Positions 1-64,000 of a DNA stretch of 64,000 nt are shown here, in pieces. Position 1 is the first letter of the stretch, and each line of letters opens with the position of its first letter. Source of the stretch: a virus (lineage: Duplodnaviria > Caudoviricetes); the IMG/VR virus record IMGVR_UViG_2724679654_000001, positions 1 to 64,000 of that record. One strand, written 5' to 3'. The notes under the pieces were generated by a model. The model was not told where the DNA came from. It ran no database searches and saw only the letters and a list, made by a program, of their open reading frames with translations. The position numbers and the translations under genes are program-made.

Positions 1-1197
1 TTGCTCACAGATACCAAGCTACGCAATCTAAAGCCTCAAGAAAAAATGTATAAAGTATCAGATCGTGATGGTTTGTATGTTGCGGTTGCAAAATCAGGTA
101 GTGTTTCATTTCGGTATAACTACACATTTAATAGCAGGCAGGAAACGGTAACTTTTGGGCAATATGGAATAGGTGGCATTACTCTGGCCGAAGCCCGAGA
201 AATGTTGCACGATGCAAAGCGCATGATTGCATCCGGGAAATCTCCGGCGCAGGAGAAGGCGAGAGCAAAAAAACATGAGAGACAGGCGCAGACTTTCGAT
301 GATTGGGCCATAAGATGGTTAAAGGCGGGTGAAATGGCAGACTCAACGCGTGATATGCGCCGCGCATGCTACGAGCGAGAATTGAAGCGACCGTTTGGCA
401 ATAGATTGCTGAAAGAAATCAATCACGATGATTTGCGTTCCTTGTGCGACAAAATAGTTGAGCGTGGAGCCCCGGCAACTGCGATACATTCGCGTGAAAT
501 TGTGATGCAGGTTTTTAGGTGGGCGAATGAGCGCGGACAGAGTGTAGCAAACCCGGCTGATATGGTGAGACCCAAAACAATTGCGCGCTTCCAGCCGCGC
601 GAGCGCGCTTTATCTCATGATGAAATTGGTTTGATGTACGAGTATCTTGATAAGGTATCCGCTGGCCCTCAGTTCAGAGTAGCGTGCAAATTGCTTTTAT
701 TGACGATGGTCCGTAAGGGTGAACTGACAAATGCAAAATGGCCTGAAATCAATTTTACTGATGCGATATGGACCATACCAAAAGAAAGAATGAAATTGCG
801 TCGGCCGCATCTTGTTTTTTTGTCAAATCAGGCTTTGGATATTTTTATCGCGCTGAAAACTTTCGCCGGTGGTTCTGAATATGTTTTGCCATCCCGCTAT
901 GATGCTAATGCCTCAATGAGTGATGCCACCCTGAACAGAGTGTTGGAGTTGGTTTATAAAGCGGCTCAGAAGGACGGTAAAAATCTTTATAAATTCGGGC
1001 CGCACGATCTCCGTAGAACTACAAGTACGCTATTGCACGAAGCAGGGTACAACACGGACTGGATTGAGAAGTGTCTTGCTCACGAGCAACGCGGTACCAG
1101 GGCTGTCTATAACAAGGCAGAATACCGTGAGCAGCGAGCCGCCATGATGCAGGATTGGGCTGACATGATCGATGGCTGGACTATCAAGAAGCGATAA
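1..1197 (+). CDS. int: Tyrosine integrase (P4-like, N-terminal arm-binding domain)
   Basis: TTG start; MLTDTKLRNLKP..D.DGLY arm domain; catalytic R (MVRKGEL), HDLRRT, LAH, VYN. Confidence 0.95.
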   Translation: MLTDTKLRNLKPQEKMYKVSDRDGLYVAVAKSGSVSFRYNYTFNSRQETVTFGQYGIGGITLAEAREMLHDAKRMIASGKSPAQEKARAKKHERQAQTFDDWAIRWLKAGEMADSTRDMRRACYERELKRPFGNRLLKEINHDDLRSLCDKIVERGAPATAIHSREIVMQVFRWANERGQSVANPADMVRPKTIARFQPRERALSHDEIGLMYEYLDKVSAGPQFRVACKLLLLTMVRKGELTNAKWPEINFTDAIWTIPKERMKLRRPHLVFLSNQALDIFIALKTFAGGSEYVLPSRYDANASMSDATLNRVLELVYKAAQKDGKNLYKFGPHDLRRTTSTLLHEAGYNTDWIEKCLAHEQRGTRAVYNKAEYREQRAAMMQDWADMIDGWTIKKR

Positions 1198-1417
1198 CCG
1201 TTCTACCTGGTCTTGCAGCCTCTTTGCCGGACTCTTGGCGCTCCTTAATCCAAGCCTCTACATCAGCCAGAACCCACGCAACATTACGACTTGTCAGCGC
1301 TATCCTCTTCGGAAAATCGCCGCGCTTCTCCATGTTATAAATGGCTTTTTCTGACAAAGGTATTATTGATAGCAACGTTTTTTTGTTGATTAATTTCTTC
1401 ATTAATATATCAGTCAT
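1184..1417 (-). CDS. AlpA-family excisionase/regulator
   Basis: IYNMEKRGDFPKRIALTSRNVAW motif; convergent with integrase. Confidence 0.9.
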   Translation of the reverse strand: MTDILMKKLINKKTLLSIIPLSEKAIYNMEKRGDFPKRIALTSRNVAWVLADVEAWIKERQESGKEAARPGRTVIAS

Positions 1418-1527
1418 ATCAAATTCTTCGTTCTTTTGAGTTGATTTAGAATCAATAATTAATCTTGTATTCTTCTAATTGCCCTGGCACAAGAACGCAT
1501 GGCACGCCCTCCCAGGTGAAACCTGAA

Positions 1528-1752
1528 TTATCGTTTGAGCAGTTGAGGGTCAATTTTTGCGGCATGCCTAAACTTAATTAATCCGAAATTATTAAATGTA
1601 ATACTTTTAATATGCTTGGGCATAGGAAATGATTTCAGTATCTCCTTCGCTGCCAGCAGATCAGCTAATGTGAAATTATTCTGCATGCCGGTCGTTGCAG
1701 TGGTTGATGCTGTCTGGGGAACATTCAATTGATTAAGTAATCTGTTGTTCAT
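1528..1752 (-). CDS. Hypothetical phage protein
   Basis: ORF with RBS-like AAGGA in leftward early operon. Confidence 0.5.
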   Translation of the reverse strand: MNNRLLNQLNVPQTASTTATTGMQNNFTLADLLAAKEILKSFPMPKHIKSITFNNFGLIKFRHAAKIDPQLLKR

Positions 1753-1761
1753 GTCTTATCC

Positions 1762-2037
1762 TTAATACCTAACAAAATAAGGTATATATCCACCGAGCCT
1801 GTCTCTTAATTTAAGGAGTGCGTTATGCCAGGCTCTGCGGTAAATATTAATATCAGGATCGTCGCTTTCTTCTATTTCAAAAAATTCGCATTCTCCTTCT
1901 TGTATGTTTTTCCCCAAAAGAGCATATCCACAATTTCCGTCTATACCGACTTCGGCTCTATCATAAATATACTCGCCATCAAATGCTCGTATGCATTTTA
2001 TAGTGCCGTCATTAGCCATATAATTTTCAATTTCCAC
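1762..2037 (-). CDS. Hypothetical phage protein
   Basis: ORF tightly packed in leftward operon. Confidence 0.6.
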   Translation of the reverse strand: MEIENYMANDGTIKCIRAFDGEYIYDRAEVGIDGNCGYALLGKNIQEGECEFFEIEESDDPDINIYRRAWHNALLKLRDRLGGYIPYFVRY

Positions 2038-2052
2038 TATTCACTCTGCCTC

Positions 2053-2391
2053 TTACAGATAAATAAATTCAATTCTGTTTACTATCCGATCCGCTTCGCA
2101 TTTGTTGTGATACTGAAACATCCAAATAAAATCTTGCGGCACAAAGTCAGGAAACCCTTCCAGCAGGCAATCCTCCAGAGTGATAGCGTTCAGCGGTTCG
2201 GCCCTTACACTTACTATTCTGATTAATCCCAGACGCTTTATCTTTTCACCTTTACGCAACCCCATCGCTTTTTCAACACCACACAACACCGTTCCGGTTT
2301 TCAGATTGCACCATCCGAGTCGCCTGGTAACCGTTTTTGTGCGATGCATAAACTGCTGCGTGGTTAGCGCGAAACTCATGTTTCTGGCCAT
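2053..2391 (-). CDS. ASCH/PUA-like domain protein
   Basis: SF..T......KTVTRR and EPLNAIT.EDC..EGF motifs. Confidence 0.8.
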   Translation of the reverse strand: MARNMSFALTTQQFMHRTKTVTRRLGWCNLKTGTVLCGVEKAMGLRKGEKIKRLGLIRIVSVRAEPLNAITLEDCLLEGFPDFVPQDFIWMFQYHNKCEADRIVNRIEFIYL

Positions 2392-2407
2392 ATTTCACTA
2401 TCCATAA

Positions 2408-2971
2408 TCACAATTCAATCAATTTAACTATTGCTGCAAACTTACCCGGATACCAACTAACAACCCCGGACTCATCGATCGCTTTGTTTAACGCATTTAC
2501 TGCAGCCTGCACGTTACTAGGCAACTCGCAACCTTCCGGAAACTCATCATCCCAATGATCGTTTCTAATGTGCGAAAGATTGTTCGGTTCGCAAATAAAC
2601 AGTTCTAATTCTTCTGGATCTGTTATCTCACACTCATCTATCAGATTAGTAAGGTCATCTATATCAAACAAATACTCATCATTACGCTGCGAGTAGAGCG
2701 GTGTTTCATGATCCCATTCGATCCTTTCTGCCTGATTATATTTCTCGATTTCCCTGCTTCTAGTGCATGATTTGCAATACGAATTACGCGAAATTACCGC
2801 TCCGCAATCGCAATGCTTGTGTGTTGATCCCGAATATCTGGCCAATCTCTCATCAGTACCGAAGAACCGGCCATCACGATCAACCCACCCGCTAATGCCG
2901 GTGACAAATTTCGCCGCTTCCTCGGATTCTGGGAATATCGGTTTTGTCTCTACTACGCTATTTTTTTTCAT
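2408..2971 (-). CDS. Hypothetical phage protein with CxC/CxxC motifs
   Basis: 187-aa ORF; GWVDRDGRFFG..ERLARYSG.TH..C.CG pattern typical of phage early genes. Confidence 0.7.
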   Translation of the reverse strand: MKKNSVVETKPIFPESEEAAKFVTGISGWVDRDGRFFGTDERLARYSGSTHKHCDCGAVISRNSYCKSCTRSREIEKYNQAERIEWDHETPLYSQRNDEYLFDIDDLTNLIDECEITDPEELELFICEPNNLSHIRNDHWDDEFPEGCELPSNVQAAVNALNKAIDESGVVSWYPGKFAAIVKLIEL

Positions 2972-3248
2972 TTCTGTCTTCTGCGGATATTGATTTCAGG
3001 CCAAATAATGCGACCGGTTGTACAAAATCCTCATTCAGATGGATACGAGTCATTGATGCCCAACGGATTCTCAAATCTTCAATATTGGCAGCAACAACTA
3101 CAGATACTCCAAACCTATCTTCAAGAACAGCAGATACCCCCGTGTAGCAAATACCGTTAGCTGATGCTTTGAATCTAGGAAAATTAGATACCTTAACCAT
3201 TTTTAGACTCGTCATATTTAATGATTCCCCATCCGTATCCACATACAA
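2958..3248 (-). CDS. Hypothetical protein
   Basis: ORF overlapping the next gene; start uncertain. Confidence 0.45.
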   Translation of the reverse strand: MYVDTDGESLNMTSLKMVKVSNFPRFKASANGICYTGVSAVLEDRFGVSVVVAANIEDLRIRWASMTRIHLNEDFVQPVALFGLKSISAEDRNEKK

Positions 3249-3309
3249 AAAATATGACCGCTATAACTGATACAAGATAGGCAATATTCACTTTAAATTC
3301 CTTGAGCAT

Positions 3310-5040
3310 TTAAGCCGCTTCGGCCTTACTATTCTGGATAACACCGTTCTCGATCCAATGAACCCCGATAACTGGCGGCAGACCTGGCGGAGATTTCAGT
3401 GTTGCGAACAGAATAATTGATTCGATATCGCCATTTTCAGCTAGGTCAATTAACCAGTTCAGGTACGCGCTGCGGCTTGGAAGATCAAGTAAATCAACCT
3501 CATCAACCACGAAGAATTTGATTCCTGACACATAACTTATGGCTTCGGCAATCATCGAATCAATCAATAAACGTGTTGCTTTAGAGCTAAACGAATAAAG
3601 CTTCCCGTCATCTTCCATTATGGTCATATCATCCTGAATATGGACGTTTCCATAGAACCCGAGTGCTTTAACGCTAATCGCTATCCGGTCATTGATTGGT
3701 TTCAATGCAGCGCCAAGCATTTCACTCGGTATGCCATCAGATGACAGTGAGCTTGCAATTAGATCCCACTCCTGAACATCTGCGTGATATCCGGCTGCTT
3801 TTTTGGTTTTGATTTCGGCTTCTGCGGCCAGTTGAATTTTTTTGTTGATGGCTTCAAGATTGTCAGTGAACTGTTTTCGATTCTCTTTTAATACTGATAC
3901 TTGCTTGTTCAGTGCGTCAATATCATACTTTTGCACATTATTATCTTTGCTCTCAAGCATTGCCAATTGCTCACGCGCTGCTGTTGCCGTAGCAATATCA
4001 CGCTCACCGTTTGCCACTGCATTCTTCAGCATTTTTAACGTGTCCTCATATTCTGGTAGTTTCGTGACCGAATCTTCATCGCCATGCAAATCACCAGCTC
4101 GCTTAATCAACTCCTTGCCGTTGAATGTGAGTTCTGATCCACAATCCGGGCATTTGCACGCAATGTTACCGGGCATTGATCCCATAGCAAGCCTGCGCGT
4201 ATCCTCAACTTTTACTGTCCATATTGCTACTTGCTGGCGATCGTTATCGAGTTTTGTCCTGATGCGGTCAATCTTTTCGGCAACTTCGCGCAGCCGGACA
4301 ATTTCAGAATTGCGTGCTTTTGATCCATTCGCTTCCGCTTGAGCTGCGCCAAGTTTCTGGTTAGCTTGTTCAAGTTCTTTTTCCGTAAACTCCAAGTCGG
4401 CCTCAAGCTCTCTTTTCTTTGATTCATCAACTTCCGGAACGGGCGATTTCCAATCTGCGGCCTTAATTGCACCATACGTTTCACTGGTTGTTGCTTTCCA
4501 ATTAGCGCGCGCTTGCTTTACGTTTTCCAATGAGTGCTTTTCTGCGTTATCAAAACTCGACCGAAGGAAGGGTATGATCATTTCAACTTTTGCTGCATCG
4601 CATTTACGCTCCAGCAATTTGCCTTTCACTTCTGCCCCATCGCTTCTCAGGTTGCCCAAGTCAAACAAAAATCTTTTGCGTTCATCAGGCATGACACTGC
4701 CAAACAACTGAGGATTCAAAACGTAGGGTAGGGCTGGCGGCAATTGGCCGGTCAATTCATGCGTCCCGTTCGGTAGCGTAATGCATGCTTTTTTCCCGTT
4801 GTCGTAATCAACAAGCGTATAGCCGACATTGTTGCCATCTTCACGGTTGATCAGTAATCCATAATTCTTTTTGAGCGGTTCTTTCGGATTATCCCCGGTA
4901 AACGCATGGATGATGCCATCGCGCAAACTTGATTTGCCTGCCCGATTACTACCGCAGATCAGCGTAATAGGCGCGTTAACATCTATCTCAACGCGGCGCA
5001 CCGCAACCATTCCGGATGCTGATATTTTTTGTATTTTCAT
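3310..5040 (-). CDS. SMC/Rad50/SbcC-like ATPase
   Basis: Walker A GSNRAGKS, long coiled coil with CPDC zinc hook, Walker B VVDEVD. Confidence 0.85.
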   Translation of the reverse strand: MKIQKISASGMVAVRRVEIDVNAPITLICGSNRAGKSSLRDGIIHAFTGDNPKEPLKKNYGLLINREDGNNVGYTLVDYDNGKKACITLPNGTHELTGQLPPALPYVLNPQLFGSVMPDERKRFLFDLGNLRSDGAEVKGKLLERKCDAAKVEMIIPFLRSSFDNAEKHSLENVKQARANWKATTSETYGAIKAADWKSPVPEVDESKKRELEADLEFTEKELEQANQKLGAAQAEANGSKARNSEIVRLREVAEKIDRIRTKLDNDRQQVAIWTVKVEDTRRLAMGSMPGNIACKCPDCGSELTFNGKELIKRAGDLHGDEDSVTKLPEYEDTLKMLKNAVANGERDIATATAAREQLAMLESKDNNVQKYDIDALNKQVSVLKENRKQFTDNLEAINKKIQLAAEAEIKTKKAAGYHADVQEWDLIASSLSSDGIPSEMLGAALKPINDRIAISVKALGFYGNVHIQDDMTIMEDDGKLYSFSSKATRLLIDSMIAEAISYVSGIKFFVVDEVDLLDLPSRSAYLNWLIDLAENGDIESIILFATLKSPPGLPPVIGVHWIENGVIQNSKAEAA

Positions 5041-5057
5041 GATTAAGCTTCCTCGCT

Positions 5058-5936
5058 TTATTGATCTGCAGATTTCTCACCCAATGTACCGATGAGTTCA
5101 TTGATTATTCTCAAACACTGCCCGGAACGGATCATAAATTCGTTGTCGAAATAGTTATCATCGGTGTCGAATTCGGAGCGATCCTCAACAAGATCAGGAA
5201 GGGTGATTTTGCTAATTACTAATTTATTATCGATTGTAAAAAAACATCCTTCATCACCGCTCTGAAGTGCAATCTCAAGTTTTACCGGGCGCTTGCCTTG
5301 CAGCACATAATTGCTAACTGCTCCGGTATCAAGCGATTCATTTTTATATGTAATTTTCTTGAATGCAGCATCAGAGTCTTGCAGAACACAACTCCTGCCG
5401 AGCGCAAAATTATCAACACTGGAATCATCAGCAAGTATTAGTTCGCGCATGAATGATTCAATCGGTTTTTCAGTAACTAATCGATAACCGAGCCAATCAA
5501 GATCCTTGATTAATTTGTTGATAACATCATCAGAAACCTTAGTCGATGTTGTCTCAATACACATCAAATCATGCTCAGTATTGATCCACACGTTAAAAAA
5601 TTTGCTGACCGTGAAAGCTTTGGCATAGAGCGATTCGATAATCTGCTCTTTAAGATCACGTTTCATTTTTTTGCCAACTTTATAACCTTGCTCTTCCTCG
5701 ATCTGAGTGATTCTGCGCTTAAGTTCTTTATCAATAACCTGCACTGGCAAGAGTTTTTCTTGCTTTTCACACGTAATTAAATGGTTGTGACCAACTGATA
5801 TAAACGGATTTTCATCGCGCAATACTTTCCATCCGAATCCCAGTTTTCCCGGTATAACCAGATTGTTTTTCAGCAATTCAAAATCCGGTTTCCAGCCTTT
5901 CTCTGACCTGAATATTGTTAGATTTTTCATGTCCAA
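5058..5936 (-). CDS. rdgC: Recombination-associated protein RdgC (phage-type)
   Basis: KNLTIFR, GFGW, QEKLLP.QVI..EL, KAF motifs. Confidence 0.85.
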   Translation of the reverse strand: MDMKNLTIFRSEKGWKPDFELLKNNLVIPGKLGFGWKVLRDENPFISVGHNHLITCEKQEKLLPVQVIDKELKRRITQIEEEQGYKVGKKMKRDLKEQIIESLYAKAFTVSKFFNVWINTEHDLMCIETTSTKVSDDVINKLIKDLDWLGYRLVTEKPIESFMRELILADDSSVDNFALGRSCVLQDSDAAFKKITYKNESLDTGAVSNYVLQGKRPVKLEIALQSGDEGCFFTIDNKLVISKITLPDLVEDRSEFDTDDNYFDNEFMIRSGQCLRIINELIGTLGEKSADQ

Positions 5937-6460
5937 TCCTTATTGTTTTTTAGTACAATCTCGCTCCGTTTCACGTTGTGACCGTTATTCACAAGCACTT
6001 GATAAACATAAACTATTGTTGTGTTTATTGATTTTGCAATCTGCTTCGGCGTTTTTCCTGAATCGAACATTTCGCAAATCATGGTTTTCTTGTCTTTTCT
6101 CACCAGCCCCAGCTTTTCTCTTACTGCGCGCGCGTAAAAATTAGCTGTTTGTCGCGTGATAAATTTACCGTTCCCTTTATCAAAAAATCCCCGATCCATC
6201 AAAATACTATAAATATCACTGTTATTTACCATCCCTGATTTGATGCAAACTGTTATGCCGCGAATCAATTTTCTCGTTACAAATGTTTGTATTTCGTAAG
6301 GGTTTTTCTTTTGTTTGTAACGATCCCTGTCGGCCTCCGCTGATTCGGTGGTGTTTATGACGCTTGATATGCGATCAGGGATAGTGACAACCCCCAGCCA
6401 ATTTCTTGCTGCGTTTAGCGCTTCGTCATCGCTCTGATGGTTTTGTGCCGTTGTCTGCAT
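5927..6460 (-). CDS. Hypothetical DNA-binding protein (C-terminal HTH)
   Basis: GKTPKQIAKSINTTIVYVYQVL HTH-like segment. Confidence 0.6.
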   Translation of the reverse strand: MQTTAQNHQSDDEALNAARNWLGVVTIPDRISSVINTTESAEADRDRYKQKKNPYEIQTFVTRKLIRGITVCIKSGMVNNSDIYSILMDRGFFDKGNGKFITRQTANFYARAVREKLGLVRKDKKTMICEMFDSGKTPKQIAKSINTTIVYVYQVLVNNGHNVKRSEIVLKNNKDWT

Positions 6461-6465
6461 GTTTT

Positions 6466-7503
6466 TTACTCCAAATCAAACGATTTGCGCTTCGGTTGCG
6501 GCCTTTCTTCCTGCTGCTGCGCCTCTGCCATTAATTTACGCTGAATGTCTTCTTGCTCTGCCAGTGATGGTTCATCAGTTTTAGATTGGATTTCTTCCGG
6601 CTTGATATCCGGGTTATATTGCTCGATTTGTTTTGTTGATTCAGATTTGTCGTTGGTAATCTCTCCCGTTTCTTCATCAACAACTTCAGGTGCATCTTCA
6701 GGGATTATCTGAAAATCACCTTGTATATCATCAAGATGTTGATCTTTGCCTGCGTCTGCCATACCATCTAAAGCGGATGCTGTCTGAAATTCAATGGATA
6801 ATGGCAAGTATTTTGCTAGTCTACGAATTACTGTTTTGCGCCCCATTTCTATAAAATGATCTTTCCAAACAGAAGATTCCCGCTTGTTCTTGCGCTCACT
6901 TGCCGTTTTAATTTCTTCAACCTGGTATCTGCTCATAAACTCGAAAGCGTGACCGCCGTCTTTGAGTTTGGCTATTGCGTAAAATCCGATGACTTCACCG
7001 CGCGCACTCATCGATGGAGTATGGTTGAGTTTTTCATCCAGCCCATAGACAAGCTCAAATTTATCGTTTGAGCAAACTTCGTGCGCCGCTATACTGATGA
7101 TCTGACCGGAACGTCTCGCAAGGTCTATCAATCCTTTATAGCCAATAATTACCTGTACGGAATTGACCCATTTTTCATTGCCGTTTGCGTCCTTGCGTTT
7201 GGTGTTAAAAGGCAAAAGGTACGCATGTCCCAAAACCGTGTTTGGTTCCAGCCCCATTTGCGCGCACTGGCCAATTGCTCCGATAAGACTCGGAACATCA
7301 CATTTCGCAAGCGCCGGTGTTGTGGTTGCTGCAATTTGCGCAACTTTCAAAAGTCTCTCTGCGTTCAAATGCTTGGGTAGCATCTTGCTGATCTCCGCCT
7401 TCTTTGAGTTCAACAAGTGAGCTATCTGATCTTTAGGTTTTAGGTCAGAGAACCTTGCTTTGTCTTCGCCAGTTGCTGCGGCTTTTAATGCTTGTACGCT
7501 CAT
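6466..7503 (-). CDS. recT: RecT single-strand annealing recombinase
   Basis: GLEPN..LGHAYLLPF, IIGYKGLIDLARRSG, MGRKTVIRRLAKYLPLS. Confidence 0.95.
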   Translation of the reverse strand: MSVQALKAAATGEDKARFSDLKPKDQIAHLLNSKKAEISKMLPKHLNAERLLKVAQIAATTTPALAKCDVPSLIGAIGQCAQMGLEPNTVLGHAYLLPFNTKRKDANGNEKWVNSVQVIIGYKGLIDLARRSGQIISIAAHEVCSNDKFELVYGLDEKLNHTPSMSARGEVIGFYAIAKLKDGGHAFEFMSRYQVEEIKTASERKNKRESSVWKDHFIEMGRKTVIRRLAKYLPLSIEFQTASALDGMADAGKDQHLDDIQGDFQIIPEDAPEVVDEETGEITNDKSESTKQIEQYNPDIKPEEIQSKTDEPSLAEQEDIQRKLMAEAQQQEERPQPKRKSFDLE

Positions 7504-7513
7504 GATAATTTCC

Positions 7514-8446
7514 TTATTTTTTGAGTCTTAAAACACGAGAATCTGATGTTTTAAGATATTGATTGTAGATTCCAGGTGCCTGAGTTTTTATGGTTTCAAC
7601 ATCTAATCTGTCAGTAGACTGAGATTTCCATGTCAACACTGGCTTGCCGTTTGATATTGCTACGGAAGCAGTCTTAAGTATTTTCCCAATCATTATTTTT
7701 ATTCTTGTTTCAGCAGCTTCTCCGTTTTTCAGTGCTTGCTTTACAACTTTCAGCTCATCAATCAGATCTAGCAATTCATCGCTTGCTTCTATTGCTTCAC
7801 CGCTGTCACGAGAGTAGAGCCTTAAAATATCTTCCAGTGTCGTAGGTTCCGGTGCTTCGCGCTTCTGGATGCTGTCCCAAAACCATATTTCTTGATTGCG
7901 AATAATTTGGATCATTTCATCGTCACGATTAACCTGATGCACGCGCAGATCATCTGCTCCAATCAATGCCGCAACGATGGTTTTATTACGCCCCGTAATC
8001 ATTTGCCCATGCAGAACTTGGCTCGTGTAATACAGGGGTATTTCATCAGTCCCTTCTTCACCCCAATCCTTGGCGGCAAACGGATGAACGGTTTTCATTT
8101 CACCGTTCACATGCTCGCCATCAAGCATCAATTCAAGGTCGATCTCTGCTGCCAGAAACGCATGCTCAGGATCTAGGTAACGCTCATTTCTCGCTATAAT
8201 CTTTACGTCGTGGCCGCGATCTTCCAGCTCATCAACCAGCATTTCAATCACAACGGGTTCCCAGCGTTTCCCGCGATTGAATATTTTTTGTTTGGCTGGC
8301 GTTACTTCTTCTTGGTGTTCGCCTACTTTTTCTTGATAAAGCTGAAATTTCGACTTCCATGGCGAAACTCCCAGTATCGCCGCAGTATCAGACCCACCAA
8401 TAAAACGTGTTCTGTCGTGATGAATTTCTTGTGGTAATGCGCTCAT
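7514..8446 (-). CDS. YqaJ/lambda-exonuclease-family viral recombination nuclease
   Basis: IGGSDTAAILGVSPWKS, EID, EMKT, YYTSQV; adjacent to recT; ATG at 8446 chosen. Confidence 0.9.
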   Translation of the reverse strand: MSALPQEIHHDRTRFIGGSDTAAILGVSPWKSKFQLYQEKVGEHQEEVTPAKQKIFNRGKRWEPVVIEMLVDELEDRGHDVKIIARNERYLDPEHAFLAAEIDLELMLDGEHVNGEMKTVHPFAAKDWGEEGTDEIPLYYTSQVLHGQMITGRNKTIVAALIGADDLRVHQVNRDDEMIQIIRNQEIWFWDSIQKREAPEPTTLEDILRLYSRDSGEAIEASDELLDLIDELKVVKQALKNGEAAETRIKIMIGKILKTASVAISNGKPVLTWKSQSTDRLDVETIKTQAPGIYNQYLKTSDSRVLRLKK

Positions 8447-8681
8447 TACTTCTTGCTCCTTGTAATTTTTGCCAGCCGCCACGCTTCTAAAAATGTAAAC
8501 CGCTCGCGAATATAGAAATCAAATCAGATATGAACTTCCATGTTCTAACGATCTTCGTGATCATGATTGTGTTCTCCGCAGAACTGATATGTATCGCACC
8601 ACCGCTGTGCCGCGCCATCGTCCATCCAGATTGCTGATAGCACCAGCAGGATTCCCAAAACAATCAATTTGATCTCTTCGT

Positions 8682-9026
8682 TCACGGCACCACCTCCAGA
8701 TTTGTGATTGTGGACTTCAACTTAGCGAGTTTTTCAGTTCTCGTTGCAACACCAGCAGATTCATAGGTGCAATCCACACACAGAATGAACGCATCCAGAA
8801 TGTTCACGTTTTGCTGTATATTTCTGTGTTCTTGCGAAAACTCATCAATAAGCCCTTGACGTTTTGTCAGCGATGCCTGCAAACATTTCAAAAATTCAGA
8901 AACATCAAGCGGATATTCGCGATTCATAACTAAGTCATCTATCGCTATACTCAACTGATCCCATTGGTTCTCGCGTATACGCAACGCAACTTGCTTGCTG
9001 GATAATTTCATGACCGGTAGATTCAT
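8682..9026 (-). CDS. Hypothetical protein
   Basis: 114-aa ORF with ATGA coupling to the upstream gene. Confidence 0.6.
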   Translation of the reverse strand: MNLPVMKLSSKQVALRIRENQWDQLSIAIDDLVMNREYPLDVSEFLKCLQASLTKRQGLIDEFSQEHRNIQQNVNILDAFILCVDCTYESAGVATRTEKLAKLKSTITNLEVVP

Positions 9027-9193
9027 TTGTTAATCTCATCATCTTGCGGAATTCCTATGTCACGAACCCACTCAGTTCTATCTGCTTCTTGGTTGTAGAA
9101 CTGATACCAAATTGATCCGTCATCACATAGCACCGTTAATAATCCAGTGTTATTTTTAAGCATCTGTATCGGTTTTCTACTTCCCGATATCAT
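9023..9193 (-). CDS. Small hypothetical protein (MISGSRKP...)
   Basis: GAGGTGG RBS, ATGA overlaps at both ends; LCDDGSIW motif. Confidence 0.55.
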   Translation of the reverse strand: MISGSRKPIQMLKNNTGLLTVLCDDGSIWYQFYNQEADRTEWVRDIGIPQDDEINK

Positions 9194-9342
9194 TTCGCCA
9201 CCTCTACACAAACGCTGCACCGGCAATTTGCTCGACCGATTGCGTCCATGACGGCAGCCGATGTCGATCGGAACAAGCCGGTATATCGGTAGCTGTAGTT
9301 GGCTGTTTTGATTAGTACTCGGCATTTCATTAGTTGATTCAT
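9190..9342 (-). CDS. 50-aa first gene of the PL operon (MNQLMKCRVLIKTANYSYRYTGLFRSTSAAVMDAI...)
   Basis: Not in ORF track; GGAGGA RBS, ATG 9342, TGA overlapping next ATG. Confidence 0.6.
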   Translation of the reverse strand: MNQLMKCRVLIKTANYSYRYTGLFRSTSAAVMDAIGRANCRCSVCVEVAK

Positions 9343-9481
9343 AAAATCCTCCCGTTTTTTATTGCCGTCTCTCTCCGGCTGTCACGTCGCACCCATATTC
9401 CGGCGAGTTCATGGCGACTAGCTGCCAAGGTGTAATTCTTTTCAATCAGCCTACGCTCACGGTTTATGGCTGGTTAATGAT

Positions 9482-9523
9482 GTAACTATAGTTACTATTT
9501 ATGATAATGTCAACCTTAGTTAC
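9482..9523 (-). promoter_or_regulatory. Leftward early promoter PL with two repressor operators (OL)
   Basis: Minus-strand TTGACA-17bp-TATAGT; palindrome GTAACTATAGTTAC (9482-9495) and TCAACCTTAGTTAC (9510-9523) overlap -10 and -35. Confidence 0.85.
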
Positions 9524-9709
9524 ATATAAAATGTAAATATGATTACTAAACACGAAATGGTATTATTTTCAGAGATGGAGTGGTGTGGTTGTGCTGTGCG
9601 GGATGGAACTATGGGCAGTGCGCCCGTGCGAATGGGAAAAGAGCTTGATTTGTTTTATGATGCCGGTTCACAACAATACTGTTGTGTTTCTAATAATAAA
9701 GGGGAGAAA

Positions 9710-10099
9710 ATGAGAAGGATTCTGAGCGCGGCATTAATGGCAATGACATTTTCCGGGTGTGCCACGATGTTCAACGGATCAACGCAACAGGTTGCAATCC
9801 GCAGCAATCAACCGGATGTCGATCTGTATGTTAATGAAGCGCTTGTTGGCAAGGGAAACACGGTTACCACATTCAGGAAGAAAGAGGATTACATCATTAC
9901 GGCCAGGAAAGAGGGTTGCAATGCTGTTTCCATTCCCGCGTCAAAATCTTTTGACGCAACAACGCTGCTCGGTATCCTGATCGATTTCGGAATCATCACT
10001 ATTCTGGTTGTGGATGGTGCAGGTACAGGCGCCTGGAATAAATTCGACCAGACCAGCTATGTGATCGATCCGCAGTGCCCGGTGAAGAATGTAAGTTGA
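9710..10099 (+). CDS. Lipoprotein with PEGA-like domain
   Basis: GGGGAG RBS, signal peptide with lipobox FSG-C, C-terminal hydrophobic helix. Confidence 0.75.
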   Translation: MRRILSAALMAMTFSGCATMFNGSTQQVAIRSNQPDVDLYVNEALVGKGNTVTTFRKKEDYIITARKEGCNAVSIPASKSFDATTLLGILIDFGIITILVVDGAGTGAWNKFDQTSYVIDPQCPVKNVS

Positions 10100-10196
10100 T
10101 GCGTTAAGCATGTTCCAGGAATTGCTTTCTGGAACATGCCCACCAATGCCAGCCGGAGCAGGTTTGGTGTTAGGGGGAGGGCGTGCCATCATTTGG

Positions 10197-10391
10197 TCAT
10201 TTATGAAGAAATGCTACCTTCTGATTTACGTTTTCCACATGACCAGATTCGTCTTGAATTTTTTTCTTCTTTGGAGGAGTTTCAGGAATGATCTTATTCG
10301 GAGGTATATCTTCCGGGTTAATTTCTCTAGGAGGTGTTTGATCTACACAAGGTGAATGATCATGTGGTCCAATATCCGTTTTTGTTGCCAT
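10197..10391 (-). CDS. Small proline-rich hypothetical protein
   Basis: AAGGAG RBS upstream; 64 aa. Confidence 0.4.
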   Translation of the reverse strand: MATKTDIGPHDHSPCVDQTPPREINPEDIPPNKIIPETPPKKKKIQDESGHVENVNQKVAFLHK

Positions 10392-10539
10392 GATTGTCGA
10401 TCTCCTTATATAAAAGATTAATTATTAATACCCAGCTTTAGAAGAGAGGGCGTTAGGGTTGATAAATACTTCAGAAAGATTAATCATGATTCCCTGCAAA
10501 CAAAACTTAGTCAGTTCGTTATCACACATTGATAATAAA

Positions 10540-10566
10540 TAAAAAACCCGCTCGGGGCGGGTCTTT
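10540..10566. terminator. Rho-independent terminator
   Basis: A-tract + ACCCGC-TCGGG-GCGGGT hairpin. Confidence 0.7.
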
Positions 10567-10653
10567 GAATGGTTAATTAGACGGGGTCGTTATAAATTAC
10601 AGTAAAGGTGAGATGCAGGAATGGTTGTCTGGAATTGAATGGTGTGGATAGGC

Positions 10654-10923
10654 TTAGTGCTGGGGTTCATTTTCATCATCTAACTGAACTTGTTCCCGGC
10701 GTACGGCTTCAACAGCAGCGAGTGCAGAAGTGGCTAAACGGATTGCCAGTGGTGTTGCCAGCTTCCCGGACTCTGCAATGGTTATCTGCTTCTGCAAAGC
10801 ATGCTGGAATTTCTCGGCATCGCCTGATCTGGCCACGGCTCCGGCTAGTATTTCGAGCGATCCTTCAAAGGAGTGAATTAATTCGGCGATAATTTGCTTG
10901 GTTGTCGGTTCTTCCTTGTTCAT
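10654..10923 (-). CDS. Hypothetical protein (MNKEEPTT...)
   Basis: AGGAG RBS, 89 aa. Confidence 0.55.
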   Translation of the reverse strand: MNKEEPTTKQIIAELIHSFEGSLEILAGAVARSGDAEKFQHALQKQITIAESGKLATPLAIRLATSALAAVEAVRREQVQLDDENEPQH

Positions 10924-10987
10924 GGTGAGGCTCCTGTGGTAAGTGTTGATTCCTAAATTGATTTTATCAGTTTTAATTGGAGGCAAT

Positions 10988-11155
10988 ATGTTTTGGAATA
11001 GGAAAAGAGATGTGATTGATGGGGTGAATGACAGGATGGGGCGGGGAACTATCAGATTAGCATCGGAAGGATTCAAGAAAACCTTGTCAATGCGTCGTGA
11101 AAATAAGAGTCATAATTACACTACTGATTGGGATAAGTTGATTTGTGTGGAATAA
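10988..11155 (+). CDS. Stand-alone DUF4113 (UmuC C-terminal-like) protein
   Basis: GGAGG RBS; D.VN.RMGRGTIRLASEG...MRRE..S..YTT.W motif. Confidence 0.8.
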   Translation: MFWNRKRDVIDGVNDRMGRGTIRLASEGFKKTLSMRRENKSHNYTTDWDKLICVE

Positions 11156-11174
11156 AAAACCCGCCGGGGCGGGT
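11154..11174. terminator. Terminator between convergent genes
   Basis: AAAAAACCCGCCGGGGCGGGTT hairpin. Confidence 0.7.
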
Positions 11175-11194
11175 TGTACAGTTTCTCAAAGAAA

Positions 11195-11683
11195 TTATTT
11201 TATGCCATCTATTCTTCGTCGCTTTATAATTTCTTCTTCGATTCTTTCTTGATGCATCCTAATAACTGACGATGGAATATTGAATGAAAGAATAAAAGCT
11301 AAAACCGAAAAAAATACATAGCAATATTCGATAATACTTACCAATCCAGGGTAGTTTGTCCCCAAAAGAAATGATAAAAATACTAAAAGTAGAATAGTTA
11401 AATATAAATAAAACAGCCACTTGTATCTTATCATTATATTTACTATTCTTTCCTGATGAAAAAAAGCAATTCTCCAGCTTCCTTTTGGAGCATAACTTGG
11501 ATCACCCACCAGTGTGATAAATGCTATTAAAAATGCAGCAAAAATTGAAAACACAGTAACAATTACATTAACTGCATTTGAATTATCTGCAATTAATGGT
11601 TTAATAAAAATCGTTAATATAAACGATAATATGCTAATTAATAAAGCATATTTAATTTTATTAAAATCGATGTCTGAGTTCAT
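11195..11683 (-). CDS. Four-TM membrane protein (RexB-like candidate)
   Basis: Four hydrophobic helices; ATGA-coupled to 330-aa gene; AT-rich. Confidence 0.7.
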   Translation of the reverse strand: MNSDIDFNKIKYALLISILSFILTIFIKPLIADNSNAVNVIVTVFSIFAAFLIAFITLVGDPSYAPKGSWRIAFFHQERIVNIMIRYKWLFYLYLTILLLVFLSFLLGTNYPGLVSIIEYCYVFFSVLAFILSFNIPSSVIRMHQERIEEEIIKRRRIDGIK

Positions 11684-12672
11684 TGTTCAAGGATACCATT
11701 CCCCTTTAATTTATCATAATACGTTTTTAGCGCACCCCAAGCCCCGTCTTTTGTTATTGAAGTGCCCAATATTTCAATATTGAATTCCTCTGATACCTGC
11801 AATTCATTTGGAGAAATCCTTTTGTCATTCTTGGTTACGATCTCAAAGTCATCGTCTCTAAACTCATCAGACTCATTAAGAATCATTTCTGATGCGGATT
11901 GCAATCTTCTTAATCCAACTGTTCCAAAATCAGCATTTTTCTTTTTCTGGCTACGCGCCTCTTTTCCATCAAATTTTATTGATATAGAAACATTCAGATT
12001 CTCTTGTTCTTGAATATCTTTTAGACTTTTATCTTTTGCAAAGATTCTTTCAAGATTGTGAATAAAATTAGGAATTAATCCTGATAGTTTATTATTATTT
12101 TGTTCAATAAATTGTTTGCTTGCATCATAAATTGATGCATTTAAGATAAGTTCTTTTACACCTTCGTTTTGTATTAATTTTAACTTATCAATATTTGCTA
12201 CTATCTGCAGATCAAGTGTGTGAGCGCTCCATTTTCTGTCTTGTTTTTCTAGAATAAATGAGAAAAACTTTTTAGCGATATTTTCTCTTGCTCCAGACGG
12301 ACAAAGAAGAACATGATTATCTTTAACTAAAACAAAGATATCTCCTTCCATATAATCTTTGCCTTCGGGAGCGGGTTCAACAAATATCTGTCTTCTTGCT
12401 TGCAAAAGATCCTTATCGATAGTGCATGTATTGCCACCAGGGGAATACCTGGCTATTTGCAAATAAATTCCATCATTATCTGATTTTGAATCTGCGCAAG
12501 TTATATTGATTGAGCCCCATGGAAAAGTTAAGTCTCCGGCGTTTGATGACTTAGCGAGGGTATCTTTTAGATACGTTTCTAAACTATTTGTATTTTCTTG
12601 CTTGTCACCATCAGAATTCCAAACAGCCCTCCTGTACTGCAGCTTTTTCGGTTTCTTTTTTGGGGTCGTCAT
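11680..12672 (-). CDS. Soluble 330-aa protein (RexA-like candidate)
   Basis: Long AT-rich ORF paired with a 4-TM gene in the immunity region. Confidence 0.7.
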   Translation of the reverse strand: MTTPKKKPKKLQYRRAVWNSDGDKQENTNSLETYLKDTLAKSSNAGDLTFPWGSINITCADSKSDNDGIYLQIARYSPGGNTCTIDKDLLQARRQIFVEPAPEGKDYMEGDIFVLVKDNHVLLCPSGARENIAKKFFSFILEKQDRKWSAHTLDLQIVANIDKLKLIQNEGVKELILNASIYDASKQFIEQNNNKLSGLIPNFIHNLERIFAKDKSLKDIQEQENLNVSISIKFDGKEARSQKKKNADFGTVGLRRLQSASEMILNESDEFRDDDFEIVTKNDKRISPNELQVSEEFNIEILGTSITKDGAWGALKTYYDKLKGNGILEQ

Positions 12673-12776
12673 TTTATTTATATGAAAGTATTAATATTTT
12701 TGTTTATTGTTTTTTTTCCATAAACCCCACCAACCCCAGCCCGGTCAGCAGCATCGCGTAGGTGGTTGGCTCGGGC

Positions 12777-13850
12777 TCAGCATGCCGGTTTTATTTCATC
12801 TGATCCAATATAGGCAAGTGTTGTTTTCTTCAACTTATCAGCATGCTTATAGATTCCAGACATGTCATCAATAGAGATTATGTTTTCTTCTTTTTCGTCA
12901 AAGAATCCTATTGATAGCTTAGATGTATTGTTGAATCTCAGGCGACAAATAGGCTTGCGGTTATTGTCATCAAAAAGAATAGCACAGTAGCTTTTTGCAT
13001 CTCTCATAACAACTCTTTTGGGTTCAATTATTTCGCATAAAATCGCTCGAACTATTCGAAAGCATTCCATTTCTTCTGCGGTCGTTGTGATGTCACTTGA
13101 TTCCTGACCTACCGGCAATGTTCTCGCACCGGATGATTGATCCATAGCCATCTTTAATCGCTCAGTTATCTTTTCACTGATAAGCTGGCTAAATGCATCC
13201 TTCGTGATCTGGGTGAACTGCTCTTTAATTGCCGGGGTGAAGCGTTTTCCGTTTAAAACTTCTCCGCACACCAGCTTGACAAAATCTTCTGATGGATTGT
13301 CTATCCAATCGTTTAAAACATTCCCGACCGCCCGAGTGTATTTCAGGTCACTGGCAGTATTAAGTATGTTTTCTAAGTCAAATGCAGTTTTTGTAAACTT
13401 TTTAAGTTCTTCAACGTGCTGTTCTTTAAAATCAAGAATGTTAAATTCAAAGAAAGGCCTTTCATCCATTTTGTTCGGCTGCTCAAGATCCGTGAAAAAC
13501 CGATACGAGATGCCATTTGTTAACACACCGAAACGCGCCTCAGTAACATGGAAATACCGGAATAACTGAGAAGCATGATTGATACTCAAATCACCGCCGC
13601 TTTTCTTGCACTCGAATAACATTATCGGCTTACCATCCATTAAGATCGCATAATCAACTTTCTCGCCCTTTTTTAACCCTATATCTGCAATCAATTCAGG
13701 CGTAACTTCTGTTGGATCAAATACGTTATATCCAAGCAACTGTATAAAAGGCATTATCAGTGCGTTCTTGGTAGCTTCTTCCGTCTGTATGGTGTCTTTT
13801 ACCTTACTGATTCGTAATGCCAGTTCTTTAAGTTGATCTATTAAGTCCAT
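12777..13850 (-). CDS. Type I restriction enzyme R N-terminal (HSDR_N)-like PD-(D/E)xK nuclease protein
   Basis: TEEATKNALIMPF..LGY, KVDYAI, FECK, QLFRYF, LTNG. Confidence 0.85.
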   Translation of the reverse strand: MDLIDQLKELALRISKVKDTIQTEEATKNALIMPFIQLLGYNVFDPTEVTPELIADIGLKKGEKVDYAILMDGKPIMLFECKKSGGDLSINHASQLFRYFHVTEARFGVLTNGISYRFFTDLEQPNKMDERPFFEFNILDFKEQHVEELKKFTKTAFDLENILNTASDLKYTRAVGNVLNDWIDNPSEDFVKLVCGEVLNGKRFTPAIKEQFTQITKDAFSQLISEKITERLKMAMDQSSGARTLPVGQESSDITTTAEEMECFRIVRAILCEIIEPKRVVMRDAKSYCAILFDDNNRKPICRLRFNNTSKLSIGFFDEKEENIISIDDMSGIYKHADKLKKTTLAYIGSDEIKPAC

Positions 13851-13973
13851 GTTTCCGCCTAAATTTATTTGTTATTGTTGCATTTACACTGCTCTTGGTT
13901 CGACCAGTTTAGGAAAATTCAAACTATCCTTTTGTATTCGCCATATAGAATGAGTCTTAATAATTCTCAATTT

Positions 13974-14372
13974 CTACATTTCTATGGATTCATTATTATG
14001 CTCAGAGAATTCCTTATGTGGTTCAGTGCTTGGTGGTGGGGTTTTCTGACCTGCGTAATCTTGGTTCAACAAAACTGGAGGAATAGGTTCTGGATGATCT
14101 TGCTTTACGGGAAAAAGCCAGATCCCGATAGTTGCGATAGCAATCATCGCAGTAAAGAATAGTGTAAGCCTATTTATCCAATTTCCAGAAGAGAACTCCC
14201 AAACAGATCGTGCTAATTTAGCTGTCCAATGGAATTCTTTTTTAGTTTCATGTAGGACTCCAAGACCACCGGCACCAGTATCAGGTTTGTCAGGGTCAAC
14301 CCTAACGTCATAACCTGAGTACCACCTGTTTAAAGTGTGATAAATGTTACGGACAAGCCATACTTTTTTCAT
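13974..14372 (-). CDS. Single-TM hypothetical protein
   Basis: 132-aa ORF with one hydrophobic helix. Confidence 0.55.
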   Translation of the reverse strand: MKKVWLVRNIYHTLNRWYSGYDVRVDPDKPDTGAGGLGVLHETKKEFHWTAKLARSVWEFSSGNWINRLTLFFTAMIAIATIGIWLFPVKQDHPEPIPPVLLNQDYAGQKTPPPSTEPHKEFSEHNNESIEM

Positions 14373-14435
14373 TTATATCATCATAATATTTAGTATCTCC
14401 TGCCTTGAACCCCACAAACAGTGGCGCAAGATTCA

Positions 14436-14537
14436 TTATTTGCATTTGCACAGATCTTGTTCGCACCATTCGCTTAGATAAACAATGTTATCAATCTTCT
14501 TTGTCTTGTGCTTTTGCTGAACTGTTTTCAATTTCAT
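14436..14537 (-). CDS. Candidate 33-aa Cys-rich peptide MKLKTVQQKHKTKKIDNIVYLSEWCEQDLCKCK
   Basis: Overlaps the 3' end of the repressor in the +1 frame; paralogous frame after the second repressor. Confidence 0.45.
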   Translation of the reverse strand: MKLKTVQQKHKTKKIDNIVYLSEWCEQDLCKCK

Positions 14538-14871
14538 AATTTTTAATAGAGCTTTTAAACTTTATCTTGTCTTCAGGTGATAGATTTTTATAGGCGTTTA
14601 TTACTTCTTGGATATCTGAATCAACATTATCCTCAAGGCTATCCAATGTAATCTGCCGCATATCGCCCCTTCCTGTAGCGAGCCATTCCGGCCTAACATT
14701 CAGAAACTTTGAGGCAGCCAATAGATTAGCTCCTTCAATATGCTTCGTCCTACCTGACAGCCAATCGCTTACAGAAGGCGGTTTTATTCCGCAAGCATCA
14801 GCCAACGCCTTTTGAGTGATCCATGGCGGTCCTTCCATGGCAAGTTTTAATCTATTAGATAAGGTTGGCAT
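14491..14871 (-). CDS. XRE/CI-like repressor (module A)
   Basis: TQKALADACGIKPPSVSDWLSG HTH; WLATGRG; no S24 peptidase domain. Confidence 0.85.
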   Translation of the reverse strand: MPTLSNRLKLAMEGPPWITQKALADACGIKPPSVSDWLSGRTKHIEGANLLAASKFLNVRPEWLATGRGDMRQITLDSLEDNVDSDIQEVINAYKNLSPEDKIKFKSSIKNYEIENSSAKAQDKED

Positions 14872-14872
14872 G

Positions 14873-14938
14873 ATTAGGCAATCCTAATATTTATTAAATA
14901 AGGAGTGTCTATTGGCAAATAAGTAAGGAATACCTAAT
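14873..14938. promoter_or_regulatory. Three operator-like 16-bp imperfect palindromes of module A
   Basis: ATTAGGCAATCCTAAT (14873), ATAAGGAGTGTCTATT (14898), GTAAGGAATACCTAAT (14923); 25-bp period. Confidence 0.7.
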
Positions 14939-15057
14939 ATTAATGTTAACATTTCAAAAATATAAATATGAAAACAGCAATAGAACTCGGGCTTATTTAT
15001 TTGCATTTGCACTGCTTTTGAACGCACCAGCTGCTCAAATAAATCACATTATCAATC

Positions 15058-15447
15058 TTATTTGTTATTTGCTTTTTTTGAGGTTTTCTTATTTTTAAAA
15101 GTACTAGTAACAGTTTTCGTTGCGTCTAATTCTTCTTCGTCTAAATAAGGAAGGCTGTCAACAATCGTTTTGATTTTTTTATCTTTCTTTGTAATTAACT
15201 TCCCGGCATTGCTTTCTGTGTTTTTTGTTTTCTCGGTTCCTGGTACTTCGCCATAAATTAAATATTCAACCGACACATTTAATAACTTACATAAATTCAT
15301 TAAGTTACTAAGTTTTAAATTGGCAGTTTGCCCACTTTCCCATTTTGTTACAGCTACCCTGCTTACTCCTACTTTTTTTGCGACAAAATCTTGAGAGTAT
15401 TCATATCCCTCTCTTAGTCTTTTAATTCTTTGTCCTATTGTCTCCAT
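15058..15447 (-). CDS. cI: XRE/CI-like repressor (module B, probably the active one)
   Basis: SQDFVAKKVGVSRVAVTKWESG HTH; divergent from cro; ATG 15447. Confidence 0.85.
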   Translation of the reverse strand: METIGQRIKRLREGYEYSQDFVAKKVGVSRVAVTKWESGQTANLKLSNLMNLCKLLNVSVEYLIYGEVPGTEKTKNTESNAGKLITKKDKKIKTIVDSLPYLDEEELDATKTVTSTFKNKKTSKKANNK

Positions 15448-15512
15448 GTGAGCATGGTTACATAAATTATCGAAACTATAATTTGCATTTATTAGGTAAC
15501 TATGGTTACAAT
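15448..15512. promoter_or_regulatory. OR region: three 14-bp operators and PR
   Basis: GTGAGCATGGTTAC (15448), GAAACTATAATTTG (15472), GTAACTATGGTTAC (15496); 24-bp period; TTGCAT..TACAAT promoter. Confidence 0.8.
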
Positions 15513-15519
15513 GATCAGT

Positions 15520-15723
15520 ATGGAACATAAAAATTATTCTAAGTTAATTGATGATATGGGCGGAACAGTAGCTGTTGCGAGGTTATGTAATGTGTCGTCG
15601 CAAGCTGTTTCAAAATGGAGAAATGAAGGTATTCCTGAGGCAAGAGCTATGTATCTGGAGCTTTTGTTCCCGGATTTATTTGCTTCATTCAAACTGAAAA
15701 CAAACTCTGAAGAAGCGGCATAG
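15520..15723 (+). CDS. cro: Cro-like protein
   Basis: GGTVAVARLCNVSSQAVSKW..GIP motif, divergent from repressor. Confidence 0.85.
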   Translation: MEHKNYSKLIDDMGGTVAVARLCNVSSQAVSKWRNEGIPEARAMYLELLFPDLFASFKLKTNSEEAA

Positions 15724-15791
15724 TTTTCCATGATCAGCATGATCAATGATTATGCGCAGCACTTAAAGGCGAACAAAATAAGAGGATCGCT

Positions 15792-16262
15792 GTGAGACAC
15801 ACATCAATAAACGCTAAACAATCATACCGGGCGCTATTTTTAGCGCTACAGGCTGATGCAAAGAAATATCCCGGTGGGATAAGGGCTCTGGCAGAAATCA
15901 TTGGTGTTAACGGAAGCACGTTAGCGAATAACCTTAATCCGGATCACGAATCACTCCCGCCATCATTCGCCACAATCATAGAAATAATCATCCAGACGCA
16001 GGGCAAATCATCGGTTTTTGCAATTTCTCAGTTTGTTGGTCAGGTGCCAATGGATTTGATGCTTGATGATAGTAGCTTGAATGACAGCAATCAGATTACG
16101 GTGTTTTTGAAGCTGGTTAAAAGAGCGTCGGATCTGCTTGGTAAGGGTTCAGAGGCTGCGAGCGATATGCGTTTCGATGCTGGTGAACGAAGAGAATTAC
16201 TTCCACTTTTGCTCGAACTGATGCAGGTTTCAGCGCTTTTGTACAAATCATTCAATGAATAA
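15792..16262 (+). CDS. Phage regulatory CII-family protein
   Basis: YPGGIRALA..IG....TL.N.LNP motif; follows cro. Confidence 0.75.
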   Translation: MRHTSINAKQSYRALFLALQADAKKYPGGIRALAEIIGVNGSTLANNLNPDHESLPPSFATIIEIIIQTQGKSSVFAISQFVGQVPMDLMLDDSSLNDSNQITVFLKLVKRASDLLGKGSEAASDMRFDAGERRELLPLLLELMQVSALLYKSFNE

Positions 16263-16374
16263 ACAGACTCATACCTTCCTTTATGAGATCTCACCGCAGA
16301 GGCCAGCGCACAACATATCGTGCGTAGTCGGATGGCACTCACTAATTCGCGTGTCTTTTGGGCACGCAATCAAA

Positions 16375-16450
16375 ACCCCTGTAGCTCAGTTGGTAGAGCG
16401 GTCATGATAATGCTGATAGGTCGCAGGTTCAAGTCCTGTCAGGGGCGCCC
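16375..16450 (+). tRNA. Degenerate tRNA-like element (pseudo-tRNA)
   Basis: CCCCTG/CAGGGG acceptor, TAGCTCAGTTGGTAGAGC D-arm, GCAGG-TTCAAGT-CCTGT T-arm; anticodon arm non-canonical. Confidence 0.65.
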
Positions 16451-16509
16451 AATTCCGAACTACCGAGGATTACTCGTGAGTTTATACGATGTTGTACTGC
16501 GAGGCTTTG

Positions 16510-16547
16510 CCGTGGCGTTAACTTCCCTTTTCGCTACGGCTTTTTTT
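16510..16547 (+). terminator. Rho-independent terminator
   Basis: GCCGTGGCG...CGCTACGGC stem followed by T7. Confidence 0.65.
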
Positions 16548-16584
16548 GTGATGTTATGCCACACAACCTCTCACGCTCACGCAT

Positions 16585-17517
16585 ATGACTGCCTACTACA
16601 ACGAATTTGATCCGAAAACCGCAGCTTGGCTGAGGGAATTGATAAAGGAAAGATTGATTGCAAATGGTGAAGTTGATGAAAGATCAATTCTCGATGTCTC
16701 AGCAAGCGATTTGCGAGGATACAGCCAGCACCACTTTTTTGCCGGTATCGGTGGATGGTCATGCGCTCTCAGGCTTGCGGGGTGGCCAGATGATGTTGGA
16801 GTTTGGACAGCCAGCCTCCCTTGCCAGCCCTTCTCTGCTGCCGGTAAAGGGCTTGGAAAATCGGACGAAAGACATTTTTTGCCGCACTTCCTTGAGTTGG
16901 TCAGACAGTGCAAGCCTACAACGTTGTTTGGAGAGCAGGTTCCAGGAGCTATTAAACACGGTTGGCTCGATGATATATACGCAGAAATGGAAGCGTTTGA
17001 TTACGCCGTCGGGTCGATCATATTGGGCGCACACAGCATCGGCGCGCCGCACATCAGGCAAAGATTGTACTGGGTGGCCGACAACATCAGCAACAGACCA
17101 CAAGGGCGGATACCATGGCGGCAGGATCAGGAATGGGAAGCTGTCGGTGGACAGATTAGATGTGGCGGCACAATTAGCCGGTTGGGCGACCCCGAGAGTT
17201 ACGACAAACGCCGGTTGCGGGAATCCGGAGCGATCGATGGACGGGAAGAGTCGCTTGGAGGATCAGGTGTATCTCGCAGAATCCAATGGATCGGATGCAG
17301 GGACGGAAAACAAAGGCCAATTGAACCCGGCATTCAGCCGCTGGTTGATGTCGTTCCCAAAGGAATGGTGCGAGGCAGCGATACGAGCGCACAGATCAAT
17401 GCCAACGCAACGGCGGAAGCGCGCGCTATGAGGTTAAAGGGATATGGCAATGCGATAGTGCCGCAATTGGCTGCTCAGTTTATTGGTGCATATATGGCCA
17501 TTATGGGTGATCGATAA
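16585..17517 (+). CDS. DNA cytosine-5 methyltransferase, alpha polypeptide
   Basis: FFAGIGGW (I), PCQPFS (IV), EQV (VI), RQRLYW (VIII), GNAIVP (X). Confidence 0.9.
   Translation: MTAYYNEFDPKTAAWLRELIKERLIANGEVDERSILDVSASDLRGYSQHHFFAGIGGWSCALRLAGWPDDVGVWTASLPCQPFSAAGKGLGKSDERHFLPHFLELVRQCKPTTLFGEQVPGAIKHGWLDDIYAEMEAFDYAVGSIILGAHSIGAPHIRQRLYWVADNISNRPQGRIPWRQDQEWEAVGGQIRCGGTISRLGDPESYDKRRLRESGAIDGREESLGGSGVSRRIQWIGCRDGKQRPIEPGIQPLVDVVPKGMVRGSDTSAQINANATAEARAMRLKGYGNAIVPQLAAQFIGAYMAIMGDR
16658..17431 (+). CDS. Nested +1-frame ORF, putative beta polypeptide of the C5-MTase (true start uncertain)
   Basis: 257-codon open frame within the MTase; WPT/WATP repeats and LNPAFSRWLMSFPKEW motif IX-like segment. 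Confidence 0.7.
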   Translation: MQMVKLMKDQFSMSQQAICEDTASTTFLPVSVDGHALSGLRGGQMMLEFGQPASLASPSLLPVKGLENRTKDIFCRTSLSWSDSASLQRCLESRFQELLNTVGSMIYTQKWKRLITPSGRSYWAHTASARRTSGKDCTGWPTTSATDHKGGYHGGRIRNGKLSVDRLDVAAQLAGWATPRVTTNAGCGNPERSMDGKSRLEDQVYLAESNGSDAGTENKGQLNPAFSRWLMSFPKEWCEAAIRAHRSMPTQRRKRAL

Positions 17518-18384
17518 ATGCATTACTACCAGCACAACATTGGGGACTACAGAAGGGACACGGTTCATTTGTCACTTCTTGAACATGGCGTTTATCGTCA
17601 GTTGTTGGATATGTATTACTTATCGGAATCACCAATACCCAAAGAAACCCAGCAGGTTATTCGTAGGTTATCAGCAAGAACCCAGGATGAAATAAGTGCA
17701 ATAGAAATCATCCTTGATGAGTTCTTTACTTTAACTGATGAGGGATGGATTCATAAAAGATGCGATATGGAAATCGCTGATTACAGACATAAAGCAGAGA
17801 ATTCAAGGAAAAACGGAAAGAAGGGCGGTAGGCCAATGTCAATACCAGAGCCTGACAAAACCCAGCAGGTTATTCTGGGTAACCCAGAACATAACCAAAA
17901 CAAACCTGAACGCATTAACGCATTAACCAAAGAACCAATAAACCAAGAACCAGAGGATATAACACACACTTATTATCCCTCCCAACAGTGTAGCGATGAA
18001 GTTGAGAATTATTCTCAAAAACCAGAACAGACCGCAACAGATCCACCGAAAGCACCCGGCAAGCAAACCCCAGCGGCAAGCGTGTGCCTTGCCATCAAAA
18101 AAATTGGGATCATCGATGTAAATTCATCGCATCCAGAGCTTTTGATGATGATCGAGGCTGGCGCAACAATCGATGAATTTGTCTACGCAGCACGAACCGC
18201 GAAGGATAAGGGAAAAGGATTTTCGTACATTTTGGGGATCGTTAGAGGACAGAGAACCGAGGCTTTGCAGGCTAAAGTAAAGGTTCTGCATGGCAAGATT
18301 CCGAACAAAGCAGATCGGATATTGCAAAGCAACATGGATGCTGTAAGTGATTGGGAACCTCCAGAAATGAGGGTAGAGAAATGA
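17518..18384 (+). CDS. Replication initiator, YdaU/DUF1376 family
   Basis: MHYYQHNIGDYRRDT.HLS.LEHG.YR.LLD.YY; NGKKGGRP. Confidence 0.9.
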   Translation: MHYYQHNIGDYRRDTVHLSLLEHGVYRQLLDMYYLSESPIPKETQQVIRRLSARTQDEISAIEIILDEFFTLTDEGWIHKRCDMEIADYRHKAENSRKNGKKGGRPMSIPEPDKTQQVILGNPEHNQNKPERINALTKEPINQEPEDITHTYYPSQQCSDEVENYSQKPEQTATDPPKAPGKQTPAASVCLAIKKIGIIDVNSSHPELLMMIEAGATIDEFVYAARTAKDKGKGFSYILGIVRGQRTEALQAKVKVLHGKIPNKADRILQSNMDAVSDWEPPEMRVEK

Positions 18385-19040
18385 CTGAAAAAGACTTTGA
18401 AAAATTCCGCGATGGATTGGCAGGTGTTTATGGATTTTACGATAAGGAAATCAATACTTTCGCGCTTGATACCTGGTGGAATGCACTAAAGCAATTCGAT
18501 CTGCCAGCAATCGTGCAAGCCTTCAATCGGCATGTGGTAAACACCGAATCAGGAAGGTGGCTACCAAAACCGGCTGACATTATTCGCATGTTGCAAGGTT
18601 CAACTCAAGATGCGGCAATGGTGGCATGGGCAAAGGTTGATAAAGCAGTGCGTCACAAGGGGACATACGTTGATGTGGTCTTTGATGATTCATTGATTCA
18701 CCGGGTATTGCATGACATGGGCGGTTGGATTGCTTTGGGTCAAAAAAATGAGGATGAATGGCCGTTCGTGGCAAGGGAATTTGAAAACCGGTACCGTGGT
18801 TTTCGTGAGCGCAGCGAGATACCGGAATACCCGGCTGTATTGACAGGGATAGCCAATGCATACAACCGAAGCAAGGGACAGACGATACAGCCTTGCGTGA
18901 TGATTGGTAATGAAGCTGCTTGTCGGCGTGTGCTCTCTGGCGGCACTGACAAACCGCTGGTTGGGTTCACGCAGGTCGATAAGGCGATACCTGAACTTAG
19001 TCTTATTTTTGATGCAAGCAGAAAAGACAAAAAAGCATGA
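18381..19040 (+). CDS. Replication accessory protein (helicase-loader position, DUF6475-like)
   Basis: Coupled to initiator; PKPADII, VFDD.LIH.V..MGGW. Confidence 0.7.
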   Translation: MTEKDFEKFRDGLAGVYGFYDKEINTFALDTWWNALKQFDLPAIVQAFNRHVVNTESGRWLPKPADIIRMLQGSTQDAAMVAWAKVDKAVRHKGTYVDVVFDDSLIHRVLHDMGGWIALGQKNEDEWPFVAREFENRYRGFRERSEIPEYPAVLTGIANAYNRSKGQTIQPCVMIGNEAACRRVLSGGTDKPLVGFTQVDKAIPELSLIFDASRKDKKA

Positions 19041-19246
19041 CTGAATGCCAGTGCATAGATTGCTCAGAAACGCCAGATCCAAAATACAGCGAGCAATACC
19101 GGCACGAAACCGAAGTAAGGGAAGTGATTCGGAGAGCCAGAACCGAATAGAAGATTGAATCATACCTGGAAGGTATAGAGAAGAAGCGGGGATTTGCGGC
19201 GATGCAACGATTGAGAATGGATTTGCTGAAGGAAAGGCGCAAGTAG
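19037..19246 (+). pseudogene. Small phage gene interrupted by in-frame TAG at 19148
   Basis: MTECQC...YSEQYRHETEVR...RTE*KIESYLEGIEKKRG...; frame continues to TAG 19244. Confidence 0.55.
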
Positions 19247-19372
19247 ATCAGGAAATTAGAATTTATAAAAGCATTTATGGGTACTTCGGGCGGACGTTTT
19301 TGATAATGGCGCCTGCATTTATAGCCGGGCTTTAATCGGCTCGGCTACTTTTTAATATCGATATTTAGCAAA

Positions 19373-20038
19373 ATGAACCAGCAAATCATCAAAACATCGA
19401 CGATCATGAATGTTGACTGCATGGAATTCATGCGCACGGTACCAGATAGTTATTTCGATCTTGCTGTGACAGATCCGCCGTACTTTGATGGCCCGCAAAA
19501 GCCTGGATATTACGAAGGATCGAAGCAAAGATCAAAGACTGGTAACTACAAGGATATTTCAAAAACTTGGGCGGTACCCGGTCAGGAATACATGGATGAA
19601 TTGGTTCGGGTATCCAAAAACCAGATTATTTGGGGAATAAATTACTACGATTTTGCCGCTCCTGGTGGCCGGATTATTTGGATAAAAGGCGAGCAGGGAA
19701 GCCCGTTCAGTATGGCAGAAATCGCCTATCAGTCATTTTATAACCGGATTGATATTTTTAAACACCTTTGGTCTGGTTTCTGGCAAGAGCCGGGAGTACA
19801 AAAAGAAGTCAGGATTCACCCGACACAGAAGCCGGTGCGGTTGTATGAGTGGATATTGAACAAATACGCCAAGTCAGGACAGAAAATTTATGATTCGCAC
19901 TTAGGGTCGGGATCATCTGCAATTGCAGCAAATAACATGGGTTTTGAGTTTGTCGGGTGTGAGCTGGACGGTGATTATTACAAAGCTGCGTGTAAGCGTA
20001 TTACGGCAAATGAACAACAAATGAGGTTATTTGCATGA
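19373..20038 (+). CDS. DNA N6-A/N4-C methyltransferase (beta class)
   Basis: DPPY, HPTQKP, D.HLGSGS. Confidence 0.9.
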   Translation: MNQQIIKTSTIMNVDCMEFMRTVPDSYFDLAVTDPPYFDGPQKPGYYEGSKQRSKTGNYKDISKTWAVPGQEYMDELVRVSKNQIIWGINYYDFAAPGGRIIWIKGEQGSPFSMAEIAYQSFYNRIDIFKHLWSGFWQEPGVQKEVRIHPTQKPVRLYEWILNKYAKSGQKIYDSHLGSGSSAIAANNMGFEFVGCELDGDYYKAACKRITANEQQMRLFA

Positions 20039-20535
20039 GCCAGCAAGTAAACGAATTCTTAGTAAAGCCAAAGCGTAGACCAGAGAAAATATATTTGCGT
20101 GTGGCAAAAAATGGTCTAGTTCCTGCCGATCCTTATGCAGAGACCAGATTGAGGGAAAAGAAATACAAAGTAGGGGATGTTTTATCGGCTCAATTATCGA
20201 AACTTCGCAAACCAGGAACGCATAAAAACGCTCACAAAATCGGCGTGTTGATGATGCAAAGCCACGATGATTTTAGGTATTACGTGAGCGCGCATGACGT
20301 ATTGAAGCGACTACAAATTGAATCTGGTGCGGCGTGCGAAGAAATAAAAATTAAAAAGCGCGGTGGAGATTGGGATTTGCATCGATACCCTCTAAGCCTA
20401 AGTTTTGACAATTTAGGAGAGGCTGAATTTAATGAGGCTATGAGAGTTATCTGCAGGTACATAGTTGATGTCTACTGGCAGGACTTAGATCCTGAAGAAA
20501 TTGAGGAAATGGCAGAGAGAATGCCAAATGAGTAA
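20035..20535 (+). CDS. Nin-region hypothetical protein (NinB/DUF1367-like)
   Basis: P.SLSFD....EF motif; position. Confidence 0.55.
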   Translation: MSQQVNEFLVKPKRRPEKIYLRVAKNGLVPADPYAETRLREKKYKVGDVLSAQLSKLRKPGTHKNAHKIGVLMMQSHDDFRYYVSAHDVLKRLQIESGAACEEIKIKKRGGDWDLHRYPLSLSFDNLGEAEFNEAMRVICRYIVDVYWQDLDPEEIEEMAERMPNE

Positions 20536-20827
20536 CAGGATTACCGAAAGCGCAAGAGGCAAGCAATGCCAAATAAGGATACCGGGCGTGTGCAATCACA
20601 ACCCGGAAACAGTTGTCTGGTGCCATGCAAACGGTCTGGCTTCTGGTAAGGGTGTTGGTAAGAAAAGCTTCGATTTGGGTGGAGCTTATGGCTGTCATGC
20701 CTGCCATGATGCTTATGATAGGAGAATAAATACTTATTTGCCTTATGAGTATATCCAGGTGTGTTTTTTTGAGGGTCATTTGAGGTCTTTGCAAATATTA
20801 ATAAACGAAGGATTGATAAGGATATGA
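20528..20827 (+). CDS. DUF1364-family putative nuclease
   Basis: SARG..CQIRIPGVCN.NPETVV.CH; C.ACHD. Confidence 0.85.
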   Translation: MSNRITESARGKQCQIRIPGVCNHNPETVVWCHANGLASGKGVGKKSFDLGGAYGCHACHDAYDRRINTYLPYEYIQVCFFEGHLRSLQILINEGLIRI

Positions 20828-21117
20828 CTGATTTCGTTACAGCAAACACAACACCGGTTAATGAAACCGGCTATGCATGCACGTCAAGAGATTTGCGCCA
20901 AGAAGCAGAAAAACTTGATGAGTTAAATGACGGTAATACCCTGCAATTCATAGAACAAGATGATGGTGTTATCAATATAAAGCATGAGTGCGGCAGTGCT
21001 ATCGGTGACTTAGTAAAGCGCGATGGGAAGTACCGATTAACATTTTTGTATACCTATGACAATGCTGATGGGCTGTATCAAATTGCTGACAAATTAAAAC
21101 AGTTGAACGGTAAATGA
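20824..21117 (+). CDS. Hypothetical protein
   Basis: ATGA-coupled ORF. Confidence 0.6.
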   Translation: MTDFVTANTTPVNETGYACTSRDLRQEAEKLDELNDGNTLQFIEQDDGVINIKHECGSAIGDLVKRDGKYRLTFLYTYDNADGLYQIADKLKQLNGK

Positions 21118-21599
21118 CAGCTTTTTCTCCAGCATTCAGGAAAAGCATTGAGGAGCGCTTAAAAAGCGGCACTCTGAGGGTGTCCGGGCAATCTGTTCAG
21201 TCAGTTCCAGCAATCAGTAATCGCCGCAGCATCTCAGGAAGCGAATCAATGCGCAACATGCAGGCGCTTGGCCGCATGAAAACCGGCAAGATGAATAAAA
21301 CAGAAGCCACGTACTCACAGTACTTGGAGGCATTGAAAGCGTGCGGTGAGATTGTCTGGTGGAAGTTTGAAGCTATAAAGCTGCGGTTGGCAGATAACAC
21401 GTATTACACGGCAGATTTCTTTGTCATGAAAGCTGACGGTAAGCTAGAAGTTCATGAAGTTAAAGGATTTATGCTTGAAGATGCAAATGTAAAAATTAAG
21501 ATCGCGGCAGAGATTTTCCCGTTCAGGTTCTTCCTGATAAAAAAAAGAAAAAAACATCCCGGCCAATGGGACATTAAAGAAATTGGAAATGGTAATTAA
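21114..21599 (+). CDS. DUF1064-like PD-(D/E)xK nuclease
   Basis: MNKTE..Y, YTADF, HEVKG. Confidence 0.8.
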   Translation: MTAFSPAFRKSIEERLKSGTLRVSGQSVQSVPAISNRRSISGSESMRNMQALGRMKTGKMNKTEATYSQYLEALKACGEIVWWKFEAIKLRLADNTYYTADFFVMKADGKLEVHEVKGFMLEDANVKIKIAAEIFPFRFFLIKKRKKHPGQWDIKEIGNGN

Positions 21600-22299
21600 T
21601 GGCACAACGGTACCAATATCGACAAACAAACGAGGTAAATTGTTAATGGCCGACAACAGACCGCCCCTGGATATTCCAAAAGCAACTACGCGCGCAGCAT
21701 TGGCCAAAAATATAGGTATCAGATTGCGCGCAGCAAGAGAATCAATCGGAATGCAACAAAGTGACGCGGCTAGACGGCTAGGATATGCCAATTCATCGAA
21801 ATTGGCCAAGATCGAGGGCGGAACAGACACAAATTCTGTTCCGCATTGGATGATTCTGAGAGCCGCCAGACTTTATGAGGTGTCGATCGATTACATTTAC
21901 GGTGAATCGGATGACTGGGAGTTGAGCGCCAGAGCTTTGCAAGAAAGGGATATGGCCAAATGGATGATGGAGGCGTGGGAGGCTGGTCGCCAGCGTGATA
22001 TGGAGACATTGAAGAGGCTCAAAATCAGGCTTGATGCTATCAGTGAATCAGCCGCTTTAATGTTCTCCGCATCGCAGGATGTGAATGACGCATTTAATAG
22101 ATTCGTTGAGCTTAATTCAGAAACTTTTGATGACATGCGCGGAGGAAGCAGACTGCTTTCTGCTATCGGCCGCTTGTTGGACGTATCCGGTACCAGCAAA
22201 AGGAAGGTCACGAGGTTTAGCAGTGAGTGTGCGGTCCCTGGTATTGGGCAGCTTATCGTGTCGCAGTCTGATAATCCGATTCAAAAGAAATTGTTGTGA
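21589..22299 (+). CDS. XRE HTH transcriptional regulator upstream of terminase
   Basis: IGIRLRAARE..GMQQSDAARRLG.....LAKIEGG; start uncertain. Confidence 0.8.
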   Translation: MVINGTTVPISTNKRGKLLMADNRPPLDIPKATTRAALAKNIGIRLRAARESIGMQQSDAARRLGYANSSKLAKIEGGTDTNSVPHWMILRAARLYEVSIDYIYGESDDWELSARALQERDMAKWMMEAWEAGRQRDMETLKRLKIRLDAISESAALMFSASQDVNDAFNRFVELNSETFDDMRGGSRLLSAIGRLLDVSGTSKRKVTRFSSECAVPGIGQLIVSQSDNPIQKKLL

Positions 22300-22303
22300 T
22301 TGT

Positions 22304-23170
22304 ATGGCAGCAAAACCAAAATTAACACTGGAAGAGTGGGCTAAGGTACGAGCGGCCTGGGAAGCCGACCCGCGCGAAGGATATGCGTGGATTATTGAGG
22401 AATTATCGCTGCCAGTATCTGCGCCGGGTGTACGCAAGGTTTCTATTCGTGATCAATGGAAAAAGAAAAGCAAGAAACCATCAAATAAGGATGCCGCAAA
22501 GCTATCAAATCCCAAGAAAACAGCAGAAGAATCAAGCAAGTTAATACCTAAAAGAAAGGTTTCCAAGGTTTCTAAGGAAAACCATGCAAAGGTTTCGGAA
22601 ACCATCGATATAGAAACCATCAATGATGAGCCGGAAACTGATAATGAAGCAGGAAGTGGATCCGCGGGTAGACCTACGTGTTACAGAGAAAAGTATAATA
22701 AACAGGCGTATAGGTTATGCCTGTTGGGCGCAACAGATGACGAGCTGGCTGAGTTCTTTGAGGTCGATGTTAGCACCATTAATAGGTGGAAAATTGATCA
22801 CTCGGGATTTTACGAGTCATTAAAAAAGGGAAAGATGTCCGCTGACTCCAGAGTGGCGGAGAGATTGTACGAGAGAGCCATGGGTTACTCGCACCCTGAA
22901 ATCCACGTGAGTAATCATCAAGGAGAAATTACTCAAACCGAATTAATTAAGCATTATCCGCCCGATACTGCGGCCGCATTTATTTGGTTAAAGAACCGTC
23001 AGCCTGGGAAATGGCGCGATAAGATCGAAGTCGGTATTAATGTGAAACTGGACCGGGAAACATTGATTCAGATTGAGCAAACCTTCATGGAAAAGATGAC
23101 GCAGGCAAGGGAGCGTCAAAAAGCCTTGCTTGTGGAGCGCGGCATCCTGATAGAACACGGTCAAGATTAG
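22304..23170 (+). CDS. Terminase small subunit
   Basis: GRPT.Y, LGATD.ELA.FF.V...TI.RW, PPDTAAAFIWLKNRQP..WRDK; precedes TerL. Confidence 0.85.
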   Translation: MAAKPKLTLEEWAKVRAAWEADPREGYAWIIEELSLPVSAPGVRKVSIRDQWKKKSKKPSNKDAAKLSNPKKTAEESSKLIPKRKVSKVSKENHAKVSETIDIETINDEPETDNEAGSGSAGRPTCYREKYNKQAYRLCLLGATDDELAEFFEVDVSTINRWKIDHSGFYESLKKGKMSADSRVAERLYERAMGYSHPEIHVSNHQGEITQTELIKHYPPDTAAAFIWLKNRQPGKWRDKIEVGINVKLDRETLIQIEQTFMEKMTQARERQKALLVERGILIEHGQD

Positions 23171-23173
23171 CCA

Positions 23174-24745
23174 ATGGCAGTGCCCGGTTTGATATTCAAT
23201 GACCCAAGGTATCCGGAATTTATAGAAAGATATCACGCAGATCCGCTACGGTTTGCAGTCAATGTATGCGGTCTGGTGCCATCGGAAGATCAAGAGGAAT
23301 TGTTTCATGCAATCGTTCCTGAGAACGCGAAAGTAAGCGTGGTATCTGGTACTTCGACCGGGAAAACCGCAGCGTTTGCAAGAATATCGCTATGGCATCT
23401 GCTTTGTCACCCGATAGCATCCTATGAGGGCAAGATCGAGATAGGCTCCAACACTTACATTGGTGCGCCCAGGATAAGCCAAGTTGCTGACGGCATTTGG
23501 AAGGAAATGAATGATGCCTATCTTGGTATTGCTTATGGACCATATAGCTGGATAAACGATTACTACGAAATAACCAAGACCAGCGTTCACGTAAAAAGAT
23601 TTGAAGAGCAATGGTTTATTTCACAGGTTGCTATGCAGAAGGGGCAGGCAATCGGTGTGGCCGGTAAGCATAGGCACTGGCAGTTAATCATCATCGATGA
23701 GGCGGCCGGTGTGCCGGATGATCACTATGATGTTATTGAGGGCACCCAAACGCAGGCAGGCAATAGAACGTTACTGGCTTCTCAAGGTGTCAGGAATGCC
23801 GGGCGTTTCTACGAAACGCACCATAATCTGTCAAAAACCAATGGTGGATCATGGGATAACCTGAGATTTAGCTCTGAAAGATCGCCTTTTGTAACCCTGC
23901 AATGGCTTAAAGATAGGGAAGATGAGACTGGAGGCAAGGATTCGACTGAGTACAAGATCCGGGTAAGAGGTCTTTTTGCTGAAGATTCTGGAAGCAACCT
24001 GCTATCCAGATCGGAATTAGAGAGAGCGTTTGAACCACGAAAAATCATCCAGGATGATGAGCCTTATGGCTTGTTTGTGCTGGCCGACGTGGGGCTTGGT
24101 GAGTATCGGGATGAATCGGTTGCTGTTGTTGCAAAGGTTATTGGATATGGAGACTTTGGGGACGATGCGCGGCGCGTAGAGTTTATTGAAATACCCTATT
24201 GCACGAACAGTAAGAATGAAATCGTTTTCGCCGGTGATCTGGTTAACCTGGTGGGCAAATTATCCAACGCTACATTACTGGTTGATAACGGCGGTGTGGG
24301 TGCCACGGTGAATAAGCTGATAGAAGCATCCGGGGTGCCGGTCGTAAGGGTCAATTGGGGTAAACCATGCTTTAAGAGAGAGTACCAGGATCGTTTCTAT
24401 AACCGCCGGGCGTGCGCGATGGTGAGATTCCGTGATGCGGTCAGATCCGGGCGCGTAGTGCTACCGCAAAATATTGATAGAAAGTTGCGTGAAAAAATAC
24501 TGCTACAGGGCGCCAGGTTGCCCTATCACTTTGCAGAAGCGGGTGGGTTGAAGTATGTGATGGAAAAGAAGGAAGAAATGCGAAAGCAAGGGATAAAGTC
24601 ACCAGACATTATTGATGCGATGAGTTTTGTATTCCTTGAGGATGCCACAAGTTATATGGTGTCCGCTGATGCTGAATCAGGAGGCGCAGGGTCAATAGCA
24701 GCAACCGCCCAGGGAAAGGTTGATGATATGTTTGCTGATGTTTGA
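23174..24745 (+). CDS. Terminase large subunit (P1 PacB-like)
   Basis: Walker A SGTSTGKT, Walker B IIIDEA, nuclease ADVG...SPDIID. Confidence 0.92.
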   Translation: MAVPGLIFNDPRYPEFIERYHADPLRFAVNVCGLVPSEDQEELFHAIVPENAKVSVVSGTSTGKTAAFARISLWHLLCHPIASYEGKIEIGSNTYIGAPRISQVADGIWKEMNDAYLGIAYGPYSWINDYYEITKTSVHVKRFEEQWFISQVAMQKGQAIGVAGKHRHWQLIIIDEAAGVPDDHYDVIEGTQTQAGNRTLLASQGVRNAGRFYETHHNLSKTNGGSWDNLRFSSERSPFVTLQWLKDREDETGGKDSTEYKIRVRGLFAEDSGSNLLSRSELERAFEPRKIIQDDEPYGLFVLADVGLGEYRDESVAVVAKVIGYGDFGDDARRVEFIEIPYCTNSKNEIVFAGDLVNLVGKLSNATLLVDNGGVGATVNKLIEASGVPVVRVNWGKPCFKREYQDRFYNRRACAMVRFRDAVRSGRVVLPQNIDRKLREKILLQGARLPYHFAEAGGLKYVMEKKEEMRKQGIKSPDIIDAMSFVFLEDATSYMVSADAESGGAGSIAATAQGKVDDMFADV

Positions 24746-24875
24746 ATAGATGCGCTATGACTAGAAGAGAAAACCCGGCACAAACAATAGCTATAGCACA
24801 GCCAGTTAAAATCAGCCACAACCGTTCCCAAGATCTATAAAAATCTTACCCGGTCATCACCATCTTCAAAAATGG

Positions 24876-24892
24876 CTTCGTGACCTGACCCC
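24876..24892 (-). repeat. REP-like inverted repeat, left copy
   Basis: CTTCGTGACCTGACCCC, inverted partner at 25684-25700 (14/17 match). Confidence 0.5.
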
Positions 24893-24960
24893 TTGCTGCT
24901 GTGCATCTCAACTTCTGGCTCTGCCAAGGTTGAGATGCGAACGACCTACTCCTTTTTGTA

Positions 24961-25539
24961 CTATTTGAAGAACGTAGTAGGAGATGGTGAAGGTGAAGAT
25001 TTCGGCAGGGGGGGAATAATTAAAGGCTCTCCTTCTTTCCTTGGTTGAAGATACGGATTAAATCCAAGATTCCAAAGGTTATCTATGTTTTTTAAATAAG
25101 TAGAAACTTTTTCATCGTTATCCATAATGATACCAACGTCAGATTCCACTACGTGTAACTCAAAATTAAATCGGTCGCCGCGTACATTGGTACAAATCTC
25201 TTCCCAGGCCATATTATAGCTTACCCAATCACCTTGGATAATTTCGTAAAATTCCTTATCCACGACAACTGTCAAAAATGCTTTTCTCTCACTAATGTAA
25301 AGAATAGGTGCAAATATTCCGCGCATATAGGCGCGTTCAGCGACATCGATAACTCGTTCATCATGGTCCTCGTCCCAAATAACAGCGAACCGCTGTATGC
25401 CTGGAAATGGAAGTAATTTCTTCCGCTTATCTACCCACTGGACTGCGCCAAGGATCGAATAGTGGGTGCCTCGACCTAGTTTACCTACGGGGTCTTGTTC
25501 GTCGTAGAGGGTGTGAAACAGGGGGGAGTAGTTCTGCAT
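24961..25539 (-). CDS. Hypothetical accessory protein
   Basis: GGAG RBS, 192 aa, opposite strand to the late operon. Confidence 0.7.
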   Translation of the reverse strand: MQNYSPLFHTLYDEQDPVGKLGRGTHYSILGAVQWVDKRKKLLPFPGIQRFAVIWDEDHDERVIDVAERAYMRGIFAPILYISERKAFLTVVVDKEFYEIIQGDWVSYNMAWEEICTNVRGDRFNFELHVVESDVGIIMDNDEKVSTYLKNIDNLWNLGFNPYLQPRKEGEPLIIPPLPKSSPSPSPTTFFK

Positions 25540-25683
25540 GTGGATCTCCATTTTGTGTTTTCTGGCACAAGCGAATTGCCTTTCGAGCAACACGCGGTCA
25601 AGTACAAGAATAGTAAACGAATCTTGCGGGATCATCAACCCATATTCAAAAATCAAGTGCACCACCGTATCCTAAGCGCCACC

Positions 25684-25700
25684 GGGGTCAGGCCATGAAT
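25684..25700 (+). repeat. REP-like inverted repeat, right copy
   Basis: GGGGTCAGGCCATGAAT. Confidence 0.5.
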
Positions 25701-25904
25701 CAAGAATAATTGTTCTTGCGGCATTAGGGGGATAAATTAAAAAACACGTAGATTTCACAATGCGGTAAAGGGTGTATCAGCACTTCAAGTGATGCGGCTA
25801 CTTTTATGGACACTATGGTCAATGCTATTGGATGAGCAAAAATCCAGAAAAATAATCTGAATATGATCTGTTAAGTCCTAATCACACATAAGTTATCATG
25901 TGTC

Positions 25905-26323
25905 ATGTGCGGCGGAATCCAATATCAAGATCATAAAATCTACTTTCCACAGCCCGAAGCCAGATTACCTATAAGTCTCAGGCATGGCGGTGTAACTTGG
26001 GTTATCTGGGGTAGACGTAAGGACGAGTCAGTAGGTAAATTCCCCAACGGTGGATGGGCGCGAATTGATTCCATCAAGATGGGTAAATGGAAACCTTGGC
26101 ATCCCAGACCCGTATTGATCCCTGCAGATAGTTTCATGGAAAAGGATCAAGAAAAGCAATCTCATTGGATCACTCTTGCACCTGGTATGGCTATTCAAGC
26201 GTTGCTTGCAGAGCGAGACGGTGAAAAAGGGGGTATATGGTTACTGAAGAAACTCCATTTGAGTATCACTGGATTCATGATAGATGGCCAAGATTGAGGA
26301 AGATAGCTACTGTCGCGGATTGA
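25905..26323 (+). pseudogene. SRAP/YedK-like protein, frameshifted near 26230
   Basis: N-terminal MCGG; the IHDRWP motif lies in the -1 frame ending TGA 26321-26323. Confidence 0.65.
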
Positions 26324-26375
26324 ATTTGGCGGCATCCTTCTAAGCACTTTACTACGCAATTTACAGGGCAAAACC

Positions 26376-26645
26376 ATGCAAATAACCTGGGCTAAATTCT
26401 CTGAGAAGATGCCTCCAAAATCGCCAAGAATGAAAGTAATATTAAGAACTAGCGGGAGTCATTACTCCGATATTTCTGCATTGGCCGCGTACGTAACAGT
26501 AGTTATAATGTATTTGCCGTACAAGATTATGAATAGAGATATATTCCAAGATACATCATGGACACCATTCACCAAAGAAAAATGGAACTGGTTGCATCAA
26601 ATCGACGCAAATAATACGCTAGAAAACGGCGATTCTGTCAAGTAA
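26376..26645 (+). CDS. Hypothetical protein
   Basis: 89-aa ORF. Confidence 0.45.
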   Translation: MQITWAKFSEKMPPKSPRMKVILRTSGSHYSDISALAAYVTVVIMYLPYKIMNRDIFQDTSWTPFTKEKWNWLHQIDANNTLENGDSVK

Positions 26646-26945
26646 TCGTGTGATTCTGGATTGATTCTGTCAACTGGGGCAATTACGGTATCATTAAATT
26701 AGTAAACTTTTATCCTAATGGTAACTCCAATAGTGGACGTAGTTATGGAAGTAGTAATAGAGAAGGTGCTTATGTAGCTTTATTTGAGCCTTATCTAGCA
26801 AATATTAAAGCTATTATATTAAGCATGATGCTATTAAATATACAACTATATAAATTTTATGGGTGTAACATAGGATATCGTGGCTATTGACGCAGCTGTC
26901 CCTTGGAATAGATAATTACGTCCCATTAATAATAACTAACAAGAA

Positions 26946-27320
26946 ATGACAGAAGATGAAAAAATTGAATATTTTGGTGACGATAATATTCAACGGGAAG
27001 TCGAAAGTTACTGGAATGATGTTTATGAAATAAGTTTGGCAATTATTCGTAACACAAAGATATTTGATTTTGCCAATATAGCTTTAGCTAAACCCAATAT
27101 TCATGAAATGATTGCTACATTGAAGTTTATCAATGGGACATTAAATTTAATACTTTCATTGAATAGATCGGGGAGAATAAATGTCGATGATACAAGGCAA
27201 ATTCATAATGCAAAGCAACAAATATTGATGATGCAACAAATTGCAATAGCATTAGAGAATGAGGATAGGGATGCTTACAATTATGCGGTAGAACGCTTAC
27301 AAAAGCAGGCTCCATTTTGA
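26946..27320 (+). CDS. Hypothetical protein, AT-rich
   Basis: 124-aa ORF. Confidence 0.65.
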   Translation: MTEDEKIEYFGDDNIQREVESYWNDVYEISLAIIRNTKIFDFANIALAKPNIHEMIATLKFINGTLNLILSLNRSGRINVDDTRQIHNAKQQILMMQQIAIALENEDRDAYNYAVERLQKQAPF

Positions 27321-27344
27321 TAAACCACGTAAGGGAGATATTTC

Positions 27345-27500
27345 ATGAGAAAGAATTTATTGGACAAAGAAACCCTTCAGGCTAGGGTAGAGTTTATGAA
27401 GCAATTAAAAATTGCTAAGAATGAAACTGAAAAGCTTAAATCACAATGGGAAGAAATAAGTAGCATATTGAGTTCAGATAGCCACAAAAAAGCTGCTTAA
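27345..27500 (+). CDS. 51-aa coiled-coil protein (MRKNLLDKETLQARVEFMKQL...)
   Basis: Not in ORF track; AAGGGAG RBS; followed by terminator. Confidence 0.6.
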   Translation: MRKNLLDKETLQARVEFMKQLKIAKNETEKLKSQWEEISSILSSDSHKKAA

Positions 27501-27523
27501 TAACAACCTGACAGTTAGAAACT

Positions 27524-27546
27524 AAACCCGCTTCGGCGGGTTTTTT
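27524..27546 (+). terminator. Rho-independent terminator
   Basis: AAACCCGC-TTCG-GCGGGTTTTTT. Confidence 0.85.
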
Positions 27547-27964
27547 CGTTTCAAACTATTATCGTCAGGACAAGCTGTAATTCCGTGAAAAATTATTCAA
27601 AAATTATTCCAAACTGAATTATGTGTTACAGCGCAAGCATAAAATCGCAGTTTGCGAAATTGTGCAAGTTGACCAATTGGCTAATTTAGAGGGTTGCTGA
27701 TGGCAATGTTGATTTCTCAGCCCTCATTTGTGGTCAAAAAAATTAACATTGCTATTTAATACATTATGAATTTTTCTTTCAAAGCTTTACATTTCCACCA
27801 TTCAAGCTTTACATTTAACCGAATTCCTCAGCATCACCGCTTGACTCAATCAGGCGTTTTTTTGTCTGCGACATATTGGTAATACCGGCGCTTAGTGGAT
27901 GGATTGCGCGTGTAACGAGATCTGCCAGTACAGATTGCGAAGTTTTGAAAACACAATACAGTCT

Positions 27965-28540
27965 TTAAACAGGTGGATTGAGGGAATCCATTATTTTATT
28001 GTGGACAGATTCAAGATGATAATTTGATCTACATGGAAAGCGAATTAGTTTCAGACCGGCGGTCTTGCAAGCCTTTTCAACGAAAATATCCCTTGCGCGC
28101 GTCTTGCTAAGACTATGGCTTAGGTCGTCCAATTCGATAACGGCAAGAACAGCGAGTGTATGCTTGTCGCAAACCACATAATCAAAATGCTTTGATGATA
28201 TTTTATAGAATGCAGTATTCCAATTTCTTCGACTTAATGCGTGATCAGGAACCAGTACGTCAGCAATGCGCACTTTTGCAAATATTTCATAATCATCATT
28301 TGATAAGGCTTGTTTCAGCGCCAAGAAAAATGAATGTTCGGCTTTAGAAAACAAGTTTCCCAGTGATTTATATTTAAAATTAGTAAATCCACCACTAAGC
28401 TTTATAACAAGTTTCAGTAAAAAAGCCAGAAAAACAATTGTGAAAACAAATATCCAGATATCAACTAACAGAGGCTGTTTCGCTATCATATCGGTGAATG
28501 TTTTAGCAACAATAGTCATATTCGGAGAAAGATCCATCAC
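27965..28540 (-). CDS. DUF2726 family membrane-anchored protein
   Basis: N-terminal TM; L.S.AE..F, KVRIADV, KHFDYV, IELDD.SH, RD. Confidence 0.85.
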   Translation of the reverse strand: MMDLSPNMTIVAKTFTDMIAKQPLLVDIWIFVFTIVFLAFLLKLVIKLSGGFTNFKYKSLGNLFSKAEHSFFLALKQALSNDDYEIFAKVRIADVLVPDHALSRRNWNTAFYKISSKHFDYVVCDKHTLAVLAVIELDDLSHSLSKTRARDIFVEKACKTAGLKLIRFPCRSNYHLESVHNKIMDSLNPPV

Positions 28541-28851
28541 ACCACCTGCAGATTTGAGAAAAGAAGATTAGCGGCAAGCAAAACGAAATATAAACCTGCT
28601 TAGCAATATGACCAAATCAGAAACAATAAACATCATGTTATTATTATGCATTTGCAGTCTCTCGGTTACTTGAATGGAGAAAACTAAATGGCGCGTTTAT
28701 ACTTTATATTAGAAGCTATTCTATTCTAAAGTTAATTAAGTAATAAGGACTTAAGAACTCATAGCCAAGTTATTTGACATTCCGTTCCAGATTATGAGGC
28801 ATTTTTTGTCGTATATATTACGTTAGGCTTCACAAACCCACCCCGCGCGAT

Positions 28852-29424
28852 ATGAAAATGTCAATTACACTATTGAACGACCTTAGTTTCGTGATCGGAC
28901 TTATCGGACTCGCGGAAATGCATGAGCGAACAGAGGTATCGCTATGGCTTGCGGATGAGACAGGATCGATTGCAGATCCCCGCGAACAATCCTCAGAGCT
29001 TACGGAACGCTCGGTGCGAGAGCCTTGCCATGAAGATGAAGTATTAAAACCAGTTGCTACCGATCAGGAACCCGCCAAATTAATTCCGGACGGAGACGAA
29101 CCGCAATGGATGAAGTTTCTGGTACTAAAGAAGTGGCACTTCACTTTAGGCGATGTTGATTGCGTACCGTCCGTTCCGCACGGTCACGAGAACGCAAAGA
29201 CTCAATCCTGGCCAAAATTGAACCCGTATACCGGACGTGTATTTGCTGCAATACATCAGGAAGATGTGTCGCAGAGACTCGATAGAAATGAAATGCGCCT
29301 AATGTGGCGAAACAAAGACTTTGTAGAGCGTTGTCATCGTCAAGTTAACTGGTATGCCAATAACTTCCCAAGCTTCCCATTCCGTCATGCTAGGCGCGGT
29401 CTGCTGCGCTTTCCAAGATGGTGA
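28852..29424 (+). CDS. Cassette 1: hypothetical protein
   Basis: 190 aa; D.D..PSVPHGH and KLNPYTG motifs. Confidence 0.7.
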   Translation: MKMSITLLNDLSFVIGLIGLAEMHERTEVSLWLADETGSIADPREQSSELTERSVREPCHEDEVLKPVATDQEPAKLIPDGDEPQWMKFLVLKKWHFTLGDVDCVPSVPHGHENAKTQSWPKLNPYTGRVFAAIHQEDVSQRLDRNEMRLMWRNKDFVERCHRQVNWYANNFPSFPFRHARRGLLRFPRW

Positions 29425-29471
29425 AGCCTCTAGCCCTGCGCCCCTGAGCTTGAACGTTAGGCATCAAGATC

Positions 29472-29918
29472 ATGAGCCTCAATCCACAGATAACGGGTAA
29501 CCTGGGCTTGTACTACTGCTGCTACAAGCTTTCATTGCTGGGCTGGAACGTTATGCCTACAACAAGAAATGCGCGGGGCGTGGACATCATTGCCTACAGC
29601 AGAGACGCCTCTCGCTTCAAAGGCATTCAAGTTAAAGCCCTCAGCAAGCGCGCCCCTGTGCCGCTCGGGCAGTCGCTGGACAAATGCATGGGTGACTATT
29701 GGGTCATCATCAACAAGGTGGCGTCCGCAGCACCGCAGGCATTCATTCTTACGCCGTCCGAGGTAAAGGAGCTTGCCCATCGCGGAGAGAAAGAAGGCCG
29801 CGTTTCTTTCTGGCTGCAACCCAATAGCTATGAGCAGCCTCAGTTCAAAGAGGCATGGGAACGCATCGGTCACGGTGGCCTTGATGCCCAACCCGGCGCC
29901 TCTGATCTCCAACGTTAA
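29472..29918 (+). CDS. Cassette 2: putative PD-(D/E)xK endonuclease
   Basis: RNARGVDIIA....IQVK; C-terminus reads through attC remnant. Confidence 0.75.
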   Translation: MSLNPQITGNLGLYYCCYKLSLLGWNVMPTTRNARGVDIIAYSRDASRFKGIQVKALSKRAPVPLGQSLDKCMGDYWVIINKVASAAPQAFILTPSEVKELAHRGEKEGRVSFWLQPNSYEQPQFKEAWERIGHGGLDAQPGASDLQR

Positions 29919-29925
29919 GTTTTTC

Positions 29926-30588
29926 ATGCCACTGACCGAAGCCATCCAAAAAGCACAAGCTCAATCACCCTGGCATGTTGGAAATGCTGTTCTATATGAA
30001 CTATGCAGCTCTCATCCAAAACATTCCCAAGAGCCTGACGTCATTGCTAAAGTTTGGCTGGTTGGTCGAGCATATGCCGCAGCAATTGAACGTAGAAAAA
30101 ACAAGTCAGACGAAAACGCTAATTTTTACGTCACCAAAGTCGCGCCTGACATCGCTAAGTCAGCCATCGATGCATGGATTGAAGAGGCCAAGCAATACGA
30201 CCGGCCATGCCAGGAATCGTGGTCAACGTTGCTTCACGTTCATCACGAAACCACGCAACTGTTTAGCTCAATAAGTGGACTTGAGAAGCGTTCGCTGGCA
30301 TCGAAGTATCTACACTTCCATGTGCCTAAGCTTTTTTACATCTACGACACCAGAGCTAGTCAAGCCATCAGCATGCTTAGCGGCGTATTGAAGCGGGCTG
30401 GAAAGTCGAGCGCCAAAGTTGATAACGAGTATCGTAAGTTCGCCGAAAAATGCTTGTCTCTGCATGAGCATGTCGAGAGTCGATATGGTGTCAGCCTCAA
30501 CCCGAGAGAAATTGACAACTTACTGCTTTATGTTCACGAAAAAAACCTAATCATTCGTTCAACGGGACTGCCTACGGCAGCTCGTTAG
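29926..30588 (+). CDS. Cassette 3: putative HhH/OGG-fold DNA glycosylase-like protein
   Basis: SLASKYLHFH.P.LFYIYD.RA motif; ATG directly after GTTAAGT core. Confidence 0.55.
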   Translation: MPLTEAIQKAQAQSPWHVGNAVLYELCSSHPKHSQEPDVIAKVWLVGRAYAAAIERRKNKSDENANFYVTKVAPDIAKSAIDAWIEEAKQYDRPCQESWSTLLHVHHETTQLFSSISGLEKRSLASKYLHFHVPKLFYIYDTRASQAISMLSGVLKRAGKSSAKVDNEYRKFAEKCLSLHEHVESRYGVSLNPREIDNLLLYVHEKNLIIRSTGLPTAAR

Positions 30589-30712
30589 AATTATCAAAAG
30601 GCGTTCTGCAATAAAGGGAAGTCTGGATAAAGATAATTCGCATTAGGGATCGGGCAGCATGCCCCCTGTGGGGCCATACCATTAGGTGTTAGTTGTTGAC
30701 ACCGCATAGCTA

Positions 30713-32716
30713 TCAATTGCTTAACCCACCAGTAACAATATGCGCAATCCGTCTATCCTTAACATCCTGACCTACTTCTTGCTGTGCTGAAGCAATAACC
30801 GTTTGATTCCTGCTTCCCGTGCTTGCCAATGGCTCTACAATTGATGGCTCATCCGCTGGCAATTGAGGCGCTGGCATTCGGGGTGATTCTGGCACCTGTG
30901 CGTGAGCGGTTTGAACATTCACAACGGTTGCGGCATAGCGTTTATCCAGTGCAATACGGTTGGTATCAATGTACTCGGATGCCGTTCTGCTATTAGCGCC
31001 ATAATTCAGGTTCATTGATCGCTGAGTGTTGGATGATAAGTCATCCTTCGATTTTCCACCCTCAGACCCGCGTATGATCTCTTGCGCAGCACTTGGTCCA
31101 AGTTGGTGCATCATGTATATGTTTTCTGCAGTGACCGGCAATCCTGCTTTTCTAAGCATGGCCATGTTCTGGCTGGTTAACTTCATCCCGCCTTCAATGT
31201 TCTGATCAACATCGAAACGATTCTTTATTCCCACACCTGACGCTGTTTGTCCGGTGAATTGATATAACCCGAGCGCGCCAGTCTTGCTGATGGCATTGGG
31301 ATTGCCGCCGCTCTCCATTGCCGCTATTTTCTGCATCATTACCGGGCCAAGTCCATATTTCTTAGCCTGGGCAGATATCTTATCCTGTATTTCCTGCGAT
31401 ATTCCGCCCGGAATATTGGCTGAAGTGTTGGCAGCACTGGTCTTTAATGTCTTGATGCGCTTGGCTTCGGCATCGGTATAGGTTCCATATCTTGATAGAT
31501 CCTCACCGCCCTTGATGCCGTCAAACATCGCTTTGTGACGGTAACCTTTTAGCGTTACATTCTCTAATGCAGATCCTGCCCCGGCCTTTGCAACATCGTA
31601 TGCGCGCTTTGTGGCCGAGGTAATGCTTGATACTTTATCGGTGATAGGCTTGATTGCTTTTGGAATATCAATACCAAGCTTATCTTTTACAAACCTAGTG
31701 AATATATTCCAGGATGATTCTACTTTGCTTCCAATGCTGCTAAGTACATTGTTGAATTTGTCTGTTGTAGAATCCCAGGAATTGATGATTTTTGTAGCCA
31801 CTGATTTAAAATCAGTAACAGTCTCATCCCATGCCTTGCCTATTGCTCCACCGGTTATGGATGCACCGGAAGCAATGAATGGCAATGCCATCGCAAGCAT
31901 AGGTAGAATATAACGCCTCAACCAGCTGCTATCACCGCCTGATGGATCTGATGAAGATGTTGTCTCATCAATGTTCTTTAGGCTTTTGTTGGCTGCCTTA
32001 TTGAAAACCGACTCATCCCTTCGGAATAGCTTTATTTCACCAAATATCTTTCTAAACCACCGGAAAGTATTCTTTTGTTCACGCCCGGTACCGGCTGTCA
32101 GGATCTCATAACCACGCGCCATGGGTTGCGCCACTTCACTGAATGCCTTAATTGCCGGGTCAGTTTCCTCCATGCCGCTGCTGGCAGAACTCACGGCATC
32201 AGCAATCTTTCCAGCCGCTGCGCGCACTACCCCATCTTCGGATGGTGATGAGCTAACATATTTGTCATTGCTGCCAGCACTTTCATTTCCGAATAAAGGA
32301 CTGCTGCTGCCACCATTCTTTATGAATCGACCGGTTTTGGTGTCTCTTTCGGCGGACTGATTCACTTTTGCAGTCGATCTGACATTTCCCGGTGTTGCGG
32401 TTGGTTTTAGTTGTGCCATGGCAGTTTTGCGAGTGCTGGCAGCCGATGGTGCTGATGATGATGCTTTGGATTTACGCGCGCTTTCATCCCTGCGCTGTGG
32501 TATGGCAACCGGTTGTTGCGGTGCGCGTTCGTTGTCACTCTTGCGATTGGCTGATACCTGCCTGTCAGATGGCAATCCGGATACAACCTTCCCACTGAGT
32601 GCCAATCTAACGGCTCTCATGTCATTCCTGATGTCACTCCACAGGTCAAACGTTCTGTTTAAGTCGAGCGGTTCGCCTATCAGGAAGCCGTCATTGTCGC
32701 TTTTAATGTTTGCCAT
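30713..32716 (-). CDS. Tape-measure-like protein with lytic transglycosylase domain (P1 Sit-like)
   Basis: AAMESGGNPNAIS..GALGLYQF SLT motif; Trp-spaced amphipathic repeats. Confidence 0.75.
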   Translation of the reverse strand: MANIKSDNDGFLIGEPLDLNRTFDLWSDIRNDMRAVRLALSGKVVSGLPSDRQVSANRKSDNERAPQQPVAIPQRRDESARKSKASSSAPSAASTRKTAMAQLKPTATPGNVRSTAKVNQSAERDTKTGRFIKNGGSSSPLFGNESAGSNDKYVSSSPSEDGVVRAAAGKIADAVSSASSGMEETDPAIKAFSEVAQPMARGYEILTAGTGREQKNTFRWFRKIFGEIKLFRRDESVFNKAANKSLKNIDETTSSSDPSGGDSSWLRRYILPMLAMALPFIASGASITGGAIGKAWDETVTDFKSVATKIINSWDSTTDKFNNVLSSIGSKVESSWNIFTRFVKDKLGIDIPKAIKPITDKVSSITSATKRAYDVAKAGAGSALENVTLKGYRHKAMFDGIKGGEDLSRYGTYTDAEAKRIKTLKTSAANTSANIPGGISQEIQDKISAQAKKYGLGPVMMQKIAAMESGGNPNAISKTGALGLYQFTGQTASGVGIKNRFDVDQNIEGGMKLTSQNMAMLRKAGLPVTAENIYMMHQLGPSAAQEIIRGSEGGKSKDDLSSNTQRSMNLNYGANSRTASEYIDTNRIALDKRYAATVVNVQTAHAQVPESPRMPAPQLPADEPSIVEPLASTGSRNQTVIASAQQEVGQDVKDRRIAHIVTGGLSN

Positions 32717-32723
32717 GGTCTAT

Positions 32724-33635
32724 TTACATTTTAATAAAAGTGTCGAGTTGCGAAAATGTCATCTGGATTTCCTGTATCGCATCATCGCGCCGGGATAGGC
32801 TTATTTCCAGATTTGACGGCCTGAACCAGCCAATGCTCTCGTAAGCTTCTGCTGGCGCGCTTGCCCGGGTGATAAAGGAGTGAACAATTTTAAACTGTAT
32901 CGCATACTGGCTAGGGGTGCCCATGGTGCCATCCTGAGATATAGTTGCCGCATGATGTTGCTCATACCAGCGTTTTATCGTGCCAAATTGATCATCCATT
33001 GTGGTTACACGCAGTTCGACCGGCTCGCTGCTTTGAGGAAAATCAAGAACAGCCCCGCCTACCTTGCGTTTGTCTGCTGATATGGTCAGTGGTGTGTAAT
33101 CAAGCTCCGTGGCGAACAGATTGAACCATTGCGATATCCAATCACCCATAAGCGCGCTTGATACCTCAATCAGAAACAGATTCTTTTTCGATAGCCGGGC
33201 ATTTCGCATCGTTTGGTATATTTGCCGGGCTTCGGTAGGCGTGATGCCGCCAAATAATGGCGTTGGTCTACCCCAATACATGGCTTGTGATGCAATTCCG
33301 CTCATTCCTGGCAGGAAATCATTCAATAATCCGGAATCAAGCACGCGCAGTCCGGCGCCACTGATATCTCCGCGCATCAGATCACCTACGACACCGCCAC
33401 CTACATTCAATGCTCTATGGGCTTCTATCGGTATGTGCTGGTTAATCGCATTCCGGACGACATTGGTTGCCATGGCTCCACCAATGTTTGATACGGCTTG
33501 AGCTAATTCACCGCCGCCCATCATATTAGCGGTCTGTTTGCTGATCCCGCCCGTGATAGACGTGGTACCTGAAATAGTGGCTCCAATCGTTCCTTGTCTG
33601 GATAGTGCTTGCGATACGTTGTTGTATAAGGACAT
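32724..33635 (-). CDS. Virion morphogenesis protein (tube/baseplate-like C-terminal domain)
   Basis: Position between portal and tape measure; beta-rich C-terminus ending in MTFSQ. Confidence 0.5.
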   Translation of the reverse strand: MSLYNNVSQALSRQGTIGATISGTTSITGGISKQTANMMGGGELAQAVSNIGGAMATNVVRNAINQHIPIEAHRALNVGGGVVGDLMRGDISGAGLRVLDSGLLNDFLPGMSGIASQAMYWGRPTPLFGGITPTEARQIYQTMRNARLSKKNLFLIEVSSALMGDWISQWFNLFATELDYTPLTISADKRKVGGAVLDFPQSSEPVELRVTTMDDQFGTIKRWYEQHHAATISQDGTMGTPSQYAIQFKIVHSFITRASAPAEAYESIGWFRPSNLEISLSRRDDAIQEIQMTFSQLDTFIKM

Positions 33636-33639
33636 ATTG

Positions 33640-35280
33640 TTACCTGCCTTTTCTGCGGCGTTGTTTGCGGTTCTGGATAATTGGAGTATCTGTTTCTATC
33701 ACGCTATCCATTTTTTCTTGACCGAATCCTTGCCCACCTGGTCCGTCACCCGGGTTTTCATCCTTCGTTTCTACAATTGGCGCATACAGTTTTGCCTGAT
33801 CTTCATCGAGCATCATGGTCTTGGATAAGAACTCTTGCATCATTTCTTTAGTAGCGCCAATATCTTTCATTTGCTGCATGGCTTGAACCAGTATCATCCC
33901 GGAATTCATCGAATCAGCTTTCGTGCGTTGCTTCTCAGCTTCTAATGCTGAGATAGAACCGTAGAAATTAACAGTAAATGGCCGTTCATGAGGATGAAAC
34001 ACCGTTCCATACTTGTGCATCGTATGGATATCAATAGCGTGATAAATAAATTCTGATAATGAGTTACGAATAATCCTTGAGTTTTCTGCTGCCTGAGCCG
34101 ACATTCTGAAAAATCCACCTTCACCAAGACCGCCAGCCAGTTGGTCGGCAAAACCAAGCATAGCCAGATCAACGCCAATGGCACCGGAATACATGCGGGC
34201 GTGAAGCATAATATCTTCAATGCTGATATTGTTTGTTCTACCAGACTGACCACCATTTGCGTTACCCACGGTCGTGAGTTGTTTTTCATTGAACGTAGGA
34301 ATAATGTGCCTGATCCGTTCCAATACCGGCTGACCGTTCTTGACAGCATCTTCAGCACGCAGTTTCGATGCGGTCAGCATGGCTTTAATAGATGCCAGGA
34401 ATCGGTTTTGTTGCTCAATCGACATTGACGTTAGGTTAACAGTCAGCATTTGTTCGTCTATCGAATCCAGCCACCGTTGGCCAACAATACCGACAAGTGA
34501 TGAATACAGATTGTCGTATGGGCCTTCAGCGTTATAGAACAGCGAGCCACCGGCCATGCTTGGCATGATTGGTAGATTCTCAATGTTATCTTCGGTAATT
34601 GCTATCCTTAACGCCTTCTCTACAACCCCAAACTGTGGCACCCATTGCGTGCGCGGCATTTTGAAGCGTGCCATCTGTGAGATATCCAGTCGCTCGAAAT
34701 TGCGCGCCCCGGTATAGACCGCATAGCCAATTGTTCTATTACCCTTCTCGAACGGCTGCACCAATTGCGGCCTGATCATTTCTCCGGTGTAAAGATCCAC
34801 AACTCCGCGCGATCTTTCTGCATAAATTCGCGCGAAAGAGTCGCCAAAAGCTGCCCCGGTGTACGCCACTGTGCGCGCCTCACGGTTAATCAGTGGCGAT
34901 AATGAAGCCGATATCTCATCAGCAATAGCAGCCAATCTTTTGTTCTTTTTGGCCTCCGCCGTCTTTTCGATAAAGACCAGATCACCGCTTGTTTCGTGCC
35001 CACCAAGCGCGCAAGTAACCAGCAATCCTATTGCGGTCGATCCAATCGGATCTGATTCCATACTCGACCATTTGTTATAAATCTGCTGGCGTGACCTGGC
35101 GGCGCGTCTGTCAGTCCCCAGCAATGACGAGACAGTGGTCTGTCCTGATCCGTAAAGATACGCATCGGATTCTTTTATTTCCTTGGCCGCCGGGAGATTG
35201 GATTTAGCCCATTTACTGGATGTCATTCCAATACTGGCAAGAAAGCTGTTCTTTTTGATGTGATTTTCTGACTGCGGCAT
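33640..35280 (-). CDS. Portal protein (P1-like)
   Basis: 546 aa; MESDP, GGLGEGGFFR; divergent from protease. Confidence 0.75.
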   Translation of the reverse strand: MPQSENHIKKNSFLASIGMTSSKWAKSNLPAAKEIKESDAYLYGSGQTTVSSLLGTDRRAARSRQQIYNKWSSMESDPIGSTAIGLLVTCALGGHETSGDLVFIEKTAEAKKNKRLAAIADEISASLSPLINREARTVAYTGAAFGDSFARIYAERSRGVVDLYTGEMIRPQLVQPFEKGNRTIGYAVYTGARNFERLDISQMARFKMPRTQWVPQFGVVEKALRIAITEDNIENLPIMPSMAGGSLFYNAEGPYDNLYSSLVGIVGQRWLDSIDEQMLTVNLTSMSIEQQNRFLASIKAMLTASKLRAEDAVKNGQPVLERIRHIIPTFNEKQLTTVGNANGGQSGRTNNISIEDIMLHARMYSGAIGVDLAMLGFADQLAGGLGEGGFFRMSAQAAENSRIIRNSLSEFIYHAIDIHTMHKYGTVFHPHERPFTVNFYGSISALEAEKQRTKADSMNSGMILVQAMQQMKDIGATKEMMQEFLSKTMMLDEDQAKLYAPIVETKDENPGDGPGGQGFGQEKMDSVIETDTPIIQNRKQRRRKGR

Positions 35281-35312
35281 GTTTCGCGCACCATGAACAT
35301 GATAATTCCATG

Positions 35313-35353
35313 ATGTTATGGTTTTGCAACCCCAGAAATGCCTTGATTTTCCG
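35313..35353 (-). promoter_or_regulatory. Late promoter (portal operon)
   Basis: CGGAAAA-N28-TAACAT on minus strand. Confidence 0.7.
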
Positions 35354-35370
35354 CAACAGACGCGCGTTAC

Positions 35371-35411
35371 CGGAAAACTGCGGGTGAGAGCGTTTTTTCA
35401 AAAGGCATTAT
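35371..35411 (+). promoter_or_regulatory. Late promoter (protease operon)
   Basis: CGGAAAA-N28-CATTAT. Confidence 0.7.
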
Positions 35412-35441
35412 TGACTCAATTAGATAAAACAAGGAGTCAAT

Positions 35442-36290
35442 ATGCCTATATCTACGCCAATGATTCAATATTCCCTCAAAGAAAGAGGGCGGAAACATAC
35501 CGGGCAGGTGCGAAATTTTAATACCAGATTGATATGTGATGCTATTAATAGTCCGGCTTGTCAGGAAATGGTTTCTTCCAGAGGGATGGTTGGATATTAC
35601 GGTCATTTCCCCCGCGTGCGCTTTGGCATGATGCCATCCGAAGGCGGCATGGATGGCGGCAAATATGTGCCGGTCGACCCCGCGTTCGTTACCACACACT
35701 TGAGCGCAACACCTGATGGGATCATCAGGCATCAGGCCGAATTTCTGGATACCGCAGCCGGTTTGGTTGCGGCCAAGGCATGGAATGGCAGGGTCGGTGG
35801 ATTTTCTTCAGCGATCGACGAAGCCAAGCCTCAGTTCTTTGGTTTTGATTACGTGTTACAGCCTAACTATCTTGATAATTCCTTCCGTGGCGTTGTTTTG
35901 GATGATGTCATGGGCGGCAATTATGGTGATCTGACTTACGACGATATCTACGCGGCTGAACAAGACGAACAAAAACAAGCAATGATTGTATTGCTGGATA
36001 GCTTGGATCGTGAGCGCGGTGCAGCCAGCGAAGCAATTGAGCGACTGCAGCAAGAAAACGAGCAACTTCTATCAATGCTGACAAAGAAGGGTATCGATCC
36101 ATCAATGGTACTTGATGCGGCTTTTGTTGCTCCCATAACGGTATCCGGTGGAACCCTTGACTCAATCCAGCGAGATATTGATAGCTTCAGGAAAGCGGAA
36201 TCGCTACCGGGATTCGTTTCCCCTGTGAAAGAGAAAAAGGAAGAGGTTAATTCCGTTGCCAATCGATTAATTAGCAGATTTACACGGTAG
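35442..36290 (+). CDS. Prohead processing protease (P1 Pro-like)
   Basis: GYYGH..R, H..EFLDT, GGFSSA, GFDYV.QPNY. Confidence 0.75.
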   Translation: MPISTPMIQYSLKERGRKHTGQVRNFNTRLICDAINSPACQEMVSSRGMVGYYGHFPRVRFGMMPSEGGMDGGKYVPVDPAFVTTHLSATPDGIIRHQAEFLDTAAGLVAAKAWNGRVGGFSSAIDEAKPQFFGFDYVLQPNYLDNSFRGVVLDDVMGGNYGDLTYDDIYAAEQDEQKQAMIVLLDSLDRERGAASEAIERLQQENEQLLSMLTKKGIDPSMVLDAAFVAPITVSGGTLDSIQRDIDSFRKAESLPGFVSPVKEKKEEVNSVANRLISRFTR

Positions 36291-36298
36291 GGCTGGGC

Positions 36299-37024
36299 GT
36301 GTTAGAGCCAGTCAAAGTAGCTTTTGGTGAGTATATGGGAGCATTTTATGCGGAGATAGCGCCCACCACTAGCGGATTGCATGAATATGTTGCGCGCGGC
36401 CTTGCGAAAAGCATTGTGTGGGCACCTTCAAGAATGGTTGATGCTGTAGAGGAAATGCTTTCATCATGGCAGCGCAATGATACGGATGGCGCGCCCACAC
36501 AGCCCGCAAAGATGCCGGTTATCTTTGTGGCAATCGCAAAAGATTACACGCCATCAGGTCGTGATTATACGCGGCAAATTTCTGAGCAAGTGGAAGTTAT
36601 ATTACCCAGCGACACCAAAGAGCGTGATTTTAAAGTGCGTGTAATTGCGGGCGATATTCGTGCGCAAATTGCATTCTGTGCCCATGACGAGCCAACCGCC
36701 CGGTCATTAGCGTCACAGTTTCTGTTATATCTGGATAACATGGAGAACAGACGGTTTTTCGCCACCTACACGTTTGCCGATCAGAATCTCACTTGGCCGG
36801 TGCAAATTGAATCACCAGACAACCCCGCCATGTCCATTCAAACGGACTCGAAGAATTTAACAATACTGGCATGTGATGTCACATTAAAAGCATCAATACC
36901 ATTATTCAGCGCACCTGCTGATAGTGATCCTAATGATGGCAAAGGTACCGTTGGTGATCCTGATGATCCGTCCGGATATCAGGTTGTTGTGCAGGTTAAC
37001 TATACCGAAGAGGATGTTATTTGA
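36299..37024 (+). CDS. Putative tail completion/morphogenesis protein
   Basis: Position in late operon; 241 aa. Confidence 0.5.
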   Translation: MLEPVKVAFGEYMGAFYAEIAPTTSGLHEYVARGLAKSIVWAPSRMVDAVEEMLSSWQRNDTDGAPTQPAKMPVIFVAIAKDYTPSGRDYTRQISEQVEVILPSDTKERDFKVRVIAGDIRAQIAFCAHDEPTARSLASQFLLYLDNMENRRFFATYTFADQNLTWPVQIESPDNPAMSIQTDSKNLTILACDVTLKASIPLFSAPADSDPNDGKGTVGDPDDPSGYQVVVQVNYTEEDVI

Positions 37025-37278
37025 TGGGAATTTACATAGACGCTGATGTTGATTTGATTAACAGCATAGCTATAGCTTGGCTGCTAATCGGGTTGATCTG
37101 GACGCTAATCGTGCTGCGGGTATGTGCCAAGGATCAGGATGACTATGAGTTTATAAGCCAGAAACTTGGGATCGTTATTCTCACCTCAGTTATCGCATGG
37201 CCTTATAACCTGTTCTGCTGGATATTCTCATGGTCTATTTGGTTAACGCCGCTTAGTGAGCTATTTAGACGTAAATGA
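37021..37278 (+). CDS. Small two-TM membrane protein
   Basis: Two hydrophobic segments, overlaps neighbours. Confidence 0.55.
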   Translation: MMGIYIDADVDLINSIAIAWLLIGLIWTLIVLRVCAKDQDDYEFISQKLGIVILTSVIAWPYNLFCWIFSWSIWLTPLSELFRRK

Positions 37279-37763
37279 TAAAAATACAAGCAACATTTAT
37301 TGGTTATGGCGGGCGCGCCTGTACCCTGTTTTCTGCTATCGATCCGGATTCTAATGTTCTGGTTGTCAGTGTTGAATCTGACTATAGGGCAGATCGCATG
37401 GATGGCTGTATCGTCATGACCAATAATCCTGAAATACCTTACGACAGCCTATTTACTGATGACGACATCAGGGCGTCAATATCGGCCTTCTTTGCGCTCA
37501 AAACCGGTTTTGCCAATGACAATAAAAGCCAAAGATTGGTTTTTTCTGAGCGGGCGACAAGATCAAATCCAGAGCAATCGATTGAGAAGGATGGGATGGA
37601 TTCTTCCGGACAGCGCTTTCGTATATCCGAAGGCGTTACCTGTGGACAGATGGCGGCTCTAGCCACATGCCTGTATGCATCTCGTTCCAGCGCTATCAAT
37701 AGCGCCCTGAATATGTTCGATGATCTTAATGCACTTTCGCGCGGTGAAATTATCACTATTTGA
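37275..37763 (+). CDS. Hypothetical virion morphogenesis protein
   Basis: Coupled ORF in late operon. Confidence 0.6.
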   Translation: MIKIQATFIGYGGRACTLFSAIDPDSNVLVVSVESDYRADRMDGCIVMTNNPEIPYDSLFTDDDIRASISAFFALKTGFANDNKSQRLVFSERATRSNPEQSIEKDGMDSSGQRFRISEGVTCGQMAALATCLYASRSSAINSALNMFDDLNALSRGEIITI

Positions 37764-37774
37764 GAGCCAATCTG

Positions 37775-38110
37775 ATGATTGATAAAAACTCCACTGCGGC
37801 CAAGAATTTCTACAAAGAGATTCGACTATTCTCTGAAAGAACCAAACCTTGGGAAGCGCAGGTATCTTATGAAACCAAGCCAGACGAAGCGCATGACCTG
37901 ACGCTAGTTTCGCAACGTGTTTATGGTCGCCGCGATGAATTTCTGGTGATTATGGCCGCTGCCGGTCTGGATATGGTCGATCAGGAATTGCCACAAAAGC
38001 GCTTGACGCTCCCAACTGAAGCGCAGCTATACGCCATCAAGCGGCGTACCGGTTTTGAATCAAAGGCAGATAACCGGTTCAATTTTTCGCCAACATGGGC
38101 GAAATCCTAG
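37775..38110 (+). CDS. Putative baseplate protein (LysM-like)
   Basis: PDE..DLTLVS.RVYG motif. Confidence 0.55.
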   Translation: MIDKNSTAAKNFYKEIRLFSERTKPWEAQVSYETKPDEAHDLTLVSQRVYGRRDEFLVIMAAAGLDMVDQELPQKRLTLPTEAQLYAIKRRTGFESKADNRFNFSPTWAKS

Positions 38111-38113
38111 ATT

Positions 38114-39199
38114 ATGGCCAATGTATTTTTAGGCAAGATCAAAGGGCATATAAGCGAAGCCAAAAGCAGAGCCAAAGCAGATAAACTTGAGCGAGAAGCT
38201 GCAGAGAATCATCCCAGATCAATAATACTCACGAAGCGTGAGGTTCAAGGGGAATGGGACGCAAGCCGGGTGCTTATGACAACCATGGGCGGGGCTCCGC
38301 GCCCAATTACAACCAATGATTTAGCGCAATTCCGTCACAACATGCGGATGGCGCAAAAAAACTTCAATGGCGATGGTATTACAGCCCGTCAAGTAATCGA
38401 TCTGGCATCTTCAAAGCCCATGCCTGGGGTTGGGGCTGATACGGATATCGACCGTGCAAGAAAGCAGATCACCATGGCCGTCCCTGTTTCCGCAGTCAAT
38501 AATGAAATTAGGTTCATCACCAACGCCGGTCCTGATTCCGATGTGAACCGGCATCACGTTCTGGTGCGCTTCAATGCGTTTGCTGAAGCCGCCAATAAGC
38601 TGATGGCATCCACCGCCAAAGAGCGTAAAGATCCCAAACAAACCGCCAATTGGCTCAGAAAACAAAAGCTGGCATTCGATTGTGATTGCGGTCGGCACCG
38701 GTACTGGTTCCGTTATATCAGCACTATCGGCAACTTTAACGCCGGTCGAAAAGAGCTTGGCTTCCCAAAAATACGAAATCCTAATCTGAAGGGCGTGGCG
38801 TGTAAGCATGTTTTGCGCGTCATGTCGGAGGTCGAATCATCTACTTCGGTGTTGAATTTTCTGGCAAAACACATGGAAAAGCTGCGTGACTCGCAAGACA
38901 ACACAGCCAGGCATCGAATAAAGCAGAAAGAGCATGACGATGAAATTAAAAAGAAGGCGTCGTCCCGAGCAAAACCAATTAAAACAAGTGATCAGCGTGC
39001 AAAAGAGCGGCAAAGAATCAAGGAGCGAGAATCGCTCCATAAAAAAGCAAAGAAGACGACAAGGATGACCAAGAAACCAGCCGCAACACGCAGAATTGAA
39101 GCGGCTATGGCATCAGGTAAATTATCCACTTCAGACCTGGAAGTCCTGCGCAGGCTAGGATTCACCGATAAACAGGTTGCTGCAAAATTTAAAGAATAG
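38114..39199 (+). CDS. SWIM-type Zn-finger phage morphogenesis protein
   Basis: CDCGRH.Y...RNP.LKG.ACKH. Confidence 0.65.
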   Translation: MANVFLGKIKGHISEAKSRAKADKLEREAAENHPRSIILTKREVQGEWDASRVLMTTMGGAPRPITTNDLAQFRHNMRMAQKNFNGDGITARQVIDLASSKPMPGVGADTDIDRARKQITMAVPVSAVNNEIRFITNAGPDSDVNRHHVLVRFNAFAEAANKLMASTAKERKDPKQTANWLRKQKLAFDCDCGRHRYWFRYISTIGNFNAGRKELGFPKIRNPNLKGVACKHVLRVMSEVESSTSVLNFLAKHMEKLRDSQDNTARHRIKQKEHDDEIKKKASSRAKPIKTSDQRAKERQRIKERESLHKKAKKTTRMTKKPAATRRIEAAMASGKLSTSDLEVLRRLGFTDKQVAAKFKE

Positions 39200-39206
39200 G
39201 ATCGAT

Positions 39207-39689
39207 ATGTTAACGAATGTACCGACAGGAATTAATCGCATGGCGCGCAATATCGTCATCAATCACCCCAATTCTTTTGAATGTCAGATGTACCGCAAAT
39301 CTGTAGATCGAGCGAATGAATCAGTTGTTTCCGGCATGCCAACTATTGGCGGACTGGGTGTTATCAGCGCGGAAGACGAGGAAAGTATTTCTTACGAACT
39401 GCTTGGAAACGGATACGCGCTGCAGGCAGAACCATTTTCACCGTCGTCAATGATGGAAAGGCAAGACGCTAATAATGGATTTGCCAATGAATTCCGCTTC
39501 TTGATCGAACCAGAACAGCCTACCGGTGCAGTTGGCAGCTTCATGATAAAGAAAGGCGATGTGATGCTTATCGTGATATCCGATGATGTCCGGCTGGCAT
39601 ACGAAGTAGTTGACACAGAGACTGTCATGAACATTAGTCCGTTCGCAATGCGCTATGTAACAAATCGTCGGGGTGATTTGGATATTTGA
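39207..39689 (+). CDS. Hypothetical virion protein
   Basis: AGGA RBS, last gene of operon. Confidence 0.6.
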   Translation: MLTNVPTGINRMARNIVINHPNSFECQMYRKSVDRANESVVSGMPTIGGLGVISAEDEESISYELLGNGYALQAEPFSPSSMMERQDANNGFANEFRFLIEPEQPTGAVGSFMIKKGDVMLIVISDDVRLAYEVVDTETVMNISPFAMRYVTNRRGDLDI

Positions 39690-39908
39690 TTGGTATGCGG
39701 CGAGTCAGTGATAACGAATAAAGAGAAAATGACTTTGTTACTTCGGAATTTATGCCTGATTCGATGAGGCGTTTTTTACTTCAAAACATACCGATAATAT
39801 TTGCGCCTCGTTGATTTGTTGCGCGTGTATCGGATTTGCCAGTAAAGATGACTAAGTAATGTAAAATCTGGCATTGATGAAATTCAAATAGCAAAATTAG
39901 AATTTGAT

Positions 39909-40664
39909 ATGAAAATAGAATACATTGTCGGTAAATTGCCAGAATATCAATACGTTGGATTGCATAAAGATGAATTACCATTCTTTATGGGGTTAAATAA
40001 AAGACTAATGACATCCACGTACGGCGAAGGATCACCTCAAATATTTCATTATATTGTGACTCTATTTGATGAGCATGAGTTTAAGTTATCAAAAAACCCT
40101 AAAGCCGCAATGTGGTTAAAAGCATTAAAAGATAAAATTACTCAATTAATAGTTATTTATAATTCCTTCTTAGAAAAAATAAATGTGTTCAATAGGGAAA
40201 TTAATCAACATGCTAGTTCAGAAAATAATGAATTAACAATCCAGTTGAAAGACAATTATTTTATTTTTATTTCTGAAGCTGAAGCAATAATCTTAAAAGT
40301 AAGTTCGATACTTGATATCGCAGTTCAGTTGTTTAGCAATATCACAGGTAAAGAAATTGATAATTTTGGTAAATGGGTAAAAGTAAATGATGAAAAGTTT
40401 GTATATGATATCGATAAATATCTGCAAACTCTAACACGCACTTCCGTTACACTGATGCTGAACCATAAAATCAACAATAAAATTAAGCATCATGAAAGCT
40501 TAAATTTGTGTATTTTTTATAATTCAAATAGATGGTCTATTTGCTTAACAGGAAAAGCATGTGAAAGCAAAATACTTCTTCTAGACAAATACTTAAAGTC
40601 TAATGTAAGCGAGCTAATAGAGTTTTTAATTGAATTAAACGGAAGTATCAGAACAAGGATTTAA
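39909..40664 (+). CDS. AT-rich moron protein, possibly HEPN-like
   Basis: 251 aa, very AT-rich insert among late genes; S.LD and NNKIKHH motifs. Confidence 0.6.
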   Translation: MKIEYIVGKLPEYQYVGLHKDELPFFMGLNKRLMTSTYGEGSPQIFHYIVTLFDEHEFKLSKNPKAAMWLKALKDKITQLIVIYNSFLEKINVFNREINQHASSENNELTIQLKDNYFIFISEAEAIILKVSSILDIAVQLFSNITGKEIDNFGKWVKVNDEKFVYDIDKYLQTLTRTSVTLMLNHKINNKIKHHESLNLCIFYNSNRWSICLTGKACESKILLLDKYLKSNVSELIEFLIELNGSIRTRI

Positions 40665-40739
40665 GGAATATTACGTAGTAACCTATTCTATGCGGTTAAT
40701 TCTAACTTCATAAAGCAAAGTCAATCGTCTAAATAAAAC

Positions 40740-40780
40740 CGGAAAAACCCCCGTTTCAGCAAAATTCCAGATTCCAGAAT
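40740..40780 (+). promoter_or_regulatory. Late promoter (capsid operon)
   Basis: CGGAAAA-N28-CAGAAT. Confidence 0.7.
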
Positions 40781-40865
40781 AGGCACTTGCCAATGTTTTA
40801 AAAACATTGGAGGTGCCCGGTCATCCGTCCGGGTGAGAAATATTAACCATAGGACAGAAGAAATT

Positions 40866-42563
40866 ATGACCAAGCGAACGGTTCACCAAGAATATCTCAA
40901 AAAACAAACCGCTGAAGTAGCAGTATTTGCGGAAGCGTTGCGAGATCATGGCACAAACAAAGAAGGCACCTTCGATTCTGCTGCTGCTAATGATTTTATG
41001 GCAACGGCGATCAATCAGAATAATGCTGGTGTAAAAGTGCCGGAAAACCTGCAGATAGTCCTCGATGAAATGCCGTCTGGAGAAAAAGGCGATGCTGCGC
41101 GAAACGCGGTTACGCGGGCGATTCTTGACGGTATTGATATCTACGAATCGCAGCACGGTTGCAATGCCCCGGCAGATGTTATTGAGCATGGCCTGCATCT
41201 GGCATTCTCAACTACTGATTACGCGAAAAGAAAGTACAAGCTTCTCGACTCTGCAACATCAGATCATCAAGACAATCTTGGATTGCAGCCAAATCGCGCC
41301 GTGCTTGCCATATTGTCTACTATGGGTGACGCAATTCCTTTTGCACATTATCTGCCAGCCGATATTGGTTCTAACAAGGGTGTTCTGGCTGTTATGGCGC
41401 ATCAGGCAGGCAATACCTACGGTCAGTACGCTGCGGGCGGATCAATGGATGGCGCTAATTCAGGAAATTCTTATATCTCGGCATCGCGCGTTCACGTATC
41501 TATGCCAGCGGTTAGTACCGGCGCCGTTACCGGTGCGTTAACGGCGGTTCAAGCAACTGACGAAACTTGTGACTCAGCAGCAGCAACAATTAAGCTGTTG
41601 CGTGGCAGAACGTTGGTTTATGTTAACGGCATGGTTGCTGCAAAAGAAGTGGATCAAACAGGATCAGGCAGCTCCACGGTAAGCGGAACGATCAACCTGG
41701 GCGGCACTGATTACGTCATCGGTGGATCAATTAATACCGATACCGGCGTTTATTCACTGACCACAACCCCGGCATTGGGTACAACCGTTCCTGTTGCGGT
41801 TGAGGGTTTCATTGATTACGAACGCGCGCCAGAATTCACACCATCGATCATAGCTTCCGCTACTACATACGATCTGTATGCGTCCCCTTGGCGAGCGATC
41901 ACCCAAGTCACCATAGATTCGGCCACACAAATGGCAAACGAACTGGGACTTGACTCGTATGGCGAGAGTATTCTCACTATCCAAAATCAGTTTGCAAATG
42001 AGCGGCATTTTCAGGTTCTGCTCAAGGCTCGTCGTTTGGCGAAAAATAACAGCATTGATTATGACTTTGACTGGCCAAATCAGAAAGGGCAGAAAAACCG
42101 CGCGCAGATTTGGCTGGATTTTGCCACCCCACTGGGCGCAGCCTCGCAGCAAATGGCTGTCGATACGATGGATCACGGTATTACGCATATGTATGTGGGC
42201 AAATACATTGCTTCTCAATGGATGTCACTACCGCGCGAGATATTCGAGCCTTCTGGAATCGCTGAAAGACCCGGCATATTCCGTATTGGTCGTTTGTTTG
42301 GACGTATTGATGTGTATTACACACCAAAAGGTTTGACTGATACCGCAGCGGCTGGGCAAATTCTTTGCATCGGCAAAGCCACCAATGTTGCTCTCAATCC
42401 GTTTGTCTTGGGTGATGCTACAGCTCCAATCGTGCAGCCATTAGCTGTAAATGCGGATATGAAGCGTGGAGCGGCGTTCTATGCCCGTAATTTCAATGCA
42501 GTTAACCCATACAAGCAAGCCTCATTAGGATGCGCAATTATCAACGTTACAAACATGATCTAA
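40866..42563 (+). CDS. Major capsid protein (P1 gp23-like)
   Basis: 565 aa; QMANELGLD, IFRIGRL, VYY.P; first gene after late promoter. Confidence 0.8.
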   Translation: MTKRTVHQEYLKKQTAEVAVFAEALRDHGTNKEGTFDSAAANDFMATAINQNNAGVKVPENLQIVLDEMPSGEKGDAARNAVTRAILDGIDIYESQHGCNAPADVIEHGLHLAFSTTDYAKRKYKLLDSATSDHQDNLGLQPNRAVLAILSTMGDAIPFAHYLPADIGSNKGVLAVMAHQAGNTYGQYAAGGSMDGANSGNSYISASRVHVSMPAVSTGAVTGALTAVQATDETCDSAAATIKLLRGRTLVYVNGMVAAKEVDQTGSGSSTVSGTINLGGTDYVIGGSINTDTGVYSLTTTPALGTTVPVAVEGFIDYERAPEFTPSIIASATTYDLYASPWRAITQVTIDSATQMANELGLDSYGESILTIQNQFANERHFQVLLKARRLAKNNSIDYDFDWPNQKGQKNRAQIWLDFATPLGAASQQMAVDTMDHGITHMYVGKYIASQWMSLPREIFEPSGIAERPGIFRIGRLFGRIDVYYTPKGLTDTAAAGQILCIGKATNVALNPFVLGDATAPIVQPLAVNADMKRGAAFYARNFNAVNPYKQASLGCAIINVTNMI

Positions 42564-42620
42564 GCGTCAGATTAATAACTGAAGCAAATTAAAAGTAACG
42601 TTAATAAGGAGTTAGAAATT

Positions 42621-43121
42621 ATGGCAAGAAGAATAGAACTGGGATCACCTTCATTCGTGAAGGTGGCTCTGGCCAGCTTAATCGGGGCATTCGCTGATGC
42701 GAAATACCCGGTTAAGGTGGTTATCACAAACTACATGCCACGGGATATTTCCTTGCCTGACATTGGATTATTCCTGCGGCATGTATGCAACCCAAACGGC
42801 GAGAACAGGCGCGAAGTTGAGATCAAAAACTTTGATCAAATTCAGCGCCTGGCCTCGAATATCGGGCAGATATCACTGCTGAATGATTACCAGTATGCGG
42901 CTATGACCGTTGAGGAAGTAGTTGATGAGCCTGAGCAAGATGATTCTGAAGTTGAAGCCAAAGCCAAAGCGGAAGCGGAGGCTGCAAGGGTTCAAGCTGA
43001 ACTTGAGGCCGCCGCTGAAAATGCCAAGGCTGATGCTGAGAAGGAAGCGGCTGAAGCTGAAGCTAAGGCCAAAGCAGAGGCAAAAAAAGCGTCTCATTCT
43101 CACAAAACTAAGGGAGTGTAA
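42621..43121 (+). CDS. Hypothetical protein with Ala/Glu/Lys-rich tail
   Basis: AAGGAG RBS; between capsid and sheath. Confidence 0.7.
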   Translation: MARRIELGSPSFVKVALASLIGAFADAKYPVKVVITNYMPRDISLPDIGLFLRHVCNPNGENRREVEIKNFDQIQRLASNIGQISLLNDYQYAAMTVEEVVDEPEQDDSEVEAKAKAEAEAARVQAELEAAAENAKADAEKEAAEAEAKAKAEAKKASHSHKTKGV

Positions 43122-43127
43122 TAAACC

Positions 43128-44993
43128 ATGTCCGTTAATTTTGTTAGACAGCTTGGCTCTGAAGTTGGCGTGCAGCTTAACCCGCTGCGCGACAATTCAG
43201 AAATACCAGCCTCTGGAAATGGAGATCAGGTATTTGCCATCATGATGCGTTCTCTACGCGGTCGAATCGACAAACCTTTCAAGGTGGATCGTGGAAACGT
43301 GAAAAGAAAGCTCGGTAATGGTGAGCAAATACGGTTATCGGCACTGAATGAAGCGTGGGTGCATGTGGTGGAGGCATTGAATAATGGCGCGTATGAAGCC
43401 GTTGTTCAACGCCTTGTTACCAGTGATGCGGTGCTTAAATGGGCGGTAATAACAGCCGAGACCGATACACCAGCATTTGCCACTTCTCATACACCTGCTG
43501 TTTTAACGGCAACTGTCAATGCCGGGGCTGTCAGTGCGGTGACCGTGGTCAGTGGCGGCAAGGATTACGCCGGTACTGAAACAATCACTGTCGGAGGTCC
43601 AGGTACCGGTGCGGTGCTTACTCCGGTATTCACCGATGGGGTTATTACATCAGTAACGGTAACAACGCCTGGAACTGGATACACCACAGCCCCAGCATTG
43701 ACGTGCTTGCCAACTGCAGCGGAGCCAGTGGGAACGTATCTGATCGCAGTTAAACATCTGGAATGCTTTAACGACGGCATTAAAGTAGAAATTCGCGCGG
43801 ATGAAAAGAAATCCGGTGGAGTGGCGGTAGCAAACGCTATGCTTACTTTGCGCATCAAGGATAAAGATGGTTTATTGCTTTATGAATTTACCGGCTCATT
43901 AGATCCGCTTGCGAAAGATGATTTTGGCGCGTCAGCTTATCTTCCTGATGTTGTAGCAGCAATCACCGATGTTGTTGTGGTGAATGTTGGTGTAATAGAT
44001 GCCGGGGCAGATATTGAACCCACCTCGGATGCTTATGGTTATGACTCAGGTGGCAAGGAGAAATGGGCGAAATCAAGCGTTCTAACGTGTTTTATCGAGG
44101 GCAGTACAACATATTCAAACGATGATTACGCGGCCGCGCGAATTAAGCTGAATGATACGGTTCACGATTACGCTTATATTGCTTCGGGTGGATCTCAGTC
44201 CGTGACATTGTTAAGTGAATTGGCTCAATTGGCGTTTGATACTAACCGTCAACTGCGTTTCGATGTACCAGGAAATCTTGATGTGGATGCAGCTATCGCC
44301 TTCGTTGAGCAACTGAATATGGGTGCCAGCCAAACATCACACTTGTTACACGCTTTCTGGACTCCGATCAAGTCAGTCGACCCTACTGGCATCAATCCCA
44401 AGGGATATTTTGGCGCGGCCACGCTTAATATTGCTTATGCGTGCCTTCGTAACGCACAGAAAAACGCCAGGGGCTTCTCTCCTAAAAATTACCCAATAGC
44501 CGGGAAAGAATGGCCTGTTCGAAGAGTTGGTATGGCTCAGACTTATTTTCCAGGCAATCAGGAATTGAATGCTCTTGCGAAAGCCAAGATAAATCCAGTG
44601 TTATGGGAAATATTCTCAGGTGGCGGAAGCTTTGTGTTCAGGGACGAATTGACATCTGCTTTGGTGGATAACAGCTTGAAGAAATTGATCTCGGTAGCTG
44701 ATATGTCAACCAGTATCGATGATGCTGTTACCCGCTATGGCAAGGATGTTCTGTTGTTGCCGATGCAGGTGGCTATAAATCGAATGAATAGTTATCTCAC
44801 CCTATTGTTTGAAGGTGCGGAAGCTTCCGGGTGGCTGGTTCCAAGCGATTCGCCAGATATGGGTGGCAATGCGTGGAAATTTGATGTTCGCCCTAATGCA
44901 ATACGGCCATACGACAACATGGATGTTTCGTACTGGCTGCGTTACGACGGGGTTGTTAGACAGATTTTTGTCACCCAAACATTGTCTCGGTAA
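43128..44993 (+). CDS. Contractile tail sheath protein
   Basis: 621 aa; RG..DKPF, GxGY beta-insert, INPV, C-terminal YDGV.RQI. Confidence 0.8.
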   Translation: MSVNFVRQLGSEVGVQLNPLRDNSEIPASGNGDQVFAIMMRSLRGRIDKPFKVDRGNVKRKLGNGEQIRLSALNEAWVHVVEALNNGAYEAVVQRLVTSDAVLKWAVITAETDTPAFATSHTPAVLTATVNAGAVSAVTVVSGGKDYAGTETITVGGPGTGAVLTPVFTDGVITSVTVTTPGTGYTTAPALTCLPTAAEPVGTYLIAVKHLECFNDGIKVEIRADEKKSGGVAVANAMLTLRIKDKDGLLLYEFTGSLDPLAKDDFGASAYLPDVVAAITDVVVVNVGVIDAGADIEPTSDAYGYDSGGKEKWAKSSVLTCFIEGSTTYSNDDYAAARIKLNDTVHDYAYIASGGSQSVTLLSELAQLAFDTNRQLRFDVPGNLDVDAAIAFVEQLNMGASQTSHLLHAFWTPIKSVDPTGINPKGYFGAATLNIAYACLRNAQKNARGFSPKNYPIAGKEWPVRRVGMAQTYFPGNQELNALAKAKINPVLWEIFSGGGSFVFRDELTSALVDNSLKKLISVADMSTSIDDAVTRYGKDVLLLPMQVAINRMNSYLTLLFEGAEASGWLVPSDSPDMGGNAWKFDVRPNAIRPYDNMDVSYWLRYDGVVRQIFVTQTLSR

Positions 44994-45026
44994 TTTCTTG
45001 GTTATTTATTAAAAGAGGATTAGAGC

Positions 45027-45725
45027 ATGAACTTAGCAAATAGAGGAATGAGTGAAGTATTGCGAGATGTGATGAAGAGCGGCGCGTCAAATAAGCCTGT
45101 TTTGGATTCTGCGGAAGATGCTGGAACTAATCTGGTAGGCGCAGATGACTTTACGCTGAAAGATATTAAATTATCTGTTGCCGCAGTCATACAGCAATGG
45201 GTGGAAACTGATGATCTTGATGATGGTGAAACGTATGCGGATCGCTTGCTGGCATTAATGGTTGGAATCGCTGATGAAAATCATGATGGCGATATCACTG
45301 ATGATGAGCAAGGCGTTCTGGATATGGCGCTCAATGCAGCATGGGACTATTTATCCAGTAAAGGCGCTTCAGATGAGGATCTTGACGTGCTACTAAATGA
45401 TTGGGATGGAGATGTTGCTGATCGCGTGCGTGATCTGGTGGCATCGGTATTGCCAGAGGGTGAAGATGAGTCGGATTCGGATATTGATGACTTCGCCTTT
45501 AGTGCTGGTGATCAGGAACCTGCTTTGGACGCGGCATACAAGATGAAAATGGCGATTCGCAAGGGTAAAAAAGTGCGTATCAGAAAGCGTGTTTCTGGAA
45601 CTGTGCGATTGAGCGCAGCCCAAAAAGTTGGGCTTCGTAAAGCGCGCATGAAAAGTCATTCGGCAACTGCACGGATGCGCAGAGCCAAGTCAATGAGGAT
45701 TCGCAGAAAATCCGGAATTAAGTAA
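45027..45725 (+). CDS. Hypothetical virion protein, acidic body with very basic C-terminus
   Basis: D-rich region then R/K-rich ~60-aa tail. Confidence 0.7.
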   Translation: MNLANRGMSEVLRDVMKSGASNKPVLDSAEDAGTNLVGADDFTLKDIKLSVAAVIQQWVETDDLDDGETYADRLLALMVGIADENHDGDITDDEQGVLDMALNAAWDYLSSKGASDEDLDVLLNDWDGDVADRVRDLVASVLPEGEDESDSDIDDFAFSAGDQEPALDAAYKMKMAIRKGKKVRIRKRVSGTVRLSAAQKVGLRKARMKSHSATARMRRAKSMRIRRKSGIK

Positions 45726-45752
45726 ATAACATTGATTCACTTGCAGCCACCG

Positions 45753-45792
45753 GGCGCTACCGTATCGATAAAAACGTTCGGTAGCGCCTTTT
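45753..45792 (+). terminator. Rho-independent terminator
   Basis: GGCGCTACCG...CGGTAGCGCC stem + T-tract. Confidence 0.7.
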
Positions 45793-45808
45793 TACATCTA
45801 TATTTATT

Positions 45809-46615
45809 ATGAATAGAACATCATCGCAGCCGCCCAGCCTGGAAGGGAATTCACTCTCATCGCTTTGGGATGGTCTCTCACCGCATTTGATAGCCAGCTT
45901 CTACGAGATCAAAAGAAGTGACGAAGGCGTGTGGTCGAGAGCCAAAGCAGATCCCGTGGCCGTACTTGCCCCATTGTCTGAAGCCAGCATGGAGATATCA
46001 TTGAGCTGGCAAAGCCCGTTTGAGCATGCCGGGCCTGAATCACGCGCGCCCACGTTGCTTGCAATGCTGCAATCGGGTGCATTGATGCCATTAATTGATG
46101 CCATTCTGAAAGGTGACGATGCATCAAGCATGGCTTCCAAGGCGCAGCAGCGATCAAATGATTTTGTTCGTCAGTTTGAAGGCAGAACCGGCATTACCAA
46201 ACTGAATTCCACACAGGTATTCAATGGAATGCCGCCTGTTAAGTTCCAAATTACCGCTTTATTCCGGGCGTGGAGCGATCCTTTTGCTGAAGTAGAGGCA
46301 CCATTTAACAAGTTAATGGAATGGGCATTACCAGTAAAGCTTTCACCCGATGGTTCGGTATTGGCAAGATCCGCCCAGGCTGTCAAAGGCAATACTGGAT
46401 TTATTGATGCGTTGGTGCCATCTATCGCACCCACCACAGTCGCTATGAAGTACAAGAACCGCATCTATTCCCCGTTGGTTATTGAGGCCATAAATGACCC
46501 GATAGCATCACCGGTTGATAGAAATGGGCGATACGTTGAAAAGGCGGTAACGATGACACTGGCAACGCTTACGGCCATTGATCGGGATGATTGGGTTAAA
46601 TACGGAAGTTTGTAA
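45809..46615 (+). CDS. Putative baseplate/tube initiator protein
   Basis: WQSPFE, LNSTQVF.G.PP motif; late region. Confidence 0.55.
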   Translation: MNRTSSQPPSLEGNSLSSLWDGLSPHLIASFYEIKRSDEGVWSRAKADPVAVLAPLSEASMEISLSWQSPFEHAGPESRAPTLLAMLQSGALMPLIDAILKGDDASSMASKAQQRSNDFVRQFEGRTGITKLNSTQVFNGMPPVKFQITALFRAWSDPFAEVEAPFNKLMEWALPVKLSPDGSVLARSAQAVKGNTGFIDALVPSIAPTTVAMKYKNRIYSPLVIEAINDPIASPVDRNGRYVEKAVTMTLATLTAIDRDDWVKYGSL

Positions 46616-46616
46616 T

Positions 46617-46760
46617 GGCTATGTAACAATTGGTTGTTGAAAATGATTTGCAAAATAACACGATTTATTTTTAATCAACTGGTTATATGCTTTTATGGTT
46701 ATCAGAAAATCATTTGTCATCATTGAATTGAAAAATTCAACAGTTAACTGTTACATAGCC
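46617..46760. mobile_element. 144-bp MITE with 25-bp imperfect TIRs and 8-bp TSD
   Basis: GGCTATGTAACA...TGTTACATAGCC; TTTGTAAT directly repeated at 46609-46616 and 46761-46768. Confidence 0.85.
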
Positions 46761-46844
46761 TTTGTAATTTTTAACTGCGAAATATTCCACAAATTATTCC
46801 AAATTGAACCTTGTATTTGAGTTTCTCTGTTAAAAAAGTAATAG

Positions 46845-46885
46845 CGGAAAATCCACCAAATTCCATCAGCGCAATTTAGCACAAT
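46845..46885 (+). promoter_or_regulatory. Late promoter
   Basis: CGGAAAA-N28-CACAAT. Confidence 0.7.
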
Positions 46886-46914
46886 CATGGCATGTAGTTC
46901 ATGACCAAAGAGAG

Positions 46915-47703
46915 GTGTTGCTGGTGATTTATTTTCCTGTTCTCAGAATGCGGCGTTTGACGGTGCAACTACGAGAGCTATCAATTGGTGAATCGATAAA
47001 GATAGCATCAATTCCCGTGCATTTGGAAGAAGCGGCTATTACCGCCATGCTTCGGTGTGTTGTCGAAAGCGTGAAGGGCAATGATATTGTCGAAGATCCC
47101 GCGCATTGGACAGTTCAGGAACGCATTATGGCGGTATGCCACTACCTGGCATCCATTTCCGATGGCGAGCCGGATTTCGTTATTGGTATGGGTCGTTATT
47201 CAGATTATTTGGATGGCGGTAATGATGCCGGGGTAATTGAAAGCGATATCAATATCGGTGAAGTTGGTGGAGATATCTGGCATATAAGGCTCCTGACCGG
47301 CGCTATGGCAGAATCGATTGAGCGTCTGAACGGCGAAATTGATGGAGTAACTGGAAAGCTTCATTGGTTGTTGGGTGGAATGGCGGCGCAATTGACGATG
47401 GAAGGCGAAAATAGTCCAAGCCCGATAGATGGTGAGGGCAATTTTGATCAATTCCTTGTTGATCGGATGAAAGTCATGGCCGGTTATCCTGAGAGTGATT
47501 TTAATGCATTGCTTGGTCTGTATTTCTCCGGGCGCGAAAAACTACACCACTTATTCCACATAGAATTCGATAACAACGGAATTGTTTCACTACCAAAAGG
47601 AGGGGCGGCAAGCGATTTGCCACCCGCCCGATTTCCGGTTAGTGCCTGCCTCTCGCGCGTCGTGCTTAACCTGGTCAGAGTCACTCATGAGCCTGGCATC
47701 TAA
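46915..47703 (+). CDS. Hypothetical tail assembly protein
   Basis: 262 aa; WTVQER motif; follows late promoter. Confidence 0.6.
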   Translation: MLLVIYFPVLRMRRLTVQLRELSIGESIKIASIPVHLEEAAITAMLRCVVESVKGNDIVEDPAHWTVQERIMAVCHYLASISDGEPDFVIGMGRYSDYLDGGNDAGVIESDINIGEVGGDIWHIRLLTGAMAESIERLNGEIDGVTGKLHWLLGGMAAQLTMEGENSPSPIDGEGNFDQFLVDRMKVMAGYPESDFNALLGLYFSGREKLHHLFHIEFDNNGIVSLPKGGAASDLPPARFPVSACLSRVVLNLVRVTHEPGI

Positions 47704-47911
47704 CATCAGTCTTTATTCTCACACCTCTTTGCTTGACGCATTGAATCTGCCTGCAAGTGTTGCAAAAGATTTCTTTGATGGCAAACCGTTTGGAGATTGG
47801 AAGAAAGGCCGTGAAGCCGAAGCCAAAACACAATCGGCAATTGTCGGTCGCCTGAATTCAGTAATTCGGGCGATTGGCATCCTTGCCAAGATAGCAGCAG
47901 GGAGGAAATAG
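47687..47911 (+). CDS. Small hypothetical protein overlapping the previous gene
   Basis: ATG 47687; frame is open from at least 47582. Confidence 0.55.
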   Translation: MSLASNISLYSHTSLLDALNLPASVAKDFFDGKPFGDWKKGREAEAKTQSAIVGRLNSVIRAIGILAKIAAGRK

Positions 47912-47913
47912 AC

Positions 47914-48246
47914 ATGGAAACACCGCAATGCCCGCACGCCATGCAGATAGGATCGTGTGAAGCCAGAATAACCGCTCTCGAGAAAGGCACTGGTGATCTT
48001 AAAAAATCCATTGCCGATCTTGAAAACTCTCTTGAAGCCAAGATCAATGAAGTGACATTAATGGCTCAAAATAACGCGGTAAAAATACTAGAAGAGAAGG
48101 CAAAGCAGTCTGGATTCATTAAGGGTATGCACATGACAGCAACGCTCATTGGCTACTCAATAATCATTGTTTCGCTGATTCTGGCTGGCAAGTTCACGGG
48201 CGCAATAGAGTCAGTCCTAAAGCTATTAAGTGGCAAGGGGTTATAA
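47914..48246 (+). CDS. Coiled-coil + TM protein, holin/antiholin candidate
   Basis: GGAGG RBS; directly before endolysin. Confidence 0.55.
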   Translation: METPQCPHAMQIGSCEARITALEKGTGDLKKSIADLENSLEAKINEVTLMAQNNAVKILEEKAKQSGFIKGMHMTATLIGYSIIIVSLILAGKFTGAIESVLKLLSGKGL

Positions 48247-48249
48247 AAC

Positions 48250-48714
48250 ATGGATCTGAACACCAAATTATCGCCACACTTTAAACTTAAAGAATTAATC
48301 CGTTCCGATAAGGCAATTAAGCTTGGTATTGACAATACTCCTCCTGCTGAGGTGATTAGCAGTCTTGCAAGGATATGCGTAAGTATCCTTGAGCCGGTTC
48401 AATCTCATTTCTTGGTTCCGTTTAGCGTAAATAGTGGTTACCGGTGTCCGGATCTTAACAAGGCTCTTGGCGGCAGCAAGAATTCTCAGCACATGCTTGG
48501 TCAGGCCGTGGATTTTGAGGTCCCTGGCATATCGAATTTTGACCTGGCTTATTGGATTTCAAAGAATCTTTTTTATGATCAACTGATTCTTGAGAACTAC
48601 GAATCAGGCAAACCAAATTCCGGCTGGGTGCATGTGTCGCTCATCAGCGGAGTAAACAGGATGCAATTGCTAACCATCAAAGGAAGCTATAAGCGTCAAG
48701 GATTAATTGCTTAA
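48250..48714 (+). CDS. Endolysin, peptidase M15 family
   Basis: SGYRC..LN..LGGS..SQH..GQAVD, WVHVS. Confidence 0.9.
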   Translation: MDLNTKLSPHFKLKELIRSDKAIKLGIDNTPPAEVISSLARICVSILEPVQSHFLVPFSVNSGYRCPDLNKALGGSKNSQHMLGQAVDFEVPGISNFDLAYWISKNLFYDQLILENYESGKPNSGWVHVSLISGVNRMQLLTIKGSYKRQGLIA

Positions 48715-48729
48715 TTTAACGGAGATACC

Positions 48730-49242
48730 ATGAAAAAAACATGCTTAGTAATTCTGGCTCTGGCTGTTGTTAGCTTTACTGTGGGGTGCCAGACAGTCTT
48801 GAACCAAACTGATGATTTAGCAAATGCCGCCATTGCAAATGAAATGGTAACAACTGGCCAAGTTGCCGAAACAATAAAGAGAATTGAATTGAACGAAACT
48901 GAATTGCTGACGGTTAATCATGCCATTAATAACTATTCATCATTTGTTTCCAGGTGGAAAGAATCGATTACTGATCTTGACTCTACCGCGCCAATATTTA
49001 GTGAGTTTTTGGCTGATTACTCCAGCTTGGTTAACCAGTACAAAGCTGTCGAATCAATTGTTCAGAAACGTTTTAATGTTTATTCGGAGCGCGACCAAGT
49101 GATATTGCAAGATTATCAGCGGAGAGCGCAAAAAATGAATGATTCAGTGGAGAATCTCATTGAGGCCGGGAATCGTTATCAGGCTTTATTGGACGCGCTA
49201 TCTTTCGGTCGAATAATGATTGGGTTGGCGCAGGCATTATGA
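48730..49242 (+). CDS. Lipoprotein in lysis cassette
   Basis: Signal peptide with TVG-C lipobox. Confidence 0.7.
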   Translation: MKKTCLVILALAVVSFTVGCQTVLNQTDDLANAAIANEMVTTGQVAETIKRIELNETELLTVNHAINNYSSFVSRWKESITDLDSTAPIFSEFLADYSSLVNQYKAVESIVQKRFNVYSERDQVILQDYQRRAQKMNDSVENLIEAGNRYQALLDALSFGRIMIGLAQAL

Positions 49243-49553
49243 TCTATTTGGATAATTACATAGATACCTCAGAAGTCATCAGGATATCCATATTCGTCGC
49301 ATCTGGCTTGCTTGGTATGTTCTATGCTTATTGTGGCAAATGGGCTGAATTGCATAATAACGTTGGCCTATTCGATTATATGTTCGGTAATCCGCAAGCA
49401 ACAATGAAGGCTGTTTTAAAGCTCATAGCCATGTGCGTAGGAGCTGGCGGATTATCATATCTGGATACGTTGACAATGAATCAAATCATGATTGCCGGTG
49501 CCGGAATTGGGTTGCTGGTTCCGCAGTCCGTGGGGGAGAGTAAAAAATTATGA
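49239..49553 (+). CDS. Small multi-TM protein, holin candidate
   Basis: 2-3 hydrophobic segments in lysis cassette. Confidence 0.55.
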   Translation: MIYLDNYIDTSEVIRISIFVASGLLGMFYAYCGKWAELHNNVGLFDYMFGNPQATMKAVLKLIAMCVGAGGLSYLDTLTMNQIMIAGAGIGLLVPQSVGESKKL

Positions 49554-50122
49554 TACAGAGATCAAATTCTTTAAGGTGGATCACTGGATTCAAATACAGA
49601 ACCACGGAGCCCTATTGGCTGTTTACAAATTTCAGGCCAAAAAAAGCAATTCAGTTAAACCGAATTCACCTTACCAGAGAAGGTCTTTTGTTTATCGAGC
49701 CGGGATATTCATCCGATGGCCCGAGCGGACCAACGATAGATACACCTGATATCATGCCCGGCGCCACCGGCGCGCATGACCCCGGTTATGAATTGCTGCG
49801 TAATGGAATGATGAGCGTGGCTGTTGATATTGTGCAGCCAACCTTTCGCCCTGGTGAAGGTGTCATTTACAACACTCCGGAAGAAGATAGGGTGATTAAG
49901 AATGCAAGTCACGAACAAATCAGGCACGAATTAGACAAGCTCCTTGCAGATTTGATGCTGCTTGATGGGCAAATTGTCAGCGGAAAATTCGATAAATATC
50001 CTCGTTTCAGGAAATTACTTGAGCGCCTGCTTGTATTCAGAGCGCAATACTTCTATGACGGATTGAGGGTGGGAGGCGTATCTTCTGCGGTTGTATGCCG
50101 AAAAGAATACGCAGCGCCTTGA
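49550..50122 (+). CDS. DUF1353-like protein
   Basis: GY.SDGPSGP, AHD..Y, ..R.GG motifs. Confidence 0.6.
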   Translation: MIQRSNSLRWITGFKYRTTEPYWLFTNFRPKKAIQLNRIHLTREGLLFIEPGYSSDGPSGPTIDTPDIMPGATGAHDPGYELLRNGMMSVAVDIVQPTFRPGEGVIYNTPEEDRVIKNASHEQIRHELDKLLADLMLLDGQIVSGKFDKYPRFRKLLERLLVFRAQYFYDGLRVGGVSSAVVCRKEYAAP

Positions 50123-50173
50123 TACATCTATAAATCTGCAATTCCAATTCCCCCGAATTAGGGGGAATTAAAC

Positions 50174-50214
50174 CGGAAAAATAGCCGGTTCTCGCTATAT
50201 TGATAAGGCAAAGT
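50174..50214 (+). promoter_or_regulatory. Late promoter
   Basis: CGGAAAA-N28-CAAAGT. Confidence 0.65.
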
Positions 50215-50259
50215 TCAGTTCATCAGATGATTCATTTAATGAACTACAGGGCCGCCATC

Positions 50260-50760
50260 ATGACCGTTTCCAATTCAGAATACCTAAAAGGTTTTTATAA
50301 CGTTACCCAAGCGCTTGGTGCAAAGGTCGTTTCAAGTGATTTCACGTTTGAAATAGAAGGCTTCGAGCAAAACTACCTACTCTGCAAACAAGCGCCGTGG
50401 GCACAAGTATCGGTTGCTGGTGAGATAGAGATTCCTATGCCTCTTGGTTCTGCAGGATGGCAACCGCAGCAAGCAAAAGTTAATCATCAAGGGCAGATTG
50501 CTCTTGAGGAAACCGTGGCGGGAAGTATCGACAATATGCTGATCAATCTCATTACCCGTGGCGGGCAGTTTAACGCAAAAATTTACGAAGGAACGCCCCA
50601 GAGATTTTTGCGGGCAAAGCCCTATAGGAACTGTTTTATACAGTGCGATAACCCAGACAGAGATTGGGAGAACAGGTCACAGATATTGCTATTTACTGGA
50701 ACACTGTTCTTTCACTACTTCGGCGAAGTAATTCCTGGTAATTCCGGTAATTACAGTTAG
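50260..50760 (+). CDS. Tail tube protein (P1 BplB-like)
   Basis: G.KVVSSDF.FEIEG, ETVAG, GTLFFHYF pattern recalled from P1 BplB. Confidence 0.7.
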   Translation: MTVSNSEYLKGFYNVTQALGAKVVSSDFTFEIEGFEQNYLLCKQAPWAQVSVAGEIEIPMPLGSAGWQPQQAKVNHQGQIALEETVAGSIDNMLINLITRGGQFNAKIYEGTPQRFLRAKPYRNCFIQCDNPDRDWENRSQILLFTGTLFFHYFGEVIPGNSGNYS

Positions 50761-50795
50761 TTTTTATTTAATCAACCATAGATAGGAGCATTAAT

Positions 50796-51158
50796 ATGAG
50801 CGGAAACGCGCCATCATTTCTGGGCTCGGCACTTGCTGTGCTGCCCGGAGAATCTGGAGACAAAGCAATCTCACAAGCGGGTGTTGAAAAATTCTTCATG
50901 GGCAAGGCATCGCCAAAGATCGATGAAGGTTCGAATGCGGCAATGGGTACAGCTACGCTGGCGGCCGGTACCGTGACCGTAGCAAATACCAAGGTCAAGG
51001 CAAATAGCCGGATTTTTCTGATGTCGCAGTCTGACGGCGGCACCCCCGGTTGGTTGCGAGTATCTGCCCGTGTTGCTGATACCAGCTTCACAATTTTATC
51101 AAGCAGCAATACCGATACCAGCGTTGTTGCGTACTTAATACTTGAACCAAACGCATAG
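50796..51158 (+). CDS. Small beta-rich virion protein
   Basis: GTATL.AGTVTV.NT.V...SRIFL motif. Confidence 0.6.
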   Translation: MSGNAPSFLGSALAVLPGESGDKAISQAGVEKFFMGKASPKIDEGSNAAMGTATLAAGTVTVANTKVKANSRIFLMSQSDGGTPGWLRVSARVADTSFTILSSSNTDTSVVAYLILEPNA

Positions 51159-51172
51159 TTTGTTTTTAACAA

Positions 51173-51559
51173 ATGGCTACAATAAACGATCTAGTTAGCA
51201 AATTTCTTAACGATGAGCGTCCCATTGCCGTCATTTTAGATCCGGCCACCGTGCTTGCCCAGGCGGTAGCCGCAACCGAATTTTATGCTGGATATGCCAA
51301 GCTTGAGGCTAACGATTTGATCGCGCCGCCATATCCAGATATCACAGACGCCACAACTATCAGCCTTTCTGAATGGGCTTTGATTAAACCTCTCTTTCTG
51401 CTCTATGTTGAGCGAGAAACGGCTCCTCAATTGGAGGCTTCTCGTATGCTTGGGGTTGATGTGTTTGGCCGAGCAACCAGCGAAATACAGCAGGATATCA
51501 ATCAAATGCTACTTGATATACCGCAAAAGGCATTTCTGCAAGCCATCATAACAGTGTGA
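51173..51559 (+). CDS. Hypothetical virion protein
   Basis: 128-aa ORF in baseplate operon. Confidence 0.6.
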   Translation: MATINDLVSKFLNDERPIAVILDPATVLAQAVAATEFYAGYAKLEANDLIAPPYPDITDATTISLSEWALIKPLFLLYVERETAPQLEASRMLGVDVFGRATSEIQQDINQMLLDIPQKAFLQAIITV

Positions 51560-51569
51560 TATTGCCCTT

Positions 51570-52478
51570 GTGATTCTATACCTCAATAGTGGCGAACAGA
51601 TACGGGGCGACCTTATAAAATCAGCCATAATTCGCTCAGATATGTCTCCCATTCCAGTCACGCTCGAAGCTGAGATCCGGGCTGACGAAGATATGGTTAA
51701 AAAATTGGCCGAAGGGGAAATCATAACGGCTGGCGGAAGTTCTGTATCGTCAGGCGATACACTGCGCATTATCAAATCCACATTGGTGGAGAATAGGCTA
51801 GTGCAAGGCAGTCGTGAAATGGATGTGATTCAGATCACTGCAATGCTTGATGCTTGCCATGGCATAGCTTTTGTGCGCAGCCGGGCGATTATCAAAGAAA
51901 ACGCTGTTTTGTCGGCAATCTACCGCGCATCTGGCGCAACAATCAAAGCCGTTGATGCAGATTTCCCGGTACCACGTTTCTATTGCCCGGTAGGTGATAC
52001 ACCAAGCTTTCATATTGCCAGGGCATTGCAGGAAGAGGGCGGTATCGTTCGGTGGAAGGATGGCCGCTTGAAGTTCTTTCGCTTGCCCGATCTATTCAAG
52101 CAAGATCCTATCATTGAATTGCCAGAAAACGCATCGGATTATATTGATAGCGGATTCTTGGAGCGGCATGAAATACCGTGGTTTTTTTCACTGGACAATT
52201 CCGGTGGTTTTGTGTTCGGAGATCAAAGGAAACCAAGAAGTGTGCGTTACGCCCCGTTCAAGAATGCGCAGCGTTTACGCAATATGTCGCGGTGCCTGGT
52301 GCAGCGCAAGATATCAAAAATAAACCTGTCTCCAGGTGTTGCGGCCGGTGATTTGATTAATTTTGCAGCGCGTGATCCGTTGTGCGTTGTAACGGCTGCG
52401 CACGCTTTTTTTAGTGGCACCGATGGAAGTGGAAGCAATCAGTACAGCCGCTTATGGTTAGGCAGTTTGGAGGGATGA
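51570..52478 (+). CDS. Baseplate hub-like protein
   Basis: Precedes spike gene; D..P.P.TLE motif. Confidence 0.6.
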   Translation: MILYLNSGEQIRGDLIKSAIIRSDMSPIPVTLEAEIRADEDMVKKLAEGEIITAGGSSVSSGDTLRIIKSTLVENRLVQGSREMDVIQITAMLDACHGIAFVRSRAIIKENAVLSAIYRASGATIKAVDADFPVPRFYCPVGDTPSFHIARALQEEGGIVRWKDGRLKFFRLPDLFKQDPIIELPENASDYIDSGFLERHEIPWFFSLDNSGGFVFGDQRKPRSVRYAPFKNAQRLRNMSRCLVQRKISKINLSPGVAAGDLINFAARDPLCVVTAAHAFFSGTDGSGSNQYSRLWLGSLEG

Positions 52479-52482
52479 TGCG

Positions 52483-52989
52483 GTGAATGATTACGGGACC
52501 ATGCCAGGGCGCTATCCAGGGATAGTTAAATCTTACGATAAAAACCGCAGAACATGCCGAATTGAGATACCTGGTTTAACGGACGGTGCTGATGTGCTAC
52601 CAGAAGCAGAGATTGAATACCCAATTGGCGAGAAATCCAGAACCGGAAGCCATGCAACCGAAATTGAAATACTTGCTGGCGATACGGTATGGATAGCATT
52701 CATCGGTGGAGATCCACGCTACCCAATTATTACCGGATACCGAAACCCGCAATCCGGGAATTCAATCGATTGGCGGCGCTTTCACCACGCAAACATTGAA
52801 GTGACCGCAAACGGCACATTGAAACTGAATGCAGCCACGCTTGAGATTAACGCTGCCACCGTAACCATTAATGGAACCAATACGACCATCAATGGCAGTT
52901 CACTGAAACATAACAGCAAAAATATCGGTGACTCTCATCATCACGGGAATGTTACGCCAGGGTCAAGCAGTACCGGCGTGCCAGATTGA
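52483..52989 (+). CDS. Baseplate spike (gp5/gpV-like)
   Basis: OB-fold (VWIAF.GGDPRYP), beta-helix repeats, C-terminal HxH and TGVP. Confidence 0.85.
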   Translation: MNDYGTMPGRYPGIVKSYDKNRRTCRIEIPGLTDGADVLPEAEIEYPIGEKSRTGSHATEIEILAGDTVWIAFIGGDPRYPIITGYRNPQSGNSIDWRRFHHANIEVTANGTLKLNAATLEINAATVTINGTNTTINGSSLKHNSKNIGDSHHHGNVTPGSSSTGVPD

Positions 52990-52992
52990 TAA

Positions 52993-53033
52993 CGTAAAAG
53001 CATCAATTTTCGGTGTTTTTGCTGGTGTATTCT
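52993..53033 (+). promoter_or_regulatory. Late promoter variant
   Basis: CGTAAAA-N28-TATTCT. Confidence 0.6.
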
Positions 53034-53069
53034 GGGCATTACTTAGTAATCTAATTATGAGTTTAAAAC

Positions 53070-53555
53070 ATGAAATCTTTGCTATTCAGTTTCGCTGATC
53101 TATCAGTCAAGGATAAGGCTGCAAAAGAAGCAATGAAATACTTCTCTCGCGCCGGGGCTAATGTCGTTCAGCAAGACGTATCGACAGCGGTTAAGCGTAA
53201 TGCTGGTGTGAGCTATCGGGAACTTACACTTACTTTTGCCGATTCGCAGAAAGTAACGATGCGTGTGAAGCAGACGGGAGATATCTTTCAAGTTCTACTG
53301 AATAACAAGTTATTGCCAATTAAAAACCAGGATGATCACGTTGCCGCAATCTCGGAGATTGTGAAGGCGATGGACTCCGGGCGTTCAAAGTTCCAGAAAT
53401 TACTTGCTGCAGCCAAGGTTAGGCCACCCGCAGGCATGCGTACGGCCGCGCCAAAGATGGAGCAAGTTTTGATGGGTAAAAGGGATGCTCTGAAAGCGGC
53501 AATTGCCGAAGTAAGAGCGGAAATAGCAATATACACAGGAGCATTAACAGCATGA
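53070..53555 (+). CDS. hdf: P1 Hdf-like antirestriction head protein
   Basis: F.DSQ.V...V..TGDI.QV.LN.K.LP, KFQK pattern as recalled for P1 Hdf. Confidence 0.7.
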   Translation: MKSLLFSFADLSVKDKAAKEAMKYFSRAGANVVQQDVSTAVKRNAGVSYRELTLTFADSQKVTMRVKQTGDIFQVLLNNKLLPIKNQDDHVAAISEIVKAMDSGRSKFQKLLAAAKVRPPAGMRTAAPKMEQVLMGKRDALKAAIAEVRAEIAIYTGALTA

Positions 53556-54019
53556 AGAATTTTTTGAATGGATTTTTCCTATTAGGTTTTTGTTTAATGG
53601 TACCGCTATCACTATCTGCATGCTCAGATTCGGTATATGCCGGTACTGTGATTAAGCCGGATTCGGTGGTAAAGGTGCATGATGGAGATACATTCAGCGT
53701 CAATATCGCCGGTTGCCCGGAAGTATTGTGCCAAGCACTTTCTGTGCGCATAAAAGGCATTGATGCGCCTGAAATGAGGGGGAAATGCTCTCAAGAAACT
53801 GCTGGCGCGGTTATTGCCAAGAAATATCTTTCCGATCAGATGCTGAGTGCCAAGGATATTGAGTTACGCAATCCGTCGAGAGACAAGTATTTCAGGCTAA
53901 ATGCTGATTTATTTATTGATGGTCGTGATATCGGCCAGGATATGATCATCAAAGGAATGGCTCGAACGTATACAGGCGGCAAGCGCGCAGGTTGGTGCAA
54001 TACCAGTAATACTGTCTGA
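53552..54019 (+). CDS. Thermonuclease (SNase) family lipoprotein
   Basis: LSA-C lipobox; DGDT, VR..GIDAPE, DKY.R. Confidence 0.9.
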   Translation: MKNFLNGFFLLGFCLMVPLSLSACSDSVYAGTVIKPDSVVKVHDGDTFSVNIAGCPEVLCQALSVRIKGIDAPEMRGKCSQETAGAVIAKKYLSDQMLSAKDIELRNPSRDKYFRLNADLFIDGRDIGQDMIIKGMARTYTGGKRAGWCNTSNTV

Positions 54020-54050
54020 ATATCTGGTTAACACAACCAGATTAAATAAG

Positions 54051-54075
54051 AAAAGCCCGGTTATTCCGGGCTTTG
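54051..54075. terminator. Bidirectional terminator
   Basis: AAAAGCCCGG-TTATT-CCGGGCTTTG. Confidence 0.75.
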
Positions 54076-54332
54076 TTTTGTTAGGGTCATGACTTTGGCG
54101 GTGTCCAGCTAAAAGTGCTATCAGATCATCACGAATTTGCTTTTCTCGCGTATCAATTACACGCCTATCAACAATCTCCACGCTGTTGATGCAAGTACAA
54201 TCATGAAGATCGCTGCAATCAATAAATTTACCGTTTTCATTGTCGTTTTCATTGCGTTAAAAAAATTACTAAAGTTTATCTACGCCTGCCCGTTAAAACA
54301 TTTGCATCATGATATCTCCGCCCGGCCAATGC

Positions 54333-54593
54333 CTAGAACCCATTGCCGGGCATTTTATTCATCCAGCTCTTCTCCGGTGCCATGAGGCATATTGCACCGA
54401 AACACGACTCCTCGATTGACGGCACGGAGTTATATAATTTCGATGCCTGTTCTTTGCTGTCAACCAACATCACAACATCGTCATCTATTGCTAAAACATT
54501 CTTCTGAGTGGGATTTGTGTTGTGGAACATTTTCTTTCCCCTGCCTGCTACCGGGGCGTCGGTGGTTAAGATCATCTCAACCATGGAAGCCAT
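54333..54593 (-). CDS. Hypothetical protein
   Basis: 86-aa ORF with AGGT RBS, opposite strand. Confidence 0.45.
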   Translation of the reverse strand: MASMVEMILTTDAPVAGRGKKMFHNTNPTQKNVLAIDDDVVMLVDSKEQASKLYNSVPSIEESCFGAICLMAPEKSWMNKMPGNGF

Positions 54594-54670
54594 TACCTAT
54601 ATTTTGATAAATATGCAATACCATAATCAAAATATTTTAATACTCCTGAATCCTCATTGCTTTTTGTTAC

Positions 54671-54711
54671 CGGAAAACCCACTAAAAATAACGTCATAGG
54701 CGGCTTAATAT
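54671..54711 (+). promoter_or_regulatory. Late promoter (darA operon)
   Basis: CGGAAAA-N28-TAATAT. Confidence 0.7.
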
Positions 54712-54718
54712 GCTGTTT

Positions 54719-57049
54719 ATGACGCACTCAACCGATAACACTTTTCTAAAAATCGAAAACGCTGCCCATGGCGGAGCTTTCGGCAGGAATCCTATCCCAG
54801 AACCCACGGAAGCACAGTGCAAGGCAGGGAATTACAAAATGGGAAGGGTCTCTTTCCAGGGTCTCTCAATAGCCATAGAACAGCCGCGCGGCACATATCG
54901 AACCGGTATTGACCTAAAGACTGGCAAACGCTGGACATCGCGCATGGCGGCGCACTATGGATATATTTCTCAAACAAAAGGAAATGACGGGGACGGCGTT
55001 GATTGCTTCGTTGGGTTTTATCCGCAATCCGAGGTTGCTTACGCTATCAATCAGCACATAGGCGGGCGCTTCGACGAACATAAAATTATGTTTGCATTTC
55101 CCGATGAAGAAACGGCAAGAAACGCTTACCTGCATAGCTATGAGCGCGGCTGGAAGGGTCTTAAAAGCATAATTCCACTATCGATTAATCAACTCAAATG
55201 GTGGCTCAAGCACGGCAATAAGAGCCAGCCTATCAAATCAGAAAATTTACCACCGGAAGGATTAGAAGCCATGACAAGAAAAGTGCATTGGGATGAAAAC
55301 GCGCAGCCATATAACGCCACTATCGATCAGGTGCTGTATGAGATACGACAATCAGATTCAGGCGAAAACCTGCTATTGGATGCCGTGAGCATTGATGAAA
55401 TTATTGCTGATTCTGACGGTATTCTGGCACTTGATGCGCTGGTTACGCCTTACATCAAACTGCAGCGAAAAATGGAAGTATTGCAAGGCGTTATGGAGCG
55501 TATGGGCGCAGGAATTAAACCTGCAGCAATGCAAATAACCGAGCCATTCAAGCAATTTGGCGTGGCCAATGTGGCCGTTGTTTATGAGCTTTCTGACGGG
55601 CAAACGGTGTCGATCTATTTTCACAATCCTGATGTAACGCCAAACAAGATGGCTCCCAATGATGATGTTATTTCTTACAAATGGTTGTTAAACAAGAAAG
55701 ATATCACGATTGTTGTGGCACCTGAGCGCGGACAGGATCTGAATATCCGTGAGGTGGCGCGCCGTATCCTGAAACTGGCTGAAAAGAATAGTCCAGCTTT
55801 TGCTCGCGCGAATGCAAAGCGTGCGGATCGTATGCAGAACATTCAATCTTTGAAGGATGAAATTGTTGTTTTGGAGGGTGAATTGAAAAGCGCGCAGAAT
55901 GAATTGGAAATTGCCAAGGTTGCTGCTGAAGATCGAAAACAAGAGAGTTCACGAGCAAGCGTGTACCGAATCGTTGGAAGGCCACCGAAAGAGATATTGA
56001 CTATTTCCAGCGATGGGGCCGGTGGCTTTGTGGTTGGTATTAAATTTATGAATGAAAACATAAATGAAACATGGAATTCACTTGAAGAAGCATTGGTAAG
56101 GATCAAGAACGTTATTGGTGTTAGTGGTTCCGTGGAAGATTTGATGAATGCTCTAAATCATGTTAGCGGTGATGACATTATTTCGGCGCTGATTGAATCA
56201 TCCAAAGTTGCAACTACAGAAGCTCAATTAAGCCCAACATCCCCAGAAGGTTACGCCAAAATCATGGCCGATCCTGAATTGCAGTTGAATTACCAGGATG
56301 TGCTTGATTCCTTCTTTCAAGAGCGAATTATTGCGGTGCGTAATGCGTTAAGAGAGTTGGGCTGGGATGGCGAGCGATTTAAAGACCTCAGTAAAAACGG
56401 AGTGGTGGCAAAATTTACGTTCAAGCAAGTTGGTGCTGGTGCTAATTTGGTTGGATACAATGTAAACGGAATTGTGGATGATTTGATCAAAACCCCAGAA
56501 CAGCTTGCTGCTGAGATTGATGAGTCTGCGCCTGCCGAGACAATCGTAGATCCCACCCAAGAGCAGATTAAATCTGCTGCATTATGGAAGGGAGCAACTA
56601 TGAAAGTTGCTGCCATGCTAGAAGGCGATAAGAGAGCATCGCTAGAACTGAGCAGAATGACCACTAAGGGCGATCTTGATGCTTATCTGATGCGTAAGTT
56701 TGGTATTGACGAAACGGCGGCAAGGGATATTTCAAACATACTGACAGCGCAGGACATACCGGCAGATATGACGGCAAACTTGGATGATTACAAGGATGAA
56801 TCTTGGTACTCATTGATACCTGTCGCTTCGGAAATCGAAGTCGAATCAGAAGATATGAAGGCCGCCAGAGAATTCCTTAAATCAGTCGTAGATGGCGACA
56901 AAGACAAGGATGACCTAATAGCCTTGCTGGATAAAATTGAAGCATCTGCCAATGCGATTATTGAAGCCGGTAAGAGCGAAGAATATGACGCACTTATTGG
57001 GCAGGCTGCTGAGAAATGGGCGGCGCTTGACCAGCAAGTTAATGGGTAG
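54719..57049 (+). CDS. darA: DarA-like protein with N-terminal inorganic-pyrophosphatase-like polyvalent domain
   Basis: PTEAQ..AGNYKMG, HYGYI..T.G.DGD.VD, FDEHK; then LSDGQTVSIYFH.P...WLLNKKDIT..VAP DarA domain. Confidence 0.8.
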   Translation: MTHSTDNTFLKIENAAHGGAFGRNPIPEPTEAQCKAGNYKMGRVSFQGLSIAIEQPRGTYRTGIDLKTGKRWTSRMAAHYGYISQTKGNDGDGVDCFVGFYPQSEVAYAINQHIGGRFDEHKIMFAFPDEETARNAYLHSYERGWKGLKSIIPLSINQLKWWLKHGNKSQPIKSENLPPEGLEAMTRKVHWDENAQPYNATIDQVLYEIRQSDSGENLLLDAVSIDEIIADSDGILALDALVTPYIKLQRKMEVLQGVMERMGAGIKPAAMQITEPFKQFGVANVAVVYELSDGQTVSIYFHNPDVTPNKMAPNDDVISYKWLLNKKDITIVVAPERGQDLNIREVARRILKLAEKNSPAFARANAKRADRMQNIQSLKDEIVVLEGELKSAQNELEIAKVAAEDRKQESSRASVYRIVGRPPKEILTISSDGAGGFVVGIKFMNENINETWNSLEEALVRIKNVIGVSGSVEDLMNALNHVSGDDIISALIESSKVATTEAQLSPTSPEGYAKIMADPELQLNYQDVLDSFFQERIIAVRNALRELGWDGERFKDLSKNGVVAKFTFKQVGAGANLVGYNVNGIVDDLIKTPEQLAAEIDESAPAETIVDPTQEQIKSAALWKGATMKVAAMLEGDKRASLELSRMTTKGDLDAYLMRKFGIDETAARDISNILTAQDIPADMTANLDDYKDESWYSLIPVASEIEVESEDMKAAREFLKSVVDGDKDKDDLIALLDKIEASANAIIEAGKSEEYDALIGQAAEKWAALDQQVNG

Positions 57050-57055
57050 CCAGTC

Positions 57056-57427
57056 ATGCGTATCTTATCCAAGATTCTGCTGGCTGATGACCTGAATAAC
57101 CAACTTTCGTTTATGTGCCCTGGGTGCAAGGAAGTGCATTTCATTAAGCATGGCGATGATTCCGGTCCAAGGTGGGCGTGGAACAAAAATACTGAACATC
57201 CTACATTTTCGCCATCTATTCTAGTTCGAGGTAAAGCGCTTACTGATAAGGGTAATCGTGACATTGAGGCTTGGCGTGAGGCTGGTTTCCCAAAGCGAGA
57301 TCAGCCGTTCGAGTCTGTAGCAACCGTCTGTCACTCATTCGTTACCCACGGGCAGATTCAATTCCTGACTGATTCCACCCATGAGTTGGCCGGTCAAACT
57401 GTCGATCTTCCGGAGTGGACAGAATGA
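57056..57427 (+). CDS. DUF6527-like protein
   Basis: F.CPGC...H, W.WN, PTF.PSIL, CHSFV..G.IQFL.DSTH. Confidence 0.75.
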   Translation: MRILSKILLADDLNNQLSFMCPGCKEVHFIKHGDDSGPRWAWNKNTEHPTFSPSILVRGKALTDKGNRDIEAWREAGFPKRDQPFESVATVCHSFVTHGQIQFLTDSTHELAGQTVDLPEWTE

Positions 57428-59331
57428 TAGCCGGTGCAGAAAAACTCAAACTGGTACGTGAACTTGGGATTATCCGCAAAAACCTGCCGGAAGTCGCCGG
57501 GGTAAATAAGCTTACCCTAGTCAAGCGCGTGCGCGAGATACGGCAATTGCTGTCTGTTTCAAACGGTGAGCCTGCTGCAAGTCTGTCGATTGATCCATCA
57601 AACCCGACTGAATCGCTCAAATCATTAGCTGATTACGTAAAAAATGGTCTTGCTGGGGTTCCTGAAGCATTGCGAGGTGTTGAGGCCGATATCGTAGCAA
57701 AGATATACCACTTGTTGCCAAGAGAACGCGACGAAGAACATGAGACGGCCAGAAAGGATCTTTGGGATGCTCTTTCAGAAGCAGCACGGGGCAATGGCGA
57801 TAAAACTCAAGATGAATGGATGATTGCATCATTTGATCACTTCAAATCATCGGGCGATGTGTTTGATGTTGATGCGGATATGATCAATGCAACTGAAGAA
57901 TCAATCAAAGAATTGACCGCAAAGCCACTGGAAGAAATTAGTCCGAAAATAACCGCACAGATGAAAGAGGCTCAAGAAGAATATGAAAAATTGAGGCTGA
58001 CTTTGACATCTCTGCTGTCGGTAAATGAAGCCAATGGCTTCAATATGGATGAAATAAACAAGGCTTCGGATGAATTCGAGACCATTTCCATAAAGAAACA
58101 ATCGGTTTGGAATAAATTGATAGAGCTGGATAGGCAAAAGTATGTAGAAAAGGAAAGCCGCATCAAGGAACTAAAAGACAGCATTGCGCCTATCGGTCAA
58201 AAGATCATAGATACCCTGCTGGGTGGCTCAAAAGTAACCCAAGAACAAGCGAATTCGTGGGCTGGTAGCCAGATTATCGAAAAGTCAGCGATAACCAGGC
58301 TAAAAAAGATGGGGTACCAAGAAGCTGATGTACGTCGCGATATGTCTGAATTCTACCGCATTACTGGCGGAAAACTCAGGCAAGTTAGGTTAGAAACAAA
58401 TGGGGGCAAGCGCGCCAATGCAAGCGGCATAGGTCATTTCGAGGATAACGTTATTCGCCCCGGAAGCAGTTTCAATAAAACCGTTCTGTGGCATGAGATG
58501 GCGCACCATCTTGAAGCTGATTCTGCGGCCAAAGCTGCATCCAATGGATACCTATTAAAAAGACGAAAAAACGAAAAAGTTTATTCGCTCAGATCGTTGA
58601 CCGGCAATCGTGGCTATCGCAGTGATGAGGGTGCTTATGATGATAATTTCATTAATCATTACATCGGCAAGGTGTACCGGGATAAAACCACCGAAGTGTG
58701 GTCAATGGGTGTTCAGTACCTTGCAAAACCATACGATGCAGCAATGATGCTTGCCAAAGATCCGGAAATGGCGGCATTGATGGCTGGATATCTTCAGGCT
58801 GATCTAACCCCGGCCATGAAAGCACTTCAAGCTATTCAAGATAGCGCTCAGGATAAAGCCCAAGAAAAGCGCGAGCAAATCAAAAGTGAGTATGAGCAAG
58901 CGCTAGACAAGCTGGCTGCCGGTGTTGAGATCGTTGATGATGGCTGGTTTGGTGCGCTAGATCCTGTCGATCAAGAAAATCAACTTAGCCGGTGGGGTGG
59001 ATTGGGAGACCCGGAGGCTAAATTCATTGGATCATGGGGCGGATACCGGGCATTTACTGGAAAGTTCAAAGATAAGCTGTCAAAGCGAACAAAGAAAGGG
59101 TATGCGGTAGTTTTCACAACGATGTCAGGATCATTCGTAAACCCAGACGACAGCAAAAGAAGATTTATTCCCAATTCAGCGCCGGTATACGGTGACGAGC
59201 GTTTTCTCAAAGCCTTTATGCGTTTGGCAAGCATGCGTGCAGACAGTGTTTACACCGTGCTTTACCACGTAATTGGAGATGAATCTAAGGTAGTTGAAGA
59301 GGCCAATAAATTATCAGGTGAACAGTCATGA
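57424..59331 (+). CDS. DdrB-like polyvalent protein with zincin motif
   Basis: LWHEMAHHLE HExxH, Y.GKVY, TEV.SMG; in Dar operon. Confidence 0.65.
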   Translation: MIAGAEKLKLVRELGIIRKNLPEVAGVNKLTLVKRVREIRQLLSVSNGEPAASLSIDPSNPTESLKSLADYVKNGLAGVPEALRGVEADIVAKIYHLLPRERDEEHETARKDLWDALSEAARGNGDKTQDEWMIASFDHFKSSGDVFDVDADMINATEESIKELTAKPLEEISPKITAQMKEAQEEYEKLRLTLTSLLSVNEANGFNMDEINKASDEFETISIKKQSVWNKLIELDRQKYVEKESRIKELKDSIAPIGQKIIDTLLGGSKVTQEQANSWAGSQIIEKSAITRLKKMGYQEADVRRDMSEFYRITGGKLRQVRLETNGGKRANASGIGHFEDNVIRPGSSFNKTVLWHEMAHHLEADSAAKAASNGYLLKRRKNEKVYSLRSLTGNRGYRSDEGAYDDNFINHYIGKVYRDKTTEVWSMGVQYLAKPYDAAMMLAKDPEMAALMAGYLQADLTPAMKALQAIQDSAQDKAQEKREQIKSEYEQALDKLAAGVEIVDDGWFGALDPVDQENQLSRWGGLGDPEAKFIGSWGGYRAFTGKFKDKLSKRTKKGYAVVFTTMSGSFVNPDDSKRRFIPNSAPVYGDERFLKAFMRLASMRADSVYTVLYHVIGDESKVVEEANKLSGEQS

Positions 59332-60791
59332 TGAATAGTGTTTATAAAGTTCTTACGCCTGCCGGTCAATTCGATGCGATTTTCGCTGAAGATGAGGATA
59401 TTCCAATCGAATACAGTGGTGATGAACTGGCAATCAGCTTCTTTAAGGATTGGTTATTCATCAATCAGGTAAGCGGCGAACACGGCCACTTGCTGGATAG
59501 CCAGCACCTTACACCCAGAGAGCTATACGGATTCTGCCAGCCACGCGGTGGTGTAATTGAAGTGATGCCGCCCTTCGAGGATCTACTGGCATACATTCAG
59601 GAAGATGCCGCGAATCAAGCTGAAGATAACTTTGAACAACTACAGGAAGAAAATACTATGCATACCATGATTACCAATGATTCTGCAATCACTGACGATG
59701 TGGTGAAAAACATGGCTGATGCAACTCTTGATAGCATATCCGGTATTGAAAAAATCAAGATGATTAAGGAGGCCGGTAGCATCCGTGCGAATCTGCAAAC
59801 TGTTCAATCCGGATTGGAAAAGCTGAAGCTGGTTAAGCGTATCAAGGAAATTCGTGATGCTTTGGGTGTTGGTGATGGGCTAGAAAAAGACGGGCTTGAC
59901 GCTGATGGAATGTGGCCAATGACCAAGGCTGAATACGACAAGATTCACAGCGACTACAAAGGAACATTCCCGGATGGCACACCTCACGCTCTCAAGTTGA
60001 TCAATGGCAAGACTTCTATTGTGCCTGTACGAATCACTGATGCGCAGCCGAAAACTCAAGAGCCAGAGGTAAAGCCGCAAGTCACCATAGAAGATATTAA
60101 CAAAGTCATGCCGCTATTAAAACAGTTTATCGGCAAGGCTCAGTTATCTGCAATCGGTTCCGTCATTCGTGGCGAGGAAGGTCAATTTTTCAAGGATAGG
60201 TTGATCGAAGTAGCCAACGTAATCCAGGCCATGCCAAAAACTTACGGCCAAGATGGTATGGGCGATAAGGCGATTGCTTATCTGCACTACTTCAAAGGCT
60301 CAGGTGACTGGCATATTACAGAAAAGGATATGGAAGATGAGCAATTGCAGGCGTTTGGGCTTGCAAACCTTGGTTATGGCGAGGAGCTTGGTTATATCAG
60401 CATTCAGGAATTGATTGATTCTGGTGTTGAGCTTGATTTGTATTGGACACCAAAGACTATTGGCGCGATAAAGGGTGTGGGTGTAAGCAGTGAGGATGAA
60501 AACCAGGGCACTGAAACTGGTGGTGATGAAACCGGTGGTGAATCGACAGAAATCCAACAATCTTTCGAAGTGCCTCAGACTATAAAGCCAACTGATACCA
60601 TCGAAGCGGGATTCATAGCCGAACTGGAATTACTCAAAACAGAAACCGATATCAACCGCTTTAACGAACGCCTTGATGAAATTGCGGCAAGGATTGAGCA
60701 AGCCGGTTTAATGGGAGCGTTGGATAAGGAACTGAATAATGCGGCTGATGTGCTTACCGCGTTACTATCAGCGGCTGAAAAAGTCAGTTAA
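59328..60791 (+). CDS. Polyvalent virion-internal protein with DUF2958-like domain
   Basis: HYF...DW.ITE.D, FGL..LG..ELGYIS..EL, ELDLYW. Confidence 0.65.
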   Translation: MMNSVYKVLTPAGQFDAIFAEDEDIPIEYSGDELAISFFKDWLFINQVSGEHGHLLDSQHLTPRELYGFCQPRGGVIEVMPPFEDLLAYIQEDAANQAEDNFEQLQEENTMHTMITNDSAITDDVVKNMADATLDSISGIEKIKMIKEAGSIRANLQTVQSGLEKLKLVKRIKEIRDALGVGDGLEKDGLDADGMWPMTKAEYDKIHSDYKGTFPDGTPHALKLINGKTSIVPVRITDAQPKTQEPEVKPQVTIEDINKVMPLLKQFIGKAQLSAIGSVIRGEEGQFFKDRLIEVANVIQAMPKTYGQDGMGDKAIAYLHYFKGSGDWHITEKDMEDEQLQAFGLANLGYGEELGYISIQELIDSGVELDLYWTPKTIGAIKGVGVSSEDENQGTETGGDETGGESTEIQQSFEVPQTIKPTDTIEAGFIAELELLKTETDINRFNERLDEIAARIEQAGLMGALDKELNNAADVLTALLSAAEKVS

Positions 60792-60816
60792 AGAATATCT
60801 ACCAGAAACTTCACAC

Positions 60817-60845
60817 AAGCCCCACTAAACCGGGGCTTTATTTTT
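60817..60845 (+). terminator. Rho-independent terminator
   Basis: AAGCCCC...GGGGCTT + T-tract. Confidence 0.65.
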
Positions 60846-60848
60846 GCC

Positions 60849-60889
60849 CGGAAAACCAAGCAAATTGAGGACTGTAGCGTCTCTATGAT
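60849..60889 (+). promoter_or_regulatory. Late promoter (darB)
   Basis: CGGAAAA-N28-TATGAT. Confidence 0.7.
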
Positions 60890-60924
60890 GATGATCATAA
60901 ATTGCCATCATCAGGACGACAATA

Positions 60925-63900
60925 ATGATCTCATTTGCAGAAAAAAGAAAAATACAAAGCACAATATTAGAACAAAACAAGATTCTTGCCAGCAATCCAT
61001 CGTTTATCAATAAACGGCAGGCACAAAAGACCAAAGCAGAGGCTATGATTAAGCTTGGTTTGGTTGGTACCGGCCAGCAGGCACCCATTGCCGAAACAGA
61101 GCAGCCAGACGAAGATAAACCAATTGAGCGCAAATCTACTGCACGCCTGTACGAATTCGACCCAAACCGCAAGCCAGCGCAGCGCAGGAAAGACAATACC
61201 GCAGCAATGGCATTGCTTGACCGCATTGATTCCGGTGAAATTGATGCAAATAGCCTGACCGATGAGCAGAAAGCCACTTTAGCAAAATATTCCGGTACCG
61301 GTGGAGCATTGATCGGGGCTGATGGCAAAAAGGGCAGTGCTTACGAATATTACACACCCAAACCGATAGCTGAAGGTATCTGGGATCTGATGAGCGAATT
61401 GGGATTCAATGGCGGCAAAGTTCTTGATCCATCCGCTGGCGTGGGTGTTTTTGGAGCCGTGGCACCAGCAAATGCCGCGATTGATGCTATTGAGCTGAAT
61501 GAAACATCCGGGCGTATTAATGGATTGGTAAATGATGGCGCTGGCTACTCGACCACTGTTTCAGCGTTCGAGAAGGTTGCGGCCAATACCCCCGAGGAAA
61601 TTTACGATGCAATAATCACCAATGTCCCTTTCGGTGGCGTTGCTGATCGTGGCGGCAATCAGTTATTAGATAACCGGTACCAGAAAGAACCGCTGCAAAA
61701 TTATTTCATATTGCGTTCACTGGAAAAGTTAAAACCGGGTGGATTGGCTGTATTTATTACTCCGCCTCGTTGCGTGTCGGGGAAAGGCGGCAAAGAAGAG
61801 GAGCTCCGCGTTAAATCCAGCTTCATGGCTGAATTCCTGGGGGCGTATCGCTTACCCAATTCAGTATTCGGGACCGCAAGCGCTGACACGATGGCGGACG
61901 TTATCGCCTTCCGCAAATATAGCCGTGAAACACTGGATAAAATCTCAGAACTGAGAGAGCAATCACCACAAAGCCTGATTGATGCCAATGTTCAATGGCA
62001 GGAATTTATTGAAGGCCATTATTTTGTTGGTGAAGGCAAGCGCTTTATCCTGGGTGAATTTGTACCCAAAGATCCCAACAAATTCAGAGACGTTGACCGC
62101 GTGATTAATCCGGCCAATGTTGCAGAAATAGGCCGCATGCTTAAACGATTCCCCGGTTCCAGAATTAACTGGGATCTGCTGGGAGCCATCGAAACATCGC
62201 CAATTATCTATCGTGATGGTGACACCATTACCCAATCCGGGCAAACCCTTCAAATGCAGGGTGGCCGTTGGGTAGCCATGGCGCGTACGGAAGAAAGCGT
62301 GGATATGGCTGAACTTGCTGGGAATATGGCAACGCCCTACAAGGCTTTTGAGAACAAAGTAACTTGGGCTGGTGCAATCAAGTTCTTTGACTACATGACT
62401 GAAACCTCTCAGGCGCTTGATATTCCTGCATGGGCGCGCGGAGCAATTAATGAGATCAAGCGGTTATCTGATGAGGGTGATCGCGGCAAATACTGGAATG
62501 CGGGTGTGGTTGGCATGTCTGTTGCGCAAGTATTGGAAGAGCGGCTTGGTGAAGAGGTGGGGGTCAAGTATGTTGACGAGTACCCCGCATTGTCGGACGC
62601 AATGCAGCGTGTTTCAGCGATTGCAAAAGGCCGCCCGTCATCCATTGGCGGCAAGGTTAAAGATGGCTTGCTGGCGATTGGCACTCATTACCAGAAGAAA
62701 ACCGGATTTTCTGCGGTATGGCGTGGTGATGTGCAGCAAGACGTTACCACAATGGAAATCACGGCTGATTCCAGCTTTGAAGGATTGCGCTACAAAACCA
62801 GATCGGCATGGGTAACGCTCGATGATGCCAAGGGTATCTATGGTGATGACTTTGACCCGGCTGGAGATCAAGCCTGGTGCGTTTCGCCTGATGGTAAATC
62901 AGTCACGCGCGCGGATGATTACTATGTGGGCAACTATGCTGAATTCTTAAAGCGTGTCGATGCTGAGATTGCGGCGGCTAACGATGACAAGGTGCGCGAT
63001 AAGTTGCTGCGGCAAAAATTGGATGCAGATAGCCGGGTAGATCGGATTGATGTATCAAAGCTGACCTTTAATCTGTTTACTCCTTATGTCACGCATGAAG
63101 AAAAGGCTGAATTCCTGCGGAGATTTGTTCATCCTGCAGCGGTGGTTGTCTTTGATGAAAAAACCGGTGAAAAGCGTGTTGATATCGATATCCCTGGCAG
63201 CAAGTTAACTGACCGTGAAAAGCTGATTAATCGTATAGGCGATTACCTGAAGAACGGCACCATTACGCTCGGTGGCGCGAAACTTGACATGGAAAAGGCC
63301 AAAGCCCTTCAAGAATTGCGCAGAATGATCAATACTGCCAATGAGCAATTCAACGGCTGGGTGCGCGGCAATAGCGTGATTATGCGCAGACTTGAGGGAA
63401 TCTCTTCTGATCCTACAAAATTGCGCTTCCGTCAAGTTGAAGATAGTTCGCCCATGAAAATACAGGGAATGAGCGATTTGATAACCCCGCATGGATACCA
63501 GTTTGCTGAGATCCGCAGACAAAGCCGGGAATTTGGCGGTATTAATGGGTTTGGGGTCGGGCTTGGGAAAACCTTAACTTCTTTGGCTGCCGTGCAATAT
63601 GCGCAAAGCATAGGTGTTAAGAAGAAAACCTTTATTGTGGTACCCAATTCAGTGCTGTCGAATTGGCGCAAAGAGGCCGTGCGCGCGTACACGAATCATG
63701 ATGATTTGCTGTTTGTTGGTTTGCGGGTTAACAAAGGCAAGGCATTGGTTAATTCGACCAACTTTGATGCTGATCTGACCGCAGTCATGGAGAATCGCCA
63801 CAGCAAGATTTTTATGACAATGGAAGCATTCGAGCGTATCCGACTGCGAGATGAAACTATTGCTGAATATGAGAAATTCTTGCGTAAAGTAGATGCCAGT

Positions 63901-64000
63901 TTTGCTGAAAGCGAGGATAAAAAAGAGGACGAGCGGGCGAAGAGTAAACAAGCCGGTTTGGTCTCTATTTTGTCTAAAAAGACCGGCAGCGCGCCGTATC
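60925..64000 (+). CDS. darB: DarB-like N6-adenine methyltransferase/SNF2 helicase fusion, runs off the window
   Basis: Absent from ORF track (no stop in window); ATG 60925; YEYYTP, VLDPSAGVG, NVPFG, then helicase Walker A GVGLGKT in the same frame near 63550. Confidence 0.88.
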   Translation, partial: MISFAEKRKIQSTILEQNKILASNPSFINKRQAQKTKAEAMIKLGLVGTGQQAPIAETEQPDEDKPIERKSTARLYEFDPNRKPAQRRKDNTAAMALLDRIDSGEIDANSLTDEQKATLAKYSGTGGALIGADGKKGSAYEYYTPKPIAEGIWDLMSELGFNGGKVLDPSAGVGVFGAVAPANAAIDAIELNETSGRINGLVNDGAGYSTTVSAFEKVAANTPEEIYDAIITNVPFGGVADRGGNQLLDNRYQKEPLQNYFILRSLEKLKPGGLAVFITPPRCVSGKGGKEEELRVKSSFMAEFLGAYRLPNSVFGTASADTMADVIAFRKYSRETLDKISELREQSPQSLIDANVQWQEFIEGHYFVGEGKRFILGEFVPKDPNKFRDVDRVINPANVAEIGRMLKRFPGSRINWDLLGAIETSPIIYRDGDTITQSGQTLQMQGGRWVAMARTEESVDMAELAGNMATPYKAFENKVTWAGAIKFFDYMTETSQALDIPAWARGAINEIKRLSDEGDRGKYWNAGVVGMSVAQVLEERLGEEVGVKYVDEYPALSDAMQRVSAIAKGRPSSIGGKVKDGLLAIGTHYQKKTGFSAVWRGDVQQDVTTMEITADSSFEGLRYKTRSAWVTLDDAKGIYGDDFDPAGDQAWCVSPDGKSVTRADDYYVGNYAEFLKRVDAEIAAANDDKVRDKLLRQKLDADSRVDRIDVSKLTFNLFTPYVTHEEKAEFLRRFVHPAAVVVFDEKTGEKRVDIDIPGSKLTDREKLINRIGDYLKNGTITLGGAKLDMEKAKALQELRRMINTANEQFNGWVRGNSVIMRRLEGISSDPTKLRFRQVEDSSPMKIQGMSDLITPHGYQFAEIRRQSREFGGINGFGVGLGKTLTSLAAVQYAQSIGVKKKTFIVVPNSVLSNWRKEAVRAYTNHDDLLFVGLRVNKGKALVNSTNFDADLTAVMENRHSKIFMTMEAFERIRLRDETIAEYEKFLRKVDASFAESEDKKEDERAKSKQAGLVSILSKKTGSAPY

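Follow-up and report, generated by a model that had tools for sequence, protein, structure and literature searches.

Integron gene cassettes form a very large mobile gene pool and phages are a main vehicle of genes between cells, and the locus described here raises the question of whether a small gene block inside a prophage consists of integron cassettes and, if so, what has become of their attC sites. In the 64-kb stretch of phage DNA analysed (64,000 nt, hereafter the window), positions 28822-30590 contain three co-oriented, intact ORFs whose starts lie 24, 9 and 5 nt past a GTT core. A sequence-only reading of this DNA had taken them for integron cassettes frozen by internal deletion of every attC site, and the cores, the three ORFs and the junction stretches of 37, 35 and 46 nt that it quoted are all present as claimed. 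The first three cores follow the GTTRRRY consensus and place the cassette 5' boundaries at the core crossover point, whereas the closing GTTAGAA, also quoted as a core, departs from it. Together, an attC covariance model, a metagenome copy, relatives found as cassettes and flanks shared with other proviruses back the proposal that the prophage contains a single block of integron-type cassettes. We conclude that the block very probably represents three integron gene cassettes with incomplete attC sites, in a slot of an integrated temperate myovirus where the cargo varies (Table 1).

Table 1 Positions of the cassette block, its junctions and the neighbouring phage features within the window.
Feature	Position	Strand	Description
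DUF2726 gene	27965-28540	-	PF10881 at 4e-36; A+T-rich cargo region left of the block
Left flank, phage backbone	28781-28817	.	Common to provirus L052; ends 4 nt before the first core
Core GTTAGGC	28822-28828	+	Cassette 1 begins here; left edge of the inserted block
Cassette 1 gene (ORF1)	28852-29424	+	190 aa, no known family; motif D-C-x-P-S-V-P-H-G-H ... W-P-K-L-N-P-Y
Junction 1	29426-29462	+	37-nt attC remnant ending in GTTAGGC; L boxes and loop missing
Core GTTAGGC	29456-29462		End of junction 1
Cassette 2 gene (ORF2)	29472-29918	+	148 aa, PD-(D/E)XK-nuclease-like; last 11 residues are translated attC remnant
Junction 2	29886-29920	+	35-nt attC remnant: R'' GCCCAAC and spacer joined to spacer and core GTTAAGT; L boxes and loop missing
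Core GTTAAGT	29914-29920		End of junction 2
Cassette 3 gene (ORF3)	29926-30588	+	220 aa from the ATG used by relatives; all-helical; last ~15 residues are translated attC remnant
Junction 3	30545-30590	+	46-nt attC remnant: R'' (ACCTAAT, mutated), spacer, L'', loop hairpin, CTCGTTAGAA; no spacer and R' after it
GTTAGAA	30584-30590		End of junction 3; closes the block
Right flank, phage backbone	30587-30730	.	Common to related proviruses; reaches the transglycosylase gene at its 3' end
Transglycosylase	30713-32716	-	phrog_4067 at 1.6e-45
Portal	33640-35280	-	phrog_1497 at 1e-153; a tail-tube-like gene lies between transglycosylase and portal

The record from which the window is taken (79,220 bases, classed as a provirus, 89% complete) is an integrated temperate tailed phage, a myovirus. 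Integrase, lysogeny regulators, packaging and virion genes lie on one contiguous element: an integrase with an arm-binding domain (1-1197), HTH repressor/CI-like and CII-like genes, and RecT/RecE-like, TerS/TerL, portal, transglycosylase, sheath, tail and PmgG-like genes. By its portal protein, the nearest named phage is Xanthomonas phage Rb1 (62.9%). The slot lies between the terminase operon and a divergent portal/transglycosylase operon, and comparison of the locus across related prophages, as the sequence-only reading had advised, showed that in three proviruses (L052-L054) both flanks are conserved to a few bases from the block (to 28817 on the left, from 30587 on the right), and the DNA between them, 1.1 or 3.1 kb long, is unrelated. 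On the left, 29 of the 37 shared positions are identical in L052, with a local alignment score of 39 that none of 500 shuffles reached (shuffle maximum 29). On the right, local alignments begin at 30587 (L052) and 30593 (L053), and BLAST gave 83% identity from 30587/30596 to the portal gene. A search for an empty slot returned no match among viral contigs. At 28822 the G+C content climbs from 0.33-0.39 on the left to 0.48-0.55. The left flank also gives no support to a further proposal, that the first core may be a remnant of attI and Pc: the DNA directly before it is phage backbone, and for the TTGACA at 28774 a promoter scan gave no matching -10. The reported lack of intI in the window was confirmed over the entire record, in which TIGR02249 found no integron integrase at E <= 0.001, and no complete integron, with intI, attI and Pc beside the array, is present at the block.

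Core motifs carry little weight by themselves, as GTTRRRY is not enriched in the window (98 matches against a shuffle mean of 111; 90 of 100 shuffles reach 98). An attC covariance model of 69 positions was therefore the main instrument; it was built from 25 attC sites, all from other genomes, and run with filters off. Over both strands of the 64 kb (128,000 strand-positions), its three top matches were the three junctions, all on the + strand, with 17.5 (junction 1), 16.1 (junction 3) and 12.7 bits (junction 2). Only six matches with E up to 10 occurred in the window, and the E-values of the junctions, 0.042, 0.09 and 0.59, are weak individually and come from a shortened calibration. Among controls, five related phage loci (92,003 bases) gave a best match of 11.1 bits, and 13 loci with ORF3-family genes (73,315 bases; genes 24-57% identical) gave no match with E up to 1. 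It is the covariance model, and not the core motif alone, that stands above chance. Were the block an ordinary phage moron operon in which cores and attC-like stretches are chance resemblances, the lack of GTTRRRY enrichment, the modest E-value of each match and the non-cassette cargo in the same slot of related phages would all be as observed; nevertheless, such an origin is barely credible when the three best matches coincide with the three correctly oriented junctions, no control exceeds 11.1 bits and, as set out below, a metagenome cassette of near-identical sequence has one end at the core and continues at the other into a true R'', and full attC sites flank relatives of genes 1 and 2.

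The same model places the junctions below intact sites. Intact attC sites outside the training set scored 19.3-42.6 bits, every one above the three junctions; intact sites collected for comparison were 57-103 nt long, and intact controls folded at -18.5 and -20.4 kcal/mol. A complete foldable attC (R''-L''-loop-L'-R', ~55 nt or more) is absent behind all three genes, and a simple hairpin-plus-core scan, which served to find the intact sites elsewhere, detected no full attC in the window. An Rfam scan of 27000-32000 gave noise only.

A search for copies, as the sequence-only reading had proposed, recovered a near-identical cassette 1 in a groundwater-metagenome contig (run X2, record 9; 673 nt), which aligns to 28821-29429 without gaps and differs from it at 10 positions (98.4% identity). 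The match ends 1 nt before the first core. Past GCCT (29429), where the window diverges, the contig reads AAC, which makes GCCTAAC complete, followed by the left arm of an attC; a run from another study (X6) has the same loose end, GCCT followed by AAC and an attC left arm. In the window, the model match at junction 1 spans 29428-29462, with 35 of 69 positions (L'', loop and L') replaced by 1 nt, and the bottom strand folds at -2.0 kcal/mol, a value that 196 of 200 shuffles equal or better. Another reading of the stretch after GCCT has a 2-nt insertion and substitutions preceding the central deletion, so that the exact end-points of the deletion are not fixed.

ORF1 has 268 relatives, among the closest of them P0001 with 90% identity, and retains all 42 invariant columns of their alignment (A1). 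It matched nothing in Pfam or PHROG, no defence or other family was found for any of the three genes with PADLOC and NCBIfam, and the structure model of ORF1 is poor (pLDDT 62.8). At 20 genome loci with ORF1 relatives, RYYYAAC occurs within 25 nt after the stop in 10 (chance 0.022 per window) and GTTRRRY within 45 nt before the start in 13 (chance 0.034 per window). At one of them (L011), 60-nt attC sites at 4925-4984 and 5575-5634 flank the relative at 5001-5564; in L025 the relative is likewise situated between attC sites, and in L010 a 42.5-bit attC lies directly 3' of it. A relative of the ORF1/ORF2 families was also found outside a cassette context, in a provirus with a terminator (L077). 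Enrichment of integron integrases among genomes with ORF1 relatives was considered and dropped after a class-level control: 11 of the 20 genomes carry one against 148 of 401 in the class-level sample, a tally that counts four genomes flagged unpublished (G459, G561, G715, G727), on which nothing but this count depends, and the former are not clearly richer. No ORF2 or ORF3 relatives occur in these 20 genomes.

Cassette 2 repeats the pattern, with the attC remnant read into the protein. At junction 2 (12.7 bits), again 35 of 69 model positions are replaced by 1 nt, and the bottom strand folds at -1.2 kcal/mol, as well as or less well than 175 of 200 shuffles. ORF2 gave a weak Mrr_cat_2 match (E 0.036, under the cut-off), and some of its 1806 relatives, among which P0241-P0243 are 87-91% identical to it, are annotated in their sources as Holliday junction resolvase or PD(D/E)XK endonuclease. 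Its closest relatives have ...GGLDAQP in common and then diverge in sequence and length; the A-Q-P of this tail is encoded by GCC CAA CCN, i.e. an in-frame R''. One relative (L066) lies between full attC sites of 83 and 69 nt, of which the 69-nt site begins with the same GCCCAAC, and two others (L063, L068) are preceded by attC sites of 26.5 and 28.7 bits. A decayed attC also occurs in a bacterial array, after the ORF2 relative in L063/L068. Relatives also occur in non-cassette settings (L062, L064, L065), and the one locus found in a viral scan with the ORF2 protein is not a cassette either; viral scans with the ORF1 and ORF3 proteins found nothing. Searches with the DNA of the block matched four plasmids, in the ORF2 part only, where the gene follows a RelB/YafQ pair and has no cassette context; neither the phage collection nor E. 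coli genomes gave a match.

The evidence for cassette 3 is indirect. ORF3 has 2091 relatives, among the closest of them P0121 and P0122 (86% and 83% identity); relatives carry PF27257, and its AlphaFold model is good (pLDDT 87.2, pTM 0.84) except for the tail (residues 214-220, below 50); a fold search against the PDB gave no significant match (best E 0.17), with HhH-GPD glycosylases at TM 0.37-0.41. At junction 3, the five closest relatives have an N-L-T that corresponds to the canonical ACCTAAC, where the window has N-L-I, and a tripeptide resembling R'' is present in the tails of 30 of 108 relatives against 9.6 expected. That cassette homologues with intact attC should exist, as the cassette proposal implies, held for ORF1 and ORF2, while none of the 13 scanned loci with ORF3 relatives has a full attC. 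ORF3 gave a single match in the 401 class-level genomes (L076), which is not a cassette, and a metagenome scan found only relatives of 37-57% identity, none with attC. The match of the covariance model to junction 3 and the protein tails of relatives suggest that ORF3 is a cassette gene.

Junction 3 differs in architecture, with L'/spacer positions deleted in the model match. When the strand is folded, GTTAGAA pairs with L'' (-7.6 kcal/mol, z -2.4) and R'' is left unpaired; because of this pairing, GTTAGAA may represent L', left by truncation of an attC at its 3' end, as opposed to an R' core brought to the loop by internal deletion. Under either reading the site is without an R box. Internal deletion, as proposed for all three sites, therefore describes junctions 1 and 2, whereas junction 3 can also be read as a 3'-truncated site. 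A full 65-nt site ending at 30609 was considered and ruled out, because the DNA from 30587 onward is phage backbone common to L052 and L053, and folding gains nothing beyond the L-box hairpin. Two short metagenome contigs (run X2, record 13; run X11, record 5) match 34-36 nt of junction 3, so this stretch is not confined to this phage.

Integron integrases bind the folded bottom strand of attC with its R and L boxes. With the L''-loop-L' centre lost at sites 1 and 2 and the R' partner missing at site 3, no remnant should be able to form the integrase-bound fold, and we infer from this that recombination activity has been lost at the three remnants. The opposite view, that the block is a working CALIN (a cluster of attC sites without an integrase) whose short attC sites form an unusual functional class recombined by a host integron integrase, could invoke the R'' and R' cores that persist at junction 2, the L-box hairpin retained at junction 3 and the metagenome contigs that share the junction 3 stretch. 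It is nonetheless very improbable, given that the sites measure 35, 37 and 46 nt while the intact ones collected span 57-103 nt, that junctions 1 and 2 fold no better than shuffles with 35 of 69 model positions gone, that the scores are under those of every intact untrained site and that the R'' at junction 3 has no R' partner.

How the cassettes entered is less certain. In the course that we favour, at about an even chance, a host integrase would have inserted a circle of three cassettes into the phage at a secondary GTT site, and parts of the hairpins would have been lost afterwards; it is favoured because no more than 1-4 nt separate the left end from the core crossover point. Palindromic centres are prone to deletion, and at site 3 a deletion could fall between the L' and R' copies of CGTTAG. 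Quite possible, if somewhat doubtful, is that the cassette-derived block entered without integron integrase, by illegitimate or microhomology recombination or by a swap between phages via the conserved flanks, with attC sites perhaps already decayed in the donor. On one reading, the block joins the phage flank on the right within the L' box, where the two overlap by 4 nt (AGAA); the different cargos between shared flanks in L052-L054 fit exchange by homologous recombination, and the decayed site in a bacterial array (L063/L068) provides a precedent. However, a left end at 1-4 nt from the core crossover in two independent comparisons would be rare under random breakage, and the position of the block inside the prophage, ~28 kb from the integrase end, does not fit an origin by imprecise excision from an array next to the prophage. 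Without complete attC sites, the genes would be beyond excision or shuffling and would act as morons that are fixed in the phage and use its promoters for transcription, with the phage promoter region at ~28675-28703 as a candidate.

Gene 1 has hardly diverged from an environmental cassette (98.4% identity), yet all three attC sites are gutted, and two of these sites are reduced to the same 35-nt architecture. We consider it unlikely that hairpin loss is a fast, directional step in phage genomes rather than slow neutral decay; possible causes of such a step would be selection against excision by a host integrase, or replication/recombination functions that remove hairpins. The phage encodes SbcC-like, RdgC and RecET-like proteins. 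If fast loss did apply, phages would routinely make fixed morons from cassettes, and many morons would be former cassettes hidden from attC-based tools. In any case, the locus is a concrete example of cassette genes leaving the integron system and becoming ordinary phage cargo, and it provides a recipe for finding further cases, in which incomplete attC matches between genes are combined with membership of the genes in known cassette families. According to recent preprints, many cassettes encode anti-phage defence; if the three genes were defence genes, a prophage that fixes them would bear on superinfection exclusion, although PADLOC matched no defence family.

A cassette without attC, or one at a non-specific GTT secondary site, is no longer excisable, as known from mobile integrons and plasmids. 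The fixed cassettes of plasmids and class 1 integrons are in the non-excisable state that we propose for all three genes here, but are single resistance cassettes, whereas the block is a three-cassette array of genes of unknown function in a phage. In environmental proteobacteria, sedentary chromosomal arrays, such as that beside IntI in one of the genomes (G006, L050), have the same attC type (R'' RYCTAAC, ~60 nt), and the same gene families are found there among the cassettes (L011 for ORF1, L066 for ORF2); in contrast to them, the block has no integrase, attI or intact attC and is flanked by phage structural operons. Closer in setting are the integron parts described by Qi et al. 2023 (PMC9892861), who report, from a survey of 10,705 phage genomes, three complete integrons, one In0 and 17 CALINs, with phage attC sites that recombine with attI1. 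The general idea of a phage route for integron cassettes, raised in the sequence-only reading, is thus already published there; what is new relative to these published parts is a phage array with all attC sites decayed. Like the block, those CALINs are co-oriented cassettes without intI in a phage genome. In that pipeline a CALIN requires a minimum of two attC scoring 20 bits or higher, and standard tools expect such sites within a few kb of each other, whereas no site in the block is complete and all score 12.7-17.5 bits with our own model, so that the block is expected to fall below CALIN screens, even though the 20-bit threshold belongs to the attC model of Qi et al. and is only loosely comparable. 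Published screens detect phage-borne cassettes via intact attC, and an array with intact genes and stripped sites would escape them. Finally, the block resembles phage morons in a variable slot, where cargo varies between conserved flanks and, as here, G+C differs from that of the left neighbour; unlike that of ordinary morons, the origin of its cargo can be traced to integron cassettes.

The three co-oriented genes in window 28822-30590, ORF1 to ORF3, are of integron cassette origin, their attC sites are incomplete, and the block that they form lies inside a phage. The stretches behind ORF1, ORF2 and ORF3 (junctions 1 to 3) measure 37, 35 and 46 nt, and GTTAGAA (30584), which closes the third, does not fit the GTTRRRY core motif. 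The block, including its cores and stretch lengths, is present exactly as described in an earlier sequence-only reading, whose limits also agree with block ends at 28818-28822 and 30584-30590. G+C content is 0.33-0.39 left of 28800 compared to 0.48-0.55 within the block.

Genes of the cassette-derived block and matches of the attC covariance model
Feature	Position	Strand	Description
ORF1	28852-29424	+	190 aa; start 24 nt after GTTAGGC (28822)
Junction 1	29428-29462	+	17.5 bits
ORF2	29472-29918	+	148 aa; start 9 nt after GTTAGGC (29456)
Junction 2	29886-29920	+	12.7 bits
ORF3	29926-30588	+	220 aa, counted from the ATG used by relatives; start 5 nt after GTTAAGT (29914)
Junction 3	30545-30590	+	16.1 bits

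The core motif alone is not above chance (98 matches in the window versus a mean of 111 in shuffles), and an attC covariance model was therefore trained on 25 attC sites, all in other genomes and none in the window, and run without filters on both strands of the entire window. The three junctions were the best three of six window matches with E up to 10, the next best scoring 9.5 bits. The top score in five related phage loci (92,003 bases) was 11.1 bits, no match reached E 1 in 13 other loci (73,315 bases), and intact attC sites outside the training set scored 19.3-42.6 bits. Judged against these controls and intact sites, the junctions are real but partial attC matches.

ORF1 has 268 relatives and belongs to no named family. 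Among 20 genome loci with a relative, RYYYAAC occurs within 25 nt after the stop in 10 (chance 0.022 per window searched) and the 45 nt before the start contain GTTRRRY in 13 (chance 0.034); in two further loci (L022, L023) GCCTAAC lies past the end of the protein match, with the frame interrupted. In the bacterial locus L011 the relative (5001-5564) is flanked by two 60-nt attC sites (4925-4984, 5575-5634), in L010 a 42.5-bit attC site directly follows it, and genome G006 carries an integrase and an array of the same attC type (L050). Integron integrase exceeded the curated cut-off in 148 of 401 genomes of a class-level sample, far more than anticipated, so its presence is a weak argument in that group. 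Another provirus holds an ORF1-family gene (L077, 4001-4620; 45% identical) followed by a terminator-like hairpin; no attC follows this gene, the best model match in the locus scoring 9.7 bits.

Contigs of four metagenome runs (Logan) were compared with window 28700-30700; the studies are possibly related campaigns, and one run (X1, 0.95 of words) is possibly the source sample. A 673-nt groundwater contig (X2) aligns without gaps to 28821-29429, differing at 10 positions. It reads a different sequence before 28821, so that the match starts 1 nt before the core. Past 29429, where the window diverges after GCCT, it continues with AAC, giving the canonical GCCTAAC, and then an attC left arm. A run from another study (X6) shows the same loose end. 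A 262-nt runoff contig (X9) is identical to 28765-29026 and spans the phage-cassette joint, which is thus present in another data set.

ORF2, a small PD-(D/E)XK-like protein, has relatives in six of 401 order-level genomes. Of the six close places, three are cassettes. In L066 the relative has full attC sites, 83 nt and 69 nt long, and in L063 and L068 the relatives stand behind attC sites of 26.5 and 28.7 bits. The other three places, and those in four plasmids, are not cassettes. In these rep_cluster_429 plasmids (L001-L004) the relatives, at 73-75% DNA identity, directly follow a RelB/YafQ toxin-antitoxin pair and adjoin restriction, abortive-infection and methylase genes, a defence-rich neighbourhood. 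A C-terminal GGLDAQP is common to the closest relatives, and its A-Q-P corresponds, in the window DNA, to the R'' core; the tails beyond differ in sequence and length, and we read them as translated attC. For ORF3 there are 2091 relatives, of which some carry PF27257, and attC was absent from every fetched locus of these. At the position of N-L-I in the window, the five closest proteins carry N-L-T, which, as far as protein sequence indicates, would fit a canonical ACCTAAC in place of the window's ACCTAAT. The predicted ORF3 structure is all-helical and confident (pLDDT 87.2). Its top PDB fold matches are HhH-GPD DNA glycosylases (Ogg, MutY, MagIII) at TM 0.37-0.41 and E no better than 0.17, a possible likeness that we regard as a weak lead.

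In the model alignment, junctions 1 and 2 keep the outer 17 positions on each side, while the inner 35 (L'', loop and L') are reduced to one base. The folding energies of their bottom strands, -2.0 and -1.2 kcal/mol, are matched by shuffled sequences. For the intact L011 and L066 sites, which form R and L stems, the values are -18.5 and -20.4 kcal/mol. Junction 3 retains R'', spacer, L'' and loop, with L'/spacer positions deleted, and forms a hairpin of -7.6 kcal/mol. Because GTTAGAA pairs there with L'' and leaves R'' unpaired, it may be the L' box of an attC truncated at the 3' end or, on another reading, an R' core moved beside the loop by deletion between two CGTTAG copies. In bacterial genome G101 (L063, L068) a degenerate site (CCCCAAC..., with no R' core) lies between the ORF2 relative and the next ORF, and thus attC decay occurs in cassette arrays too. 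Integron integrase cannot recombine sites without paired R and L boxes, for which reason the three genes would be fixed. Since ORF1 is 98.4% identical to its environmental copy and all three sites are gutted, hairpin loss appears to have been fast relative to gene divergence.

The IMG/VR provirus record (79,220 bases) has Xanthomonas phage Rb1 as its nearest named phage by portal (62.9%). Its genes within the window include an integrase with an arm-binding domain, CI-like and CII-like regulators, methylases, tail, sheath and PmgG-like genes and a DarB-like domain. SbcC-like, RdgC and RecT/RecE-like proteins are encoded at 3310-8482, and their roles in hairpin processing and recombination may be relevant to attC hairpin loss. 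A 130-aa ORF (25905-26297) starting M-C-G-G resembles by eye the start of SOS-response-associated peptidases, and had no match in Pfam, PHROG, NCBIfam or PADLOC.

TerS and TerL are followed by the cargo and then, on the other strand, by a transglycosylase, a tail-tube-like gene and the portal. Three related proviruses (L052-L054) show 83% identity from the portal side to 30587/30596, and similarity resumes from 28690 leftwards. In these proviruses, 1.1 kb or 3.1 kb of unrelated DNA separates the two flanks; the block thus occupies a variable slot, which is a hot spot of cargo exchange. The slot holds two small A+T-rich ORFs in L052 (11147-12221), whereas in L053 (4476-7526) it contains one long ORF, rich in repeats and on the opposite strand. 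L052 also matches window 28781-28817; the sequence-only reading, right in proposing cassette-derived phage genes with incomplete attC sites, was thus wrong in suggesting that the first core may be an attI/Pc remnant. The TTGACA cited there lies in about 90 nt (28691-28780), just left of this conserved flank, that are absent from L052.

Two independent comparisons (with the metagenome contig and with the L052 flank) put the left end of the block at a crossover point, which favours entry by integrase, whereby a multi-cassette circle would have been inserted at a secondary GTT site. For the right end, a microhomology join is another possible reading. Among the viral contigs searched, none had the slot empty.

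Integrons and attC clusters lacking an integrase (CALINs) have been reported in phages, and recombination of phage attC sites demonstrated (Qi et al. 2023, PMC9892861). A limited literature search showed, among the papers listed, no published case of a temperate phage with a whole array in which all attC sites have decayed. Two preprints reportedly concern defence genes in cassettes. Single cassettes fixed by attC loss or secondary-site insertion are known, whereas the new feature here is that decay has reached each attC of an entire cassette array, and this in a temperate phage.
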